From: Candidatus Cloacimonadota bacterium
GTDB taxonomy: Bacteria > Cloacimonadota > Cloacimonadia > Cloacimonadales > Cloacimonadaceae
Assembly: GCA_022711455.1 (NCBI GenBank)
Contig: JAKLEY010000001.1
Coordinates: 1 to 50,014, forward strand
Direction: 5' to 3'
DNA length: 50,014 nt
Shown piece after piece: positions 1 to 50,014 of the stretch (its first letter is position 1; every line of letters starts with the position of its first letter). The notes under the pieces are model-generated. The model saw only the letters and a program-made list of their open reading frames with translations. It was not told where the DNA came from and ran no database searches. A program made the position numbers and the translations under genes.

Positions 1-2
1 GC

Positions 3-425
3 TTTCTGCCCTGGGCGATGACGGTCGATGCTTTCCAACACTGGGTCTATCTGCACCCCGAAGCCTCTGCGGAAGAGCGTTCTGAGGCTTATGTGGAGAT
101 CCACAAACGCTTTTCTGCTTCCGTGAATTGGAGCGGGCTGGAAGACCTGCGCCAAATCGGTTGGATGCTGCAGCTGCACATCTTTGAAGTGCCTTTTTAC
201 TACATTGAATACGGCATGGCACAGCTGGGCGCGCTCTCTATCTACAAGAATTATAAAGAGAATCCGCACAAAGCTTTAAAGCAATATCAGGACTTCCTGA
301 ATCTGGGCTATTCTCAGCCCGTCAGCAAGATCTATGAAGCTGCCGGAATCAAATTTGACTTCACCGAAGCCCGCATCCGTGAACTCGTGGACTTCGTGGA
401 GCAGGAACTGGCGCTGCTGGACTAA
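3..425 (+). CDS. M3-family oligoendopeptidase (PepF-like), C-terminal fragment; the 5' end lies upstream of the window
   Basis: The frame is open from the window edge to TAA at 423-425. The tail ...HIFEVPFYYIEYGMAQLGALSIYKNY... resembles the conserved C-terminus of M3B oligoendopeptidase F. Confidence 0.7.
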   Translation, partial: FLPWAMTVDAFQHWVYLHPEASAEERSEAYVEIHKRFSASVNWSGLEDLRQIGWMLQLHIFEVPFYYIEYGMAQLGALSIYKNYKENPHKALKQYQDFLNLGYSQPVSKIYEAAGIKFDFTEARIRELVDFVEQELALLD

Positions 426-436
426 AGCTAAAAAAG

Positions 437-1417
437 ATGCTCTCGATCTTCTCTGCCAGCAAGCACGCGCCCTTTAATATAGCCACCGAGGAATATCTCC
501 TGCGCCACACGGAGCACGAGGTATTTCTGCTCTATATCAACCGTCCCTCCATCATCGTGGGCGTGCATCAAAACAGCATTGCCGAGATCAATCTGGACTA
601 TGTGAAAGAACATAAGATCCCTGTGGTCAGGCGTTTAACCGGAGGGGGAACCGTCTTTCACGACCTCGGCAACCTCAATTTCTGCTTCATCATGAAAGCG
701 GCACAGGATTCCCCCTGGAATTTCGAGCGCTACACAGCCCCCATTCTGGAGGTATTGCAGGAGCTGGGAGTGAATGCCATGCTCAAGGGACGCAATGACT
801 TGGTGATCGACGACCGCAAGTTTTCCGGTAATGCCAAGCTGGTCGAAAAAGGCAAGATCCTGCAGCATGGAACCATCCTTTTTGATTCACACATAGGTGC
901 TTTGAGCGCCGCGCTCAAGGTCAATCCGCTCAAATTCAACGATAAAGCCGTCAAATCCGTGCGCTCCCGGGTCACCAACGTCAGTGAGCATCTTCAGCAA
1001 GAGCTGAGTTTGCAGGATTTTACATCTTTAGTGCGAGCCAAGGTGCAGAGCATCTATCCGGAAGTGCGGGACTACAGTTTTTCAGATTCTGAGACCGCTC
1101 AGATTCAAAAACTGGCAGACGAGAAGTATTCAGGCTGGGAGTGGAACTTTGGAGCCTCTCCGAAGTATAACCTCTCCAGAGCTTTACGCACACCGGCAGG
1201 CACTTTGGAAGCCTATCTGGATGTGCAGGAAGGCAAGATCGAAAGCATCCGCGTCTTCGGTGATTTCTTCTCTTCCCGCCCGGTTTCAGAGCTGGAAACT
1301 GCTCTAAAAGGGCTTCCCCACGAGGAAACCGCATTGAGGGCCAAGCTTGCGCAACTGCCTCTGAGCGAATACTTTGGAGCGGTCACGCCGGAAGAAATAC
1401 TGAGCCTTCTGTTCTGA
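437..1417 (+). CDS. lplA: lipoate--protein ligase
   Basis: 326 aa. Motif RRLTGGGTVFHDLGNLNF plus the KFSGNA lysine region are typical of LplA/LplJ, and a C-terminal accessory domain is present. Confidence 0.85.
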   Translation: MLSIFSASKHAPFNIATEEYLLRHTEHEVFLLYINRPSIIVGVHQNSIAEINLDYVKEHKIPVVRRLTGGGTVFHDLGNLNFCFIMKAAQDSPWNFERYTAPILEVLQELGVNAMLKGRNDLVIDDRKFSGNAKLVEKGKILQHGTILFDSHIGALSAALKVNPLKFNDKAVKSVRSRVTNVSEHLQQELSLQDFTSLVRAKVQSIYPEVRDYSFSDSETAQIQKLADEKYSGWEWNFGASPKYNLSRALRTPAGTLEAYLDVQEGKIESIRVFGDFFSSRPVSELETALKGLPHEETALRAKLAQLPLSEYFGAVTPEEILSLLF

Positions 1418-1429
1418 ATTAAGCCGCAT

Positions 1430-1623
1430 TGTAGGTTCGGAATCCTTCCGAACTAACTGCAATACCAGCGTCTTTCAGTCAGTTATTCAGCAGCATCGGC
1501 ATGCTGCTCTACCTGTAGGTTCGGAATCTTTCCGAACTAACTGCAATACCAGCGTCTTTCAGTCAGTTATTCAGCAGCATCGGCATGCTGCTCTACCTGT
1601 AGGTTCGGATGCCGATCCGAACT
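1430..1623. repeat. Tandem 84-bp unit x2 plus a partial third; each unit carries two GTAG/CTAC-flanked hairpins (REP-like doublet)
   Basis: Units 1430-1513 and 1514-1597 differ at one base (aatccttcc vs aatctttcc). Hairpins are TGTAG-GTTCGGAA-n3-TTCCGAAC and CAGCAGCAT-cggc-ATGCTGCTCTAC. A third GTAG hairpin lies at 1598-1623. Confidence 0.9.
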
Positions 1624-1731
1624 GATATCTGGGGATTACAGGACTTTGTTCCTGCACGCGCAGACAAGAATGTCTGCGATCCACATGCAGACACTAATGT
1701 CTCCGTCCCACGGGCTCCCCTTGATCTCATC

Positions 1732-1810
1732 CCTGTCATACCGCTATCATGCCGCTATCAAACCGCTTTCATACCGCTTCGTCAAGGGAGATGAAAGGGA
1801 GAGGACATCA
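1732..1810 (+). repeat. CCGCT-word / G-rich dispersed element, copy 1 of 4
   Basis: cctgtcataccgctatcatgccgctatcaaaccgctttcataccgcttcg is followed by a purine-rich tail gggagatgaaagggagagg. It is similar to 14994-15085 and 23381-23490, and to 40020-40117 in reverse complement. Confidence 0.8.
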
Positions 1811-1855
1811 AGATGACAGGCACATGATCAAAGGGGACCTCCCTCTCATCACTCA

Positions 1856-4800
1856 TTACTCATCACTTATAACTCGAAGTTCCAGCAGCGGATAGGCCCA
1901 TTCCTGTCTGATCTCTTCTTCCGTGAAGATCATGAAGATGGGAGGCAGCCACTGCTTCTCCCGGAGGGTAATTTCACTCCAGAACTGAGTTCGGCTGCGC
2001 ATAAGCTTGGGATCCATGTGGATATAATAATTGAATTTACTGGTATGCAAGAGGTTGAGCCGGGAAGCCGAACCAAACTGCGAGATCTCGATTTGACGGA
2101 AGCTATCCTGGATATGCAGGGCTTCATTGTTGATCCGGTAGCTGTGCCAAGCACCCTGTTCGGAGGGAACTCGCATCCGCCAATCATCCACAGGTGCTTC
2201 CGGATGGAAGAAACAGCTTAGGTGGAAGCTCTGATATTCGGCTTTCCCTGTGCCTTGCTCGATCCGGGTAAAAATTACCAGCAGTGGCAAGCCGGGGAGC
2301 GTCATATAGTATTGGGTGAATCTCAAACCCTTGGCTGCCTCACTTCTGGTGATCAAGCTACTGCAGGATAGCCCCTTCCAGGTCTGTCCCCACTGATCTT
2401 TGACCTCTGCGGATTGCAGCTGGTGTTCCTCCTCAAAGAAAGCACTCATCCGCACAAAGGCAGGATTGATCCCAATACCACCGGGATACGGATTGTAGGA
2501 GGATTTGGGACCGTAGACAGGATATGATCGATCCAGCCATTCCCGGTCCTGATACTTGAGTGAGATCAAGCCCGGTAGCTTGGCATCCTCCGCTGCACTA
2601 AAACTGATAAGCCCATTATCCACAGTATGTTTGACCCCCTGCCTGATCTGTGAAACCTTGCCCCCGGGGGAGAACACGAGCTGTTTGCGCTCTGCGATTG
2701 TGGTGGGGAGAACGGCTTCGCAGGTGATGATCTCTAAAGCCTGGGGAGAGGTCTGCTCCAAATTCCAGCTGATCTGGCGTATATCTTCCTGCAGATCAAA
2801 GCTTTGGCTTTGCTTTGGGAAGGATGGCGCGCTGAGGCTGAAGCTACCCCGGAGGGCTGTATCCAGATGCTGGATGAGCTGAGCTTCAAACTTGTTGACC
2901 ACAAAGGGATTAGACTTGTTGATCACCAGTTCTAAGCTGGGGTATTGAGGCACTGCCCGTTGCCAGGTTTTAGTTGCAAAATCACGCAGTTGATAAGCAT
3001 TCTTGAAGATATCCACCAGCAGCAGCACGGGCTTAGTTTCCATGGTTCCGGATGCTTGCAGGGCAGTCAGATTGTGCTCCCAAACCATCCCCCATTCCTC
3101 GATCACGACTTTCCGGGCAGGGTCCCAGACCAGTCCGTAGTAGGCATCATCGTCTTTGGCAAAAATCCAATTCTCACCGATCGCGTCCACCGGCAATTCA
3201 CCCAGTCCCAGATCCGGCAAATCCTGTTCCAGCCTTAATATTCTTCCATTTTGAGCGAAACTGAGCGCAGACTGGCTTATGCTAACTTTTTGTTTGAGCC
3301 AGATATCGTCTTCGGTATCAGGGACTTTCAGGATTCTGATGCTATATTCCAGCATACCGGTGGGATAGAGCGTGTATACTCGTGCGAATTCCAAACCGGG
3401 GATTTCGCGGGAGTGGTAGACGCTGAGCAGTTGATTTGCCTGGCCCAGCTCTGTAAATATATATTCCACCGGTGCTTCCGAGAGAAACTCTTCGCTGTAG
3501 GGCTTTCCCACCAGGCAGGGTTGCAAGCCAAAGCCATTGTTGTTGAATACCCGGAAGGAGCCCCAATTGGAGTAGATCTTACGGTTGAAGGAAACCATGC
3601 TCAAACCGTTGATCAGTAACACATATTCACGGGTAAGCCTTTGATCCCTGCCCTGGGGTGAATTGATGATCAGGGTTACGGGTTTGCCAAATTTTAGCTC
3701 CGGCAATCCATCCGGTTTGGCACGGACCCTGATCTCGGGTTCATAAACGCAAGCCCCGCTGATGCTTAGGTAGAGTGACAGAAAAGAGCTTTCCCCTGCC
3801 TGCAAGCGGATGCTGTGCTTAGCTCCTCTCAGCTTAACTGTCTGTATCTCATCCAGTTCGATCTGATAATCACAGGCCACCGGAAAGTTGTTTCTCAGGT
3901 TCAGATAGACGGTCTGTTCGCGTCCGGGATAGCCGAGGGATTGGGTGTTGCGCAGCTCCAGATCCAGGGGATACTGGATCTTGAGTCCACACTTGAGTTC
4001 AATGCTTTTCCCATCCAGACAGAAGCTGCTTTTCACCCCGGGATAAGTCTTCCATTCCGAGTTATCTTCATCCGGAGGATCGAGGTGAAAGCGCGAGTAG
4101 GCAAGGGTTTTCCCTTTCAACCTGAGGCTTTGATCCAGAGTATGCAAGACATTTTTATCGTCTCTTCCGCTCAGAAAGACGTTTCTGCTGCTTTCCCCCT
4201 TGATATCTATCTCGTAGTCTATGTCATAGCTTGCGCCAAAGACAGGCTTGGGGGTTTTGATATGGGTGGAGACTTCAAAATCGGGGCTGCGAAGACAGAA
4301 CAGACCTCTGCCAAAGCGCTCGATGCTGATCGCGAGCTGCCGTCCGTCTTTTTCCCAGAGATAATCGAAGAGCTCAAAACCATTCTCATCCCGTCCGTCC
4401 GGCTCCACAGAGAGATCCCGAACCTGATCTTCATACCAGTGAAATTCCTCAAAATATGGTTTTAGGAGCTCATTATTCAGCAAACCGGGCAGGAAATTCA
4501 TCAGATGAGTGTTTTGAGAATCCATTTTCTCCCAGAAAAAGCCGCATTTCTTGTATAAAGGCACCGCTTTGGTGTTCCCGGCCCAGGTGAAAAGATCCAG
4601 ACGCTGATAACCCAGTTCCGTGGCTCGCAGCACGCATTTCTGCATCAGGTCACGCCCCACTCCTTTGCCATGCCAGAGCGGATCGACATTGAGCAGCTCC
4701 ACATCAGCCACGCCTTTTTCCATAATGTATTCAGCCAGTTTGGCATAACCGATTACCTGCTCATCCGCAATTGCAAGATAGAGATGGAGATAGCCTCCAT

Positions 4801-4990
4801 TGCCCTCTTCCTGCTGAACTTTGCTTGCAGAAGTGGAAAAGACTCTGCCGTTCCAGCCACTGTTGCTGCGTTTCCACATATTGGCAATTTCTGAAGCCAA
4901 AGAAGGATGGTATTCCACGATCTGCCAAGGGGTTTTGGGGCTCTTCGGAGCAGTGCCCAGGGCGTGAACAGTTTTGTTTCTCATCGTCAT
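1856..4990 (-). CDS. Large GNAT-family N-acetyltransferase fusion protein (N-terminal GNAT domain plus ~870 aa of unknown function)
   Basis: Uninterrupted 1044-codon ORF. Residues ~60-170 carry the GNAT core (LWHGKGVGRDLMQKCVLRATELGY...AVPLYKKCGFFWE). I recognise no motif in the remainder. Confidence 0.6.
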   Translation of the reverse strand: MTMRNKTVHALGTAPKSPKTPWQIVEYHPSLASEIANMWKRSNSGWNGRVFSTSASKVQQEEGNGGYLHLYLAIADEQVIGYAKLAEYIMEKGVADVELLNVDPLWHGKGVGRDLMQKCVLRATELGYQRLDLFTWAGNTKAVPLYKKCGFFWEKMDSQNTHLMNFLPGLLNNELLKPYFEEFHWYEDQVRDLSVEPDGRDENGFELFDYLWEKDGRQLAISIERFGRGLFCLRSPDFEVSTHIKTPKPVFGASYDIDYEIDIKGESSRNVFLSGRDDKNVLHTLDQSLRLKGKTLAYSRFHLDPPDEDNSEWKTYPGVKSSFCLDGKSIELKCGLKIQYPLDLELRNTQSLGYPGREQTVYLNLRNNFPVACDYQIELDEIQTVKLRGAKHSIRLQAGESSFLSLYLSISGACVYEPEIRVRAKPDGLPELKFGKPVTLIINSPQGRDQRLTREYVLLINGLSMVSFNRKIYSNWGSFRVFNNNGFGLQPCLVGKPYSEEFLSEAPVEYIFTELGQANQLLSVYHSREIPGLEFARVYTLYPTGMLEYSIRILKVPDTEDDIWLKQKVSISQSALSFAQNGRILRLEQDLPDLGLGELPVDAIGENWIFAKDDDAYYGLVWDPARKVVIEEWGMVWEHNLTALQASGTMETKPVLLLVDIFKNAYQLRDFATKTWQRAVPQYPSLELVINKSNPFVVNKFEAQLIQHLDTALRGSFSLSAPSFPKQSQSFDLQEDIRQISWNLEQTSPQALEIITCEAVLPTTIAERKQLVFSPGGKVSQIRQGVKHTVDNGLISFSAAEDAKLPGLISLKYQDREWLDRSYPVYGPKSSYNPYPGGIGINPAFVRMSAFFEEEHQLQSAEVKDQWGQTWKGLSCSSLITRSEAAKGLRFTQYYMTLPGLPLLVIFTRIEQGTGKAEYQSFHLSCFFHPEAPVDDWRMRVPSEQGAWHSYRINNEALHIQDSFRQIEISQFGSASRLNLLHTSKFNYYIHMDPKLMRSRTQFWSEITLREKQWLPPIFMIFTEEEIRQEWAYPLLELRVISDE

Positions 4991-5147
4991 AATCTTCTCT
5001 CAGTCATTAGCTTAGGGCTATGTTTCGGACTAAAGCTCTAATTTTCTGACTATAGGTTCAGTAATCCGGTAGATGTCAAGAACAACTATGTAGTTTATAA
5101 TGAATTTGCTCAAAGGTTAGTCCGGGCAGTTACGACTGACAAGTGGC

Positions 5148-5197
5148 GCCCTAATCCCTAATCCCTAATCCCTAATCCCTGGTCCCTAATTCCTAAC
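5148..5197. repeat. Degenerate heptamer microsatellite (CCCTAAT)n
   Basis: ccctaatccctaatccctaatccctggtccctaattcctaa, about 55 nt downstream of the stop of the 5253-5981 gene. Confidence 0.9.
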
Positions 5198-5252
5198 GCA
5201 GTTCCCTGGTCAAAACCCGATTCGCTGTCATTTCCGGAATCAAGAGCCAGAT

Positions 5253-5981
5253 CTAATCTCCCGATATCCAGGTGAAGAAATCCGCGGCACCGGAAAGCCT
5301 GCTCCAGACCTGCTTTGGTTCCGAGTTCCGGTCTTTCAGCCGGTAGATCGCTCCGCTTTGCCAGCTGGAAAAGTAGAGCTCTCCATCCGGAGCCATGCCC
5401 AGTCCGTCCAGATTGCCCAAATTCGTGCTTTTATAGAGGCTGAGCTTGCCATCCGGCAGAGAGATCTCCTGAATGGGCGAATTCGGACGCAGGGAGACCA
5501 GCAGCAGACGGTTTTTGGCACTATCATAGATAATTCCGTTGGGATTTTGGATCCCCTGGCTGAGGAAAGTGGAGACATCTTGGTTTGAGGGCTGGTATTT
5601 GAAGATCTTACTGGCTTTGCTGTCTGTGATATAGACGTTTCCGACGCTATCCACGGTGACGTCGTTGAGGAAGACGGAACCGGGGACAGGGAGGGTCTTG
5701 ACCAATTTATCCGTCTCCAGTTCATAGACCAGCAAACCCTGTTCCGAAGCGGCATAGAGGGTGCGATTGTAAATGTAGAGCCCCCGGACGGCACCCTTGC
5801 CTTGCACGATCGGAGCGTAAGTCTTCAGGTCTTTGGAAGCAATGATGCTGCCGTCACCGGTGTTGCTGACGTAATAAGTCTCTGTCTGAAAGTCATAACA
5901 AACGCTTTCCGGACGGTTGAGACCTGCCGCGCTCAGGCTCACAAAATAAAGCGCCAGAATAAAACTAAGGATTGTTTTCAT
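5253..5981 (-). CDS. Secreted beta-propeller protein (SMP-30/gluconolactonase/LRE-like or NHL-like)
   Basis: Start moved to the ATG at 5981 (AGGAG 6 nt upstream). Signal peptide MKTILSFILALYFVSLSAAG. Repeated blades such as YVSNTGDGSI, YITDSKASKIFKY, NGIIYDSAKNRLLLVS. Confidence 0.55.
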   Translation of the reverse strand: MKTILSFILALYFVSLSAAGLNRPESVCYDFQTETYYVSNTGDGSIIASKDLKTYAPIVQGKGAVRGLYIYNRTLYAASEQGLLVYELETDKLVKTLPVPGSVFLNDVTVDSVGNVYITDSKASKIFKYQPSNQDVSTFLSQGIQNPNGIIYDSAKNRLLLVSLRPNSPIQEISLPDGKLSLYKSTNLGNLDGLGMAPDGELYFSSWQSGAIYRLKDRNSEPKQVWSRLSGAADFFTWISGD

Positions 5982-6023
5982 GATCACTCCTCATTTTCTC
6001 TGATGATATACTAATGCAATCCA

Positions 6024-6136
6024 TGTAGTGTCGCGCTCTGATGCGACGATAAATCACAAACTCAGTTCTATGTAGTGTCGCACTCCGATGCGACAACGAG
6101 CTGTGCAGTTAGTTCGGAACGGAGTCCGAACCTACA
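6024..6136. repeat. REP-like cluster (three GTAG-headed hairpins)
   Basis: TGTAGTGTCGCgctctgaTGCGAC at 6024-6048, TGTAGTGTCGCActccgaTGCGACA at 6071-6095, and GTTCGGAacggagTCCGAACCTACA at 6112-6136 in the opposite orientation. Confidence 0.85.
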
Positions 6137-6148
6137 AGACAGGCGCGG

Positions 6149-6197
6149 CTTAATTCTTAATTCCCCTAATCAGCTAATCCGTTAATCTGCTAATCTA
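6149..6197. repeat. Word microsatellite (ttaattc / ctaatc words); overlaps the stop codon of the GyrI-like gene
   Basis: cttaattcttaattcccctaatcagctaatccgttaatctgctaatc. The 16-mer gcttaattcttaattc is identical to the right arm of the hairpin at 10931-10946. Confidence 0.8.
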
Positions 6198-6667
6198 ACG
6201 ATAGGTACCCAGATCTCCATCACGGAATCAGGCTGGCCAAATTTGAAGCGTTCGTCATAGAGCTCGAAATCATCTGCTTCCGCTCTGCTGTATCCGCTTT
6301 TGGGCATCCACTCTCCATAGATGGCATCATAGGTTTCGTGAAGCGTGGCCAGGCTGCCAAGATGTTCAAACACAGCATATTCCGCAGCCGGGACGTCCCG
6401 CGCGAGCATACCTTCCGGAGCTTCCTGATCAGGTTTCACTTCCATTCCGGCCAGGTAGGTGAAGGGAGTGTCGTCCGTCATTTTGTCCATTTCTTCAAAG
6501 TAACAGACGCCGATCGCGGCTTGCGGATTCAGAATACCTGGGATTTGAGGGTTGAACTTGCCAAATTGATCCCAGAGAGCAGGGATATTGTTCTGCTTCA
6601 TGGTCGATTCACAGGTCTTTCCGATTACGCGGAAAGCGGCTTTGGTCTTCATTTTGGGGCTTAACAT
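6182..6667 (-). CDS. GyrI-like small-molecule-binding domain protein (AraC effector-binding fold)
   Basis: Start placed at the ATG at 6667 (AAGGAG 7 nt upstream), not at the longer track ORF start. The sequence FRVIGK...IPALWDQF...GVCY...YLAGMEV...EYAVFEHLG...ELYDERF is typical of the GyrI-like/SOUL fold. Confidence 0.7.
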   Translation of the reverse strand: MLSPKMKTKAAFRVIGKTCESTMKQNNIPALWDQFGKFNPQIPGILNPQAAIGVCYFEEMDKMTDDTPFTYLAGMEVKPDQEAPEGMLARDVPAAEYAVFEHLGSLATLHETYDAIYGEWMPKSGYSRAEADDFELYDERFKFGQPDSVMEIWVPIVRLAD

Positions 6668-6813
6668 CTTTTCTCCTTTGACGTTTTGATCTTTCTTACT
6701 GTAGCGGGAAGAGGAAAAGATGTCAATATTTATTTTTGGGGTTTCAGGGGTAGAGGGGTTCAGGGCTTTAGTCGCGCCATGCATAGCAAACACTCCGAAC
6801 CCCAAAAAAGACA

Positions 6814-6873
6814 TTGACAGAAAAGCCGGCACTCAATAACGTGCTAATCAGGAATCAGATTCCGGATTAGCAC
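6814..6873 (+). promoter_or_regulatory. Candidate promoter (TTGACA at 6814-6819) followed by a 33-nt near-perfect palindrome just upstream of the RBS of the ATPase gene
   Basis: GTGCTAATCaGGAATCaGATTCCgGATTAGCAC at 6841-6873 pairs at 15 of 16 positions. The -10 is weak (TAACGT), so the promoter call is tentative. Confidence 0.35.
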
Positions 6874-6889
6874 GATTTTAGGAGAAACT

Positions 6890-8053
6890 ATGATCAGAAG
6901 GACGATGCAGGATCACTTGTCTGAGGCTGGCAGGGGTTTCCCTGTGATAACCATCACCGGGCCTCGTCAATCGGGAAAGACTACTTTGGCCAAAATGGCT
7001 TATCCCGATTACACATACTTTGATCTGGAACTAATGCAAAACAGGGAGATCCTGAAAAACGACCCCCGCGTTCTGCTCGATGATCCCCGTGGGCACTACA
7101 TCCTTGATGAGTTTCAGTATGTGCCGGAGATACTTAGCGTTGTAAAGACCATGGTAGACGCATCAGGGCTAAAGCAACAATTCGTGCTCACTGGGTCAAA
7201 TCATTTTGCCATGATGCATGGAATATCCCAATCTTTGGCAGGCAGAACAGCTATCTTTGAACTAATGCCCTTCAGTCTTTCCGAGGCAAAGCAGCCAAAC
7301 TCTGAACCGGACAGGCTTATGTTTCGCGGGCTCTATCCCAGGCTCATCAATGAAGACATGGATCCAGGCCTCTTTTATGGTGCTTACACAGCCACCTACC
7401 TGCAGAAAGACGTAAGGATGGTATCCAACGTTCAGGATCTGGATACTTTCGGGAGATTTCTGACGCTCTGTGCCAGCCGGACGGGCTCGATCCTGAATAA
7501 AGAATCTTTGGCAGGGGACGTCGGAGTTGATGCAAAAACCATTTCCAACTGGCTGTCGGTATTGCAAAGCAGTTACATCATCCACCTCTTGCAACCCTAC
7601 CACAGCAATATCGGAAAGCGCCTGATCAAAACGCCCAAGCTCTACTTTCTGGATACAGGATTGGTTTGCGGACTTCTGGGGATCCGTTCTGAGCGCGATC
7701 TGGCCACTCACCCTCTGCGCGGGAACATCTTTGAGACCATGATCGTAAGCGAAACCCTGAAGTTTTACCGGAACCGCGGGGTAAATCCACCCCTATTTTA
7801 TTATCGCGAAAGAGCCGGTTTTGAAGTGGATATCGTGATCACTAAAGGAGATAAGCTACTTCCTGTGGAGATCAAATCCGCTTCTGTGGTCAATCCCTTT
7901 ATGCGCGGAAAGCTTGAGCGCTTTGCTAAAGCCTATTCTGCTCCGGAGCGCTGGTTGGTCTATGCCGGCTCCACTACCTGGACCAGCGGAGACACGCAAA
8001 ACATGTCATTTTGGGATCTGGAACAACGCCTTGCCGGCTATGAGGCTATATAA
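6890..8053 (+). CDS. AAA+ ATPase with C-terminal DUF4143-like domain (COG1373-type)
   Basis: AGGAG RBS. Walker A GPRQSGKTT, Walker B-like YILDEFQ, 387 aa, with the typical architecture of this family. Confidence 0.8.
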   Translation: MIRRTMQDHLSEAGRGFPVITITGPRQSGKTTLAKMAYPDYTYFDLELMQNREILKNDPRVLLDDPRGHYILDEFQYVPEILSVVKTMVDASGLKQQFVLTGSNHFAMMHGISQSLAGRTAIFELMPFSLSEAKQPNSEPDRLMFRGLYPRLINEDMDPGLFYGAYTATYLQKDVRMVSNVQDLDTFGRFLTLCASRTGSILNKESLAGDVGVDAKTISNWLSVLQSSYIIHLLQPYHSNIGKRLIKTPKLYFLDTGLVCGLLGIRSERDLATHPLRGNIFETMIVSETLKFYRNRGVNPPLFYYRERAGFEVDIVITKGDKLLPVEIKSASVVNPFMRGKLERFAKAYSAPERWLVYAGSTTWTSGDTQNMSFWDLEQRLAGYEAI

Positions 8054-8123
8054 GAGCAGGGGTGAAGGGGCTCGACTACACCCCTGCACCCCTGCAAACC
8101 TGCAACCCTTGTTAAAAAACCTC

Positions 8124-8151
8124 TTGACTCTCTTCAGCAAAGATTTAAACT
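8124..8151 (+). promoter_or_regulatory. Candidate sigma70-type promoter of the pirin gene (TTGACT-N16-TAAACT)
   Basis: Hexamers at 8124-8129 and 8146-8151, about 30 nt upstream of the ATG at 8181. Confidence 0.3.
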
Positions 8152-8180
8152 GAACCCTAACAACTATAAAGGACTGAATT

Positions 8181-9014
8181 ATGAGAAAGATCAAACTGAT
8201 AAAATCGACCTCAGCCACCATCGACGGAGCGGGAGTGCATTTGCAGAAAGCCTTTGGCTATCACGAAACCGCACTCTTCGATCCCTTTCTGATGCTGGAC
8301 GACTTTCGCAACGACAGACCGGAAGATTATCTGCCGGGTTTCCCCTGGCATCCGCACCGGGGTATAGAGACCATCACCTATATGCTGGAAGGCTTTGCCG
8401 AACACGGAGACAGCATGGGCAACAAAGGTGTTTTGGGCAAAGGCGACGTGCAATGGATGACCGCCGGCTCCGGAATCATTCATCAGGAAATGATGCGTCC
8501 GGGCGAAAAGGGCAGAATGTATGGCTTTCAGCTCTGGTCCAATCTTCCCGCTTCGCACAAGATGATGCCGCCCCGTTATCAGGATATCAAAGCTGCAAAG
8601 ATCCCGACCGTGAAAGACCCTCAGGGCGCGGAAGTCCGGTTGATCTGCGGAACATATCTGGGTCAGGAAGGCCCTGTGAAGGATATCATCACCGATCCCG
8701 TGTATCTGGATTTCCGCTGCGAACCCAAGCGTAAGCTCACCATTCCCACGCATTTGGGGCACACCTGCTTCATCTATTGCTATGGAGGGCAGGGCTTTAT
8801 CGATGGCAAATCTGTCGTGAACCGTCAGGTCGTGCTCTTTGAAGACGGGGACAGCCTCGAACTCGAAAGCGGTGACAAGGGTTTTGATTTCATCTTCCTC
8901 ACCGGAAAGCCCCTGCACGAGCCGATTTCCTGGCGCGGACCGATCGTGATGAATACAGCCGATGAGATCAAACAAGCCTTCCGGGAACTGGACAACGATA
9001 CGTTCATCAAGTGA
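8181..9014 (+). CDS. pirin-family protein (bicupin)
   Basis: 277 aa. The metal-binding cupin motif HPHRGIETITYMLEG...H is characteristic of pirin/YhhW. Confidence 0.9.
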   Translation: MRKIKLIKSTSATIDGAGVHLQKAFGYHETALFDPFLMLDDFRNDRPEDYLPGFPWHPHRGIETITYMLEGFAEHGDSMGNKGVLGKGDVQWMTAGSGIIHQEMMRPGEKGRMYGFQLWSNLPASHKMMPPRYQDIKAAKIPTVKDPQGAEVRLICGTYLGQEGPVKDIITDPVYLDFRCEPKRKLTIPTHLGHTCFIYCYGGQGFIDGKSVVNRQVVLFEDGDSLELESGDKGFDFIFLTGKPLHEPISWRGPIVMNTADEIKQAFRELDNDTFIK

Positions 9015-9047
9015 GTTAATGGGTTAATAAGTTAATGGGTTAATGAG
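9015..9047. repeat. Period-8 word microsatellite (GTTAATGG/GTTAATAA)
   Basis: gttaatgggttaataagttaatgggttaatgag starts immediately after the pirin stop. It carries TAA in all three forward frames. Confidence 0.9.
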
Positions 9048-9068
9048 TGACGGGGTTCCCCCCGTCAC
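9047..9068. terminator. GC-rich hairpin between convergent pirin and tfoX-like genes (candidate bidirectional terminator)
   Basis: GTGACGGGG-ttcc-CCCCGTCAC with a 9-bp stem. There is no clear U-run on either side. Confidence 0.5.
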
Positions 9069-9078
9069 TCGTCATTTG

Positions 9079-9420
9079 TCACTTCTTCTTGGGCTTGGGC
9101 AGCGGCAGTTCCGCAACTGTGACTCTTAGCAGTTCTGTGAGCTTTTGTTTGTCGTCCCATTCATCTTCCGGGATCAGGAACCAGAGCTTGGCACCGGGAT
9201 AGGGCTGACCCTCTTCCGGGCTGACCAGAAAGGCTTTTCCGGCTTCAGTGGGTTTGATGAAGAGCAGATCATCACAGACGAGGGCTATCATCCTGCCCTC
9301 GAGGTAGATGCCGTATTCACCGAACATCTTTTTCGCGCTGACCTCGCCAGCGTCCCGCATTTGATCCAGCAGATAATCGATCGTACTTTGTTTACTTCCC
9401 ATGTTCTTCCCCAAATTCAA
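9079..9420 (-). CDS. TfoX/Sxy N-terminal domain protein
   Basis: 113 aa. The sequence ...VSAKKMFGEYGIYLEGRMIALVCDDLLFIKPT... matches the TfoX_N pattern. An alternative start is the ATG at 9402. Confidence 0.7.
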   Translation of the reverse strand: MNLGKNMGSKQSTIDYLLDQMRDAGEVSAKKMFGEYGIYLEGRMIALVCDDLLFIKPTEAGKAFLVSPEEGQPYPGAKLWFLIPEDEWDDKQKLTELLRVTVAELPLPKPKKK

Positions 9421-9519
9421 TATGTTTACAGGACAATCTAATCTCTCTCACGGAGATTACAAATGCAGACCCGCGAACAAAAGCTTGACATTCTGCAGCC
9501 CTGCATTATTGATATCACC

Positions 9520-10902
9520 ATGAAGAAAGAGAGCCTGATCCGATACCTAACTGCCCCAGGTCCAAGGAATTGGGCGGGCAGGATCGCGCTCTGTGCAGTT
9601 GTCCTGATATTGCTGTGGAGCTTGTTTCCTTCCTCTCTTCCGGCCTGCGCGATGAGTGCTGTGATCACCCAACACAGACAGGCTCTGGATACTTTTCCGG
9701 AGGTGGGAAAGCCTGCAGATTACAGGGCTTACAACGATCCCTGGGATTATCTCAGCTTCACCATGGCAAATTCCACCGCGGGTTCCAATTCGGACGGTTA
9801 TGGAGTGGTGGCATATCCTCTGGGGGACAGCGCTCCGCAGCAAAGACTGAGCTGGTATAAGCGGGTAAGCGCTTCGGCAGATTTTGGCAGGACTTATTAC
9901 AGTGGTCCGCAGTTTGAGGACAGTTTGGATCTGGCAGGGTCTCAGGAAGCCTTTGATGAGGCTCTGAATACCATAAACAGCGGATCCGGGGGAATCGGAA
10001 TCGTGCTTTCTCACGCACGCAATGCCACCGGAGCCACTCTGGGAAATCACCCCTTCACCTTCGAATATCAGGGCCGGAACTATGCTTTCATGCACAACGG
10101 CTATTGCAACAACGCCCGCGATTTCATGATCAACGGTATCCGCGAGATGAATCCGGACTGGTTTGAGGAGCATCCCAGCAACCACTTTGCGGATCCCGAT
10201 CCCTATCGCTGGGTGGACACGGAGGTCCTGTTCCATTACATCATGAGCTTTATCGTTGCCAGGCAGGGGGATACTCTGGACGGACTGCAACGCGCTATGG
10301 CCAAGCTGAGGCACTATCTGCTGCAGACCAACAGCGGGGTATACAATTTCGTAATGAGCGACGGGGAAAAGCTTTACGTGTTTCGCAGCAGCCCCTTGAG
10401 CGGGGGGAATTCAGGCTATCGGATATCGTATAAAAGCTTTGCAGGGAAGTTCTATGGCATCCGCACTCAGGCTCCGCAAGCCGGAGATAAAGAACTGCGG
10501 CCCAGAGAATTGGTGGTCTTTTCGCAGGATCAGGAACCCCAATGCTGCCCCGATTTCCCCCAATACGATTTTCCGGATGAGCCTCCTCCTCAGCATCACG
10601 CCATCCGCAATAAACTGGATGATCTGGTCACCAGCGTCTCCGTCTACCCCAATCCCTCTGCAGGATTCATGCGGATCAAGATCGCGCTGAGCGCGGCCTC
10701 TCCTGTGGAGACCAGGATTTATAACCTAAAAGGGGAGGAAGTCTGGCACGAACGCACAGCTGATAAGCCACCGGGGATCCATGACTTTTTCTGGAACGGA
10801 TGTGATTTGCAGGGAAAACCTTTGACAACAGGCGTTTATCTGCTTCGGATAGACGCAGGAGATGTCACGCGCTGGGGAAAGATCGTCAGAATTAAAAATT
10901 AA
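9520..10902 (+). CDS. Secreted class-II (Ntn, YafJ-type) glutamine amidotransferase-like protein with T9SS C-terminal sorting domain
   Basis: Start placed at MKKESL (9520). Hydrophobic signal ends ...SSLPA|C. YafJ-like blocks are SDGYGVVAY, SHARNATGATLGNHPFTF and YAFMHNGY. The C-terminal ~85 aa, VYPNPSAGFMRIKI...GVYLLRIDAG...IVRIKN, is a Por_Secre_tail-type CTD. Confidence 0.7.
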   Translation: MKKESLIRYLTAPGPRNWAGRIALCAVVLILLWSLFPSSLPACAMSAVITQHRQALDTFPEVGKPADYRAYNDPWDYLSFTMANSTAGSNSDGYGVVAYPLGDSAPQQRLSWYKRVSASADFGRTYYSGPQFEDSLDLAGSQEAFDEALNTINSGSGGIGIVLSHARNATGATLGNHPFTFEYQGRNYAFMHNGYCNNARDFMINGIREMNPDWFEEHPSNHFADPDPYRWVDTEVLFHYIMSFIVARQGDTLDGLQRAMAKLRHYLLQTNSGVYNFVMSDGEKLYVFRSSPLSGGNSGYRISYKSFAGKFYGIRTQAPQAGDKELRPRELVVFSQDQEPQCCPDFPQYDFPDEPPPQHHAIRNKLDDLVTSVSVYPNPSAGFMRIKIALSAASPVETRIYNLKGEEVWHERTADKPPGIHDFFWNGCDLQGKPLTTGVYLLRIDAGDVTRWGKIVRIKN

Positions 10903-10946
10903 GAATTAAGAATTAAGCAGCGCGGTGTCAGCTTAATTCTTAATTC
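10903..10946 (+). terminator. Perfect 16-bp-stem AT-rich hairpin directly after the stop of the amidotransferase-like gene
   Basis: GAATTAAGAATTAAGC-agcgcggtgtca-GCTTAATTCTTAATTC followed by aaaaaag. It is built from AATTAAG words. Confidence 0.5.
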
Positions 10947-10975
10947 AAAAAAGAAGACCCCCCTAAGGAGGTCTT
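10947..10975 (-). terminator. Rho-independent terminator downstream of tRNA-Ala
   Basis: The minus strand reads AAGACC-tccttagggg-GGTCTT followed by CTTTTTT. Confidence 0.6.
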
Positions 10976-10982
10976 GATTATC

Positions 10983-11058
10983 TGGTGGAGCTAAGGGGAT
11001 TCGAACCCCTGGCCTATACATTGCGAACGTATCGCTCTACCAACTGAGCTATAGCCCC
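10983..11058 (-). tRNA. tRNA-Ala (anticodon CGC), CCA encoded
   Basis: The reverse complement GGGGCTATAGCTCAGTTGGTAGAGCGATACGTTCGCAATGTATAGGCCAGGGGTTCGAATCCCCTTAGCTCCACCA folds as a cloverleaf. It has the G3:U70 alanine identity pair, anticodon loop TTCGCAA and T-loop GGTTCGAAT. Confidence 0.95.
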
Positions 11059-11125
11059 ATTCATTTCTTAGTGACGAGTAATGAGTGACGAGTGACGGGA
11101 GGGCTGCTCCTGTGCTTGTCAATTC

Positions 11126-13786
11126 TTAGCTCAACAAATCCTTTAGCAGCTCTTTTGTCAAGGACAGTTTTGTGCCCACTTCTTCCAGCTTTTCACGTTC
11201 TTTGCTGATCACTTCAGCTTTGGCGTGGGCAATGAAATTCTCATTGGAGAGCTTATTGTGGATCGAAGCATATTCCTTTTCCAATTTATCAATCTGTTTG
11301 GAGAGTCTGGACTGTTCTGCCTCAGGATCAACCAAACCACTGAGCGGCAGGAAGATCTCGACGTTGCGTACCACGGAGGCGATTGCCGGCTTGGGTTTAT
11401 CCAAACCTATTCCAACGGTGCTTTCAGCCACTTTTGCCAGCTTGCCCAGATAGGAGGCATAAGCTTCAAAGAGCTGTTTTTGAGCTTCTTCTGCAATGCG
11501 GATCACGATCTTCACTTCCGTGGAGGGCGGAAGGTTGATCTGCTTGCGCAGGTTGCGGATAGCGGAGATGGATTCCTGAATCAAGCCCATATCGGATGAG
11601 ATCTGCGGCTTGATCAGCTCCGGATTCACTTCCGGGAAGGCAGCTGTGATCAGGGCTGTCTCTTCCATGGGGAAGAGCAGGCGGATGCTCTGCCAGATCT
11701 CCTCGGTGATAAAGGGCATGATCGGATGCAAGAGGCGCATGGACTTCTGCATCACATCCAGCAGGATGTATTTGACCTGCATGCGTTTATCTTCTGTTCC
11801 CGCCTCCGGTTCACGGTAGAGCCGGTCCTTGGAAAGCTCGATATACCAGGAGCAAAAATCGTCCCAAATGAACTGGAAGAGGCATTGCGCGGCATCGTTC
11901 AAGCGCAGGTTCTCATAGTGTTCACGCGCTTGCAGAGTAACCTCATTCAAGCGTGAATAGATCCACTGATCCGCCAGTTCGAGCTCTGTAACGGTTTCGG
12001 GCAAGCCGGGAATTGCCTCCGCGTTCATCATGATGAAGCGGTAGGCGTTCCAGATCTTGTTGGCAAAGTTGCGTCCCGTTTCCAGCATGGCATCGCTGTA
12101 GAAGACGTCCGCGCCTTTGGGGGTGTTGAAGATCATGGAAAAACGCAGGGCATCGGCTCCAAAACTGGCAATAATATCGATCGGATCCGGGGAATTACCC
12201 AGGGATTTGCTCATTTTGCGTCCCTGTTCATCCCGCACCGTTCCGTGCAGCAGCACGGTATCAAAGGGGATCACACCTCTGAAATGGAGGGTGGACATGA
12301 TCATCCTTGCCACCCAGAGATATATGATCTCCGGAGCCGTGATCAACACATTGGTGGGCAGAAAGTACTGCAGGTCAGGTGTTTCGTCCGGCCAACCCAT
12401 GGTCGAGAAAGGCCAGAGCCAGCTGCTGAACCAGGTGTCCAGCACGTCTTCATCCTGACGGAATTGCTTGCCTCCACACTGAGGACAGCTCTCCGGCTGC
12501 TCTTTGGAGACCTGCATCTGATTGCAGGACAAACAGTAATATGCAGGGATGCGATGGCCCCACCAGATCTGGCGCGAGATGCACCAATCCCGGATATTAT
12601 TCATCCAGTGCATATAAACTTTGGTCCAGCGCTCAGGCTGGAACTTCACTTCACCGCTTTCCACGACTGCGATTGCCTGCTCTGCCAGGGGTTTCATCTT
12701 CACGAACCACTGATCCGAAAGATAGGGCTCGATCACGGTGTCGCAGCGGTAGCAATGGCCCACGGCATGTTCATGGCTTTTGGTCTCTGCCAGCAGTCCT
12801 TGCTCTTCTAATTTGGAGAGGATGAGCTTGCGGCAGGCATAGCGATCCAGACCTTCAAAGTCTTGTCCCGCAGCGGCATTCATCACTCCGTGCTCATCCA
12901 GGACCAACAGCTGAGGCAGGTCGTGGCGCAAGCCGATCTCAAAATCATTGGGATCGTGCGCGGGGGTAACTTTCACGCAGCCCGTGCCAAAGCTCATATC
13001 CACATAATCATCTGCGATCACGGGGATCTTTCTGCCGCTGAGAGGTAGGATCAGTTCCTTGCCCAGAAGATGGGTATAGCGTTTATCTTTGGGATTGATG
13101 GCCACAGCCACGTCTCCCAGCATGGTTTCCGGACGCGTAGTTGCAACTGTCACAAAGCCTTCACCCTCGGCATAGGGATAGCGGATCTGCCAGAGGCTGC
13201 CGCTTTCATCCGCGTGTTCCACTTCGTCGTTGGCAAGGGCAGTCACGCAACGCGGACACCAGTTGATGATATATTTTCCCTTGTAGATCAGGCCTTGTTC
13301 ATAGAGGCTCACGAAGACCTCTTTTACCGCTATGGACAGCATTTCGTCCATGGTGAAGCGCTGCCGCTCCCAATCGCAGGAAGCGCCCAGCAGTTTGAGC
13401 TGTTCGATGATGATATTGCCTTTCTCGTTTTTCCAGTTCCAGATCAGTTCGATCAGCTTCTCACGTCCGATCTGATGCCGGCTGAGGCCTTCTTTGGCCA
13501 GCTGTTTTTCCACCACATTCTGGGTGGCTATCCCAGCGTGATCCACACCCGGGAGCCAGAGCGTGGGCTCGCCCAGCATGCGGTGATAACGGACAACGAC
13601 ATCTTGCAGAGTGTTATTGAGCACGTGACCCATGTGCAGAATTCCGGTCACGTTGGGGGGCGGGATGAGCAGAGTAAAGGGCTTCTTGGAAGGATCCGCG
13701 GTGGCCTTAAAATAGCCTCCGTCCTCCCAGAATTTGTACCACTTACGCTCGATCCGGGCAGCTTCATAAGCTTTGTTGATTTCCAT
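11126..13786 (-). CDS. valS: valine--tRNA ligase
   Basis: Start placed at MEINKAYE (ATG at 13786, AGAGGA RBS). Contains the HIGH-type motif LHMGH, KMSKS, the editing domain and a C-terminal coiled coil. 886 aa. Confidence 0.95.
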   Translation of the reverse strand: MEINKAYEAARIERKWYKFWEDGGYFKATADPSKKPFTLLIPPPNVTGILHMGHVLNNTLQDVVVRYHRMLGEPTLWLPGVDHAGIATQNVVEKQLAKEGLSRHQIGREKLIELIWNWKNEKGNIIIEQLKLLGASCDWERQRFTMDEMLSIAVKEVFVSLYEQGLIYKGKYIINWCPRCVTALANDEVEHADESGSLWQIRYPYAEGEGFVTVATTRPETMLGDVAVAINPKDKRYTHLLGKELILPLSGRKIPVIADDYVDMSFGTGCVKVTPAHDPNDFEIGLRHDLPQLLVLDEHGVMNAAAGQDFEGLDRYACRKLILSKLEEQGLLAETKSHEHAVGHCYRCDTVIEPYLSDQWFVKMKPLAEQAIAVVESGEVKFQPERWTKVYMHWMNNIRDWCISRQIWWGHRIPAYYCLSCNQMQVSKEQPESCPQCGGKQFRQDEDVLDTWFSSWLWPFSTMGWPDETPDLQYFLPTNVLITAPEIIYLWVARMIMSTLHFRGVIPFDTVLLHGTVRDEQGRKMSKSLGNSPDPIDIIASFGADALRFSMIFNTPKGADVFYSDAMLETGRNFANKIWNAYRFIMMNAEAIPGLPETVTELELADQWIYSRLNEVTLQAREHYENLRLNDAAQCLFQFIWDDFCSWYIELSKDRLYREPEAGTEDKRMQVKYILLDVMQKSMRLLHPIMPFITEEIWQSIRLLFPMEETALITAAFPEVNPELIKPQISSDMGLIQESISAIRNLRKQINLPPSTEVKIVIRIAEEAQKQLFEAYASYLGKLAKVAESTVGIGLDKPKPAIASVVRNVEIFLPLSGLVDPEAEQSRLSKQIDKLEKEYASIHNKLSNENFIAHAKAEVISKEREKLEEVGTKLSLTKELLKDLLS

Positions 13787-13969
13787 TTTGTTTTCCTCTT
13801 GATGTCGTTGTTTGGGCTGCCTTGAGCAAAAACTGAGGAAGGGGGATGGTGTCAAGGATTTAAGTTATGAGTGATGAGTAATGAGTGATGTGAGGGCGCT
13901 GGCTCCGGATCGCACACAAGACGTGTGCGATCCGTTTCACGCGCAGGGACAAAGCCCTGCGATCCTGCT

Positions 13970-14446
13970 CTAATTCCAGCGTTTGTGCCAGTATTGAACC
14001 GGCCCTTGGGGGTTGAAGTAGTTCATATATTTTAGGGGTTCATAGTCATTCCAGGGTCCTGCTCCCCAGAGTTCTTTTGCCAGCACCCAGGATTGAGCGT
14101 ATTCTTCTTTGTTCAAGAGACTGCTCATGCCGCGTATTCCGTCTTCCAGAATGTTATTTATGTCCAGCAGAGCCTTATCCGCGATTATATAGTAGGCAAG
14201 TGATCTCACGAAGTCCTGCTGGACCAGAATTCCGTTGCGATATGTCTCTGCCAGCACCCACCAGGCTTGCGCGCATCCCATTTCAGCCGCTTTATGATAG
14301 TAGAACAGGGCTTTTTGAGGGTCGTAATCCGGAACGCTTGATCTGATATAGGCGTCCCCCAGCATCAGGAAGCCAATCGGGTTATCTTGCTCCGCGGCTT
14401 TGAGGGCCCAGTGCACAGCCTCGTGCCAATCGTATTCCAGGCTCAT
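13970..14446 (-). CDS. Sel1-like (TPR-family) repeat protein, 3' reading-frame segment
   Basis: Sel1 units such as WALKAAEQDNPIGFLMLGDAY and YYHKAAEMGCAQAWWVLAETY. There is no SD in front of the ATG at 14446. The repeat pattern continues upstream in this frame to the A8 tract (see the 14485-14556 feature and the finding). Confidence 0.75.
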   Translation of the reverse strand: MSLEYDWHEAVHWALKAAEQDNPIGFLMLGDAYIRSSVPDYDPQKALFYYHKAAEMGCAQAWWVLAETYRNGILVQQDFVRSLAYYIIADKALLDINNILEDGIRGMSSLLNKEEYAQSWVLAKELWGAGPWNDYEPLKYMNYFNPQGPVQYWHKRWN

Positions 14447-14484
14447 TGCGTAGAGATTGGCAGCGCCCAGGACCAGCTGGGAGA

Positions 14485-14556
14485 TCAGATCTCCTTCTTC
14501 TGCTTTTTTTTCAGTGAGAGCAAGTTCCCGGGGCGATATTCTGCTTGTTCGTACAT
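14485..14556 (-). other. Probable true 5' segment of the Sel1-repeat gene in the 0 frame (23 codons), separated from the main frame by an A8 tract containing A_AAA_AAG
   Basis: GGAGGAACC precedes the ATG at 14556. MYEQAEYRPGNLLSLKKK then runs into a stop. A shift of -1 at 14511-14503 continues as AEEGDLISQLVLGAANLYAMSLEY..., a good Sel1 half-repeat in frame with 14446. Confidence 0.6.
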
Positions 14557-14874
14557 GGTTCCTCCAGTTTAGTAAACGCTTCTGTCTCGGAACTGGATTG
14601 ATTAGTTCCGGAGCGTTTCAAACAAAAAGGAGGAATAAATCAGGGATTTGCGGACAGAGAGGTATTTTCTCCGTGGATGGCATTGGATTCTGGCATAGAT
14701 TCTTCCTCTGAACTGCTGTTTTTTTATCTTGTTAACAAGACCAATAACTCTGCCATGCTTGATTTTAACCATGCAGAGACGAACAACGGGGTCAGGAAAG
14801 CAGGAAAGGGGATTGTTGTCCAGATATTTTTTTGGGTTAACAGGTTAATAAGTTAATGGGTTAATAGTGAGCTT

Positions 14875-14980
14875 GTACCGGCGCTCGCTGTAGCGCCGTT
14901 GTTTCGGTAGTATGGGTAGTGTCGCACTCCGATGCGACAGCAGCACTGCACCCTTGGTTCGGATCGGAGTCCGAACCTAC
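14875..14980. repeat. REP-like cluster (three hairpin families)
   Basis: GTACCGGCGCTcgctgtAGCGCCG at 14875-14898, GTAGTGTCGCActccgaTGCGACA at 14916-14939, and GTTCGGAtcggagTCCGAACCTAC at 14957-14980. Confidence 0.85.
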
Positions 14981-14993
14981 TGCTGGTCATAAG

Positions 14994-15085
14994 CCTGTCT
15001 AACCGCTATCATACCGCTTGCTGACCGCTTTCAAACCGCTTGTCGAACCGTTATGAGAGGGAGGGGCAGGGGGGATGACAGAGAG
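14994..15085 (+). repeat. CCGCT-word / G-rich dispersed element, copy 2
   Basis: cctgtctaaccgctatcataccgcttgctgaccgctttcaaaccgcttgtcg followed by gagagggaggggcagggggg. Confidence 0.8.
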
Positions 15086-15192
15086 ACGTTCAGCAGAGAC
15101 CGGGCGGGGCGGAAGATCAGACCCCAACGGTCGATTTGATTGAGATCTGTCAGCTCAAAACTAATGATCCAGCAAGACAGAGAAAGCTTTGG

Positions 15193-16137
15193 CTAATATG
15201 CTCTTACGAAGAAAAACTTCCTTTCGGTGCCCGCGCTTCCCGACCAATTGGGCTCCGTCAAACCTGTAGCTTCCCGGAACCAATCTTCATGAGCCAGAGA
15301 AGGATCGCTACTGCTGTAGATGGAATAGCCGCTTGCGTTCGGGACCGCATCCCAGCTCAGGTCTACATTGGCTCCTGATCTTGTGATATGCAGATCCTGA
15401 GGGGCGGTCAGATCAGTTATGATGCCTGCTAAGCTCTGAATTTCCGAAGGCGAGAGGAGGCGATCATAGATCCTGACCTCATCGATCTTACCGTGAAAAT
15501 TGTAAGCTGCTCCCTGAGAATCAGATCCGATATACATGCTTGCCACCGTGTTGAAATTGGGAGAGGGGATATTGACCGAGTAAGCAACCGGATTACCATT
15601 GAGATAGATATCGGCTCTTTGCTCATTTGCCTTGTAGGTGATCACCAAATGAGCCCAGGTGTTCAGCGGAACCTCCATCGGAGTGTAGACTCTCGGATCC
15701 ACCCCTCCGCTCACCTGATAGTAGATTCTCCCTACTCCGATACTACTTGCGGATTGCATCCCCGTCAGCGAAAAGAACCATCCTTCCTGAACTCCGGAGC
15801 CTCTCTTGACCAGCAGGGCATCCTGATAGCCCACGTTTCTCTCTGTCTCAAAGAGCCACACACTGATGGAAAACTCCGGACCACTCAAGCGCAGGGGAAG
15901 ATTATCTGCCACAACGATATGATCGTCAATGCCGTCAAACAGATAGGAAGACTCCGGGGTTCCAAAGCGGTCAGTGGATAAAACCGCGCCATGCACGGTT
16001 CCATGGTTGGCATTGGCACTGACGTCATTGGCAGAGCCGGAAAAAGGATAATAGGCCAGCAGTCCGTCGGTCAGACTGGCGGATAAAGTTGACGCAACCA
16101 ATAAACTGGTTACGAACAGAACAAGAGAAAGTTTCAT
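15193..16137 (-). CDS. Secreted LamG-like (concanavalin A-like lectin) domain protein with C-terminal Fn3-like module
   Basis: GGAGG RBS and a signal peptide. The motif LLAYYPFSGSANDVSANANHGTVHGA...SYLFDGIDDHIVV is typical of Laminin_G_3. The tail APQDLHI...VDLSWDAVPNASGYSIYSS is Fn3-like. Confidence 0.75.
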   Translation of the reverse strand: MKLSLVLFVTSLLVASTLSASLTDGLLAYYPFSGSANDVSANANHGTVHGAVLSTDRFGTPESSYLFDGIDDHIVVADNLPLRLSGPEFSISVWLFETERNVGYQDALLVKRGSGVQEGWFFSLTGMQSASSIGVGRIYYQVSGGVDPRVYTPMEVPLNTWAHLVITYKANEQRADIYLNGNPVAYSVNIPSPNFNTVASMYIGSDSQGAAYNFHGKIDEVRIYDRLLSPSEIQSLAGIITDLTAPQDLHITRSGANVDLSWDAVPNASGYSIYSSSDPSLAHEDWFREATGLTEPNWSGSAGTERKFFFVRAY

Positions 16138-16180
16138 TCCTCACCTCCTCATACTTAAAACACATAAGATTCCAAAAAAC

Positions 16181-16320
16181 CGGCGCTACTGCGAGCACAG
16201 ATACACTAAATCCCTGTATCCCTGAAACCCTGTACCCCTGAACAAAAAAGGGCGCTACAGCGAGCGCCCGTACAAGGTCACCATTAACTTATTAACCTAT
16301 TAACTCATTAACTTACTAAC
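16181..16320. repeat. REP-like hairpins plus two word microsatellites (CCCTGNA and TTAAC words)
   Basis: cggcgctactgcgagc at 16181-16196 (degenerate), tccctgtatccctgaaaccctgtacccctgaac at 16211-16243, GGCGCTacagcgAGCGCCcgtac at 16251-16273, and ccattaacttattaacctattaactcattaacttactaac at 16281-16320. Confidence 0.8.
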
Positions 16321-17029
16321 GATTCCAGACCTTCTGCTTCATCTGATAGGCCATGAAAGCGACGCGGTTCACGTTCTTATAATTGATCTGATAGAGGGCG
16401 AGGGTGAGAGTGGTTCCGGCTCCCCAGGTCTCGATCGAATTGGCAGGAACGTTGAAGCTGCGGTCGGAGGGGGAGATGGATTTGATGTATTCGTCCGCGT
16501 AATGTTCTGTGGCGCTCACGTATTTGGAGCTTTGCGCGGCAGCAACCTGGTATTGGTTGTTTCCGCTCAGGGTCCAGCTAAAGGACGCAGCCGCAGCAGG
16601 ATCGAAAGAAGCGGGGAAGCTTGGGTTTGCGACATAGGGCAGGGTCATGGTGGTGGTGGCTTTGACGCTGCCGTTGAAGAGCAGGCTGAATTCATAGGAT
16701 TGGCCTGCGGTAAGATCCGTCTGGGTGTGATAATAGCCAGGGAAGGAGGAGAGCCAGGAGAGGGCAACGCCATCGATCTTGAGCACGAGAACATCCGTGG
16801 GCAGGATGGTGGTGTTGTCTCCGGTGAAGTTGACCATGATCATGAAATCGTTCTCCCTTCCGGCTTCCATGGGGGTGATATTCACGATCCAGTCTGCATT
16901 GTCGGCATTCACGCCAGCCATGTCCGTAGGGTCAAAATCGTCGTTGTTGTCATCGTCATTCCCGCAGGAAATGAGGGTGAAGGACAACGCCAAGAGCAGA
17001 AGCATAAAAATCCAAAAACTACGTTTCAT
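16316..17029 (-). CDS. Hypothetical lipoprotein
   Basis: AAGGAG RBS. Signal peptide with lipobox LISC followed by an acidic linker GNDDDNNDD. No recognisable domain. Confidence 0.6.
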   Translation of the reverse strand: MKRSFWIFMLLLLALSFTLISCGNDDDNNDDFDPTDMAGVNADNADWIVNITPMEAGRENDFMIMVNFTGDNTTILPTDVLVLKIDGVALSWLSSFPGYYHTQTDLTAGQSYEFSLLFNGSVKATTTMTLPYVANPSFPASFDPAAAASFSWTLSGNNQYQVAAAQSSKYVSATEHYADEYIKSISPSDRSFNVPANSIETWGAGTTLTLALYQINYKNVNRVAFMAYQMKQKVWNR

Positions 17030-17244
17030 CTTGAACTCCTTATAGTTAAATCAGTATTGCAAGTTAATTCAGCTTTGATTCAGATGTCAAGCAGAAAAGA
17101 CGGTTTTTGGCTTGGTCGACGGGAGTGCGTGGAGATTTGTCCACATTTGTGGATTGCAGGGCTTTGCCCCTGCCGGGAATGAAGAGAGTTCTCACACAAG
17201 GGGACGAAGCCCTGTGGTCCGGTGGACACATGCCGAATCGGAAT

Positions 17245-18585
17245 TCAGCATCCCGGAGAGGGCGCTACGGCGAGCGCCGCTACTCCTGCAGCTCCTGCTT
17301 CCATAAAGATCTCGGAGACGGTGGGATGCGCATGCACGGTCTTGGCGAGGTCATAGATCGTGCCTTCCAATTCCAGCATCAATCCTGCTTCCGCGATCAT
17401 ATCCGTGGCATTTTCGGCAATGATCTGAACTCCCAAAACCTGTTTATATTTGGGTTCAAAGAGCAGACGGATAAAGCCCTCGGCAGTTCCTTCCGCGAGC
17501 GCTTTGCCATTGGCAGTGAGCGGAAATTCCTGGCTCTGATAATCCTGTCCGGAGGCTTTCAGTTCACGTTCCGTTTGCCCCACCTGAGCTATTTCGGGTT
17601 TGCTGTAGATGTTTATGGGGATCTGCGCGTCGCTGTATCCACCCTCTTTTCCCTGGAGATGATCCACCATTGCAAGTCCCTGTGCTGAAGCGGCATGGGC
17701 CAAATAGCTTCTGCCGTTCACGTCTCCGATGGCATAGATGCCGGGAACCGAAGTTTGCAGATCAGCATCGGTTTTGATGAAGCCGTTGTGCAGTTCCAGC
17801 GTCACCTTGCTTTCAGGCAAAGTTGCAGCCCGGAAGCCGGCATTGATGATGCCGTCCTGTTCCAGTTCCTTATCCTGATGGATCAATTTGCCGTTGCTGT
17901 AGGTCACCTCGCTTTCCGGCAGGACCTGAATCTTGTCTTTCTTGAGCTTGCGCTCGATCCAGGTGTTCAGATGATCGTCCAATTGCGGCACCAGCGGCAG
18001 TTTGGGAGTAACGATAATGGGTTTGCGGTCCAGCAGATCGAACATCTGAGCCAGTTCCAGAGCCACGGAGCCGCGTCCCCAGATCACGGGTTTGGAGGGC
18101 AGGAGCTCAAGCTGCAAGAGGTCTTCGAGCTCGATCGCGCCCTGGGGTCCGGGCAGAGGTTTGCTGCCGGTCGCAATGGCAATGGCTTTGGTCTCAAAGA
18201 TCTGGTTATTGGCAGAAACCGTGGTGGGAGAAAGGATCGAGGCTTCGGCGGAGAGGAAATCCACTCCGTTCTTTTTCCAGAGGAATTCAATGCCTTTGCT
18301 GAGCCGGCTGACCACACCCTGAGTGCGGGTCACAGCTTGTTTCCAGTCGAATCCCAGCTCTTCGGGAGCGATCCCGGTGATGCCAAAAGCGGAGGCAGTC
18401 TTGACCGTGCGATAGGTTTTGGCGCTTTCGATCAGGGCTTTGGTGGGGATGCAGCCCCAATTCAGGCACATCCCACCCACATACTTTTTATCGATGACCA
18501 GGGTCTTGAGCCCGGTCTGTCCGGCACGGATGGCAGAGACGTAACCCGCAGGGCCGCTGCCGATTATGATCAGATCATAAGTCAA
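17245..18585 (-). CDS. lpdA: dihydrolipoyl dehydrogenase (E3)
   Basis: FAD fold GSGPAGY, redox disulfide GGMCLNWGCIPTK and C-terminal HAHPT motif. TTG start at 18585 overlaps the E2 stop (TTGA) with GGGAGG upstream. The last ~12 codons are encoded by a REP-like hairpin. Confidence 0.9.
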   Translation of the reverse strand: MTYDLIIIGSGPAGYVSAIRAGQTGLKTLVIDKKYVGGMCLNWGCIPTKALIESAKTYRTVKTASAFGITGIAPEELGFDWKQAVTRTQGVVSRLSKGIEFLWKKNGVDFLSAEASILSPTTVSANNQIFETKAIAIATGSKPLPGPQGAIELEDLLQLELLPSKPVIWGRGSVALELAQMFDLLDRKPIIVTPKLPLVPQLDDHLNTWIERKLKKDKIQVLPESEVTYSNGKLIHQDKELEQDGIINAGFRAATLPESKVTLELHNGFIKTDADLQTSVPGIYAIGDVNGRSYLAHAASAQGLAMVDHLQGKEGGYSDAQIPINIYSKPEIAQVGQTERELKASGQDYQSQEFPLTANGKALAEGTAEGFIRLLFEPKYKQVLGVQIIAENATDMIAEAGLMLELEGTIYDLAKTVHAHPTVSEIFMEAGAAGVAALAVAPSPGC

Positions 18586-19940
18586 TTTTCACCTCCCAGA
18601 TTGACCATGAGCAGAAGGGGATCCTGCAGATAGGCCAGAACTTCGTTAAGGAAGCGTCCCACCTCGCCTCCGTCCACCATGCGGTGATCCACGGACATGG
18701 AGATGGGCAGCAGGTTCCCGATCTTGATCTCATTTCCTGCAACCACAGGCTTTTGAGTGAGTTTGCCCACGCCCAGGATCCCGACTTGGGGATAATTGAT
18801 CACAGGAACCGCAAAGTAGCCTCCGATCGAGCCGAAGCTGGTGATGGTGAAGCTTCCGTCCTTCATATCAGCGGTGGTGAGCTTGCGTTCACGGGCTTTG
18901 ACGGAGATCTCAGCGAGTTCCGTGGCAATGCGCAGCAGGCTCTTTTTATCCGCGTCCCGGATCACGGGGACTACCAGTCCGTCCTCGGTATCGACAGCTA
19001 TCCCTATGTTATAGTAATTTTTATAGATCACGCGATCCCCTTCCAGATCGAGTTCGGCATTGAGATCCGGATGGTTCTTCAACGCCATGGCCACAGCCTT
19101 GACCACAAAGGGCAGATAGCTCAGCTTGATCCCTTTTTCCTGCAGGCTTTGGTTGAGTCTGGCGCGTCCTTCCACCAGGGCAGAAACCTCCACTTCGTCC
19201 ATCACGGACATATGCGCGGCATTCTGTTTGCTGCGTATCATGTTGCGCGCGATGGTCTTGCGGATCATGGACAGCGGTTTAATTGTAAGCCGTTCAGCCT
19301 GTTCCGTTTGTGGAGACGCAGGGGTGCTTGGCGCAGTGCTCAGATAGGCTTTGCTGCTGTGATATTGCTCGATGTCTTTGCGGGTGATGCGTCCTGCCGG
19401 ACCGCTGCCTTTCACCTGCTGAATCTGTATGCCCAGTTCCTTGGCGATCGCCCTTGCAACCGGGGTTGCCAGCACTTTCACGGAGGAGGGCAGGCTGTCT
19501 GAAGGTGTGTGAGGGATAGGCGCGGGTGCTGCAGTAGGCATCGGAGCAGCGCCGAGACCCTCACCACTGGAGGGCAGATAGGCTCCGTCTCCGGCAACCT
19601 CAATCGTTCCGACCACTCCAAAGCCTTTCTCTTCAACCACTTCCTTGTGGGCAGCAGGGATCTCGGTTCTGGCTTCGGCAATCGCTTCGGCTCCGGCGAT
19701 GCCTTCCATTTCGATCTCCACCAAAGCGGAGCCGACGTGGATGGTATCTCCCACATTACCAAATCTTTGCACGATTACCCCGGTCTTGGGAGAAGGGATA
19801 TCCGTCACCACTTTATCGGTCTCCATCTTCACCAGAGGGTCGCCGGAGGAGATGGACTGGCCGTTTTCTACATACCATTGGATGATCTTGCCTTCTTCGA
19901 GGCCTTCGCCGATATCCGGGAATTTGAACATATATCTCAT
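18582..19940 (-). CDS. pdhC: dihydrolipoamide acyltransferase (E2) with one lipoyl domain
   Basis: Lipoyl-lysine motif METDKV, Pro/Ala linker, subunit-binding domain (ATPVARAIAKELG) and catalytic DHRMVDG. Confidence 0.85.
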   Translation of the reverse strand: MRYMFKFPDIGEGLEEGKIIQWYVENGQSISSGDPLVKMETDKVVTDIPSPKTGVIVQRFGNVGDTIHVGSALVEIEMEGIAGAEAIAEARTEIPAAHKEVVEEKGFGVVGTIEVAGDGAYLPSSGEGLGAAPMPTAAPAPIPHTPSDSLPSSVKVLATPVARAIAKELGIQIQQVKGSGPAGRITRKDIEQYHSSKAYLSTAPSTPASPQTEQAERLTIKPLSMIRKTIARNMIRSKQNAAHMSVMDEVEVSALVEGRARLNQSLQEKGIKLSYLPFVVKAVAMALKNHPDLNAELDLEGDRVIYKNYYNIGIAVDTEDGLVVPVIRDADKKSLLRIATELAEISVKARERKLTTADMKDGSFTITSFGSIGGYFAVPVINYPQVGILGVGKLTQKPVVAGNEIKIGNLLPISMSVDHRMVDGGEVGRFLNEVLAYLQDPLLLMVNLGGEN

Positions 19941-19954
19941 TGTAACAGCTCCTT

Positions 19955-20932
19955 TTAGTAGCGCACGAGCTTCTCGATCTCGTGGAAGATGCGGGGTGGC
20001 GTGAGCATGTAATACTTTTCACCCAGGGGGAGAGGGATGACGGTGTCGAAGCCCGTAAGCCGGGTGGGAGGCGCTTCCAGGGAAAGGAAGGCTTCCTCGG
20101 TGGCAATGGATATAATTTCAGCAGCGGGTCCGTAGCTTTGGGGAGCTTCGGTGACTACCAGCAGTCTGCCGGTCTTGCGCAGGGATTCACGAATCGTGTC
20201 CCGATCTATCGGCCAGATGGTTCTGAGGTCGATCAGTTCAACGCTGATGCCTTTTTCCTTGGCCAGCACGATAGCTTTCTGCACCTCGCGGATCATGGCT
20301 CCGTAGGCTACGACGGTGATATGTTCACCATAATTGACCACCTTGGCTTTGCCGATCTCGATGGAATATTTCTCTTCCGGAACCTCTTGTTTGATGGCAC
20401 GGTAGATGCGCTTGGGTTCCAGATAGATCACGGGATCGGGATCCTCGATGGCAGCGATCAGCAATCCTTTGGCATCATAGGGAGTGGAGGGGATCACGAC
20501 TTTGAGCCCCGGGGTGTGTCCAAAATAGGCTTCCGGGCTTTCGGAATGGTGTTCCAGAGCGTTAATGCCTCCGCCGTAGGGGATGCGGATGACCATGGGT
20601 ACGCTGAATTTGCCTCTGGTACGGTTGCGGAATCTTGCCACATGGGAGATGATCTGGTTCATCGCAGGGAAGACGAAGCCGTCAAACTGCATTTCGATCA
20701 CGGGTCGCATCCCTGCCACAGCCATGCCTAAAGCGGTTCCGGCAATTCCGGATTCAGCCAGGGGGCTGTCGAAAACTCTGCCCGCGCCATGTTTGACTTG
20801 CAAGCCTTCGGTGACTCTGAAGACACCGCCTTCGACTCCCACGTCCTCTCCGTAAACTACAACGTTTTTATCTTCCGTGAGCATCAGATCGAGCCCGTCG
20901 GTGATCGCCTGGACCATATTCATCACTTTCAT
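19955..20932 (-). CDS. pdhB: 2-oxoacid (pyruvate-type) dehydrogenase E1 beta subunit
   Basis: 325 aa transketolase-like pyrimidine-binding and C-terminal domains. ATGA overlap with the E1 alpha gene. Confidence 0.85.
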   Translation of the reverse strand: MKVMNMVQAITDGLDLMLTEDKNVVVYGEDVGVEGGVFRVTEGLQVKHGAGRVFDSPLAESGIAGTALGMAVAGMRPVIEMQFDGFVFPAMNQIISHVARFRNRTRGKFSVPMVIRIPYGGGINALEHHSESPEAYFGHTPGLKVVIPSTPYDAKGLLIAAIEDPDPVIYLEPKRIYRAIKQEVPEEKYSIEIGKAKVVNYGEHITVVAYGAMIREVQKAIVLAKEKGISVELIDLRTIWPIDRDTIRESLRKTGRLLVVTEAPQSYGPAAEIISIATEEAFLSLEAPPTRLTGFDTVIPLPLGEKYYMLTPPRIFHEIEKLVRY

Positions 20933-22032
20933 TTCTGTGCTCCTTCAAGATTCATAAAGTTCTGATAGTTATTCATTTGCCGTTTTAGCTCGACCGGCAT
21001 CTCCTGGTACATGAAACCGAAGACATCCTCTAATTTGTAATCCGGATATGCCTCCGCCTTGTCAAATTCGCTATCGATGAATTTCTTGTAACCGGCGATC
21101 AAAGCCTCTTCATCCTTGGGATCCCAAAGCTTTTTCGAGACCAGATAGGATTGCAGACGCGCCGCGGGATCAAGCTCCGCCCAGTGTTCCTCTTCCTCTT
21201 TGCTGCGGTATTTGGTGGGGTCGTCGGAAGTGGTGTGCGCGCCTCTGCGATAGGTGCGGGCTTCGATCAGGAAGGGACGCTTCTTTTTCAGCACATGTTC
21301 GCGCGCGAAAGCCAGCACATCGTGCATGGCCAGAAAGTCGTTACCATCCACCAAAACGGAATCAACGTCATAGGCCAGGCCTTTGAGCGCGAGGTTTTTG
21401 CTTCTGGTCTGCATCTTCAGGGGAACCGAGATGGCAAATTGGTTGTTCTGAACCACAAAGACCACCGGGACATCCCAGACTGCCGCGAAATTCAGAGCCT
21501 CGTGGAAATCACCCTCGGATGTGCCTCCATCTCCCACGTAGCCAAAGACTGCGGCTTCCTCTCCCTTGTATTTCATGGCATAAGCCAGGCCTACCGCGTG
21601 CAAAAGCTGGGACGCGATCGGCACCGATACGGGTAGCATCCGGGCCGCGTTCAGGAATTTGGAGCCATCTTCGTGCCCTTTGAAATAGAGGAAGATCTCC
21701 CACAGCGAAACGCCTTTGGCCAGCCAGGCACCCAACTCACGAAAAGCCGGAACTAACCAATCTTCAGCTTTGATCACCTTACCGGAAGCAATGTGGATGG
21801 CTTCCTGACCCAGATTGGGGGGATAGGTGAACATGCGTCCCTGCCGTTGATAGCTGATCGCCATCTGGTCCGCTGTGCGCTCAAAGAGCAGATCCTTGTA
21901 GGCCTGCACCAAATCGTCTTCGCTGAGGCCGGTTTTCCAGTTCTTGATAATGACTTTGCCGTCCTTATCCATCACCTGATACATTTTATCGTCTATGGGC
22001 TTGTATTTATCCAGAGTTTGAAGATCAAACAT
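20929..22032 (-). CDS. pdhA: 2-oxoacid (pyruvate-type) dehydrogenase E1 alpha subunit, TPP-dependent
   Basis: TPP motif GDGGTSEGDFHEALNFAAV...VVQNNQFAIS. The overall layout and the C-terminal MYQEMPVELKRQ parallel Gram-positive-type PdhA rather than BkdAA. Substrate assignment is inference. Confidence 0.8.
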   Translation of the reverse strand: MFDLQTLDKYKPIDDKMYQVMDKDGKVIIKNWKTGLSEDDLVQAYKDLLFERTADQMAISYQRQGRMFTYPPNLGQEAIHIASGKVIKAEDWLVPAFRELGAWLAKGVSLWEIFLYFKGHEDGSKFLNAARMLPVSVPIASQLLHAVGLAYAMKYKGEEAAVFGYVGDGGTSEGDFHEALNFAAVWDVPVVFVVQNNQFAISVPLKMQTRSKNLALKGLAYDVDSVLVDGNDFLAMHDVLAFAREHVLKKKRPFLIEARTYRRGAHTTSDDPTKYRSKEEEEHWAELDPAARLQSYLVSKKLWDPKDEEALIAGYKKFIDSEFDKAEAYPDYKLEDVFGFMYQEMPVELKRQMNNYQNFMNLEGAQK

Positions 22033-22052
22033 GTTATCCGCCTTGTGTTTTT

Positions 22053-22061
22053 ATTATATCA
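22053..22061 (-). promoter_or_regulatory. Extended -10 element (TGATATAAT) upstream of pdhA
   Basis: The minus strand reads tgaTATAAT 21 nt upstream of the ATG at 22032. No convincing -35. Confidence 0.35.
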
Positions 22062-22110
22062 TACTAAAATGATAGGCGGTCTTGTAAATGAGGCAAATCT
22101 TTTTTTTAAT

Positions 22111-22134
22111 GTACCGGCGCTCGCCGTAGCGCCG
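22111..22134. repeat. REP-like hairpin (GTAC-CGGCGCT family)
   Basis: GTACCGGCGCTcgccgtAGCGCCG, between the radical SAM gene and the pdh promoter. Confidence 0.8.
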
Positions 22135-22151
22135 AGCTTGTCATGTTGCGC

Positions 22152-23249
22152 TCAGGACTCCTCTGAGCCGCAATCTCTTTCCAGTTCTTCCCGGTTTGCC
22201 CACAGCGCGCAACCGCCTTCGGTTTCTTTCAGGAGATGGTGTTTGGCTCTGATCTTTTGCAGGAGTTTGGATTTCAGGGCATCGCGCAGGGAGCTGTGTC
22301 TCAGGTCAGTGTCTGAAAAGGGGGCAAAGGGGCAGGGTTCGACCATTCCGGAGGGGTTAATGTGCAGAAAACCGCGTCCCGCAGCCAGGCATCCTCCATA
22401 GGGATCCTCATCTCCGGGGAAGGCTATGAATAAGCCGGGAAGCCTGGCACAGAGCTCATCCACCCGTTTCTGCAAGCCAGCTTTCTGAGCTTGATTCAGC
22501 ACCAAATGCTTGCTTCCGGGATCAATTGGGACGTATTCCACAAAGAAGAAAAGCCGGCAACCTTTATCCAGATGATCTTTGAGGAATGCTGGTGATAACA
22601 GGAGATCATGAGCAGGCGCGGTAAGCGTGAGCGAGATCCCCCAAAAGATAGTCCGGGCCTTGAGCATTTGGCTGATCTTCTCGAAATTGGCGTGAACTCC
22701 ATCACCTCGTCTGATGTCCGTTTCCAATTCTCTGCCTTCCAGACTGATCACAGGGATCAGGTGGGGATTGCTTTTGAAAAAAGCTAAATATTCTTCGTTC
22801 AGAAGCATGCCGTTTGTGAAAATTGGAAAGACAATCCCGGAAAACTCCGCGGCTACACCCAGCAAATCTCTGCGGATCAGAGGTTCCCCTCCAGCCAGAA
22901 GAATGATCGAGATGCCCAGGCTACCGGCTTCTCCCAGAATTTCACGGAATCGGGAGGCAGTCAGTTCTGCACCGCTATCCTGATGCAGGACTTTGGAATA
23001 GCAGCCCGCGCAATTCAGGTTGCAGCGTTGGGTGAGGCTGATGATCAACAATGGAGGCACTTCCAACCCTTGTTTAAAATGGAACAGTCTGGTTCGCGTG
23101 GCTTGATATTGCTGCCACAAGGCTTTGATGAAAAACAGGCGTGTCTGCATTGGGTTTCTCAAAGCCAGCTGCAGAGCTTTCCAAAATTGCTTCTGAATAT
23201 TGCGATCAAACCGTTTGCGATATACTTCTTTCAACACGACACTTCCCAA
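22152..23249 (-). CDS. radical SAM protein with SPASM/twitch-like C-terminal Cys cluster
   Basis: CNLNCAGCY (CxxxCxxC) near residue 75. C-terminal CLAAGRGFLHINPSGMVEPCPF. The start is uncertain (TTG at 23249, no clear RBS). Confidence 0.75.
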   Translation of the reverse strand: MGSVVLKEVYRKRFDRNIQKQFWKALQLALRNPMQTRLFFIKALWQQYQATRTRLFHFKQGLEVPPLLIISLTQRCNLNCAGCYSKVLHQDSGAELTASRFREILGEAGSLGISIILLAGGEPLIRRDLLGVAAEFSGIVFPIFTNGMLLNEEYLAFFKSNPHLIPVISLEGRELETDIRRGDGVHANFEKISQMLKARTIFWGISLTLTAPAHDLLLSPAFLKDHLDKGCRLFFFVEYVPIDPGSKHLVLNQAQKAGLQKRVDELCARLPGLFIAFPGDEDPYGGCLAAGRGFLHINPSGMVEPCPFAPFSDTDLRHSSLRDALKSKLLQKIRAKHHLLKETEGGCALWANREELERDCGSEES

Positions 23250-23380
23250 AACCTATGATTTATCGTCATTATTTTGTAATGATCGGCTTGTCAAGAATAT
23301 TGTGGAGGTTCCTGCGGGAGGGATTGCAACTATTGTTCGGTATGACGGTAGCTCAAGGGTCACTTCCTTGCGGTCATAAC

Positions 23381-23490
23381 CCTGTCATACCGGTATCATG
23401 TCGCTTTCAAACCGCTTTCAAACCGCTTCGGCAAGTGGGATGCCAGGGGGAGGACAGGGAAGGGATACGGGCGAGGGAGGGCAGTAATTG
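23381..23490 (+). repeat. CCGCT-word / G-rich dispersed element, copy 3
   Basis: cctgtcataccggtatcatgtcgctttcaaaccgctttcaaaccgcttcgg followed by gggatgccagggggaggacagggaaggg. Confidence 0.8.
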
Positions 23491-23510
23491 GCAGGGGGTT
23501 AGTGGTTTAC

Positions 23511-23748
23511 TGTAGTGTCGCACTCTGATGCGACGAACATGCTGTACGGGCGCTCGCCGTAGCGCCCAGCCCGGCTAACACAAACAGATTATGAGATAGG
23601 CGGTAAAGCGACCGCCTATACACTTAGTTCGGATCGGAGTCCGAACCTACGGTGGGGGATCGGCGCTTCAGCGAGCGCCGGTACGACTAAACCCCTGAAC
23701 CCCTATACCCCTGAACCCCATTTCAGCAGGATCGGCATCCTGCTCTAC
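23511..23748. repeat. Dense REP/BIME-like cluster (six hairpins, five families, mixed orientation)
   Basis: Hairpins at 23511-23535 (GTAG-TGTCGCA), 23544-23567 (GTAC-GGGCGCT), 23596-23619 (ATAGGCGGtaaagcgaCCGCCTAT), 23627-23650 (GTTCGGA...CCTAC), 23661-23684 (CGGCGCT...GGTAC) and 23724-23748 (CAGCAGGATcggcATCCTGCTCTAC, overlapping the GNAT stop codon). Confidence 0.9.
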
Positions 23749-24167
23749 ACCCTTCTTTTGATCAGAGTATAGTATCTTTCCAGATTCTCGAAGCCAAAGG
23801 AATAGTAGAGATGCAGGGCTTTGGCGTTGGTCTCGAAGACTTCCAGTTTGGCCTGATAGCCCAGTTCATGAGCTATCTCCAGAGCTTCCCCCAGCAGGGC
23901 TTTGCCGATACCCTGATTCTGGAATTCGGGCAGGACGCCCATGTGATGGATATAGAGCCTGCGGAAATCATGCGTGAGCCAGCTGGAGCCCATTGCTCTT
24001 TCCCCTTCCCAGGCGATCAGGAGGCAGCCTCCGTGGTCGAGGGTGCGCTGCACGGTTTCCCTGTCATCAGCTCTGGCAGGATTTGCCAATCCGGTTTGCA
24101 GCCAGATCTGCATCACCTGCTCAAATTCAGGCTGGGAGACGTTTTGGTGTCTATTAATGGTGATCAT
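23745..24167 (-). CDS. GNAT-family N-acetyltransferase
   Basis: 140 aa with motif A HMGVLPEFQNQGIGKALL. ATGA overlap with the upstream gene. Confidence 0.85.
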   Translation of the reverse strand: MITINRHQNVSQPEFEQVMQIWLQTGLANPARADDRETVQRTLDHGGCLLIAWEGERAMGSSWLTHDFRRLYIHHMGVLPEFQNQGIGKALLGEALEIAHELGYQAKLEVFETNAKALHLYYSFGFENLERYYTLIKRRV

Positions 24168-25108
24168 TGCTGCGGTGGGGCAATGTAGGGCAGTTCTTTA
24201 TAGTGCTCGGAATTGACGGTGAAGCGCAGGACGCTGTCTTTCACCAGACCATAGAGGGTTTTGGGATTGTCATCCATGAGCAGCAGGTATTCTTTATTGG
24301 CGGTTTCGGCAAAGACGAGTTTACGGCTTTTCCCGTCTTTGAGCTTGATCAGGACTGTTGCCATGGGTTGTTTGAAGACGGCCAGCAATTCCGGAGCGGG
24401 ATCGTCGTAAAACACAAAGGTATCCAGTTTGTTCAGAATATTCACGGTGCGGATGATTGCGCGGTTTTCGAGGGGGATCTTGAAATCATTGGCAGCGTCT
24501 TTGAACCACCAATCCTTGTCCTTATGCGTGAGGACGTGAGAACCCTGGCTATATTTGACTTCTATGCTGCCGATCTCACTTTCGGAAACGCGGATCACGA
24601 CCGGGGAGCGCCATTGTTCCAGAGAGCTGTTGAAGGTGTTGCTGATCAGCTTTTTGAGCTGATAGATCTCGGAAGAACCTTCATAACGGAAATAATCGTA
24701 GGGATTGCCGATGTTTCCGAAATAGACATGATCTCTCAGTTTGCCTTTGGAATCGAAGGTCTTGATCTGCAAAGCGGTGCCCGGCACCAGTTTATAGCGG
24801 GAAGCCGCATCCTTGCTGGTGGTCATCACGGTCTTGGAGTATTCGGCGTTGATCACATTGTTAAAAAGGCGTTCCACGGTTTGGGGATTGGCTTCCCAGT
24901 TCACGGGTACTTCCAGTCTCCAGTCCGATCCTGTTTTGGCGATAACAAGGGTATCGGCGGGGTCGATGAGCTCGATTCTGGCAATGGCAGTTGAATCCGC
25001 GTTGAAGACCCGGCTGAGCTTTTCGGTGCTGTCCCGGTTTTTCAGCAGGAAGAAGATTCCCACCAGCAGCAGGAGAACTAATCCCGCTATCAGAGTTTTC
25101 TTGTTCAT
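24164..25108 (-). CDS. DUF4340-like protein (fourth component of GldA/F/G-type ABC clusters)
   Basis: 314 aa with a single N-terminal TM helix. Its position directly after a GldG-like gene with an ATGA overlap is the usual context of DUF4340. Confidence 0.6.
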   Translation of the reverse strand: MNKKTLIAGLVLLLLVGIFFLLKNRDSTEKLSRVFNADSTAIARIELIDPADTLVIAKTGSDWRLEVPVNWEANPQTVERLFNNVINAEYSKTVMTTSKDAASRYKLVPGTALQIKTFDSKGKLRDHVYFGNIGNPYDYFRYEGSSEIYQLKKLISNTFNSSLEQWRSPVVIRVSESEIGSIEVKYSQGSHVLTHKDKDWWFKDAANDFKIPLENRAIIRTVNILNKLDTFVFYDDPAPELLAVFKQPMATVLIKLKDGKSRKLVFAETANKEYLLLMDDNPKTLYGLVKDSVLRFTVNSEHYKELPYIAPPQQ

Positions 25109-26679
25109 ACGATGCCTCGGGTTTTGTTTTTATTCAGTTTGATCAGGATCAGGCCAAAGGCGATCAGGAGCAAGGGCGGAACCGCAATGCTCACCACCTT
25201 CACGGCAGTTTTGATCCGTTTTTCGGTCTGTTCCGGTTTGCCCCACATCAGGTTTTTCCGATACATAAAGTCATAGATATCGAGGTAGCTTTCCTGAATG
25301 CTGCGGCTGCGGATTCCGATCATGGCAAGATTATCCTGCAGATAATCGATGGCGTTGAGGACGATAAAATTACGGTTGTTAAACTCGGCTTCCTTGGAAT
25401 CCATGATCAATTCCCGGTCACCATAGATCACCAGCTCCGCATTGTCGGTGGCGGCTTTGAAGCCGGGGCGTGCGGAGTAGAGCGGATCATCGGCAAAATG
25501 TGAACGCAGCTTGCCCTTGATCAGAGCTCCGATCGTCACCGGCGGATGCGCGTAGAAAGCCGGATCGGGCATCTTCAGCATCTGGGGATCCACATCGAAG
25601 GCGGGACCGGGGATCAGCGCGCTGTTGGCTGAAGTGCTCAAAATCGGTTCGTAGGAAAGGCTGGTGCTGTCCATGATCCCGATCTCCGAGCCAAAGAGGA
25701 TCATGATATCCTTCATGTTTTTGGTGATGACGTTTTTAGTGGAACCACGCACGATGGGGATGAAAGGCACCGCGCTGCCTGGTTGGCCCAGTGTTCCCGG
25801 TTGTTTGGCGCTTTGCAGATCCAGGATCATATCACGTCCCAAAACGATGCCATAGCTTTCCAGCAGTTCAAAGATATTGGATTCGATGTTATAGGGCGCG
25901 GTTTCGCTGAGCGAGATGCGATCCTGCAGGAAGACCACTTTGCCACCGTTCATGAGGTATTGATCAAGGTTATAAAGCTGCTCAGTGGCCATGGAATCGA
26001 TCACGCCGGTGAAAAGCAGGGTGGGGCTTTTGCGCACCGGTGTGAAGAGATCGGTGGAGCCCAGGAAATAGTTCTCATCCAGCGAGCGTTCCAGCATATC
26101 CGTGGGATAACTGGCATAGGTGCTATCCCGGAAAACGATCAGTTCGGGCAATTTCTGCCCTGCCAGACGCCGCACGCGGTTGGTTAGCGAGTATTCCAGC
26201 CGGCTCTCGATCCCCGGAGGCAGATCCAGGATCTCCTGCTTGCCGTTGTATTCCATGGTGAGGCTGAAGACGGTGTTCTTGAAGGTGATCCGGTCGTTTT
26301 CCATGGATTGGGTGTTGAAGCCCATAAAGCCGTGTTGACTGGCAATCGAATTCAGCTCGTCCGAGCTGGCAGTTTTGACGAATTCATAGCTGAACTTGCT
26401 GCCGCCGTAGTTCTTATATTCAGCCAGCAAGTCGTTCAGATAGCGACGGACAGCCAGGAAATTGGGGGGCAGCTCTTCGGAGGCATAGATCTTGATCACC
26501 ATCCGGTCCTTAAGCCCGTGCACCGCTTCCTTGCTGGATTTGGAGATGGAATAGACCCTGCCTTTGGAGAGGTCCAGACGCAGATTGATGAAGCCCGCGA
26601 TCAGCAGGATCACCACAATGATGCTGAGCTTGATGACAAGCAGAGATAGGATGCCACCGGTTTTCAAATTCGTTTTCAT
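25105..26679 (-). CDS. GldG-family ABC-transporter auxiliary protein
   Basis: 524 aa with N- and C-terminal TM helices flanking a large periplasmic domain. It follows an ABC-2 permease. Confidence 0.7.
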   Translation of the reverse strand: MKTNLKTGGILSLLVIKLSIIVVILLIAGFINLRLDLSKGRVYSISKSSKEAVHGLKDRMVIKIYASEELPPNFLAVRRYLNDLLAEYKNYGGSKFSYEFVKTASSDELNSIASQHGFMGFNTQSMENDRITFKNTVFSLTMEYNGKQEILDLPPGIESRLEYSLTNRVRRLAGQKLPELIVFRDSTYASYPTDMLERSLDENYFLGSTDLFTPVRKSPTLLFTGVIDSMATEQLYNLDQYLMNGGKVVFLQDRISLSETAPYNIESNIFELLESYGIVLGRDMILDLQSAKQPGTLGQPGSAVPFIPIVRGSTKNVITKNMKDIMILFGSEIGIMDSTSLSYEPILSTSANSALIPGPAFDVDPQMLKMPDPAFYAHPPVTIGALIKGKLRSHFADDPLYSARPGFKAATDNAELVIYGDRELIMDSKEAEFNNRNFIVLNAIDYLQDNLAMIGIRSRSIQESYLDIYDFMYRKNLMWGKPEQTEKRIKTAVKVVSIAVPPLLLIAFGLILIKLNKNKTRGIV

Positions 26680-27402
26680 CTATCTCTCCTGCATCAGATT
26701 ACGGGTGCGTAGCTTAAACTCTGCCAGCAGCATGAAGATCAGGATCACTGCCGCAAAAAAGAGGATGTCCCGCAGATCGATCACACCTTTGAAAAAGCTC
26801 TGCAGATGATAATCGAAGCTGAAAAATTCCAGCGCGCCGCTGAGGGCGGAGGGGATGATCCCGATGATGTATTTGATGATGAAAAACAGGCTGCTGATGA
26901 AGGCTGCCAGAATGAAGGACAGCACTTGATTGGAAGCCAGACTGGAAGCGAAGATGCCGATGGCAATGTAGGCGCTGCCTGCCAAAATGAGCCCGAGATA
27001 GCCTCCGAGCACGGCTCCGTAATCGATGCCGGTGCCCAGGATCATGATTATCACCAGATAGACCAGGCTGAAGAAGATCACGAATTTGAGCTGGACCAAA
27101 GCAGCCATGAACTTACCCCAGATAATGCCGGAAAGCTTGATCGGCAGGGTGGCAAGCAGTTCAAAGGTGCCTTTTGAAGTTTCCCCCGCGATGCTGCTCA
27201 TAGTGATGGCAGGGATATAGAACAAAAAGAGGGTATGCATGATCTCAAAACCCATGCGCAGATCAGCGCGCGAGAGCTTGAACAGCGTGTTTGAAAAGAA
27301 GAAACCGCTCACGATCAGAAAGAGGGCGAAGATGATGTAGGTGGCAACGGAGCGGATAGCGGCAAGGAATTCCTTTTTGGCAATGATCAGAATGGCGTTC
27401 AT
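26680..27402 (-). CDS. ABC-2 type transporter permease (GldF-like)
   Basis: 240 aa with about 6 TM segments. ATGA overlap with the ATPase gene. Confidence 0.75.
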   Translation of the reverse strand: MNAILIIAKKEFLAAIRSVATYIIFALFLIVSGFFFSNTLFKLSRADLRMGFEIMHTLFLFYIPAITMSSIAGETSKGTFELLATLPIKLSGIIWGKFMAALVQLKFVIFFSLVYLVIIMILGTGIDYGAVLGGYLGLILAGSAYIAIGIFASSLASNQVLSFILAAFISSLFFIIKYIIGIIPSALSGALEFFSFDYHLQSFFKGVIDLRDILFFAAVILIFMLLAEFKLRTRNLMQER

Positions 27403-28448
27403 GCTTGCTCCTCCTCTTGCGGGGCTGCTTCAGTCAGGTCGGGATCCGATTCCGGGAGAGCCTGTTCTTCAGGGTCCGTCTCGGGGCTTGATTCCGTAAT
27501 CTGCCGTTCCTCCGGATAGTCCTGCCCGCCTTTGGTGAGATTCACAAAGATGTCTTCCAGGCTGTGTTTTTTGGTGCTGCTGCCCAGAACTAACCAGCCC
27601 TGCGCGGCACAAAACCGGGCTAAAATACGTTTCAGATCGAGCTCGGCAGGGGCCTCAAAGACCAGTTCGCAGCGTTCATCTATCTGTTTGAAGCTCTTGA
27701 GGCTGACCGTGTGCTGTTCCAAAAGCTCGCTAAAATCAGGGTTCACGGCCTCGAGTTCCAATTGCAGGGTCTGGGTCTTGCCGATCCCCCGCACCAGGTT
27801 TTCCTTGCTGTCATTGGCAACGATCCTGCCCTTGTCGATGATGATAATGCGGTCGCAGAGGGCTTGCACCTCCTGCATGATGTGGCTGGAGAGGATGAGC
27901 GTCTTGCTCTTGCCCAGTTCCAGGATCAGATCCCGTATTTCCAATATCTGATTGGGATCCAGCCCGCTGGTGGGCTCGTCCATGATCAGGATCTCGGGAT
28001 CGTGGATGATGGCTTGAGCCAGTCCGGTCCGTTGCCGGTAGCCCTTGGAGAGGGTTCCGATCTTCTGATGCAGCACTTCCGTCAATCCGCAATTCTGCAT
28101 CACATAGTTCAGCCGGGCTGAAAAAGCATCGCCCCGGATCTCACGCAGGGCAGCGATGTAATCCAGGAATTCATAGACCGTCATATCATCATAAAGAGGA
28201 TTATTTTCAGGCAGATAACCGATCTTGCGGCTGGTGGCGATGGGGTCGTCGAAAATACTCTTTCCATCGATCAGGATCGCGCCTGCGCTGGGCTGGAGAT
28301 AGCCCACCATCATCCGCATGGTGGTGGTTTTCCCGGCTCCGTTCGGACCCAGAAAACCGATGATCTCGCCGGGCTCGATCTGAAAGCTGATCTCATCGAC
28401 AGCTTTGATCGCACCAAATTGGCGGGAAAGGTTTTGGATTTCTATCAT
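27399..28448 (-). CDS. ABC transporter ATP-binding protein (GldA-like) with acidic C-terminal tail
   Basis: Walker A GPNGAGKTT, signature LSKGYRQR and Walker B ILIMDEP. The last ~45 aa are Glu/Asp/Pro-rich. Confidence 0.9.
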   Translation of the reverse strand: MIEIQNLSRQFGAIKAVDEISFQIEPGEIIGFLGPNGAGKTTTMRMMVGYLQPSAGAILIDGKSIFDDPIATSRKIGYLPENNPLYDDMTVYEFLDYIAALREIRGDAFSARLNYVMQNCGLTEVLHQKIGTLSKGYRQRTGLAQAIIHDPEILIMDEPTSGLDPNQILEIRDLILELGKSKTLILSSHIMQEVQALCDRIIIIDKGRIVANDSKENLVRGIGKTQTLQLELEAVNPDFSELLEQHTVSLKSFKQIDERCELVFEAPAELDLKRILARFCAAQGWLVLGSSTKKHSLEDIFVNLTKGGQDYPEERQITESSPETDPEEQALPESDPDLTEAAPQEEEQA

Positions 28449-28465
28449 GGATACTCCTTAAAATA

Positions 28466-28555
28466 GTGATGAGTGATGAGTTATGAGTGATGGGAGGAGT
28501 GAAAAGTGACGAGTGAAGCGTCAGCACGCATCACTCATTACTCTTTACTCATCAC
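28466..28555. repeat. Inverted pair of GTGATGA-word microsatellites (long imperfect hairpin)
   Basis: gtgatgagtgatgagttatgagtgatggg at 28466-28494 and catcactcattactctttactcatcac at 28529-28555, between the adaptor stop and the ATPase start. Confidence 0.8.
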
Positions 28556-28561
28556 TTCCCC

Positions 28562-29743
28562 TTACATCATCATCATATTCATCTGTTTTCCGGCCTTGGG
28601 GTCGGTGAGGCTGATCACGTCTCCCGCTTTGAGGCCGCTGATGACTTCCACGTTTTCCATATCGTTGCTGCCGAGTTTGACCACGGTCGCTTTACCGGTG
28701 GAGGCAGGAGCGGCAGCTCCCGGCTTGGCTGCAGGGCTTGGAGTGGCAGGGGTTTTGCCGGTCTTGGCAGGCAGGACGTAGACTATATCCTGGTTGTCTT
28801 CATCACTGAAGACCGCGCGGATGGGAACCACCAGTACTCCGACCTTTTTCTCTCCGATGATGGAGACGTTTGCAGTCATTCCGGGTTTGGCTTTTTCACC
28901 GGTGGCATTGATCGAGATCTCCACGGGGAAGACCTTGGCGTTGTTTTCGGTGGTAGCCTGAGGAGCGATCTTCACGATCCTGCCCTCGAAAGTCTCATAG
29001 GGCAGGGCGTCTAAACTGATCACGCCTTCCTGTCCCAGCGAGAATTTGGCGATGTCCACCTCATTTATGTTGGATTTAACGATCATTTTATTCAGGTCGG
29101 CGATCTTCATCACCACGGTGCCTTCACCATAGGATGAGATGCTGGATTGCACCATCTCGCCTTCCTCCACGGTGCGCTCGATGCAGACTCCGCCGGAAGT
29201 GGCAAAGACGTGGATCACTTTGGCACCGGTGTCCAGATCGGCGATCATCTCATATTGTGAGCTTGCCTGATTGTATTCGATATTGGCAGAGGCCAGCGCG
29301 TCCTGTGCGTTATCCAGAACTTCTTTGGAGATAAAATCTTTGGCATAGAGGGTCTGCTTGTCGGCAAGGTCTTTGCTGGCGTTATCGAGCTGGATCCTGG
29401 CTTTTTGCAGCTGAGCCTTGGTGTTGAAGAGGGTGTTTGCCTGATTATAATCCGGCTCGATATCGGCAATGATCTGTCCGGATTTGACATAATCGTTTTC
29501 ATCCACATAGAAGCGCACGATTTTGCCGGAGACCTTGCTTTTGAGCGAGACCACGGATTGTGGCTGAACCTCTCCGGTGATGTCAATTTTATTTATGATA
29601 TCCCCGGTTTTTACGGTATAGTTCGTCTCAGTCGCGGCAGCAACCGGAAAGGCTTTTTTGGCTTTCCCGCACTGGCTGAGGACACTGATGATCAGGATGG
29701 CAACGATGCCGATTCCGATCCCGATTTTGTATTTCTTACGCAT
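28562..29743 (-). CDS. HlyD/RND-type periplasmic adaptor (membrane fusion protein) with Pro/Ala linker and Met-rich C-terminus
   Basis: Start placed at MRKKYKIG (ATG at 29743) followed by a TM anchor. It has lipoyl-like, coiled-coil (QLQKARIQLDNASKDLADKQ) and beta-barrel regions. The tail ends KQMNMMMM. Confidence 0.8.
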   Translation of the reverse strand: MRKKYKIGIGIGIVAILIISVLSQCGKAKKAFPVAAATETNYTVKTGDIINKIDITGEVQPQSVVSLKSKVSGKIVRFYVDENDYVKSGQIIADIEPDYNQANTLFNTKAQLQKARIQLDNASKDLADKQTLYAKDFISKEVLDNAQDALASANIEYNQASSQYEMIADLDTGAKVIHVFATSGGVCIERTVEEGEMVQSSISSYGEGTVVMKIADLNKMIVKSNINEVDIAKFSLGQEGVISLDALPYETFEGRIVKIAPQATTENNAKVFPVEISINATGEKAKPGMTANVSIIGEKKVGVLVVPIRAVFSDEDNQDIVYVLPAKTGKTPATPSPAAKPGAAAPASTGKATVVKLGSNDMENVEVISGLKAGDVISLTDPKAGKQMNMMMM

Positions 29744-29845
29744 AAGACCTCTGATACCTGTCGTTTTTGCCACGGCAAATGGAAACGGAATTCGTGTCAA
29801 TAAAAATCAACACGAATCCCGTTCCGTGGCTGGTGCTTATTTTTT

Positions 29846-30715
29846 TTAATTCAGCTCTCTGCGGCTGTAAAACCAATAACCGACAGCAAAGAAGATGAGG
29901 CTGAACAGGATGCGTTGCCAGGTGTATTCATCGAAGGCCATAGCCCAGGCACGGTTGATCACTGCATCCGCGCTGCCACCTCCCAGGGAAGTCACGGTTT
30001 TATCCGCAAAGCTGACGTTGATCCCGTTTCCGAGACCGGACAGCTTTAAGAGGTATGCGCTGAGCGAGGGGAAATTGATAACAGTGGTCTTGCTCAGGAT
30101 CAGCCGCGCGATCTCGATCCCACCCAAACTGAACATGGATTTGATAAAGGACGCGTTCTTGAATATCCCGGCGAACATCCAGTACAAACTGCAGGTGAAG
30201 AAGAAAGGCAGAATCATGCCGCTCAGACCCTGTAGCATTCCCGTGAAGGCATAGCCCGGGCTCAGATGCAGTTTGTAGGCAATATACGTTCCCATCACCG
30301 ACACCCCGGCAAGACTGATCGCGATGACCTGGAGGTAAGTCCCCAGGGTGACCAGCCCGTATTTCACGCCCACGATCTTTGCCAGAGAAACAGGCTGGGA
30401 AAGATGGAAGATCTCGCAGCGCTTTTTGTTGCTGCTGTTCAAGATGGTATCAGCGAGCCCGATCCCAGTCAGCATGGCCAGCATTGCCAATCCGGATGAT
30501 CCGGCCAGCCCTAATCCCCAGAGCACGATCTTATCATATTCTCCGCCAAAGCTTTTCAGGTTTGCAAAGATCGAGATATCCGCGCCCTGGATCAGAGCCC
30601 AGATCAGCCCCACAACCATGGTCACGATCACACCCAGAGTGAACCAGGCGGGCAGCAGCATTGCGCCCCAGTGGGTGAGGAATTCTTTTCTTATTAGTGC
30701 TTTTATCTGTTTCAC
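29846..30715 (-). CDS. Multi-pass membrane protein, putative permease partner of the upstream ABC ATPase
   Basis: 289 aa with about 6 hydrophobic segments. GTG start with a GGGAGG RBS, overlapping the ATPase stop (GTGA). Confidence 0.55.
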   Translation of the reverse strand: MKQIKALIRKEFLTHWGAMLLPAWFTLGVIVTMVVGLIWALIQGADISIFANLKSFGGEYDKIVLWGLGLAGSSGLAMLAMLTGIGLADTILNSSNKKRCEIFHLSQPVSLAKIVGVKYGLVTLGTYLQVIAISLAGVSVMGTYIAYKLHLSPGYAFTGMLQGLSGMILPFFFTCSLYWMFAGIFKNASFIKSMFSLGGIEIARLILSKTTVINFPSLSAYLLKLSGLGNGINVSFADKTVTSLGGGSADAVINRAWAMAFDEYTWQRILFSLIFFAVGYWFYSRRELN

Positions 30716-31566
30716 TTTGAACCTCCCACCACAGTCAGGAAAATGTCTGCCAGATTGGGTCTGCCATACATTGCGCCTTCGATCTCGATCTCAGCAGGCA
30801 GCACCGCGCTCACAAAGCCGAGGCTGTGTCCCAAAGCTTTGGGTGAATGAGCCTTAAGCTCTTCCGCCCGTTCCGAGGGCAGGCTTACCACCCGAAAGCG
30901 GCTTTTCAGGCTGTCGACGTCCTCATGCAAAATGATGCGGCCTTCATCGATGATGATTACTTCCTGCAGGATGTCTTCCACCTCTTCCACCTGATGGGTG
31001 GAGATCAGGATGGTCTTGCTCTCATCAAAGAATTCTCCCAGAATGGTGTTGAAAAACTCCTTGCGGAAGGCTATATCAAGGCCCAGAGTGGGTTCGTCCA
31101 GCAGCAGGTAGCGCACATCGAGGGACAGGGTGATCAAAAGATAGAGCTTGGTCTTCATGCCTTTGGAGAGTTTGCCGACCTTTTTCTTGAGCGGCAGATT
31201 GCTGATCGCAAAGAGCTTGGCGGCGGTTTCCTCGTTCCAGCGGGGATTGACCCCACGAATGTAATCCATGGTCTGGCCAACCGTCAGGCGGTCATCCAGT
31301 CCGCTCACGTCCGGAATGAAGGCTACTTCTTCAAAGACACCTTTATCACGGTGTTTGATGGAGCGGGAGCCGAGGCTGACCTCTCCGGTAAAAGCCAGAA
31401 AGCCAAGCATGGAGCGCATCAGAGTGGATTTTCCGGCGCCGTTCTTACCCAGCAGACCGATGATCTTTCCGCTGCCGAGGCTGAGATTCACCTCGTCCAG
31501 AGCCTTAAACTTCCCGTAAAACTTGCTCAAATTACGGATCTCATAGCTTGTAGTTTCATTTGTCAT
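30712..31566 (-). CDS. ABC transporter ATP-binding protein (YtrB-like)
   Basis: Start placed at the ATG at 31566 (GGAGG 5 nt upstream). Walker A GKNGAGKST, signature LSKGMKTK and Walker B LLLDEP. Confidence 0.9.
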   Translation of the reverse strand: MTNETTSYEIRNLSKFYGKFKALDEVNLSLGSGKIIGLLGKNGAGKSTLMRSMLGFLAFTGEVSLGSRSIKHRDKGVFEEVAFIPDVSGLDDRLTVGQTMDYIRGVNPRWNEETAAKLFAISNLPLKKKVGKLSKGMKTKLYLLITLSLDVRYLLLDEPTLGLDIAFRKEFFNTILGEFFDESKTILISTHQVEEVEDILQEVIIIDEGRIILHEDVDSLKSRFRVVSLPSERAEELKAHSPKALGHSLGFVSAVLPAEIEIEGAMYGRPNLADIFLTVVGGSK

Positions 31567-31933
31567 CTTTGCCTCCATACAAGGTCTCAATGATTTCGAT
31601 GATAGTTTGTTTGGGAAGCTCCAGTTGCCTGGCGGTTTGGAGCACAGGTCTCAGCTTCTCCGTGATAAAATCTTTGCCGCGGGTCTTCAGCAAATGGTCT
31701 CTGGCACCGGGACTGACGTAGATCCCCACTCCGCGCTTCTTGTAGAGGATGCCCAGCTCAGCCAGAGCGTTCACCGCGTTACCGACAGTGATCGGATTGA
31801 GCTTGAAATCCCGGGCCATGATCCTCAGGCTGGGGATCGGATCCTCATCGTTCAAAACCCGGTTCAGGATCAGCTCTTCAATGTGCTTGCGCAATTGAAT
31901 GTAGATCGGGGTCTCATCGTTAAATTGTCTCAT
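31556..31933 (-). CDS. GntR-family transcriptional regulator, YtrA subfamily
   Basis: 125 aa. Winged HTH PSLRIMARDFKLNPITVGNAVNALAELGILYKKRGVGIYV with a short C-terminal domain. It overlaps the ATPase start by 11 nt. Confidence 0.85.
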   Translation of the reverse strand: MRQFNDETPIYIQLRKHIEELILNRVLNDEDPIPSLRIMARDFKLNPITVGNAVNALAELGILYKKRGVGIYVSPGARDHLLKTRGKDFITEKLRPVLQTARQLELPKQTIIEIIETLYGGKDDK

Positions 31934-31978
31934 CTTTTACCTCTGTTACAGCTTCAAGGCTGCTTGGTCCCGTGATCT

Positions 31979-32317
31979 TCAACACCAGGAGAGGTGTTTG
32001 GAGGGATTGGTGAAGCTGAGCTCAGGCTTGCTCTTGGGCCTGGCTTCTGCTTCCCTGTCCACCGGTTTACGACGTGTCTGAATAATCTGCTTTGCCAAAA
32101 CGGATACACAGATCCCCGTGCCCCGCTCCAGCTCCAGAATCTGGTCACCGAGCAAAGCCCGGATGGTCTCATTCACCGAGACCGTATTCACTTTATAATT
32201 CATGGCGATCTCCCGGGCAGAAGGGATGCGCCCTTGCAGGCTGCCGGAGAGGATGGCATCTTCAATATGCTTCCTCAGCTGCTCGGTTATCGGTCTGTTG
32301 GTCTCAAAAATCTTCAT
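31979..32317 (-). CDS. GntR-family transcriptional regulator (second, paralogous YtrA-like copy)
   Basis: 112 aa. The N-terminus ...ITEQLRKHIEDAILSGSLQGRIPSAREIAMNYKVNTVSVNETIRAL parallels the neighbouring regulator. Confidence 0.8.
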   Translation of the reverse strand: MKIFETNRPITEQLRKHIEDAILSGSLQGRIPSAREIAMNYKVNTVSVNETIRALLGDQILELERGTGICVSVLAKQIIQTRRKPVDREAEARPKSKPELSFTNPSKHLSWC

Positions 32318-32361
32318 TATATCCTCGCTTCCGGTTTTTAGTTCCGGGAACTGCTATGGTG

Positions 32362-32397
32362 TTGTAGTCAACTATAACAGTAGTACAATGCTGTCAA
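32362..32397 (-). promoter_or_regulatory. Candidate promoter (TTGACA-N15/16-TATAGT) overlapped by an inverted repeat TTGTAGT-N13-AGTACAA (candidate GntR operator)
   Basis: The minus strand reads aacTTGACAgcattgtactactgtTATAGTtgactacaa, about 55 nt upstream of the ATG at 32317. The half-sites match at 6 of 7 positions. Confidence 0.4.
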
Positions 32398-32829
32398 GTT
32401 TTATTTTTGGTTAGGTGCGCATCTTATTATTTTTCAGATAATTAAAGAAATCATAGAGTATCAAGTGAAATTGCAAATATTATCACTTTCGCTTCAAATC
32501 GCTGTTATTGGTGAGACCCCAGTTTCAACCTTTTTGCAAATCGGTTTCAAGGTTTCTGCAAATAGCAACTGTCGAGAATTCCATTAAAGTTTCATGAATC
32601 ATATTAATAAAAGCGGTGAACACTGGGTGTTTTCCCATTAATAGAAGATCGCAATGTAGACACAAAGGATATATCCGTAAGCCTCTGGCATCCATTTTGC
32701 CGATCATGCAGATCTTGCCGTTGAACTGGCCTAGTGGATTAACAGGAGGATTCGGTTCACGAACAACTTGACAATAATCGCATATCCTAAAACATCAAAA
32801 CCAAACTTGAACAGGATATAAAACATCAG

Positions 32830-33132
32830 ATGCTTATGACCCCTAACCCACGCTTCAAGCTAATATATGAAGCTTTGAAACCTTTTATAGATGAGTATGG
32901 CATTCGTAAAATTGCTGTCTTTGGTTCTTATGCCACGGGCCATGAGAATGCTGACAGCGATATTGATATTCTGCTGGAAATGACCAAGCAATTTGGGATA
33001 TTCAAGTTTATCGGGCTGAAGCAATATCTTGAAGAAGCGATGGGTAAATCCATAGATTTGGTTGAAAGTAATTGTCTGGAACCCCTGATGAAAGATAGTA
33101 TTTTGGCGGAAGCTGTGACAATATATGAATAG
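32830..33132 (+). CDS. MNT-type nucleotidyltransferase (antitoxin-like partner of HEPN/DUF86)
   Basis: 100 aa. The motif GSYATGHENADSDIDIL (GS-x-DxD) is typical of minimal nucleotidyltransferases. Confidence 0.85.
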   Translation: MLMTPNPRFKLIYEALKPFIDEYGIRKIAVFGSYATGHENADSDIDILLEMTKQFGIFKFIGLKQYLEEAMGKSIDLVESNCLEPLMKDSILAEAVTIYE

Positions 33133-33193
33133 AGATAAGATTCTACTTCAGATTATACTCCGGGAGATAGGCATCTTTGACAAAATCACCTGA
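33125..33193 (+). pseudogene. 22-codon stub resembling the N-terminus of a DUF86/HEPN toxin gene
   Basis: The ATG overlaps the MNT stop by 8 nt (ATGAATAG). MNRDKILLQIILREIGIFDKIT then ends at a stop. DUF86 proteins normally start M.RD..L.DIL..I and run for more than 110 aa. Confidence 0.5.
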
Positions 33194-33229
33194 AGAAGAT
33201 GCTTTGCTTATCCGTATCGAGGAGAGATT

Positions 33230-34171
33230 ATGCAAATCAGACTGGATAAGAGGCTGGAACTGCTGTTTACGATAATGCTGTTGTCAGATTATGAGGATGG
33301 AGGCTTGCTGGCCTGGAAGGGGAAGGGGCAGGCTGAGCGGGTGAGAGCGCACTTTTCCAAATACAGCTCGCATCAGGCAGTCATTGATTTCTCCAAGGTT
33401 TGGATGGCTGAGATTAGCATGGATACAATACCGTATTATGCCATGTCTTTAGCACAGGATTACTCCCTCAATCCCGGGATAGATCTGGCATACCTCGAGG
33501 AGGATATCCCTGATCTAAAGACGATCGCAGATTATACGGAGAAACTGAAAGCCTTTGCCGAAGAGAGTGACTTTAACGGATATTTTACGAAGCTCAAAAC
33601 GAACTTTGCCCCTTATCTGGAGAAAATCAACGCCATGCTGGCAAAAAGACAGGTGCAGACTATCCTGGAAAGCTATTTGGGAGTGGAATTCCCCCCGGTG
33701 CATATAGTTTTGTCAACCCTGATGAAGCCGTTTATGTCGCTGACGTTTCCCGGAGCAGAACAAACTGAAGTCTATGCTTATATCAGCTACCCCGGACTGC
33801 TGATCGCTGAGGAGAATCAAGGGCTGGAAAGGGTCTTGATCTGCTCGGTCTGGCACGAGTTATCGCATCATGTGATCAATCCGCTGAGTGAAATGCTTTG
33901 TGAGAGAGATGACGCGCTGCGTGAGAAGAGGGATGACTGGTTTTGCCCACTGAATGAGAGCATTATCTGGGCGATCACCATCAGACTTTTGCTGGCTGAA
34001 GGTATCATCACTGAAAAGAGCGTGGGAGCAATGATCCAGAACGGGGAGAGAAACAAAGCGCCCATGACAGAAAGCATGTATACATTATTGATTGATTATG
34101 AAACCAAACGCCACCTGTACCCCGGCATTTCGGATTATTTCCCTGTGCTTTCGGAGTTGATATGTAAGTGA
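33230..34171 (+). CDS. Hypothetical HExxH-motif protein (possibly DUF4932-like metalloprotein)
   Basis: GGAGAG RBS. 313 aa with no signal peptide and a single VWHELSHH motif. The family assignment is from memory only. Confidence 0.4.
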   Translation: MQIRLDKRLELLFTIMLLSDYEDGGLLAWKGKGQAERVRAHFSKYSSHQAVIDFSKVWMAEISMDTIPYYAMSLAQDYSLNPGIDLAYLEEDIPDLKTIADYTEKLKAFAEESDFNGYFTKLKTNFAPYLEKINAMLAKRQVQTILESYLGVEFPPVHIVLSTLMKPFMSLTFPGAEQTEVYAYISYPGLLIAEENQGLERVLICSVWHELSHHVINPLSEMLCERDDALREKRDDWFCPLNESIIWAITIRLLLAEGIITEKSVGAMIQNGERNKAPMTESMYTLLIDYETKRHLYPGISDYFPVLSELICK

Positions 34172-34282
34172 AGCAAGTGCAAGAAAATAGCGATCCTCCG
34201 CCTCATGCAAGAATAAATCTTGACTGAATTCTCTATCTGAAAAGATATTGAATCAAAGAAAAATGCCTGCGAGGTGATCTTT

Positions 34283-36118
34283 ATGAAGAGGCTATTATTA
34301 TTATCTTTGCTCTGTCTGCTGAGCTCTCTGCTCCTTGCAGATATTATGTCCACAACCGCGGGTGGAAACTGGGCAAACAGCTCCACCTGGATCGGGGGTG
34401 TGGTGCCAAATTCTTCCAACAACGTGATCATTCAGGGCAACGTCTGGATCGACATCACCGGAGAGTGCTTGAATCTGACCATCCAGCCCGGAGCCAGGAT
34501 CAGCAATCCGTCGAATTATGTGGGGCAGGTCACGGTTTACGGAAACTGCATGAACTATGGCCAGTTGGTGGATAGCGGAATCCCGGGAGGAGAGCTGCGG
34601 ATGGTGATTTTGGGGAATCTCACGAATACCAATCTCATCAATTGCGAATACGTCTATTATGCCGGTGAAAATGCGCATACGTTCTCCAATGTCGGAACTT
34701 TCAGCCCCACCCATTTTCTGAACATGAGCGTGGGCATGGTCAGCTTCCTCACCAATCTCAATTTGACCGGAACTCACATCTACCTGCCTCACCTCACTCT
34801 GAGCGGTTTTCAGCTCAGCCTCAACGGCGGTTTTATGGAGCATACCAATATCGTAGGGGGTGGAGGGGCGATCCTGAATCTGACGGGTGGAGCCTATCTG
34901 AATTGGGTGACAGCCACGGAGATCATCCTGCAAGGCACTGTGCTGATTGGGAATGCGGTGAGCATCGGGCATCTCTATAACTACGCTACGGTGTGGAATC
35001 GGAACGATATGAATCACGAGCTCTTAATCAGCGGAACCCTGAGGAATTTCGGAACGATCGGAGACAATCCGGGTGGCTTCACGCTCAATCTGGAGCTGCA
35101 GGGAGATATCTTTAATTACGGTAGCATTGCTCCTGCATATCTCACCCTGGGTTATGACGGAACGCACGATATCTGGCAAAATTCAGGCGCAACAGGGATT
35201 TCGGCTCCTTTGCTGGCTTCCTATAGTGACTACCGGATGCTCTCGAATCTGAATTTTACAGGGTGTTTGCAGGATTGGAACGGCCATTCCCTGATCATGA
35301 ATAGCGGATTCGTCCTGAACCTGAACGGAGGCGCGCTCACGGATGCGGTCCTGGATGGTGTTCCGGGCAGCACTTTGAACTTGTCCAACAGTGCCTGGCT
35401 GGGTGGAGTGCTCGCTGATGAACTCAGCTTCAGCGGAGAGGTTCTGATCGGAGACGGAGTCGAGATCGACCGTTTGATCAACAATGGAACCTTGCGCGGC
35501 AAAGGCGATTTTCCTCATACCTTGACAGTTCAGCAGCGGCTGGAAAACCACGGCAATATACTCAATGCCAGCACCGGAAACTGGTTCTACATCAATCTTT
35601 GGGGCGACCTCTTCAACTATTCTCAGATCACAAATTATCAATTTAATCTCTACGGAGCTCAGGATCATAACGTGCTGCGCAGCGCAAGCTCAAACATCAC
35701 CTGCAGCGGTGGTTTCAGATTGAATTCCAATATCGGCTGGGCGCAGTGGATGTATAACGGAATCCTCCCCAATGAAGACTTCACAGATTTCAGAACAGTG
35801 AATCCTAATGTTTCGGGAGTATGGACCCCCTACTATTACGGTCTCCTGGGCAAAAACATCATTTTTGGCAGCGCGGAAGGGAGCTGTCCCGTTCCCCAGA
35901 ATGTGACCCTTAACCGCAATGGCACTGGCATTCGTCTGCAGTGGATCCAGGTGCCGGGTGCTTTTTATTACACGGTTTTCAGTGCCTCTGATCCCGCAGG
36001 CCCCTATCTGCCGGAGCCGGTCAAAGTCTTTGATCCGAACATCTCCGACGGGATAGTCTGGAGGGATCTGCCACCCGCAGAGGCTTTGAGGTTTTTCAGG
36101 GTGAGTGCAGGGAATTGA
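34283..36118 (+). CDS. Secreted repeat protein (beta-helix-like, internal ~170-aa duplication) with C-terminal Fn3-like module
   Basis: ATG at 34283 with GAGGTG upstream and a signal peptide. Duplicated blocks NLTGGAYLN...LQGDIFNYGSI and NLSNSAWLG...LWGDLFNYSQI. The tail is PQNVTLNRNGTGIRLQWIQVPGAFYYTVFSASDP...FFRVSAGN. Confidence 0.6.
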   Translation: MKRLLLLSLLCLLSSLLLADIMSTTAGGNWANSSTWIGGVVPNSSNNVIIQGNVWIDITGECLNLTIQPGARISNPSNYVGQVTVYGNCMNYGQLVDSGIPGGELRMVILGNLTNTNLINCEYVYYAGENAHTFSNVGTFSPTHFLNMSVGMVSFLTNLNLTGTHIYLPHLTLSGFQLSLNGGFMEHTNIVGGGGAILNLTGGAYLNWVTATEIILQGTVLIGNAVSIGHLYNYATVWNRNDMNHELLISGTLRNFGTIGDNPGGFTLNLELQGDIFNYGSIAPAYLTLGYDGTHDIWQNSGATGISAPLLASYSDYRMLSNLNFTGCLQDWNGHSLIMNSGFVLNLNGGALTDAVLDGVPGSTLNLSNSAWLGGVLADELSFSGEVLIGDGVEIDRLINNGTLRGKGDFPHTLTVQQRLENHGNILNASTGNWFYINLWGDLFNYSQITNYQFNLYGAQDHNVLRSASSNITCSGGFRLNSNIGWAQWMYNGILPNEDFTDFRTVNPNVSGVWTPYYYGLLGKNIIFGSAEGSCPVPQNVTLNRNGTGIRLQWIQVPGAFYYTVFSASDPAGPYLPEPVKVFDPNISDGIVWRDLPPAEALRFFRVSAGN

Positions 36119-36240
36119 GCTCGTAACATAGGATTTATCCTGTTGTAATCGAGGTTTCAACCTCGTAATGCCATTGATTGAGAACACTCAAAAAGCGCGG
36201 AAAAAACGGAAAAATTGAACAAAGCAATGGAAAGTGAAGT

Positions 36241-38811
36241 ATGAAGAAGATGTCGTTGCTCCTGGTATTTGTAGCTATACTCATGATCCGTTTAGGAGCG
36301 CAGATAGCACACCTGCCTTCAGGTTCCGGAACCAGCACCTCTCCCTATATGATTCAAACCCTGAACAATCTCTATTGGGTGGCTGCTGATAGCTCACGCT
36401 GGCATGCCAACTATCTTCAAACCGCTAATATTGATGCTGCTCAGACCTCAGGCTGGTTCAGCGGGCAGGGCTGGCTACCCATAGGGGCTTATCGCAACAG
36501 GTTCAATGGACACTACAACGGGGGTGGACACAGCATCCAGAATCTTCACGTTAACCGGGAGTCTGGAACAGCGCTTTTTTACTTCATCGAAGACGCGATC
36601 ATCCAAAATATACACCTGGAAAACGCCTATGTCACCGGTCAGGGATCTCTGCTGGTCTACAACAGCATTGACAGCCAGATCCTGAACTGCACGGTAAGCG
36701 GTATCCTGACCGGAGGAGGGGGTCTGCTGACCGAATCCTGCTGGGGCACGCTAATTGATAACTGCACAGTATCGGGGACAATGTCCGGAGTCCAGGGATA
36801 TTCGGGAGCGATCTCCGGAAGTCTTTACGATACCCACATCACAAACTCCACAGTTGATGTTATAATCAATAGTCCGGCCGGACAAGATGAGGGCTTCACA
36901 AATATTGGGGGGATGGTGGGAGACATGAACGCAAACTCTTCCATAACTTATTGTTATGCAAAGTACCAGATCAATTCAGGCTTCTGCTCAAATGTGGGAG
37001 GATTGGTTGGTTCATTCTCCGGCACAATCACAAACAGCTACTGCGAAGGATCGATCACAGGCAGTGGGGCTTTCCTCGGACCTATGGTTGGTGCGATGGG
37101 TCCAATACCGTGGTACGAACTCATGGGGGCGTATTATAACATTCTCTCCTGCACCATAAACCAAAGCCATGTCATCGGAATTGGTGCTCTGAATGAAATC
37201 CTCTTCAACCAGTGGCTCAGCTCTGGCCGGAATCTTAACATAGACGATTTTCTCAGCTCTGAGGATGGCATTTACCTTGTTCGGGGCTCTCAGGATTTTG
37301 ATTATCTGATGGCTTTTGCCCAATATCCGGATTATAGTTTCAAATTGACGGAAGATCTTGATATGAGCGGATTGCATGGCTACAACATTCCCTACCTGGG
37401 TAGCAATCTGGACGGAAATGGATATAGTGTCCTGAATTTAGCTCTTGAAACTGAGCTTGCAAATCCCCTGGGGTTCATCGGGTGGGCTAAAAGCGTGTTG
37501 ATAAAAGATCTGTCTGTAGTGAATTGCCATATCAGTGGAGGGATTTACACAGGAGCCCTTCTGGGTTATAGCAGATACGAAAATCAAATCAGCAATTGCT
37601 ATGCCAGCGGACTGATATCCGCCAGCGGTTTCCCGATCCGTTATCCTTCCTTCGGTGGTTTGATTGGCGTACTGCAACATTCCGCAATGGATTCTTGCCG
37701 CAGTGAGGTAGATATCACTGTTTCAAACCTGGCATCTTACATAGGTGGCCTGGTGGGTTATACATCCTATTCCGATCTCAACAACAGCAGTTGCGAAGCC
37801 AGCGTTCGTTTCTTCGGGAGCCCTACAAATGTAGGACCCTATACAGGAGGTTTAACCGGATACCTCGAATTGGGCTATATCATTGGTTGTTTTGCGGACG
37901 CGCAAGTGATTGGAGCGAACGCCACAGGTGGTTTGGCTGGTAAATGTTATGGAATAATCCGGAATAGCTATAGTTCCGGCAATGTTCAGGGGATCAATTA
38001 TGTAGGCGGTTTGGTGGGTATCCTGGAAGGGGCTGGTCAATGGGATCCGGAGATCAATTCTTCCTGCAGCACTGCTACCGTTACAGGGATCAATGCGGTT
38101 GGTGGTCTGGTTGGCAAATCTTATGGCCTCATAGAAAATACTTTTGCCAGAGGGGCTGTAAATGGTCTTGATTCGGTGGGAGGCTTGGTTGGTGATGTTG
38201 CTCATGGTTACCAAGTTTACGGGGTTGTTTTCAATTCCTACAGCACAGGTTATGTAACCGGGACAGGAGAACATGTGGGAGGCTTGACAGGGAATGGCTC
38301 AGGGCCTTATAACGGCCAATGTTACTGGGATAGGGAAAGCTCAGGACAAAGTACAAGTACCTTTGGCTCAGGGCGCAGCACAGACCAAATGACTCATCCT
38401 TACTCCCCTGATACCTTTGTTGGATGGGATTTCGACAATATCTGGTGCCATGATCCAAACTACAGCATCAATGACGGCTATCCTTGTATCCGCCTTACTT
38501 TCCCGGGTACGCCCAATTTAGATCCCATAATATCCGAAGAAAAACTTAAACTGACTATTTATCCGAATCCTGCCCGGGTTCTTCCCACTTTTAGCTTCAA
38601 CCTGTCTCGCCGGGGCAACAATGATATCCAAATCTTCAATCTCCGGGGTCAGCTGGTGCGCTCAATCGACCTCAGTACTAAGCAGAAGGGTGATCATATT
38701 TTTACATGGGACAGAAAGGATCAATCCGGACGAGCTTTGGGATCAGGCTTATATTTTATCCGCCTCCGGAGTGGGAAGCAGTGCCAAACCGTCAGGATCG
38801 TGCTCTACTGA
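36241..38811 (+). CDS. GLUG-motif repeat surface protein with T9SS C-terminal sorting domain
   Basis: 856 aa with a signal peptide and at least 8 GGLVG/GGLTG (GLUG) repeats. The CTD is IYPNPARV...IQIFNLRGQLVRS...GLYFIRLRSG...VRIVLY. Confidence 0.75.
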   Translation: MKKMSLLLVFVAILMIRLGAQIAHLPSGSGTSTSPYMIQTLNNLYWVAADSSRWHANYLQTANIDAAQTSGWFSGQGWLPIGAYRNRFNGHYNGGGHSIQNLHVNRESGTALFYFIEDAIIQNIHLENAYVTGQGSLLVYNSIDSQILNCTVSGILTGGGGLLTESCWGTLIDNCTVSGTMSGVQGYSGAISGSLYDTHITNSTVDVIINSPAGQDEGFTNIGGMVGDMNANSSITYCYAKYQINSGFCSNVGGLVGSFSGTITNSYCEGSITGSGAFLGPMVGAMGPIPWYELMGAYYNILSCTINQSHVIGIGALNEILFNQWLSSGRNLNIDDFLSSEDGIYLVRGSQDFDYLMAFAQYPDYSFKLTEDLDMSGLHGYNIPYLGSNLDGNGYSVLNLALETELANPLGFIGWAKSVLIKDLSVVNCHISGGIYTGALLGYSRYENQISNCYASGLISASGFPIRYPSFGGLIGVLQHSAMDSCRSEVDITVSNLASYIGGLVGYTSYSDLNNSSCEASVRFFGSPTNVGPYTGGLTGYLELGYIIGCFADAQVIGANATGGLAGKCYGIIRNSYSSGNVQGINYVGGLVGILEGAGQWDPEINSSCSTATVTGINAVGGLVGKSYGLIENTFARGAVNGLDSVGGLVGDVAHGYQVYGVVFNSYSTGYVTGTGEHVGGLTGNGSGPYNGQCYWDRESSGQSTSTFGSGRSTDQMTHPYSPDTFVGWDFDNIWCHDPNYSINDGYPCIRLTFPGTPNLDPIISEEKLKLTIYPNPARVLPTFSFNLSRRGNNDIQIFNLRGQLVRSIDLSTKQKGDHIFTWDRKDQSGRALGSGLYFIRLRSGKQCQTVRIVLY

Positions 38812-38962
38812 GGCGGATCTGAAGAATATCCACCTGAGTCCCGGATTTCAGGGAGAACAGAGTCATCATTTCCCCACTATAGCACAAAAAACCTTGACTC
38901 GGATCCCATTCTCTCAGGAGATTGCAATCGGATCAGAATTATCCGGTCCGGGTTGAGGTAAG

Positions 38963-39913
38963 ATGTTAATTTTAGTATTGTTTATAGTTCTTGGTTTCGC
39001 TTTGCTGATCGCCGGAGCGGATACCCTGGTGCGTGGTGCCAGCTCTTTGGCGCGCAGACTGAAAGTTCCGGATATCGTGATCGGTCTGACTGTGGTCGCT
39101 TTTGGCACCTCGACTCCTGAACTGGTGGTGAATCTGGTCTCTGCAGTTAAGGGCACAGCCGGGATCGCTTATGGTAATATTATTGGGAGCAATATCTTCA
39201 ATATTCTGGGGATATTGGGTATTTGCGCACTGGTCAAGCCCCTGCAGGTGAAGACAAACACCACCTGGCGCGAGATTCCATTCGCGTTGCTGACTTCTTT
39301 CATTCTGCTGGTTTTAGTGAATGATTCCCATTTCTTAGCCGGCGCGCAGGATATCCTCACCCGGGGTGACGGCCTCGTGCTGCTGGGCTTTTTTGCCATC
39401 TTTCTGGTGTATACCCACAATCTCAGCAAACAGGGCGCGGATACGGAATCCGGCAGCCGGCTTTATCCCCTCCATCTCAGTCTGCTCTTCATTTTGGGAG
39501 GGCTTGGGGGCTTGATTTTGGGTGGGAATCTGGTGGTGAATAATGCCGTTGAACTGGCACGTCTGCTGGGGATCAGCGAATCCGTGATCGGACTCACGAT
39601 CGTGGCAATCGGCACCTCGCTTCCGGAACTGAGCACTTCGCTGATTGCGACATTCAAGGGCAAGCCGGATATTGCAGTAGGTAACGTCATCGGCAGCAAT
39701 ATCTTCAATCTGCTCTTCATCATGGGGATCACCGCGCAGGTGAGTCCGCTGCCCTATACCAGAGTCTTCAATTCTTCCCAGTTTGTGATGATCGGAGCCA
39801 CTTTCCTCCTCTTTATCATGATGTTCAATCCCAAGCGGCATCGCATCGACCGCTGGGAAGGGGGAGCGCTGCTGCTGGTCTATATCCTTTATACTGTGTT
39901 CTTTATGAAGTGA
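38963..39913 (+). CDS. CaCA-family cation/Ca2+ antiporter (YrbG-like)
   Basis: 316 aa with about 10 TM segments. Both alpha-repeat signatures are present (GTSTPEL and GTSLPEL, each followed by GNIIGSNIFN/GNVIGSNIFN). Confidence 0.9.
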   Translation: MLILVLFIVLGFALLIAGADTLVRGASSLARRLKVPDIVIGLTVVAFGTSTPELVVNLVSAVKGTAGIAYGNIIGSNIFNILGILGICALVKPLQVKTNTTWREIPFALLTSFILLVLVNDSHFLAGAQDILTRGDGLVLLGFFAIFLVYTHNLSKQGADTESGSRLYPLHLSLLFILGGLGGLILGGNLVVNNAVELARLLGISESVIGLTIVAIGTSLPELSTSLIATFKGKPDIAVGNVIGSNIFNLLFIMGITAQVSPLPYTRVFNSSQFVMIGATFLLFIMMFNPKRHRIDRWEGGALLLVYILYTVFFMK

Positions 39914-40019
39914 CAAGTGACAAGTAACGAGTGACGAGAGCTGACAACCTACACTTTAGTCTCTATATAGATAGGAGTAATGAGTGATGAGTGATGCGTA
40001 GTGATTCCTGCTGGATATC

Positions 40020-40117
40020 TTCCTCACTTCTCGCTTTGATCCCCCTGCCATCTCACTTCATGAAGCGGTTTGAAAGCGGTCAGCAAGCGGTTAGCAAGCT
40101 GTTAGATAGCGGTAGGA
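40020..40117 (-). repeat. CCGCT-word / G-rich dispersed element, copy 4 (reverse orientation)
   Basis: The reverse complement reads ctaccgctatctaacagcttgctaaccgcttgctgaccgctttcaaaccgcttc followed by gagatggcaggggga. Confidence 0.8.
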
Positions 40118-40308
40118 CCAAAGGGGATTGCAGGACTATGTCCCTGCCGGGTATGAGTGAGGTTCAGAGTCGTGTGGGGAGATAGAACGCAGATAACAGG
40201 ATCGACTGGATCAGCCGGATTCTTTTAATAACACGAATTCACACGAATTTCCACTAATTGTCACGAATAGCCACGAATCTCCACGTATAACGATGAACAG
40301 CCTGATAT

Positions 40309-40518
40309 GTCCCGTAGGGACTTCACGTTATTAGCGCCGGGTTTCAACCCGGCGATTGTTTCGTTATGTTCTACAGAGTCCCGTAGGGACGACACATAGT
40401 ATTGGCCAACAAACACATATGCTGAGATGTGTCGTCCCTACGGGACTTGGAATTTACGTGCGGCCTGCTTCCGCCGGATTGAAATCCGTCGCTAATAACG
40501 TGAAAGTCCCTACGGGAC
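40309..40518 (+). repeat. Nested-palindrome element A (~210 bp, no ORF)
   Basis: GTCCCGTAGGGAC occurs at 40309 and 40378. Its mirror form GTCCCTACGGGAC occurs near 40433 and at 40506. The arms ACGTTATTAGCG and CGCTAATAACGT pair. The central stem GTCCCGTAGGGACGACACAT / ATGTGTCGTCCCTACGGGAC is a perfect 20 bp. Confidence 0.9.
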
Positions 40519-40526
40519 TAAGTGGC

Positions 40527-42635
40527 TCACAGCGTCAAACTGATCTTGGCATAGATGGTTGCCATATCTTTGCGGAAGTGACCCAGCGGATCAGGCCAGG
40601 AGGAGGGTTCATCCTGTTTTTGGGCAGATTTGAAGCCCAGGAAGAGGAAGTATTCCGGTTTGAATTCATAGCGCAGATTGCCGTAGTAAGTGAGGCTGGA
40701 TCTGATGCTGCCGCTCTCATAGGTGCTCAGTCCGCTGCCCAAACTGAGCTTGAACACCGGGCTGGGGGTATAACCCAAAGTCGCATTGGCGATCACATAA
40801 GTCTTATCCAGCTTGATCGTTACGGGCCCGATCACGTTCTCCTCAGGATAGCCATAATGATTCCAGGAACCGGTGAGGGTGGTGGAGACGTTTTTGAGCG
40901 GACTGAACCAGCCGTTGATGTTAAAAGTATGTTTGGGATAGGTATCCGAGAGGGCATAGACCAGGCTTTGGGCATAGGAATAGGCTCCAAAGACACGCAG
41001 GCTGCGCAGTTTTGCCCAGGTGCAGCCCAGCATCCCGTTGTAGATGTCATGCAGATCATCATGAAGATCGGGCACTTGGGCAGAACTTCCATTGAAGAGA
41101 AAGTTTAATCTGGGAGCGGTGTTCAGGTTCGCTGTAAATCCTGATTCATAGGCATAATAGGGCTCTGTGCTCAGATTTTTATGATAGCCGTAGGCCCAGG
41201 TGTTGAAAGACAGATAGCGGATCTGTTTATCCGCATAGGTTTTGCTCCAGCCGATTCCGGAGCCGGCATATTCATAATCGGTCTCATAGAGGTATCCGGC
41301 TTCCTGCGTGAGGTTTTTGGAAAGACGGGCATAGCCCAAAGAAAGATTCCAGTCTTTGGGGTCCGCGCTCAGTTTGAAGGCTGTTTTGGAGCCTGTGGTC
41401 AGATCCGTAATACCAACGGAAGGGTGTTTCAGGGTCGAGAGATCCAGGGAAGTGGTGAAATAGAGATGGGGCAGAAACTCCCAGTTCAGGACCCCGCTGT
41501 AGACGTGGTTGTAATATCCGCTGTTGACCCGGCTGGTGATCGCGTTGCCCAGCTGCAGTTTACGCCAGGAGGGGTTCAGAGCCAGCACCTGATAATAGTC
41601 ATCCCGGTTGATCAAAACGCCATCGTCGCGGATCTCTTTGTCAAAGGCTCCCAGGACACCCCAATTCAGGATTTTGGTGTTTCCGGTGGCTTTGAAAGCC
41701 AAGCGCGGTTGCACAATATTGCGGGAATAAAACACGTCTTCACTCACTCCGAAAGCCTCAATATCCTCTGTGAAGAAAAAGCGGTTTTCCTCGTAGTAAG
41801 GAGGGTCTTTGCGGTTGTAATCATCCTGCGCGCTGTCCATGGGGACGTCTGAGTAATCCGGATTGAGCGAGATCTTGATGCGGGTGCGCTGTCCCGGATT
41901 GAGGGCGAGATCGAGTCCGAAGTGTTCCGGATCGTAGCTTCCGCTGCGGCTGATGAGGTCGTAACTCTTCACAAAATAAGGCTTTAGCGAGATATCCAAT
42001 TTGTGCTTCACGGGCTGGGTCAGCACGATATCCTGCGCTTTCAGAAAATATTCCTTGCCCTGATTGGTGTTGGAATAGGGCAGGCTGAAGAATTCCTGGC
42101 TCTGATAGTGATAGCGGGTGAGGATGACTTTCCAGTTGTAGGGCTTGTCTTGCTTGAACCGCAATTCATCCAGAGGGATTCGCATGGTCACTTTCCACAG
42201 CTCTCCGGAGACCTCACTTGTATAGGAATAATGGCTGTCCCAGGCGTAATCGACGTCCATATCGGTTTTGCGAACTCCGTCCAGCAGGTTGCCCAGGGGA
42301 TAAGCGCTGTAGTAATAGGCATAGTAAGCATCGGGGATGGTGATCAATTGCAGCCTCAGATAATCGGCACTGGCTCCTTCATCTTTCACGGAGAGATCAC
42401 CCCGGGTGAAGGAGGAATCGATCACGGCTTCAAAATGCACGATCAGATTGTCGCCATCTTGCCACAACCAGGCTTTGGTCTGCAAAGTTTCCTGCTTTTT
42501 ATCATCGGGATCGACCCGTACAAAGCCGGAGAGCAGGTTCGCGTCCGTGAGCGTTTCCGTTGCGGATACGGGTAAAACAAGGGCAGCGCAATTCATGAAT
42601 ATAACGCTGAACAGCACAATTAGACAAGCTTTCAT
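40527..42635 (-). CDS. Outer-membrane protein with N-terminal CBM9/DOMON-like domain and C-terminal beta-barrel (DUF5916-like)
   Basis: GAGGT RBS and a signal peptide. The N-terminal pattern ...WLWQDGDNLIVHFEA...DYLRLQLI...WDSHYSY...WKVTMRIPLDELRF resembles the CBM9-like region of DUF5916 proteins. The rest is rich in alternating aromatic and Gly beta-strands. Confidence 0.6.
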   Translation of the reverse strand: MKACLIVLFSVIFMNCAALVLPVSATETLTDANLLSGFVRVDPDDKKQETLQTKAWLWQDGDNLIVHFEAVIDSSFTRGDLSVKDEGASADYLRLQLITIPDAYYAYYYSAYPLGNLLDGVRKTDMDVDYAWDSHYSYTSEVSGELWKVTMRIPLDELRFKQDKPYNWKVILTRYHYQSQEFFSLPYSNTNQGKEYFLKAQDIVLTQPVKHKLDISLKPYFVKSYDLISRSGSYDPEHFGLDLALNPGQRTRIKISLNPDYSDVPMDSAQDDYNRKDPPYYEENRFFFTEDIEAFGVSEDVFYSRNIVQPRLAFKATGNTKILNWGVLGAFDKEIRDDGVLINRDDYYQVLALNPSWRKLQLGNAITSRVNSGYYNHVYSGVLNWEFLPHLYFTTSLDLSTLKHPSVGITDLTTGSKTAFKLSADPKDWNLSLGYARLSKNLTQEAGYLYETDYEYAGSGIGWSKTYADKQIRYLSFNTWAYGYHKNLSTEPYYAYESGFTANLNTAPRLNFLFNGSSAQVPDLHDDLHDIYNGMLGCTWAKLRSLRVFGAYSYAQSLVYALSDTYPKHTFNINGWFSPLKNVSTTLTGSWNHYGYPEENVIGPVTIKLDKTYVIANATLGYTPSPVFKLSLGSGLSTYESGSIRSSLTYYGNLRYEFKPEYFLFLGFKSAQKQDEPSSWPDPLGHFRKDMATIYAKISLTL

Positions 42636-42758
42636 AGTTTTTACCTCATACTAGATCGGGACTTCTTTCCGGATCAATTTTAAATTTGAATCATTACATT
42701 ATGGGGGGGGATTGTCAAGCAATATTTTAAAGTGGTGAAGGGGTGCAGGGGTGTAGTC

Positions 42759-42813
42759 AGTGGTGGAGTGGTGGAGTGGTCAAGTGATGGAGTGCTGGGG
42801 TGGTGGAGTGGTG
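42759..42813. repeat. Period-8 word microsatellite (GGTGGAGT)n
   Basis: agtggtggagtggtggagtggtcaagtgatggagtgctggggtggtggagtggtg. The preceding GGGGTGCAGGGGTGTAGTC (42743-42761) recurs in reverse complement at 8084-8102. Confidence 0.85.
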
Positions 42814-42861
42814 TTGCAACCCGCTCAATGGTACAGCAGTATCGATGTGACGTTTTACCAA

Positions 42862-43070
42862 GTCTCGTAGAGACGACACGTTATTAGCGCCGGATTTTAA
42901 TCCGGCGTGTGTCACGCACAATCAGAATTGAGTCCCGTAGGGACGACACATACCATTGCGGGACAAGATCATAAATGCCATGTGCCGTCCCTAAAGGGAC
43001 TTGGATCATACACGTGTTTCCTTTCGCCGGGTTAAAACCCGTCGCTAATAACGTGCCGTCTCTGCGAGAC
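42862..43070 (+). repeat. Nested-palindrome element B (~209 bp), same orientation as A
   Basis: It has the same architecture as A. The outer 13-mers are GTCTCGTAGAGAC and GTCTCTGCGAGAC, and the local hairpins are CCGGATTTTAATCCGG and CCGGGTTAAAACCCG. Confidence 0.9.
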
Positions 43071-43075
43071 TCCTC

Positions 43076-43170
43076 AAAACCCGAAAACTCCAAAACTCCA
43101 AAACGTTGGAACTCCAAAACGTTAAAACGCTAAAACGTTACAACGCTAAAACGACAAATCGCCAAAATCC
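43076..43170. repeat. Period-8 word microsatellite (AAAACTCC / AAAACGTT), about 11 units
   Basis: aaaacccg aaaactcc aaaactcc aaaacgtt ggaactcc aaaacgtt aaaacgct aaaacgtt acaacgct aaaacgac aaatcgcc aaaatcc. Confidence 0.9.
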
Positions 43171-43219
43171 ATTGACAGAAAGTGAATCTTCGAACTGAGG
43201 TTTCACCAGAGGTATAGAA

Positions 43220-43984
43220 ATGAAGATCGGCTTATACTATTTCAGTGGCACCGGCAATACTTTGCTGATCGCAAGGGAGTTTCAAAAAGCTTTCCGCGCT
43301 CAGGGCTCAGACTGCGAGTTGATTCCTTTGGAACAGATCACGCAAAAGACCCACGACATCAGCTTTAATGATTTTGACATGGTGGGGCTGGGCTTTCCGG
43401 TCCACGCTTTTGACGCCCCCCGGATCGTTGATGACTTTATCAAATTGCTGCCCGCGAAACGCGTGAACTACTTTTTGTTCAAGACAGCCGGCAGCGATTT
43501 TCAGCTTGGGGGTTCCACGCGCAGATTGAGGCTTGCTTTGGCAGAGCGGGGCTGGATCCTGAAGCATGAATCTTTCCTTGAGATGCCTCCCAATGTGGCT
43601 TCAAATCCGTCTCAGGAACGAGTTGACACAGTAGTTGCCAAAGCCCGGGCGAGGGTTCCGGAAGCAGTGGAACAGATACTGACAGGAAAGCGCATAGTTC
43701 TGCGCGACAGCTATATCCAGCGAGCTCTCAGCATCATAAACCACTTTGAAAATCTGGGCTGTTTCATGGGTTCGTCAAATTGGTACACGGATAAAAACTG
43801 CATCCTCTGTGGCAAATGCGTGCGCGCTTGCCCCACCCGGAATATCCGGCTCAGCTCCGAAAAGATCAGCTTTGGCCATAGCTGCATCTTCTGTTTGCGC
43901 TGCTGGTGGAATTGCCCGCAGCGGGCTATCAGACACAGGCATACCCAATGGGCGTTGTTGAAGAAACCGTATAAGCTGGGATAG
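43220..43984 (+). CDS. EFR1-family ferredoxin (flavodoxin-like domain plus 2x[4Fe-4S] domain)
   Basis: N-terminus MKIGLYYFSGTGNT. Two cluster motifs, CILCGKCVRACP and CIFCLRCWWNCP. Confidence 0.8.
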   Translation: MKIGLYYFSGTGNTLLIAREFQKAFRAQGSDCELIPLEQITQKTHDISFNDFDMVGLGFPVHAFDAPRIVDDFIKLLPAKRVNYFLFKTAGSDFQLGGSTRRLRLALAERGWILKHESFLEMPPNVASNPSQERVDTVVAKARARVPEAVEQILTGKRIVLRDSYIQRALSIINHFENLGCFMGSSNWYTDKNCILCGKCVRACPTRNIRLSSEKISFGHSCIFCLRCWWNCPQRAIRHRHTQWALLKKPYKLG

Positions 43985-43997
43985 TCTTCAGGTGGTG

Positions 43998-44052
43998 ACG
44001 TGTCTGTCCTCCGGGACTCCTCAAAACCGCAAAACTCCAAAACTCTAAACCG
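43998..44052 (+). repeat. Solo right-end fragment of the nested-palindrome element plus an AAAACTCC word tail
   Basis: gacgtgtctgtcctccgggactcctcaaaaccgcaaaactccaaaactctaaaccg aligns with 43049-43105 (acgtgccgtctctgcgagactcctcaaaacccgaaaactccaaaactccaaaacg). Confidence 0.8.
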
Positions 44053-44064
44053 ACAGCCCGGCAC

Positions 44065-46881
44065 TCACATCTTCAAAACTTTGATAACTCGCTGTTCACC
44101 GGCTGTTTTGGCCATGACAAAATATATCCCGCTGGCTAGCTGCCTCTGATGATCGTCCCGGCCATCCCAGATCAGCTTGTTAGTGCCTTGCTGCAGTTCT
44201 GTGTGATCCAGACTTCGCACCAATTGTCCCCTTAGATTATAGATCTCGATCTTGGCCGGGCTGTTGCGTTTGCATTCCAGCTCTATCTGCATTTCCTGTT
44301 GGAATGGATTGGGATAAGAACGCAGCGAGCTGAGGTCCGGACCTTCGTTTTCCGTGGGATCCAGATTCTCTACCGGGGAAGAATTCAACTTTTGCATATA
44401 GAGTGCGGAATTGATCTGATTGGTCCAGATCACATAGGCGTAGCCATTCAAGGCTGTGATGCTCCGGGTTCCCGTCGTGAGAGGATAGATAGAGCTATCA
44501 TCCGGCCAATAGTGGTTAGTTGCAGAACTAAAGACGTAATAATCCATGTCATAGAGTAGTACGATGAATGTTCCGGGGCTTATTTCGACTGCTCCAGAGG
44601 GAGATGTCCAGGGCCAGGCTACAGACCAGATGTTGTTGTGCTGATAGTCTTTCTTCATCAAATTGCTTTGATTGCTGCAGAAAAAACCATTTCCGGTCGC
44701 CCCCAGATAATCCATACGGTTGCTGGTCAAACCAGTGCTACCCCAGTTGATCGCACCGGAACTGCTCACATATTGGTCTGTATTTGCACTTCCATAAGCT
44801 CCCTTGATCAGGATACCATCAGGACAGAGCATGTGGCGTTTATAACTTACTGTAGTATAATAAGTTCCTTCCATATCAAACACAGTGGTTCCGACCGGAC
44901 TGAAAGCAGGCAGGATCTGCCCCTGGGCATCAAAGCGCAAGGCTCCTACCCAAACGGGAAGCCATCCAAAGGAATCGACATAGAAATTGCTGGCAGTATA
45001 GATCAGCCAATTACCTTCCATAGCGTTCACATCCAATCCGTCGAGCTCCGGGATGGGCAACATGGATGCGTTTAAGAGGCTTAAACCTGAGTGAGCATGG
45101 AGCGGAGTGGAACCTTGATAAACCTGCATCCTGAGATCAAGGTTGGAGGAGGTCCAGGAGAAAAACAGTTTGCCACCGGTATACGTCAGGCCAAAGATGG
45201 AGCTGCCCCCAACATCATTACCTTCGGCAATGATTCTGCCGTAGGGACCCCACAGCTGATTCCCGGAGGCATCCAAAACCTGCGCCATTATTTTGCGGTA
45301 GCTGCTTAGGTCTGTCCATGCAAGGCAGACGGAGCCGTTATCCATCGCGACTGCCTTCAGCTCGCTGTAGTTTCCTGCTGCTCCGGTGGAGGGTATTATC
45401 CCCGTCTGAGGCAAGAGAAAAGATCCATCCGGATTCACATATTGGTAGTTTATACGGGTAGAATTCGTGGGCACATTTTTGGTGATCCAGGCGGTTAAGA
45501 CTCTGTCCTGAGCCGGGATCACAAGGGGATTGAGAACCTTTCCGCCGGATCCGCTCATCAGGATCTGTTCAGCTCCGGGGTTACCGCTGGCAGGCAGGTC
45601 ACGCCGAATGATGGAACCGGCGTCAGGATCAAATCTGCCGAATAAGAAGCTGAGCGTTCCCCCGTTTGCCAGGACGGATACACGATCCTTACTTGTGGCT
45701 AACTGCAGGTCTTGAACGATGCTCACAGGCCCTATTGTGTCGCTAAACCCGTTTTGATCTATGCGGTAGGCCAAACAAGTCTTACGGGTCCAGCCGTAAT
45801 TGTAGGTCTGGGTTTTGAGCCAGACTAGATTGTCCGAGACTTCAGTCAATTCCAGGAAGTCAGAAGTGTTTTCCCCCGTGAGTGCTGCGCTTTCATCAGT
45901 CCAGAACAGGTTGCCGTTGGAATCAAATCTTTGCAAATAGACCAGGTTACCGCCAAAGGCTGAAGCCAGCAGAATTGAACCATCAGTTAAGAGGATCGCA
46001 TCCAATCCCCTGCAGGCAAGAATCCCCATATTCAAAAGGGAGACGGGGTTTTGCCAGATCGGCTCAGATTGGGCGTTGAGCCGGAATGCTTTTACCTGCG
46101 ATAAATTTGCTGCCCAGCTGGCATAGATGGCATACTGATCTCCGGAGTTTGCAGTTACGAGCTTGACTTGATAGATTCCGGTGGCGTCATTCACCAGAGT
46201 CTGTTGGGTCACAATTCCGGCCACCGGATCCAAGCTCATGATCCTGAGCTGAGATCCCATCCCGATCAGGCAGAGCAATTTATTGTCGTCAAGCAGCTTC
46301 GCGTCGAAGAAAACCTGGGCTTGCCCATCCGCAGGCAGTGTGAAGTGAAGAGTAGGATCATGTCCCATGGATGGCAGGTAACGGATATATGTAGCACTGT
46401 TATCATCAGGTCTGCATAGATTCCATAGCCCCCCGGTATGGTCTGGAATTATGCGGAGCTGGGAAGTATCGTTGGCATAAGCCGTATTCAGCCAGAGGTA
46501 TTGACCGGACGCATTGATCCGGACTGCTCTATAGTAGCCATCAGTTAATTTGAGAAAGAAATATCCCCCCTCAGGCGCGGGGCACATCTGCTCTATGTGA
46601 TTTACGTTATTAGTGAAATTGACTATTTGGGGATTTGGCATGAGGGGCTGGTCCTGAGCATCGAACTTCTGGAAATGGACCTTTCTTATGCCATCCACGT
46701 CCGGCATTGTCCAGAGCAGGTCATAAGCCCCATTACCGGTGGGACAGACCAATCCGCTAAAGCGAATGCTTCCATCCACCAACAGGCGTTTAGGCTCCGG
46801 CCAGAGTTGGCTGGCAAACAGCGGAACAATCGAGACTGACACTATCAATGCCAGAATAACAAGCCGGCAAAATCGTTTCAT
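44065..46881 (-). CDS. Large secreted protein with T9SS C-terminal sorting domain
   Basis: Start placed at MKRFCRL (ATG at 46881, AAGGAGG RBS), followed by a signal peptide. The CTD is SYPNPFQQEMQIEL...IEIYNLRGQLVRS...GIYFVMAKTAG...IKVLKM. The body has no motif I recognise. Confidence 0.7.
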   Translation of the reverse strand: MKRFCRLVILALIVSVSIVPLFASQLWPEPKRLLVDGSIRFSGLVCPTGNGAYDLLWTMPDVDGIRKVHFQKFDAQDQPLMPNPQIVNFTNNVNHIEQMCPAPEGGYFFLKLTDGYYRAVRINASGQYLWLNTAYANDTSQLRIIPDHTGGLWNLCRPDDNSATYIRYLPSMGHDPTLHFTLPADGQAQVFFDAKLLDDNKLLCLIGMGSQLRIMSLDPVAGIVTQQTLVNDATGIYQVKLVTANSGDQYAIYASWAANLSQVKAFRLNAQSEPIWQNPVSLLNMGILACRGLDAILLTDGSILLASAFGGNLVYLQRFDSNGNLFWTDESAALTGENTSDFLELTEVSDNLVWLKTQTYNYGWTRKTCLAYRIDQNGFSDTIGPVSIVQDLQLATSKDRVSVLANGGTLSFLFGRFDPDAGSIIRRDLPASGNPGAEQILMSGSGGKVLNPLVIPAQDRVLTAWITKNVPTNSTRINYQYVNPDGSFLLPQTGIIPSTGAAGNYSELKAVAMDNGSVCLAWTDLSSYRKIMAQVLDASGNQLWGPYGRIIAEGNDVGGSSIFGLTYTGGKLFFSWTSSNLDLRMQVYQGSTPLHAHSGLSLLNASMLPIPELDGLDVNAMEGNWLIYTASNFYVDSFGWLPVWVGALRFDAQGQILPAFSPVGTTVFDMEGTYYTTVSYKRHMLCPDGILIKGAYGSANTDQYVSSSGAINWGSTGLTSNRMDYLGATGNGFFCSNQSNLMKKDYQHNNIWSVAWPWTSPSGAVEISPGTFIVLLYDMDYYVFSSATNHYWPDDSSIYPLTTGTRSITALNGYAYVIWTNQINSALYMQKLNSSPVENLDPTENEGPDLSSLRSYPNPFQQEMQIELECKRNSPAKIEIYNLRGQLVRSLDHTELQQGTNKLIWDGRDDHQRQLASGIYFVMAKTAGEQRVIKVLKM

Positions 46882-47040
46882 GGGTGCCTCCTTGAAGTGT
46901 TTGCCTGAAACGGCATGTCTTCCGGAAAATTTACGCTTGAGCGTGAAAGCCATTATCTAAGCTGAAACATACAAACTGTAATTGCAAATAATAGTCAAGC
47001 TTTTTCTTGGGACTAAGGTGAAAGCTCCCTAAATGTAACG

Positions 47041-47190
47041 GCTCACTTATTCTTGCATGCCAGCTCACCATTCTTGCATGCCAGCATTTTCGTGTAGATA
47101 CAGCTTCGCCTACAGATGCACTTTCAGGTCTATTCATCTGTAGGCGTTAGCTCACCATTCTTGCAAATTAGCTCACCATTCTTGCATGCT
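47041..47190 (+). repeat. Four 21-bp direct repeats (two tandem pairs) flanking a 12-bp-stem hairpin; iteron-like or arm-site-like
   Basis: GCTCACTTATTCTTGCATGCC at 47041, then AGCTCACCATTCTTGCATGCC at 47062, AGCTCACCATTCTTGCAAATT at 47149 and AGCTCACCATTCTTGCATGCT at 47170. The hairpin is CGCCTACAGATG (47107-47118) / CATCTGTAGGCG (47135-47146). Confidence 0.9.
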
Positions 47191-47191
47191 C

Positions 47192-47848
47192 CTAAAACGG
47201 TATTGCCAGTAACTGATACTTGGCAGGGTCTGCATCAAAGTTATTTCCAACTGTAATAGTGATTGTCACCTGGGTTCCTTCCAGAGCTATGTCAGATATA
47301 TAGAGAAAACAGTTACATTGATTGGTCAGGACTACATGCGGAACAACCACGTACTCCTTATTCAACACGTGTGTGATATACTTGTCATCATGGCAACTAG
47401 CGGGAGAGCTCAGAGTCGTATCACCAACGCCTGAGTCCTGATCTTGCAGCTCATAAAGTAGCTTTGATAATGGTAGTTGAAACTCAGCCCCAAGATGGTT
47501 CAGCCCTACAGCTTCATTGGCTATCTTCCCTGCAGTAACCACTCCATCCAGGATGTGATTGCCATAGATGCAGTCATTCTGCAGTCCCCTGGCATCGAGT
47601 TTACCGATAGTACAGGTCTTGCCACTGAAGCTGCCATTAGCATTGCCCCGGTCATCCCATACCTCATAATAACCACAGTCTTCTTCATCTGTAATGAAGC
47701 ACTCATAATACCCGGATGTCTCAGTCTCAGTCAAAGGCAAACCATTCACCCAGTCAGCACCCGGTCTTAGTAACCGCACATCCACGCCGGATAACGGCAC
47801 TCTCTCGCCAAGCTTCATCTTGTAATAGCTAATCCCATATTTATACAT
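47192..47848 (-). CDS. Phage tail-fibre-like protein
   Basis: GAGGT RBS, 218 aa. The segment NHILDGVVTAGKIANEAVGLNHLGAEF resembles the I.DG.IT..KI.. repeats of tail fibres. It is the last gene of a tightly packed module. Confidence 0.45.
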   Translation of the reverse strand: MYKYGISYYKMKLGERVPLSGVDVRLLRPGADWVNGLPLTETETSGYYECFITDEEDCGYYEVWDDRGNANGSFSGKTCTIGKLDARGLQNDCIYGNHILDGVVTAGKIANEAVGLNHLGAEFQLPLSKLLYELQDQDSGVGDTTLSSPASCHDDKYITHVLNKEYVVVPHVVLTNQCNCFLYISDIALEGTQVTITITVGNNFDADPAKYQLLAIPF

Positions 47849-47856
47849 ATATTACC

Positions 47857-48309
47857 TCAATTTGATGTCACAAAGTCGTTGTCATCTTCTATTACGATGA
47901 TCCCAAAATCAATGTATCCTGGAGATCCTACATATCTGGATTCCAATGAAAACTTCACCTTCTCCGGATACTCATGCAGATCATCCGGACACTTCGGCAG
48001 ATTCGTCACTCTCACCGGGAACTGGCTCTTAACTTCATTATACGCAGTATATTCCAGATAAAGCTGCCCTGCTGCAGTGATGAAACTCACCAGAGTGTTA
48101 TACTCCTCAGGCGTCAGTATTGCCTGCAAATCAAAGCTATCCTCACGATATTCTTCTCTCTGATGCAGTATGGATGGATCAAAGGCATTCCTCTTCTCCA
48201 GTCGGTACTTCCGCCCCGGATTATAGTCCACCTGTCCGTTGGTACAGTTAAAGTAATGCACACCCCCAGGTGTCTGTCGAATCAATCTAAAACCACTTAT
48301 AACAGCCAT
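47857..48309 (-). CDS. Phage-module hypothetical protein
   Basis: 150 aa. It overlaps the upstream gene by 13 nt and ends 9 nt before the next start. No motif recognised. Confidence 0.5.
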   Translation of the reverse strand: MAVISGFRLIRQTPGGVHYFNCTNGQVDYNPGRKYRLEKRNAFDPSILHQREEYREDSFDLQAILTPEEYNTLVSFITAAGQLYLEYTAYNEVKSQFPVRVTNLPKCPDDLHEYPEKVKFSLESRYVGSPGYIDFGIIVIEDDNDFVTSN

Positions 48310-49784
48310 GCTTTCACCTTATACTCATCATTTACGTAGTCTCGCTCAATCTCAGTTATGGCATAAACGAGCGTCTTGATCCTGATCTTGCTCTGCAGCG
48401 ACAGACTGTATTTGGATAGCTGATCAACAGTAGCTTCAATGCTCCACTTGGAGTCATAAAAGTCGATCAGATAGCCCTTAACTATGCCCTGAAGCTGTGT
48501 CGTATCACCAGCCAACACATCAATAGCAGTGATCCCCGGCTTCTCTTGGTTACCCCGCTTCGTCACAAAGCTAATCACGTCCTCATCTTCTATATCTATA
48601 ATAGTAGCGGAATACGCGTCCTTATTCTTCAAAATGATCTGCCCTGCAGCATTAGTAAATATCGTGGCATTATACAGCATCAGCATCCCTTGCAATGCCT
48701 TGATATTGTCCGTCTGCTCTTCCTTATATGTCTCATAAGACTTACCCGGCTGTATCCGGCTGGGGAAGATGTTGCCGCTGCACTGCGCCTCGATCCAATG
48801 ATCCACATACTGGCTGCTCATATAGCTCCGTCCATCCAAAGTCCCGGTACTGCTCAGTCCGTTAAACAGTGTATTGCTGCTGATGCTATTATCGTTAAAA
48901 AAGCTCAAAAACTCGTTATAGGCATTGTCAACGGATGTGATATCTTCTTCCCACCCGGTCTTCTCATCATACTCCACCACGATAGGACAAATGCCATTCA
49001 GAAAGCGGTAAACCTTGCCCCTAAACCTGCCCTGATACCGCGTAGTCGCAGGACTGGGATAAGTTGCCTGGATCACCTTCTTGTAGGCAAAGACGAATGT
49101 GATCTTATTGCTGGGAGTATCAACCAGGTATCCCCAGCAAGGTCCCGGCCAGCCACTGCTGTGATAGCTGTATGTCCAGCCATTTGCAGGGTTAGGGAAC
49201 TGCAGCAGATCATCAAAATCCACATGCACAATCGTCAGTGGCGATCCGGACGGAATCAAGTGAGTAGGCACCGCAAACTGATTCAAATACGGGATATTCA
49301 CCGGAACCGTCTGCTGAATATCCTGCAGAAAATAAGCCAGTATCCAGATCGGCAGATATCCCGCTGTAAGGCTGTAATAATGCGTCAAATCCGAAAACAC
49401 AGACATCAGCTTGATCTTGTCATAACACGTGAATTTCACGATCCCGGAACTCACGTCATAGCTCAGTTGCGATGTATCGATGATCCCCGTAAAAAACAGC
49501 ACCCCATCCCGGTAAACCTTCACCTCAAAATGCGATATATACCGCTCATGCTCATTGCTTCCGGAGAGGATGTTATCATTGATCCAGCCCGTAGGAAAGC
49601 ACTCAAATACCAGCCTTTTAGGCTCTCTGGAGTAGTTGCTCACGCTCTGTAGTTTATCCCCGGATATCGTCAGGCTGATGATCACTCTGTTCGCGGCAGT
49701 GTCCACCAGGCTGTGCTTCACCTGGTTATAGTCGCTGGCATCTGTCTTGCCCTGCACAAAGTCTATCTTAAATAGGTTTGGCAT
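48297..49784 (-). CDS. Phage tail/baseplate-like structural protein (follows a Gly-rich tape-measure-like C-terminus)
   Basis: 495 aa with a GAGGT RBS. It starts 4 nt after the upstream stop. The function is assigned by position only. Confidence 0.4.
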   Translation of the reverse strand: MPNLFKIDFVQGKTDASDYNQVKHSLVDTAANRVIISLTISGDKLQSVSNYSREPKRLVFECFPTGWINDNILSGSNEHERYISHFEVKVYRDGVLFFTGIIDTSQLSYDVSSGIVKFTCYDKIKLMSVFSDLTHYYSLTAGYLPIWILAYFLQDIQQTVPVNIPYLNQFAVPTHLIPSGSPLTIVHVDFDDLLQFPNPANGWTYSYHSSGWPGPCWGYLVDTPSNKITFVFAYKKVIQATYPSPATTRYQGRFRGKVYRFLNGICPIVVEYDEKTGWEEDITSVDNAYNEFLSFFNDNSISSNTLFNGLSSTGTLDGRSYMSSQYVDHWIEAQCSGNIFPSRIQPGKSYETYKEEQTDNIKALQGMLMLYNATIFTNAAGQIILKNKDAYSATIIDIEDEDVISFVTKRGNQEKPGITAIDVLAGDTTQLQGIVKGYLIDFYDSKWSIEATVDQLSKYSLSLQSKIRIKTLVYAITEIERDYVNDEYKVKAWLL

Positions 49785-49787
49785 AGC

Positions 49788-50014
49788 TTATACCTCGCTC
49801 CGGATCATCCTGCCCATCTCCGCTATCTCGCTGATTCTCACCGGATTATTATCCAGCGGATCAATATGGATATCAAACGCCACTCTCTTCTCCAAGAGCC
49901 TTCCCAGCTTATTATCCAATGAGCCCAGCAAAGACGTCACCGCATTCGATCCAGGCACGCTTCCTCCGCTTGCAAAAGAATATGATCCCCCACCATCCGC
50001 TCCGGCCACAGCCG
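49788..50014 (-). CDS. C-terminal fragment of a phage-module protein (possibly tape measure); the 5' end lies beyond the window
   Basis: The frame is open to the window edge. The sequence is a Gly/Ser-rich stretch GADGGGSYSFASGGSVPG followed by a helical tail. Confidence 0.4.
   Translation of the reverse strand, partial: AVAGADGGGSYSFASGGSVPGSNAVTSLLGSLDNKLGRLLEKRVAFDIHIDPLDNNPVRISEIAEMGRMIRSEV

Follow-up and report, generated by a model that had tools for sequence, protein, structure and literature searches.

Two nested palindromes in a Cloacimonadota genome are probably gene-less derivatives of a Y1 transposase element

The window analysed here (the whole stretch of 50,014 nucleotides) carries two nested palindromes of about 210 nt each, elements A and B, which are probably non-autonomous, gene-less derivatives of a Y1 (HUH, IS200-like) transposase element, their closest analogues being REPINs/BIMEs or MITEs. 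An oversized REP/MITE-type mobile element was the first identity listed in a first-pass annotation of this DNA, and this proposal gains support from a Y1 gene of the same lineage that is flanked by the same units. A and B are homologous to repeats that flank transposase genes, their stems covary across the family, and the closest orthologous loci do not have the elements.

Anatomy and folding of the two elements

Repeat searches of the 50-kb window returned the same coordinates and anatomy for A and B as the first-pass annotation (Table 1). Each element consists of one repeat unit present twice, in inverted orientation. This unit is bipartite (about 47 nt and a 25-nt spacer) and comprises a small hairpin, a linker G-ACAC-nTTAT and a (G/T)TAG-footed hairpin of 7-8 bp. 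In A and B, the order is a 5-bp/3-nt hairpin GTCCC-GTA-GGGAC, the linker (GA)CACGTTAT and a TAG-footed 8-bp hairpin, then the inner 13-mer with GACAC. The 13-mer GTCCCGTAGGGAC starts at 40309 and 40378 (plus strand), at 40434 and 40506 (minus strand) and at 42932, with a two-mismatch form GTCTCGTAGAGAC at 42862; with up to two mismatches allowed, 7 matches were found in the window vs. 0.72 expected. The arm ACGTTATTAGCG and its complement are located at 40325, 40490, 42878 and 43043. TTAG precedes the large hairpin in all four outer arms, and the GTAG previously placed before the central palindrome lies instead within each 13-mer (CC-GTAG-GG).

Table 1. Coordinates of elements A and B and of their parts in the window
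Feature	Coordinates	Strand	Description
Element A	40309..40518		210 nt, without gene; nested palindrome made of two inverted half-elements
A, left outer unit	40309..40354	+	GTCCC-GTA-GGGAC, linker TTCACGTTAT, TAG-CG-[CCGGGT TTCA ACCCGG]-CG
A, left inner part	40378..40397	+	13-mer + GACACAT; contains the conserved 18-mer core GTCCCGTAGGGACGACAC
A, central loop	40398..40426		29 nt; position of the Y1 transposase gene in gene-bearing copies (compared with L121, L127)
A, right inner part	40427..40446	-	ATGTGTC + 13-mer, mirror of 40378-40397
A, right outer unit	40472..40518	-	R1 model match
Element B	42862..43070		209 nt; architecture as A, in direct orientation relative to A
B, left outer unit	42862..42907	+	13-mer GTCTC-GTA-GAGAC, hairpin CCGGATTTTAATCCGG; R1 model match
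B, left inner part	42932..42951	+	13-mer + GACACAT
B, right inner part	42980..43000	-	ATGTGCC + 14-mer GTCCCTAAAGGGAC; loop one base longer; one uncompensated central-stem mismatch
B, right outer unit	43025..43070	-	R1 model match

Element A begins 8 nt past the stop codon of an outer-membrane gene carried by the minus strand, and element B lies between this gene and a flavodoxin/Fer4 gene, upstream of both divergent predicted promoter regions. The elements had been described as containing no ORF; neither holds a credible gene, but mechanical ORFs of 51-77 aa overlap both. No target-site duplication was found at A or B, as expected for Y1 elements.

A and B each fold as one long hairpin, with RNA minimum free energies of -131.9 kcal/mol (z = -15.6) and -112.6 kcal/mol (z = -13.0), respectively. 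Their units lie on opposite strands, which corresponds to an inverted doublet of the REPIN type. As DNA, the left outer unit of A folds at -14.4 kcal/mol with both hairpins formed. The perfect 20-bp central stem reported for A was recovered, 40378-40397 pairing with 40427-40446. The pairing of the arms reported for both elements holds for the inverted repeat units, but the halves are overall only about 70% complementary (78/111 in A and 74/108 in B); the palindromy stems from the inverted units, and the spacers are unpaired.

The differences between A and B had been said to come in pairs. At the 72 local-stem positions this is the case for all 8 differences, which fall within four compensated pairs (4/10 CG>TA, 201/207 CG>TA, 33/40 GC>AT and 170/177 AT>GC), none being uncompensated, vs. 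45 differences at the 138 non-stem positions. It does not extend to the central stem, where B has an uncompensated change (ATGTGCC vs. GACACAT). Compensated changes in palindromes are possible without selection, by hairpin-templated repair or arm-to-arm conversion. The constraint on the hairpins, beyond the sequence itself, that had been proposed from these differences is supported by the strong covariation across the family.

Covariation and transposase-bearing relatives

When a covariance model (R1) was trained on 7 units taken from L121 alone, a related Cloacimonadota contig, its full-length matches in the window were precisely the four outer arms of the two elements, at 54-65 bits (E <= 3e-13). 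The left and right outer arms score 65.2 bits (E = 2.5e-16) and 54.1 bits (E = 2.7e-13) in A, and 58.2 and 60.4 bits in B. Beyond these four arms, no further full-length match was detected in the 50 kb, which hold two elements and four full units; a partial match of 18.7 bits falls on the right inner part of B. The lone hairpin at 36150-36165, listed in the first-pass annotation, shares only the GGTTTCAACC core and scores 6.3 bits (E = 2.8), which does not support it as a member of the family. For covariation, the units were aligned with the covariance model, and MAFFT alignments, in which the loop gap was misplaced, were set aside. The first-pass annotation had suggested looking for covariation among further copies, and the signal is strong across 49 units: 97.5% of the cells are paired vs. 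78.1% after shuffling, 10 out of 13 pairs change on both sides, and the covariation score is 0.480 vs. 0.144 (a value of 0.480 being reached in none of 500 shuffles), slid controls giving 0.082 at most.

The contig L121 belongs to the lineage of the window, has T9SS FlgD_ig/Por_Secre_tail genes and shares the 8-nt tandem repeats. In this contig, a 149-aa Y1_Tnp gene (PF01797, E = 7e-28) stands between inverted half-elements with the TTAGCG-CGGGTTTnAACCCGG hairpin, as in the window elements, and a tandem array of 5 units is also present. The run CAAACACATAT of the central loop of A is similar to its positions 5590-5605. A CRISPR-like reading of this array (47-nt repeat, 25-nt "spacer") was rejected: the "spacers" are mutually related, inverted units are present as well, and the array directly adjoins the transposase gene. 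In contigs L127-L131, the Y1 protein is 87% identical (named by NCBI as an IS200/IS605 family transposase of Ca. Cloacimonadota) and its gene is flanked by units of the A/B type. Moreover, L127 (4350-4556) harbours a full gene-less copy of 207 nt, in which the inner right boundary TCAATGTGCC-GTCCCTATGGGAC is identical to the sequence directly following the transposase stop codon.

More broadly, a Y1 gene flanked by inverted repeat copies was found in L121, L127-L131, L068, L115, L040, L077 and L136, all outside the window. In L121, L127, L068, L115 and L136, a unit and an inner 13-mer-GACAC stand inverted on each side of the transposase gene (about 450 bp), and the 18-mer GTCCCGTAGGGACGACAC lies directly 5' of the Y1 gene in L039, L040, L068, L077, L093 and L115. 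Loci picked by protein rather than by motif show arrays of small-hairpin repeats around the gene in 5 out of 5 cases: the literal GTCCC..GGGAC hairpin or near-variants in L132, L133 and L134, six above-threshold matches to the Rfam family RF01687 as inverted pairs in L136, and a like layout with different stems in L135.

The best PDB relatives of the transposase are IS200/IS605 TnpA proteins (ISDra2, 2XM3; IS608, 2A6M), with which its HuH (DHVH) and Tyr (YIQNQ) catalytic residues align; this concerns the gene of the relatives, not the window. Four Y1 proteins searched by tblastn against the 50 kb gave a best E-value of 0.14, in agreement with the earlier statement that no transposase is present. 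The Niabella protein (L077) matches NF033573 (IS200) with 73.6 bits, and the RAYT profile NF047646 reaches only 21 bits for a cutoff of 80, which leaves the transposase outside the RAYT clade. Its motifs (DH[IV]H, WQ, Y---Q--HH, about 148 aa) fit subclass 1.2 of Quentin et al. 2018 (PMC6006769), which is listed there without REP.

A and B bracket an outer-membrane gene that belongs to the conserved core genes of Cloacimonadota, with at least 135 orthologues in this phylum (35-91% identity). A comparison of orthologous loci, also suggested by the first-pass annotation, showed that the elements are missing from the closest ones. A is missing from the locus in L123, whose orthologue is 91% identical; in L124, where the orthologue has 79% identity, the locus contains neither A nor B; and the gene downstream overlaps the outer-membrane gene in L125 and L126. 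A functional link of the elements to this gene is thus not supported. No clean empty site was found at these loci, where the flanking intergenic DNA is also rearranged and insertion boundaries are undefinable, so the absence of the elements may reflect a deletion instead of an insertion.

Acido-Lenti-1 and other hairpin repeats

At gathering thresholds, the Rfam search of the window returned only a tRNA, and miRNA-family matches at the E-value threshold were rejected as generic long-hairpin matches. The first-pass annotation had recognised no Rfam family, yet RF01687 (Acido-Lenti-1) is related: it scores 28.1, 24.3 (left outer unit, minus strand) and 15.9 bits (right outer unit, plus strand) on A. 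These values are below the gathering score of 37, so the window units count as diverged members on their architecture and not on the Rfam threshold. Relatives carrying the 18-mer score above it (37.2-62.4 bits). Read on the opposite strand, the unit has the Acido-Lenti-1 architecture (hairpin, CUA, about 9 nt, GUNCC-UAC-GGNAC, U). Rfam files this family as an sRNA gene, with the sole remark "sometimes near group II introns", whereas it behaves here like a two-stranded, transposase-associated DNA repeat. We lean towards the view that Acido-Lenti-1 is not an RNA gene but a bipartite REP serving as DNA recognition repeat for the IS200-like Y1 subclass 1.2, the two together forming a distinct and very widespread REPtron class.

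Among the matches listed, the 18-mer occurs in over 120 loci that represent at least 8 phyla, for about 17 loci expected by chance according to our own estimate. Together with the third gene-less copy and the tandem arrays, these loci speak against the case, raised by the first-pass annotation, of only two copies produced by a local duplication. They include Acidobacteriota, Desulfobacteraceae, Ignavibacteriaceae/Melioribacteraceae, Planctomycetota, Puniceicoccales/Chthoniobacterales, Bacteroidota and Marinimicrobia. A Y1 gene is present in 12 of the 120 listed 8-kb loci, usually abutting the 18-mer, and several other MAGs each account for 3-5 of the first 120 matches, at separate loci. The 18-nt core is exactly the same from phylum to phylum, whereas transposase identity has fallen to about 40-50%. 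In relatives, the large hairpin has the foot GTAG (L016, L046, L011, L107) or TTAG/CAG, TAG being conserved and the first G not. The 18-mer had no match in viral contigs and element A none in plasmids and phages (blastn, distant mode), hence no evidence of a plasmid or phage vector. No paper containing the 13-mer sequence was found in the literature.

Among known systems, REP/REPIN-RAYT (E. coli TnpA-REP with REP/BIME; Pseudomonas REPINs) resembles the present one in its short hairpins of intergenic regions with a 5' foot, of which TAG is conserved here, in its inverted doublets folding into a long hairpin, covarying stems and absence of target-site duplication, and in the Y1 HUH transposase gene placed between inverted copies of its own repeat, with clusters or tandem arrays beside it. 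Several features differ, however. The unit is here bipartite, with an extra, highly conserved 5-bp/3-nt hairpin and GACAC; each half of A and B has one and a half units, for a doublet of about 210 nt vs. about 70-110 nt; the window lineage has TTAG as its foot, not the canonical GTAG; the transposase is IS200-like, not a class-2 RAYT; and the core is shared unchanged between phyla, in contrast to the species-specific classical REPs. IS200/IS605 elements and their gene-less derivatives (PATEs/MITEs) share the closest protein relatives (TnpA), hairpin-based ends, gene-less internal-deletion copies and the lack of target-site duplication. Their end hairpins are asymmetric and on the same strand, however, whereas the flanks are here mirror images (in L068, L115, L121, L127, L136, A and B), with repeats far outnumbering a gene of apparently low copy number. 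Finally, in TIRYT/"TIRtrons", with examples noted in Acidobacteria (Di Nocera et al. 2013, PMC3733652), Y1 genes likewise lie between long inverted repeats, in part self-complementary, which are also present as dispersed dimers or clusters. This identity was rejected: the described TIRYT proteins belong to subclasses 2.1, 2.2 and 2.5 (Quentin et al. 2018, PMC6006769) and GGGGWSAS is common to their TIRs; neither these subclasses nor this motif was found here.

Mobilisation, rival readings and meaning

By analogy with the biochemistry of IS608/ISDra2 TnpA and E. coli TnpA-REP, A and B may be mobilised in trans. In single-stranded DNA, e.g. the lagging-strand template, the local hairpins would extrude, and a Y1 transposase from another locus of the genome would recognise them, cleave and rejoin the ssDNA, the element being copied or moved into intergenic sites without target-site duplications. 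An enzyme reading the hairpin shape and a few fixed bases would let only compensated stem changes survive, which would explain the paired differences between A and B. Both elements have exactly the gene-bearing arrangement, with a loop of 24-30 nt in place of the gene, and in this they look like internal-deletion copies. The elements most likely act as folded ssDNA, which the transposase association and the two-strand symmetry favour over RNA.

The unit could also be a structured small RNA or a cis-acting RNA, as in the Rfam view of Acido-Lenti-1, expressed from A and B. RF01687 does exceed its threshold in relatives, although not on A, the covariation is strong, covariation led Weinberg et al. 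2010 (PMC2864571) to class the motif as a probable RNA, and A would be transcribed in the 3' UTR of the outer-membrane gene. However, unit numbers are equal on both strands of each element, mirror-image pairs surround the transposase gene, and units form tandem arrays and adjoin unrelated housekeeping genes in either orientation. In addition, the position of B, upstream of both predicted promoter regions, hardly fits a transcript, and elements missing from the closest orthologous loci are no conserved regulators of these genes. We therefore regard an RNA as very unlikely.

That a host function chiefly maintains the elements, whatever their origin, is unlikely too. Termination, mRNA 3'-end protection and nucleoid-protein or gyrase binding are such roles, described for E. 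coli REP/BIME. Many family members lie in short intergenic regions beside highly expressed genes (EF-Tu, ribosomal protein genes, iscU), and A, so close to the stop codon, would form a very stable 3' hairpin; co-transcribed in this 3' UTR, it may incidentally stabilise or terminate the mRNA. Nevertheless, B is outside any 3' UTR, the transcribed strand shows no T-run after A, orthologues with 79-91% identity do without the elements, and the transposase association would be left unexplained. As a secondary effect, such a role is compatible with a transposase-derived element. Two copies in direct orientation bracketing one gene could finally suggest the ends of a composite or cassette-like unit (an integron-attC-like pair of recombination sites) or a simple local duplication. 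This is extremely improbable for a core gene whose orthologous loci lack the elements, with further copies elsewhere and no integrase or recombinase gene adjacent to A or B; the integron/attC and composite-transposon versions were rejected on the orthologue evidence, which gives no sign of a mobile cassette.

As probable gene-less derivatives of a Y1 element, the two palindromes are ordinary in kind, i.e. transposase-dependent hairpin repeats, and neither a new RNA nor a cassette system. Such repeats break metagenome assemblies (contigs L127-L131 end in them) and can be mis-annotated as sRNAs. The orphan family Acido-Lenti-1 would gain a concrete and testable identity, that of a DNA repeat linked to a Y1 transposase. 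The proposed REPtron class was found here in Acidobacteriota, Planctomycetota, Bacteroidota, Cloacimonadota, Desulfobacteraceae, Ignavibacteriaceae/Melioribacteraceae and others, and REPtron-like organisation would thereby extend to an IS200-like subclass reported without REPs and to the phylum Cloacimonadota. With its unusually invariant 18-nt core, the bipartite unit would be a good substrate for studying how this Y1 subclass recognises and cuts ssDNA.

Architecture of elements A and B

Elements A and B, the two gene-less elements bracketing an outer-membrane gene on the minus strand, are real: their 13-mers (7 matches with up to two mismatches in the window vs. 0.72 expected) and their 12-mer arms (ACGTTATTAGCG/CGCTAATAACGT) were found where the first-pass annotation had placed them. 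Each element can fold as a single long hairpin, at -131.9 kcal/mol for A (z = -15.6 vs. shuffled sequence) and -112.6 kcal/mol for B (z = -13.0). The left and right halves of each element are only ~70% complementary, the spacers do not pair between halves, and the central stem of B contains one uncompensated mismatch. The nested palindromes of the first-pass annotation are therefore better described as inverted repeat units with their own local hairpins. From the outside inward, an arm comprises a 5-bp hairpin with a 3-nt loop (GTCCC-GTA-GGGAC), a linker (GA)CACGTTAT, TAG-CG leading into an 8-bp hairpin (CCGGGT-TTCA-ACCCGG), a ~25-nt spacer, and a second 13-mer followed by GACACAT. Folded as single-stranded DNA, each outer unit (small hairpin, linker and TAG-footed hairpin) adopts precisely the small and the TAG-footed hairpins, with energies of -10.2 to -14.4 kcal/mol and z-scores of -2.8 to -5.1 vs. 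shuffles.

Aligned directly, short flanking stretches included, the two elements are 83% identical. Within the six local hairpins, the 8 differences found in 72 stem positions correspond to four compensated pairs, with no uncompensated change; outside the stems, 45 differences were counted in 138 positions.

Positions of the elements and of other repeats (window coordinates unless a contig is named)
Feature	Position	Remark
Element A	40309-40518	210 nt
Element B	42862-43070	209 nt
13-mer GTCCCGTAGGGAC	40309 (+), 40378 (+), 40434 (-), 40506 (-), 42932	self-complementary
13-mer variant GTCTCGTAGAGAC	42862	
Short tandem repeats, examples	1736-1778, 5149-5196, 9014-9057, 16210-16320, 28465-28516	
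Short tandem repeats, further examples	40063-40113, 40231-40289, 42759-42813, 43075-43167	
GTAG-footed small hairpins	1430-1623, 6020-6136, 14874-14980, 16249-16273, 17259-17283, 22110-22137, 23507-23684	84-nt tandem duplication at 1430-1597
Intergenic repeat ATAGAACGCAGATrAnnGGATCGACTGG...	40183-40225; L123 2262-2400; L121 ~4040-3860 (minus strand)	
32-nt repeat GGATTGCAGGnCTnTGnCCCTGC... (family D13)	1633-1664, 17151-17182, 40125-40156	three copies, small hairpin inside
Hairpin CGAGGTTTCAACCTCG	36150-36165	31 nt past the stop codon of a 614-aa ORF

Homologous elements beside Y1 transposase genes

The window comes from Cloacimonadota. It encodes T9SS FlgD_ig/Por_Secre_tail proteins, and homologues of the outer-membrane gene are named Cloacimonetes, Syntrophosphaera or Cloacimonadaceae in their source records. 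A single contig from the metagenome scan (L121) showed the lineage-specific pattern; it shares its kinds of genes and its 8-nt tandem repeats with the window. A Y1 transposase gene on this contig, coding for 149 aa (PF01797, E = 7e-28), is flanked by inverted half-elements, in which the TTAGCG-CGGGTTTnAACCCGG hairpin is almost the same as in A and B; five 72-nt units in tandem follow the gene and its flanks. We built a covariance model (R1) from seven L121 units only and searched the window with filters off. Exactly four full units were found, one for each outer arm of the two elements (54.1-65.2 bits, E <= 3e-13), the other matches being partial and confined to the inner 13-mers. The protein closest to the L121 transposase (P0121, 87% identical, named IS200/IS605 family transposase of Ca. 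Cloacimonadota by NCBI) is encoded on five contigs (L127-L131), with 4-5 tandem units upstream of its gene. Downstream lie a complete gene-less copy of the A/B type (L127:4350-4556, 207 nt) and then a truncated one. At its inner right edge, the complete copy reads TCAATGTGCC-GTCCCTATGGGAC, identical to the stretch that directly follows the Y1 stop codon; an internal deletion of the Y1 gene would leave just this. A and B are thus not the sole copies, and belong to a transposase-associated repeat family.

The unit arrays beside the Y1 genes (L121 4420-4790, minus strand; L127 3479-3739) run head to tail in 4-5 copies with a 72-nt period. Their CRISPR-like appearance (47-nt repeat, 25-nt "spacer") is superficial, the spacers being related to one another. 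All contigs L127-L131 terminate inside unit repeats, which suggests that these repeats break assemblies.

We also screened one genome per GTDB species for the 18-mer GTCCCGTAGGGACGACAC, and at least 120 stretches matched, vs. ~17 expected by chance according to our own rough estimate. Among the matches listed, Acidobacteriota form the majority, the other hosts being Desulfobacteraceae, Ignavibacteriaceae/Melioribacteraceae, Planctomycetota, Puniceicoccales/Chthoniobacterales, Bacteroidota, Marinimicrobia, Magasanikbacteria and others. Next to the 18-mer lies a hairpin with a (G/T)TAG foot and a sequence that varies, upstream in most loci and just downstream in some (e.g. Desulfobacteraceae); the whole module is therefore conserved, and not the 18-mer alone. 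Among the matches listed, a Y1 gene was present in 12 of the 120 8-kb loci, mostly abutting the 18-mer, while well under one locus was expected by chance. In six loci (L039, L040, L068, L077, L093 and L115), the 18-mer lies directly 5' of a 140-160-aa ORF encoding a Y1_Tnp/IS200-like transposase (PF01797, E = 1e-20 to 1e-27). All of these but L093 present mirror-image half-elements on both sides of the Y1 gene (from the outside, small hairpin, TAG-hairpin, spacer and inner 13-mer-GACAC, with the reverse order beyond the gene), with the architecture of the A/B arms.

The 18-mer is identical across at least eight phyla (L001-L120), while the associated Y1 proteins are only ~40-57% identical. Among REPs, it is unusual for the DNA motif to be better conserved than the protein; strict recognition constraint and recent horizontal spread are both possible explanations. 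In L093 (Rikenellaceae MAG; 2100-2530, minus-strand view), the last ~60 nt of the Y1 gene and the downstream hairpins are tandemly duplicated 3' of the gene, suggesting a repeat-mediated local duplication.

As an unbiased test, five further Y1 homologues were chosen from their protein sequence only, and their loci were then fetched. All five sit within arrays of small hairpins of the A/B type. The Cloacimonadota locus (L132) has an A/B-like element directly 3' of the Y1 gene. In Planctomycetales (L136), six above-threshold matches to the Rfam family Acido-Lenti-1 form inverted pairs around the gene, with the 13-mer variant GTCGC-GAA-GCGAC-GACAG. In Algoriphagus (L133), GTCCCGTCAGGGAC hairpins lie in 270-bp repeats flanking the gene on both sides, and in Salinimicrobium (L134) tandem 105-nt units with GTCCCTTTAGGGAC are found upstream and inverted 56-nt units with GTCCCTACGGGAC downstream. 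Chloracidobacterium (L135) also has this layout, its stems being different (GTGTGC-GGA-GCACAC ... TAG-CTACACGT).

The bracketed gene and the neighbouring repeats

Across Cloacimonadota, homologues of the 702-aa outer-membrane protein number at least 135 (35-91% identity). The gene of the 91%-identical orthologue (L123) is not followed by A after its stop codon, and the locus of the 79%-identical orthologue (L124) has neither element; in L125 and L126, the outer-membrane gene and the next gene downstream overlap. The unit model gave no match in these four orthologous loci. A and B are present or absent between close relatives, and the outer-membrane gene, with its numerous homologues and its orthologous loci devoid of elements, is not their cargo. 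No clean empty site could be defined in the orthologous loci because the flanking intergenic DNA is otherwise rearranged, and no target-site duplications surround A or B. The two elements have no RNA context in common: the outer-membrane gene has A starting 8 nt past its stop codon and B upstream of its promoter-like site, B being also upstream of the divergent flavodoxin/Fer4 gene.

Nearly every intergenic region of the window contains short tandem repeats with a period of 7, 8, 10 or 11 nt (e.g. AGTGGTGG, CAAAACGC, CACGAATnnC, AACCGCTTTCA). They flank the outer sides of A and B, and the same types occur in related contigs (L121, L123 and L124). Several families of canonical GTAG-footed small hairpins are also present, in direct and inverted copies (TGTAGGTTCGGA..TCCGAAC, GTAGTGTCGCAC..GCGAC, GGGCGCTACAGCGAGCGCCC-GTAC). 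They appear to be ordinary REPs, belonging to one or several further families with no sequence relationship to A and B, and the window lacks their transposase. In L123 and L121, the Cloacimonadota intergenic repeat is an inverted pair with 8- to 10-nt tandem repeats between its arms; only one arm is left in the window, beside A. One copy of the 32-nt repeat lies ~150 nt from A. The lone hairpin downstream of the 614-aa ORF had been likened to A, with whose large hairpin it has only the GGTTTCAACC core in common; its score with the unit model is not significant (6.3 bits, E = 2.8), and we do not retain it as a relative. It could be terminator-like, or a solo hairpin that has decayed.

Structural constraint and nature of the elements

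The four paired changes between A and B in the window could have arisen without selection, through hairpin-templated repair or arm-to-arm conversion. Such a route accounts less readily for the covariation of the whole family across phyla. Among Cloacimonadota units, the two pairs noticed in the first-pass annotation vary only in the window, and these units alone vary little, with three covarying pairs. When 49 units, drawn from many phyla, are aligned on the model, the rows are sensible by eye, 97.5% of cells are paired (vs. 78.1% when shuffled), two-sided changes affect 10 of 13 pairs, and the covariation score is 0.480 (vs. 0.144 shuffled, reached by none of 500 shuffles; slid controls <=0.082), these figures being somewhat inflated because the alignment was fitted to the structure. 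The structure of the unit is under constraint.

Acido-Lenti-1 (RF01687) was the only Rfam family of interest for the window (28.1, 24.3 and 15.9 bits, each short of its gathering score, 37); it scores 37-55 bits in 12 out of 18 loci with the 18-mer. Its consensus (a hairpin, CUA, ~9 nt, GUNCC-UAC-GGNAC, U) is the unit on the opposite strand, and its above-threshold matches in L068, L115, L040 and L136 are mirror-image pairs around the Y1 gene. This motif was described in Acidobacteria and Lentisphaerae from 89 representatives, as covarying and sometimes near group II introns (Weinberg et al. 2010, PMC2864571). Our literature search found no paper with the 13-mer sequence, and none tying Acido-Lenti-1 to a transposase.

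The Y1 proteins (~148 aa) display DHVH, WQ and Y-I-x-N-Q-x-E-H-H motifs, and their nearest solved structures are ISDra2, Sulfolobus and IS608 TnpA. With the NCBIfam IS200/IS605 model (cutoff 55), the Niabella protein (L077) scores 73.6 bits and the Terriglobales protein (L068) 49.2 bits, under the cutoff; the Niabella protein reaches only 21 bits with REP_Tyr_transpos (cutoff 80). In motifs and length, these proteins match subclass 1.2, described as present in few copies, chiefly in Cyanobacteria and Bacteroidetes, as lacking typical IS200 ends and as "REP: no" (Quentin et al. 2018, PMC6006769). A conceptual precedent is TIRYT, in which Y1 genes are flanked by self-complementary TIRs that are also dispersed (Di Nocera et al. 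2013, PMC3733652), although TIRYT proteins fall in other subclasses (Quentin et al. 2018, PMC6006769).

Sequence comparison identifies the gene-less A and B as homologues of repeats flanking a Y1 transposase gene. The leading interpretation of the first-pass annotation, a REP/MITE-type element with a structure under constraint, is right. The biochemistry of IS608 and ISDra2 TnpA and of E. coli TnpA-REP is established. By analogy, the local hairpins would extrude in single-stranded DNA, and a Y1 enzyme acting in trans would recognise them, cleave the DNA and rejoin it; because this enzyme would read the extruded hairpins, only compensated stem changes would persist. A and B are thus a known kind of element, the new features being the bipartite unit, the IS200-like subclass-1.2 transposase and the identity with an Rfam "sRNA" motif. 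As far as the searchable literature shows, this is the first description of such elements in Cloacimonadota.
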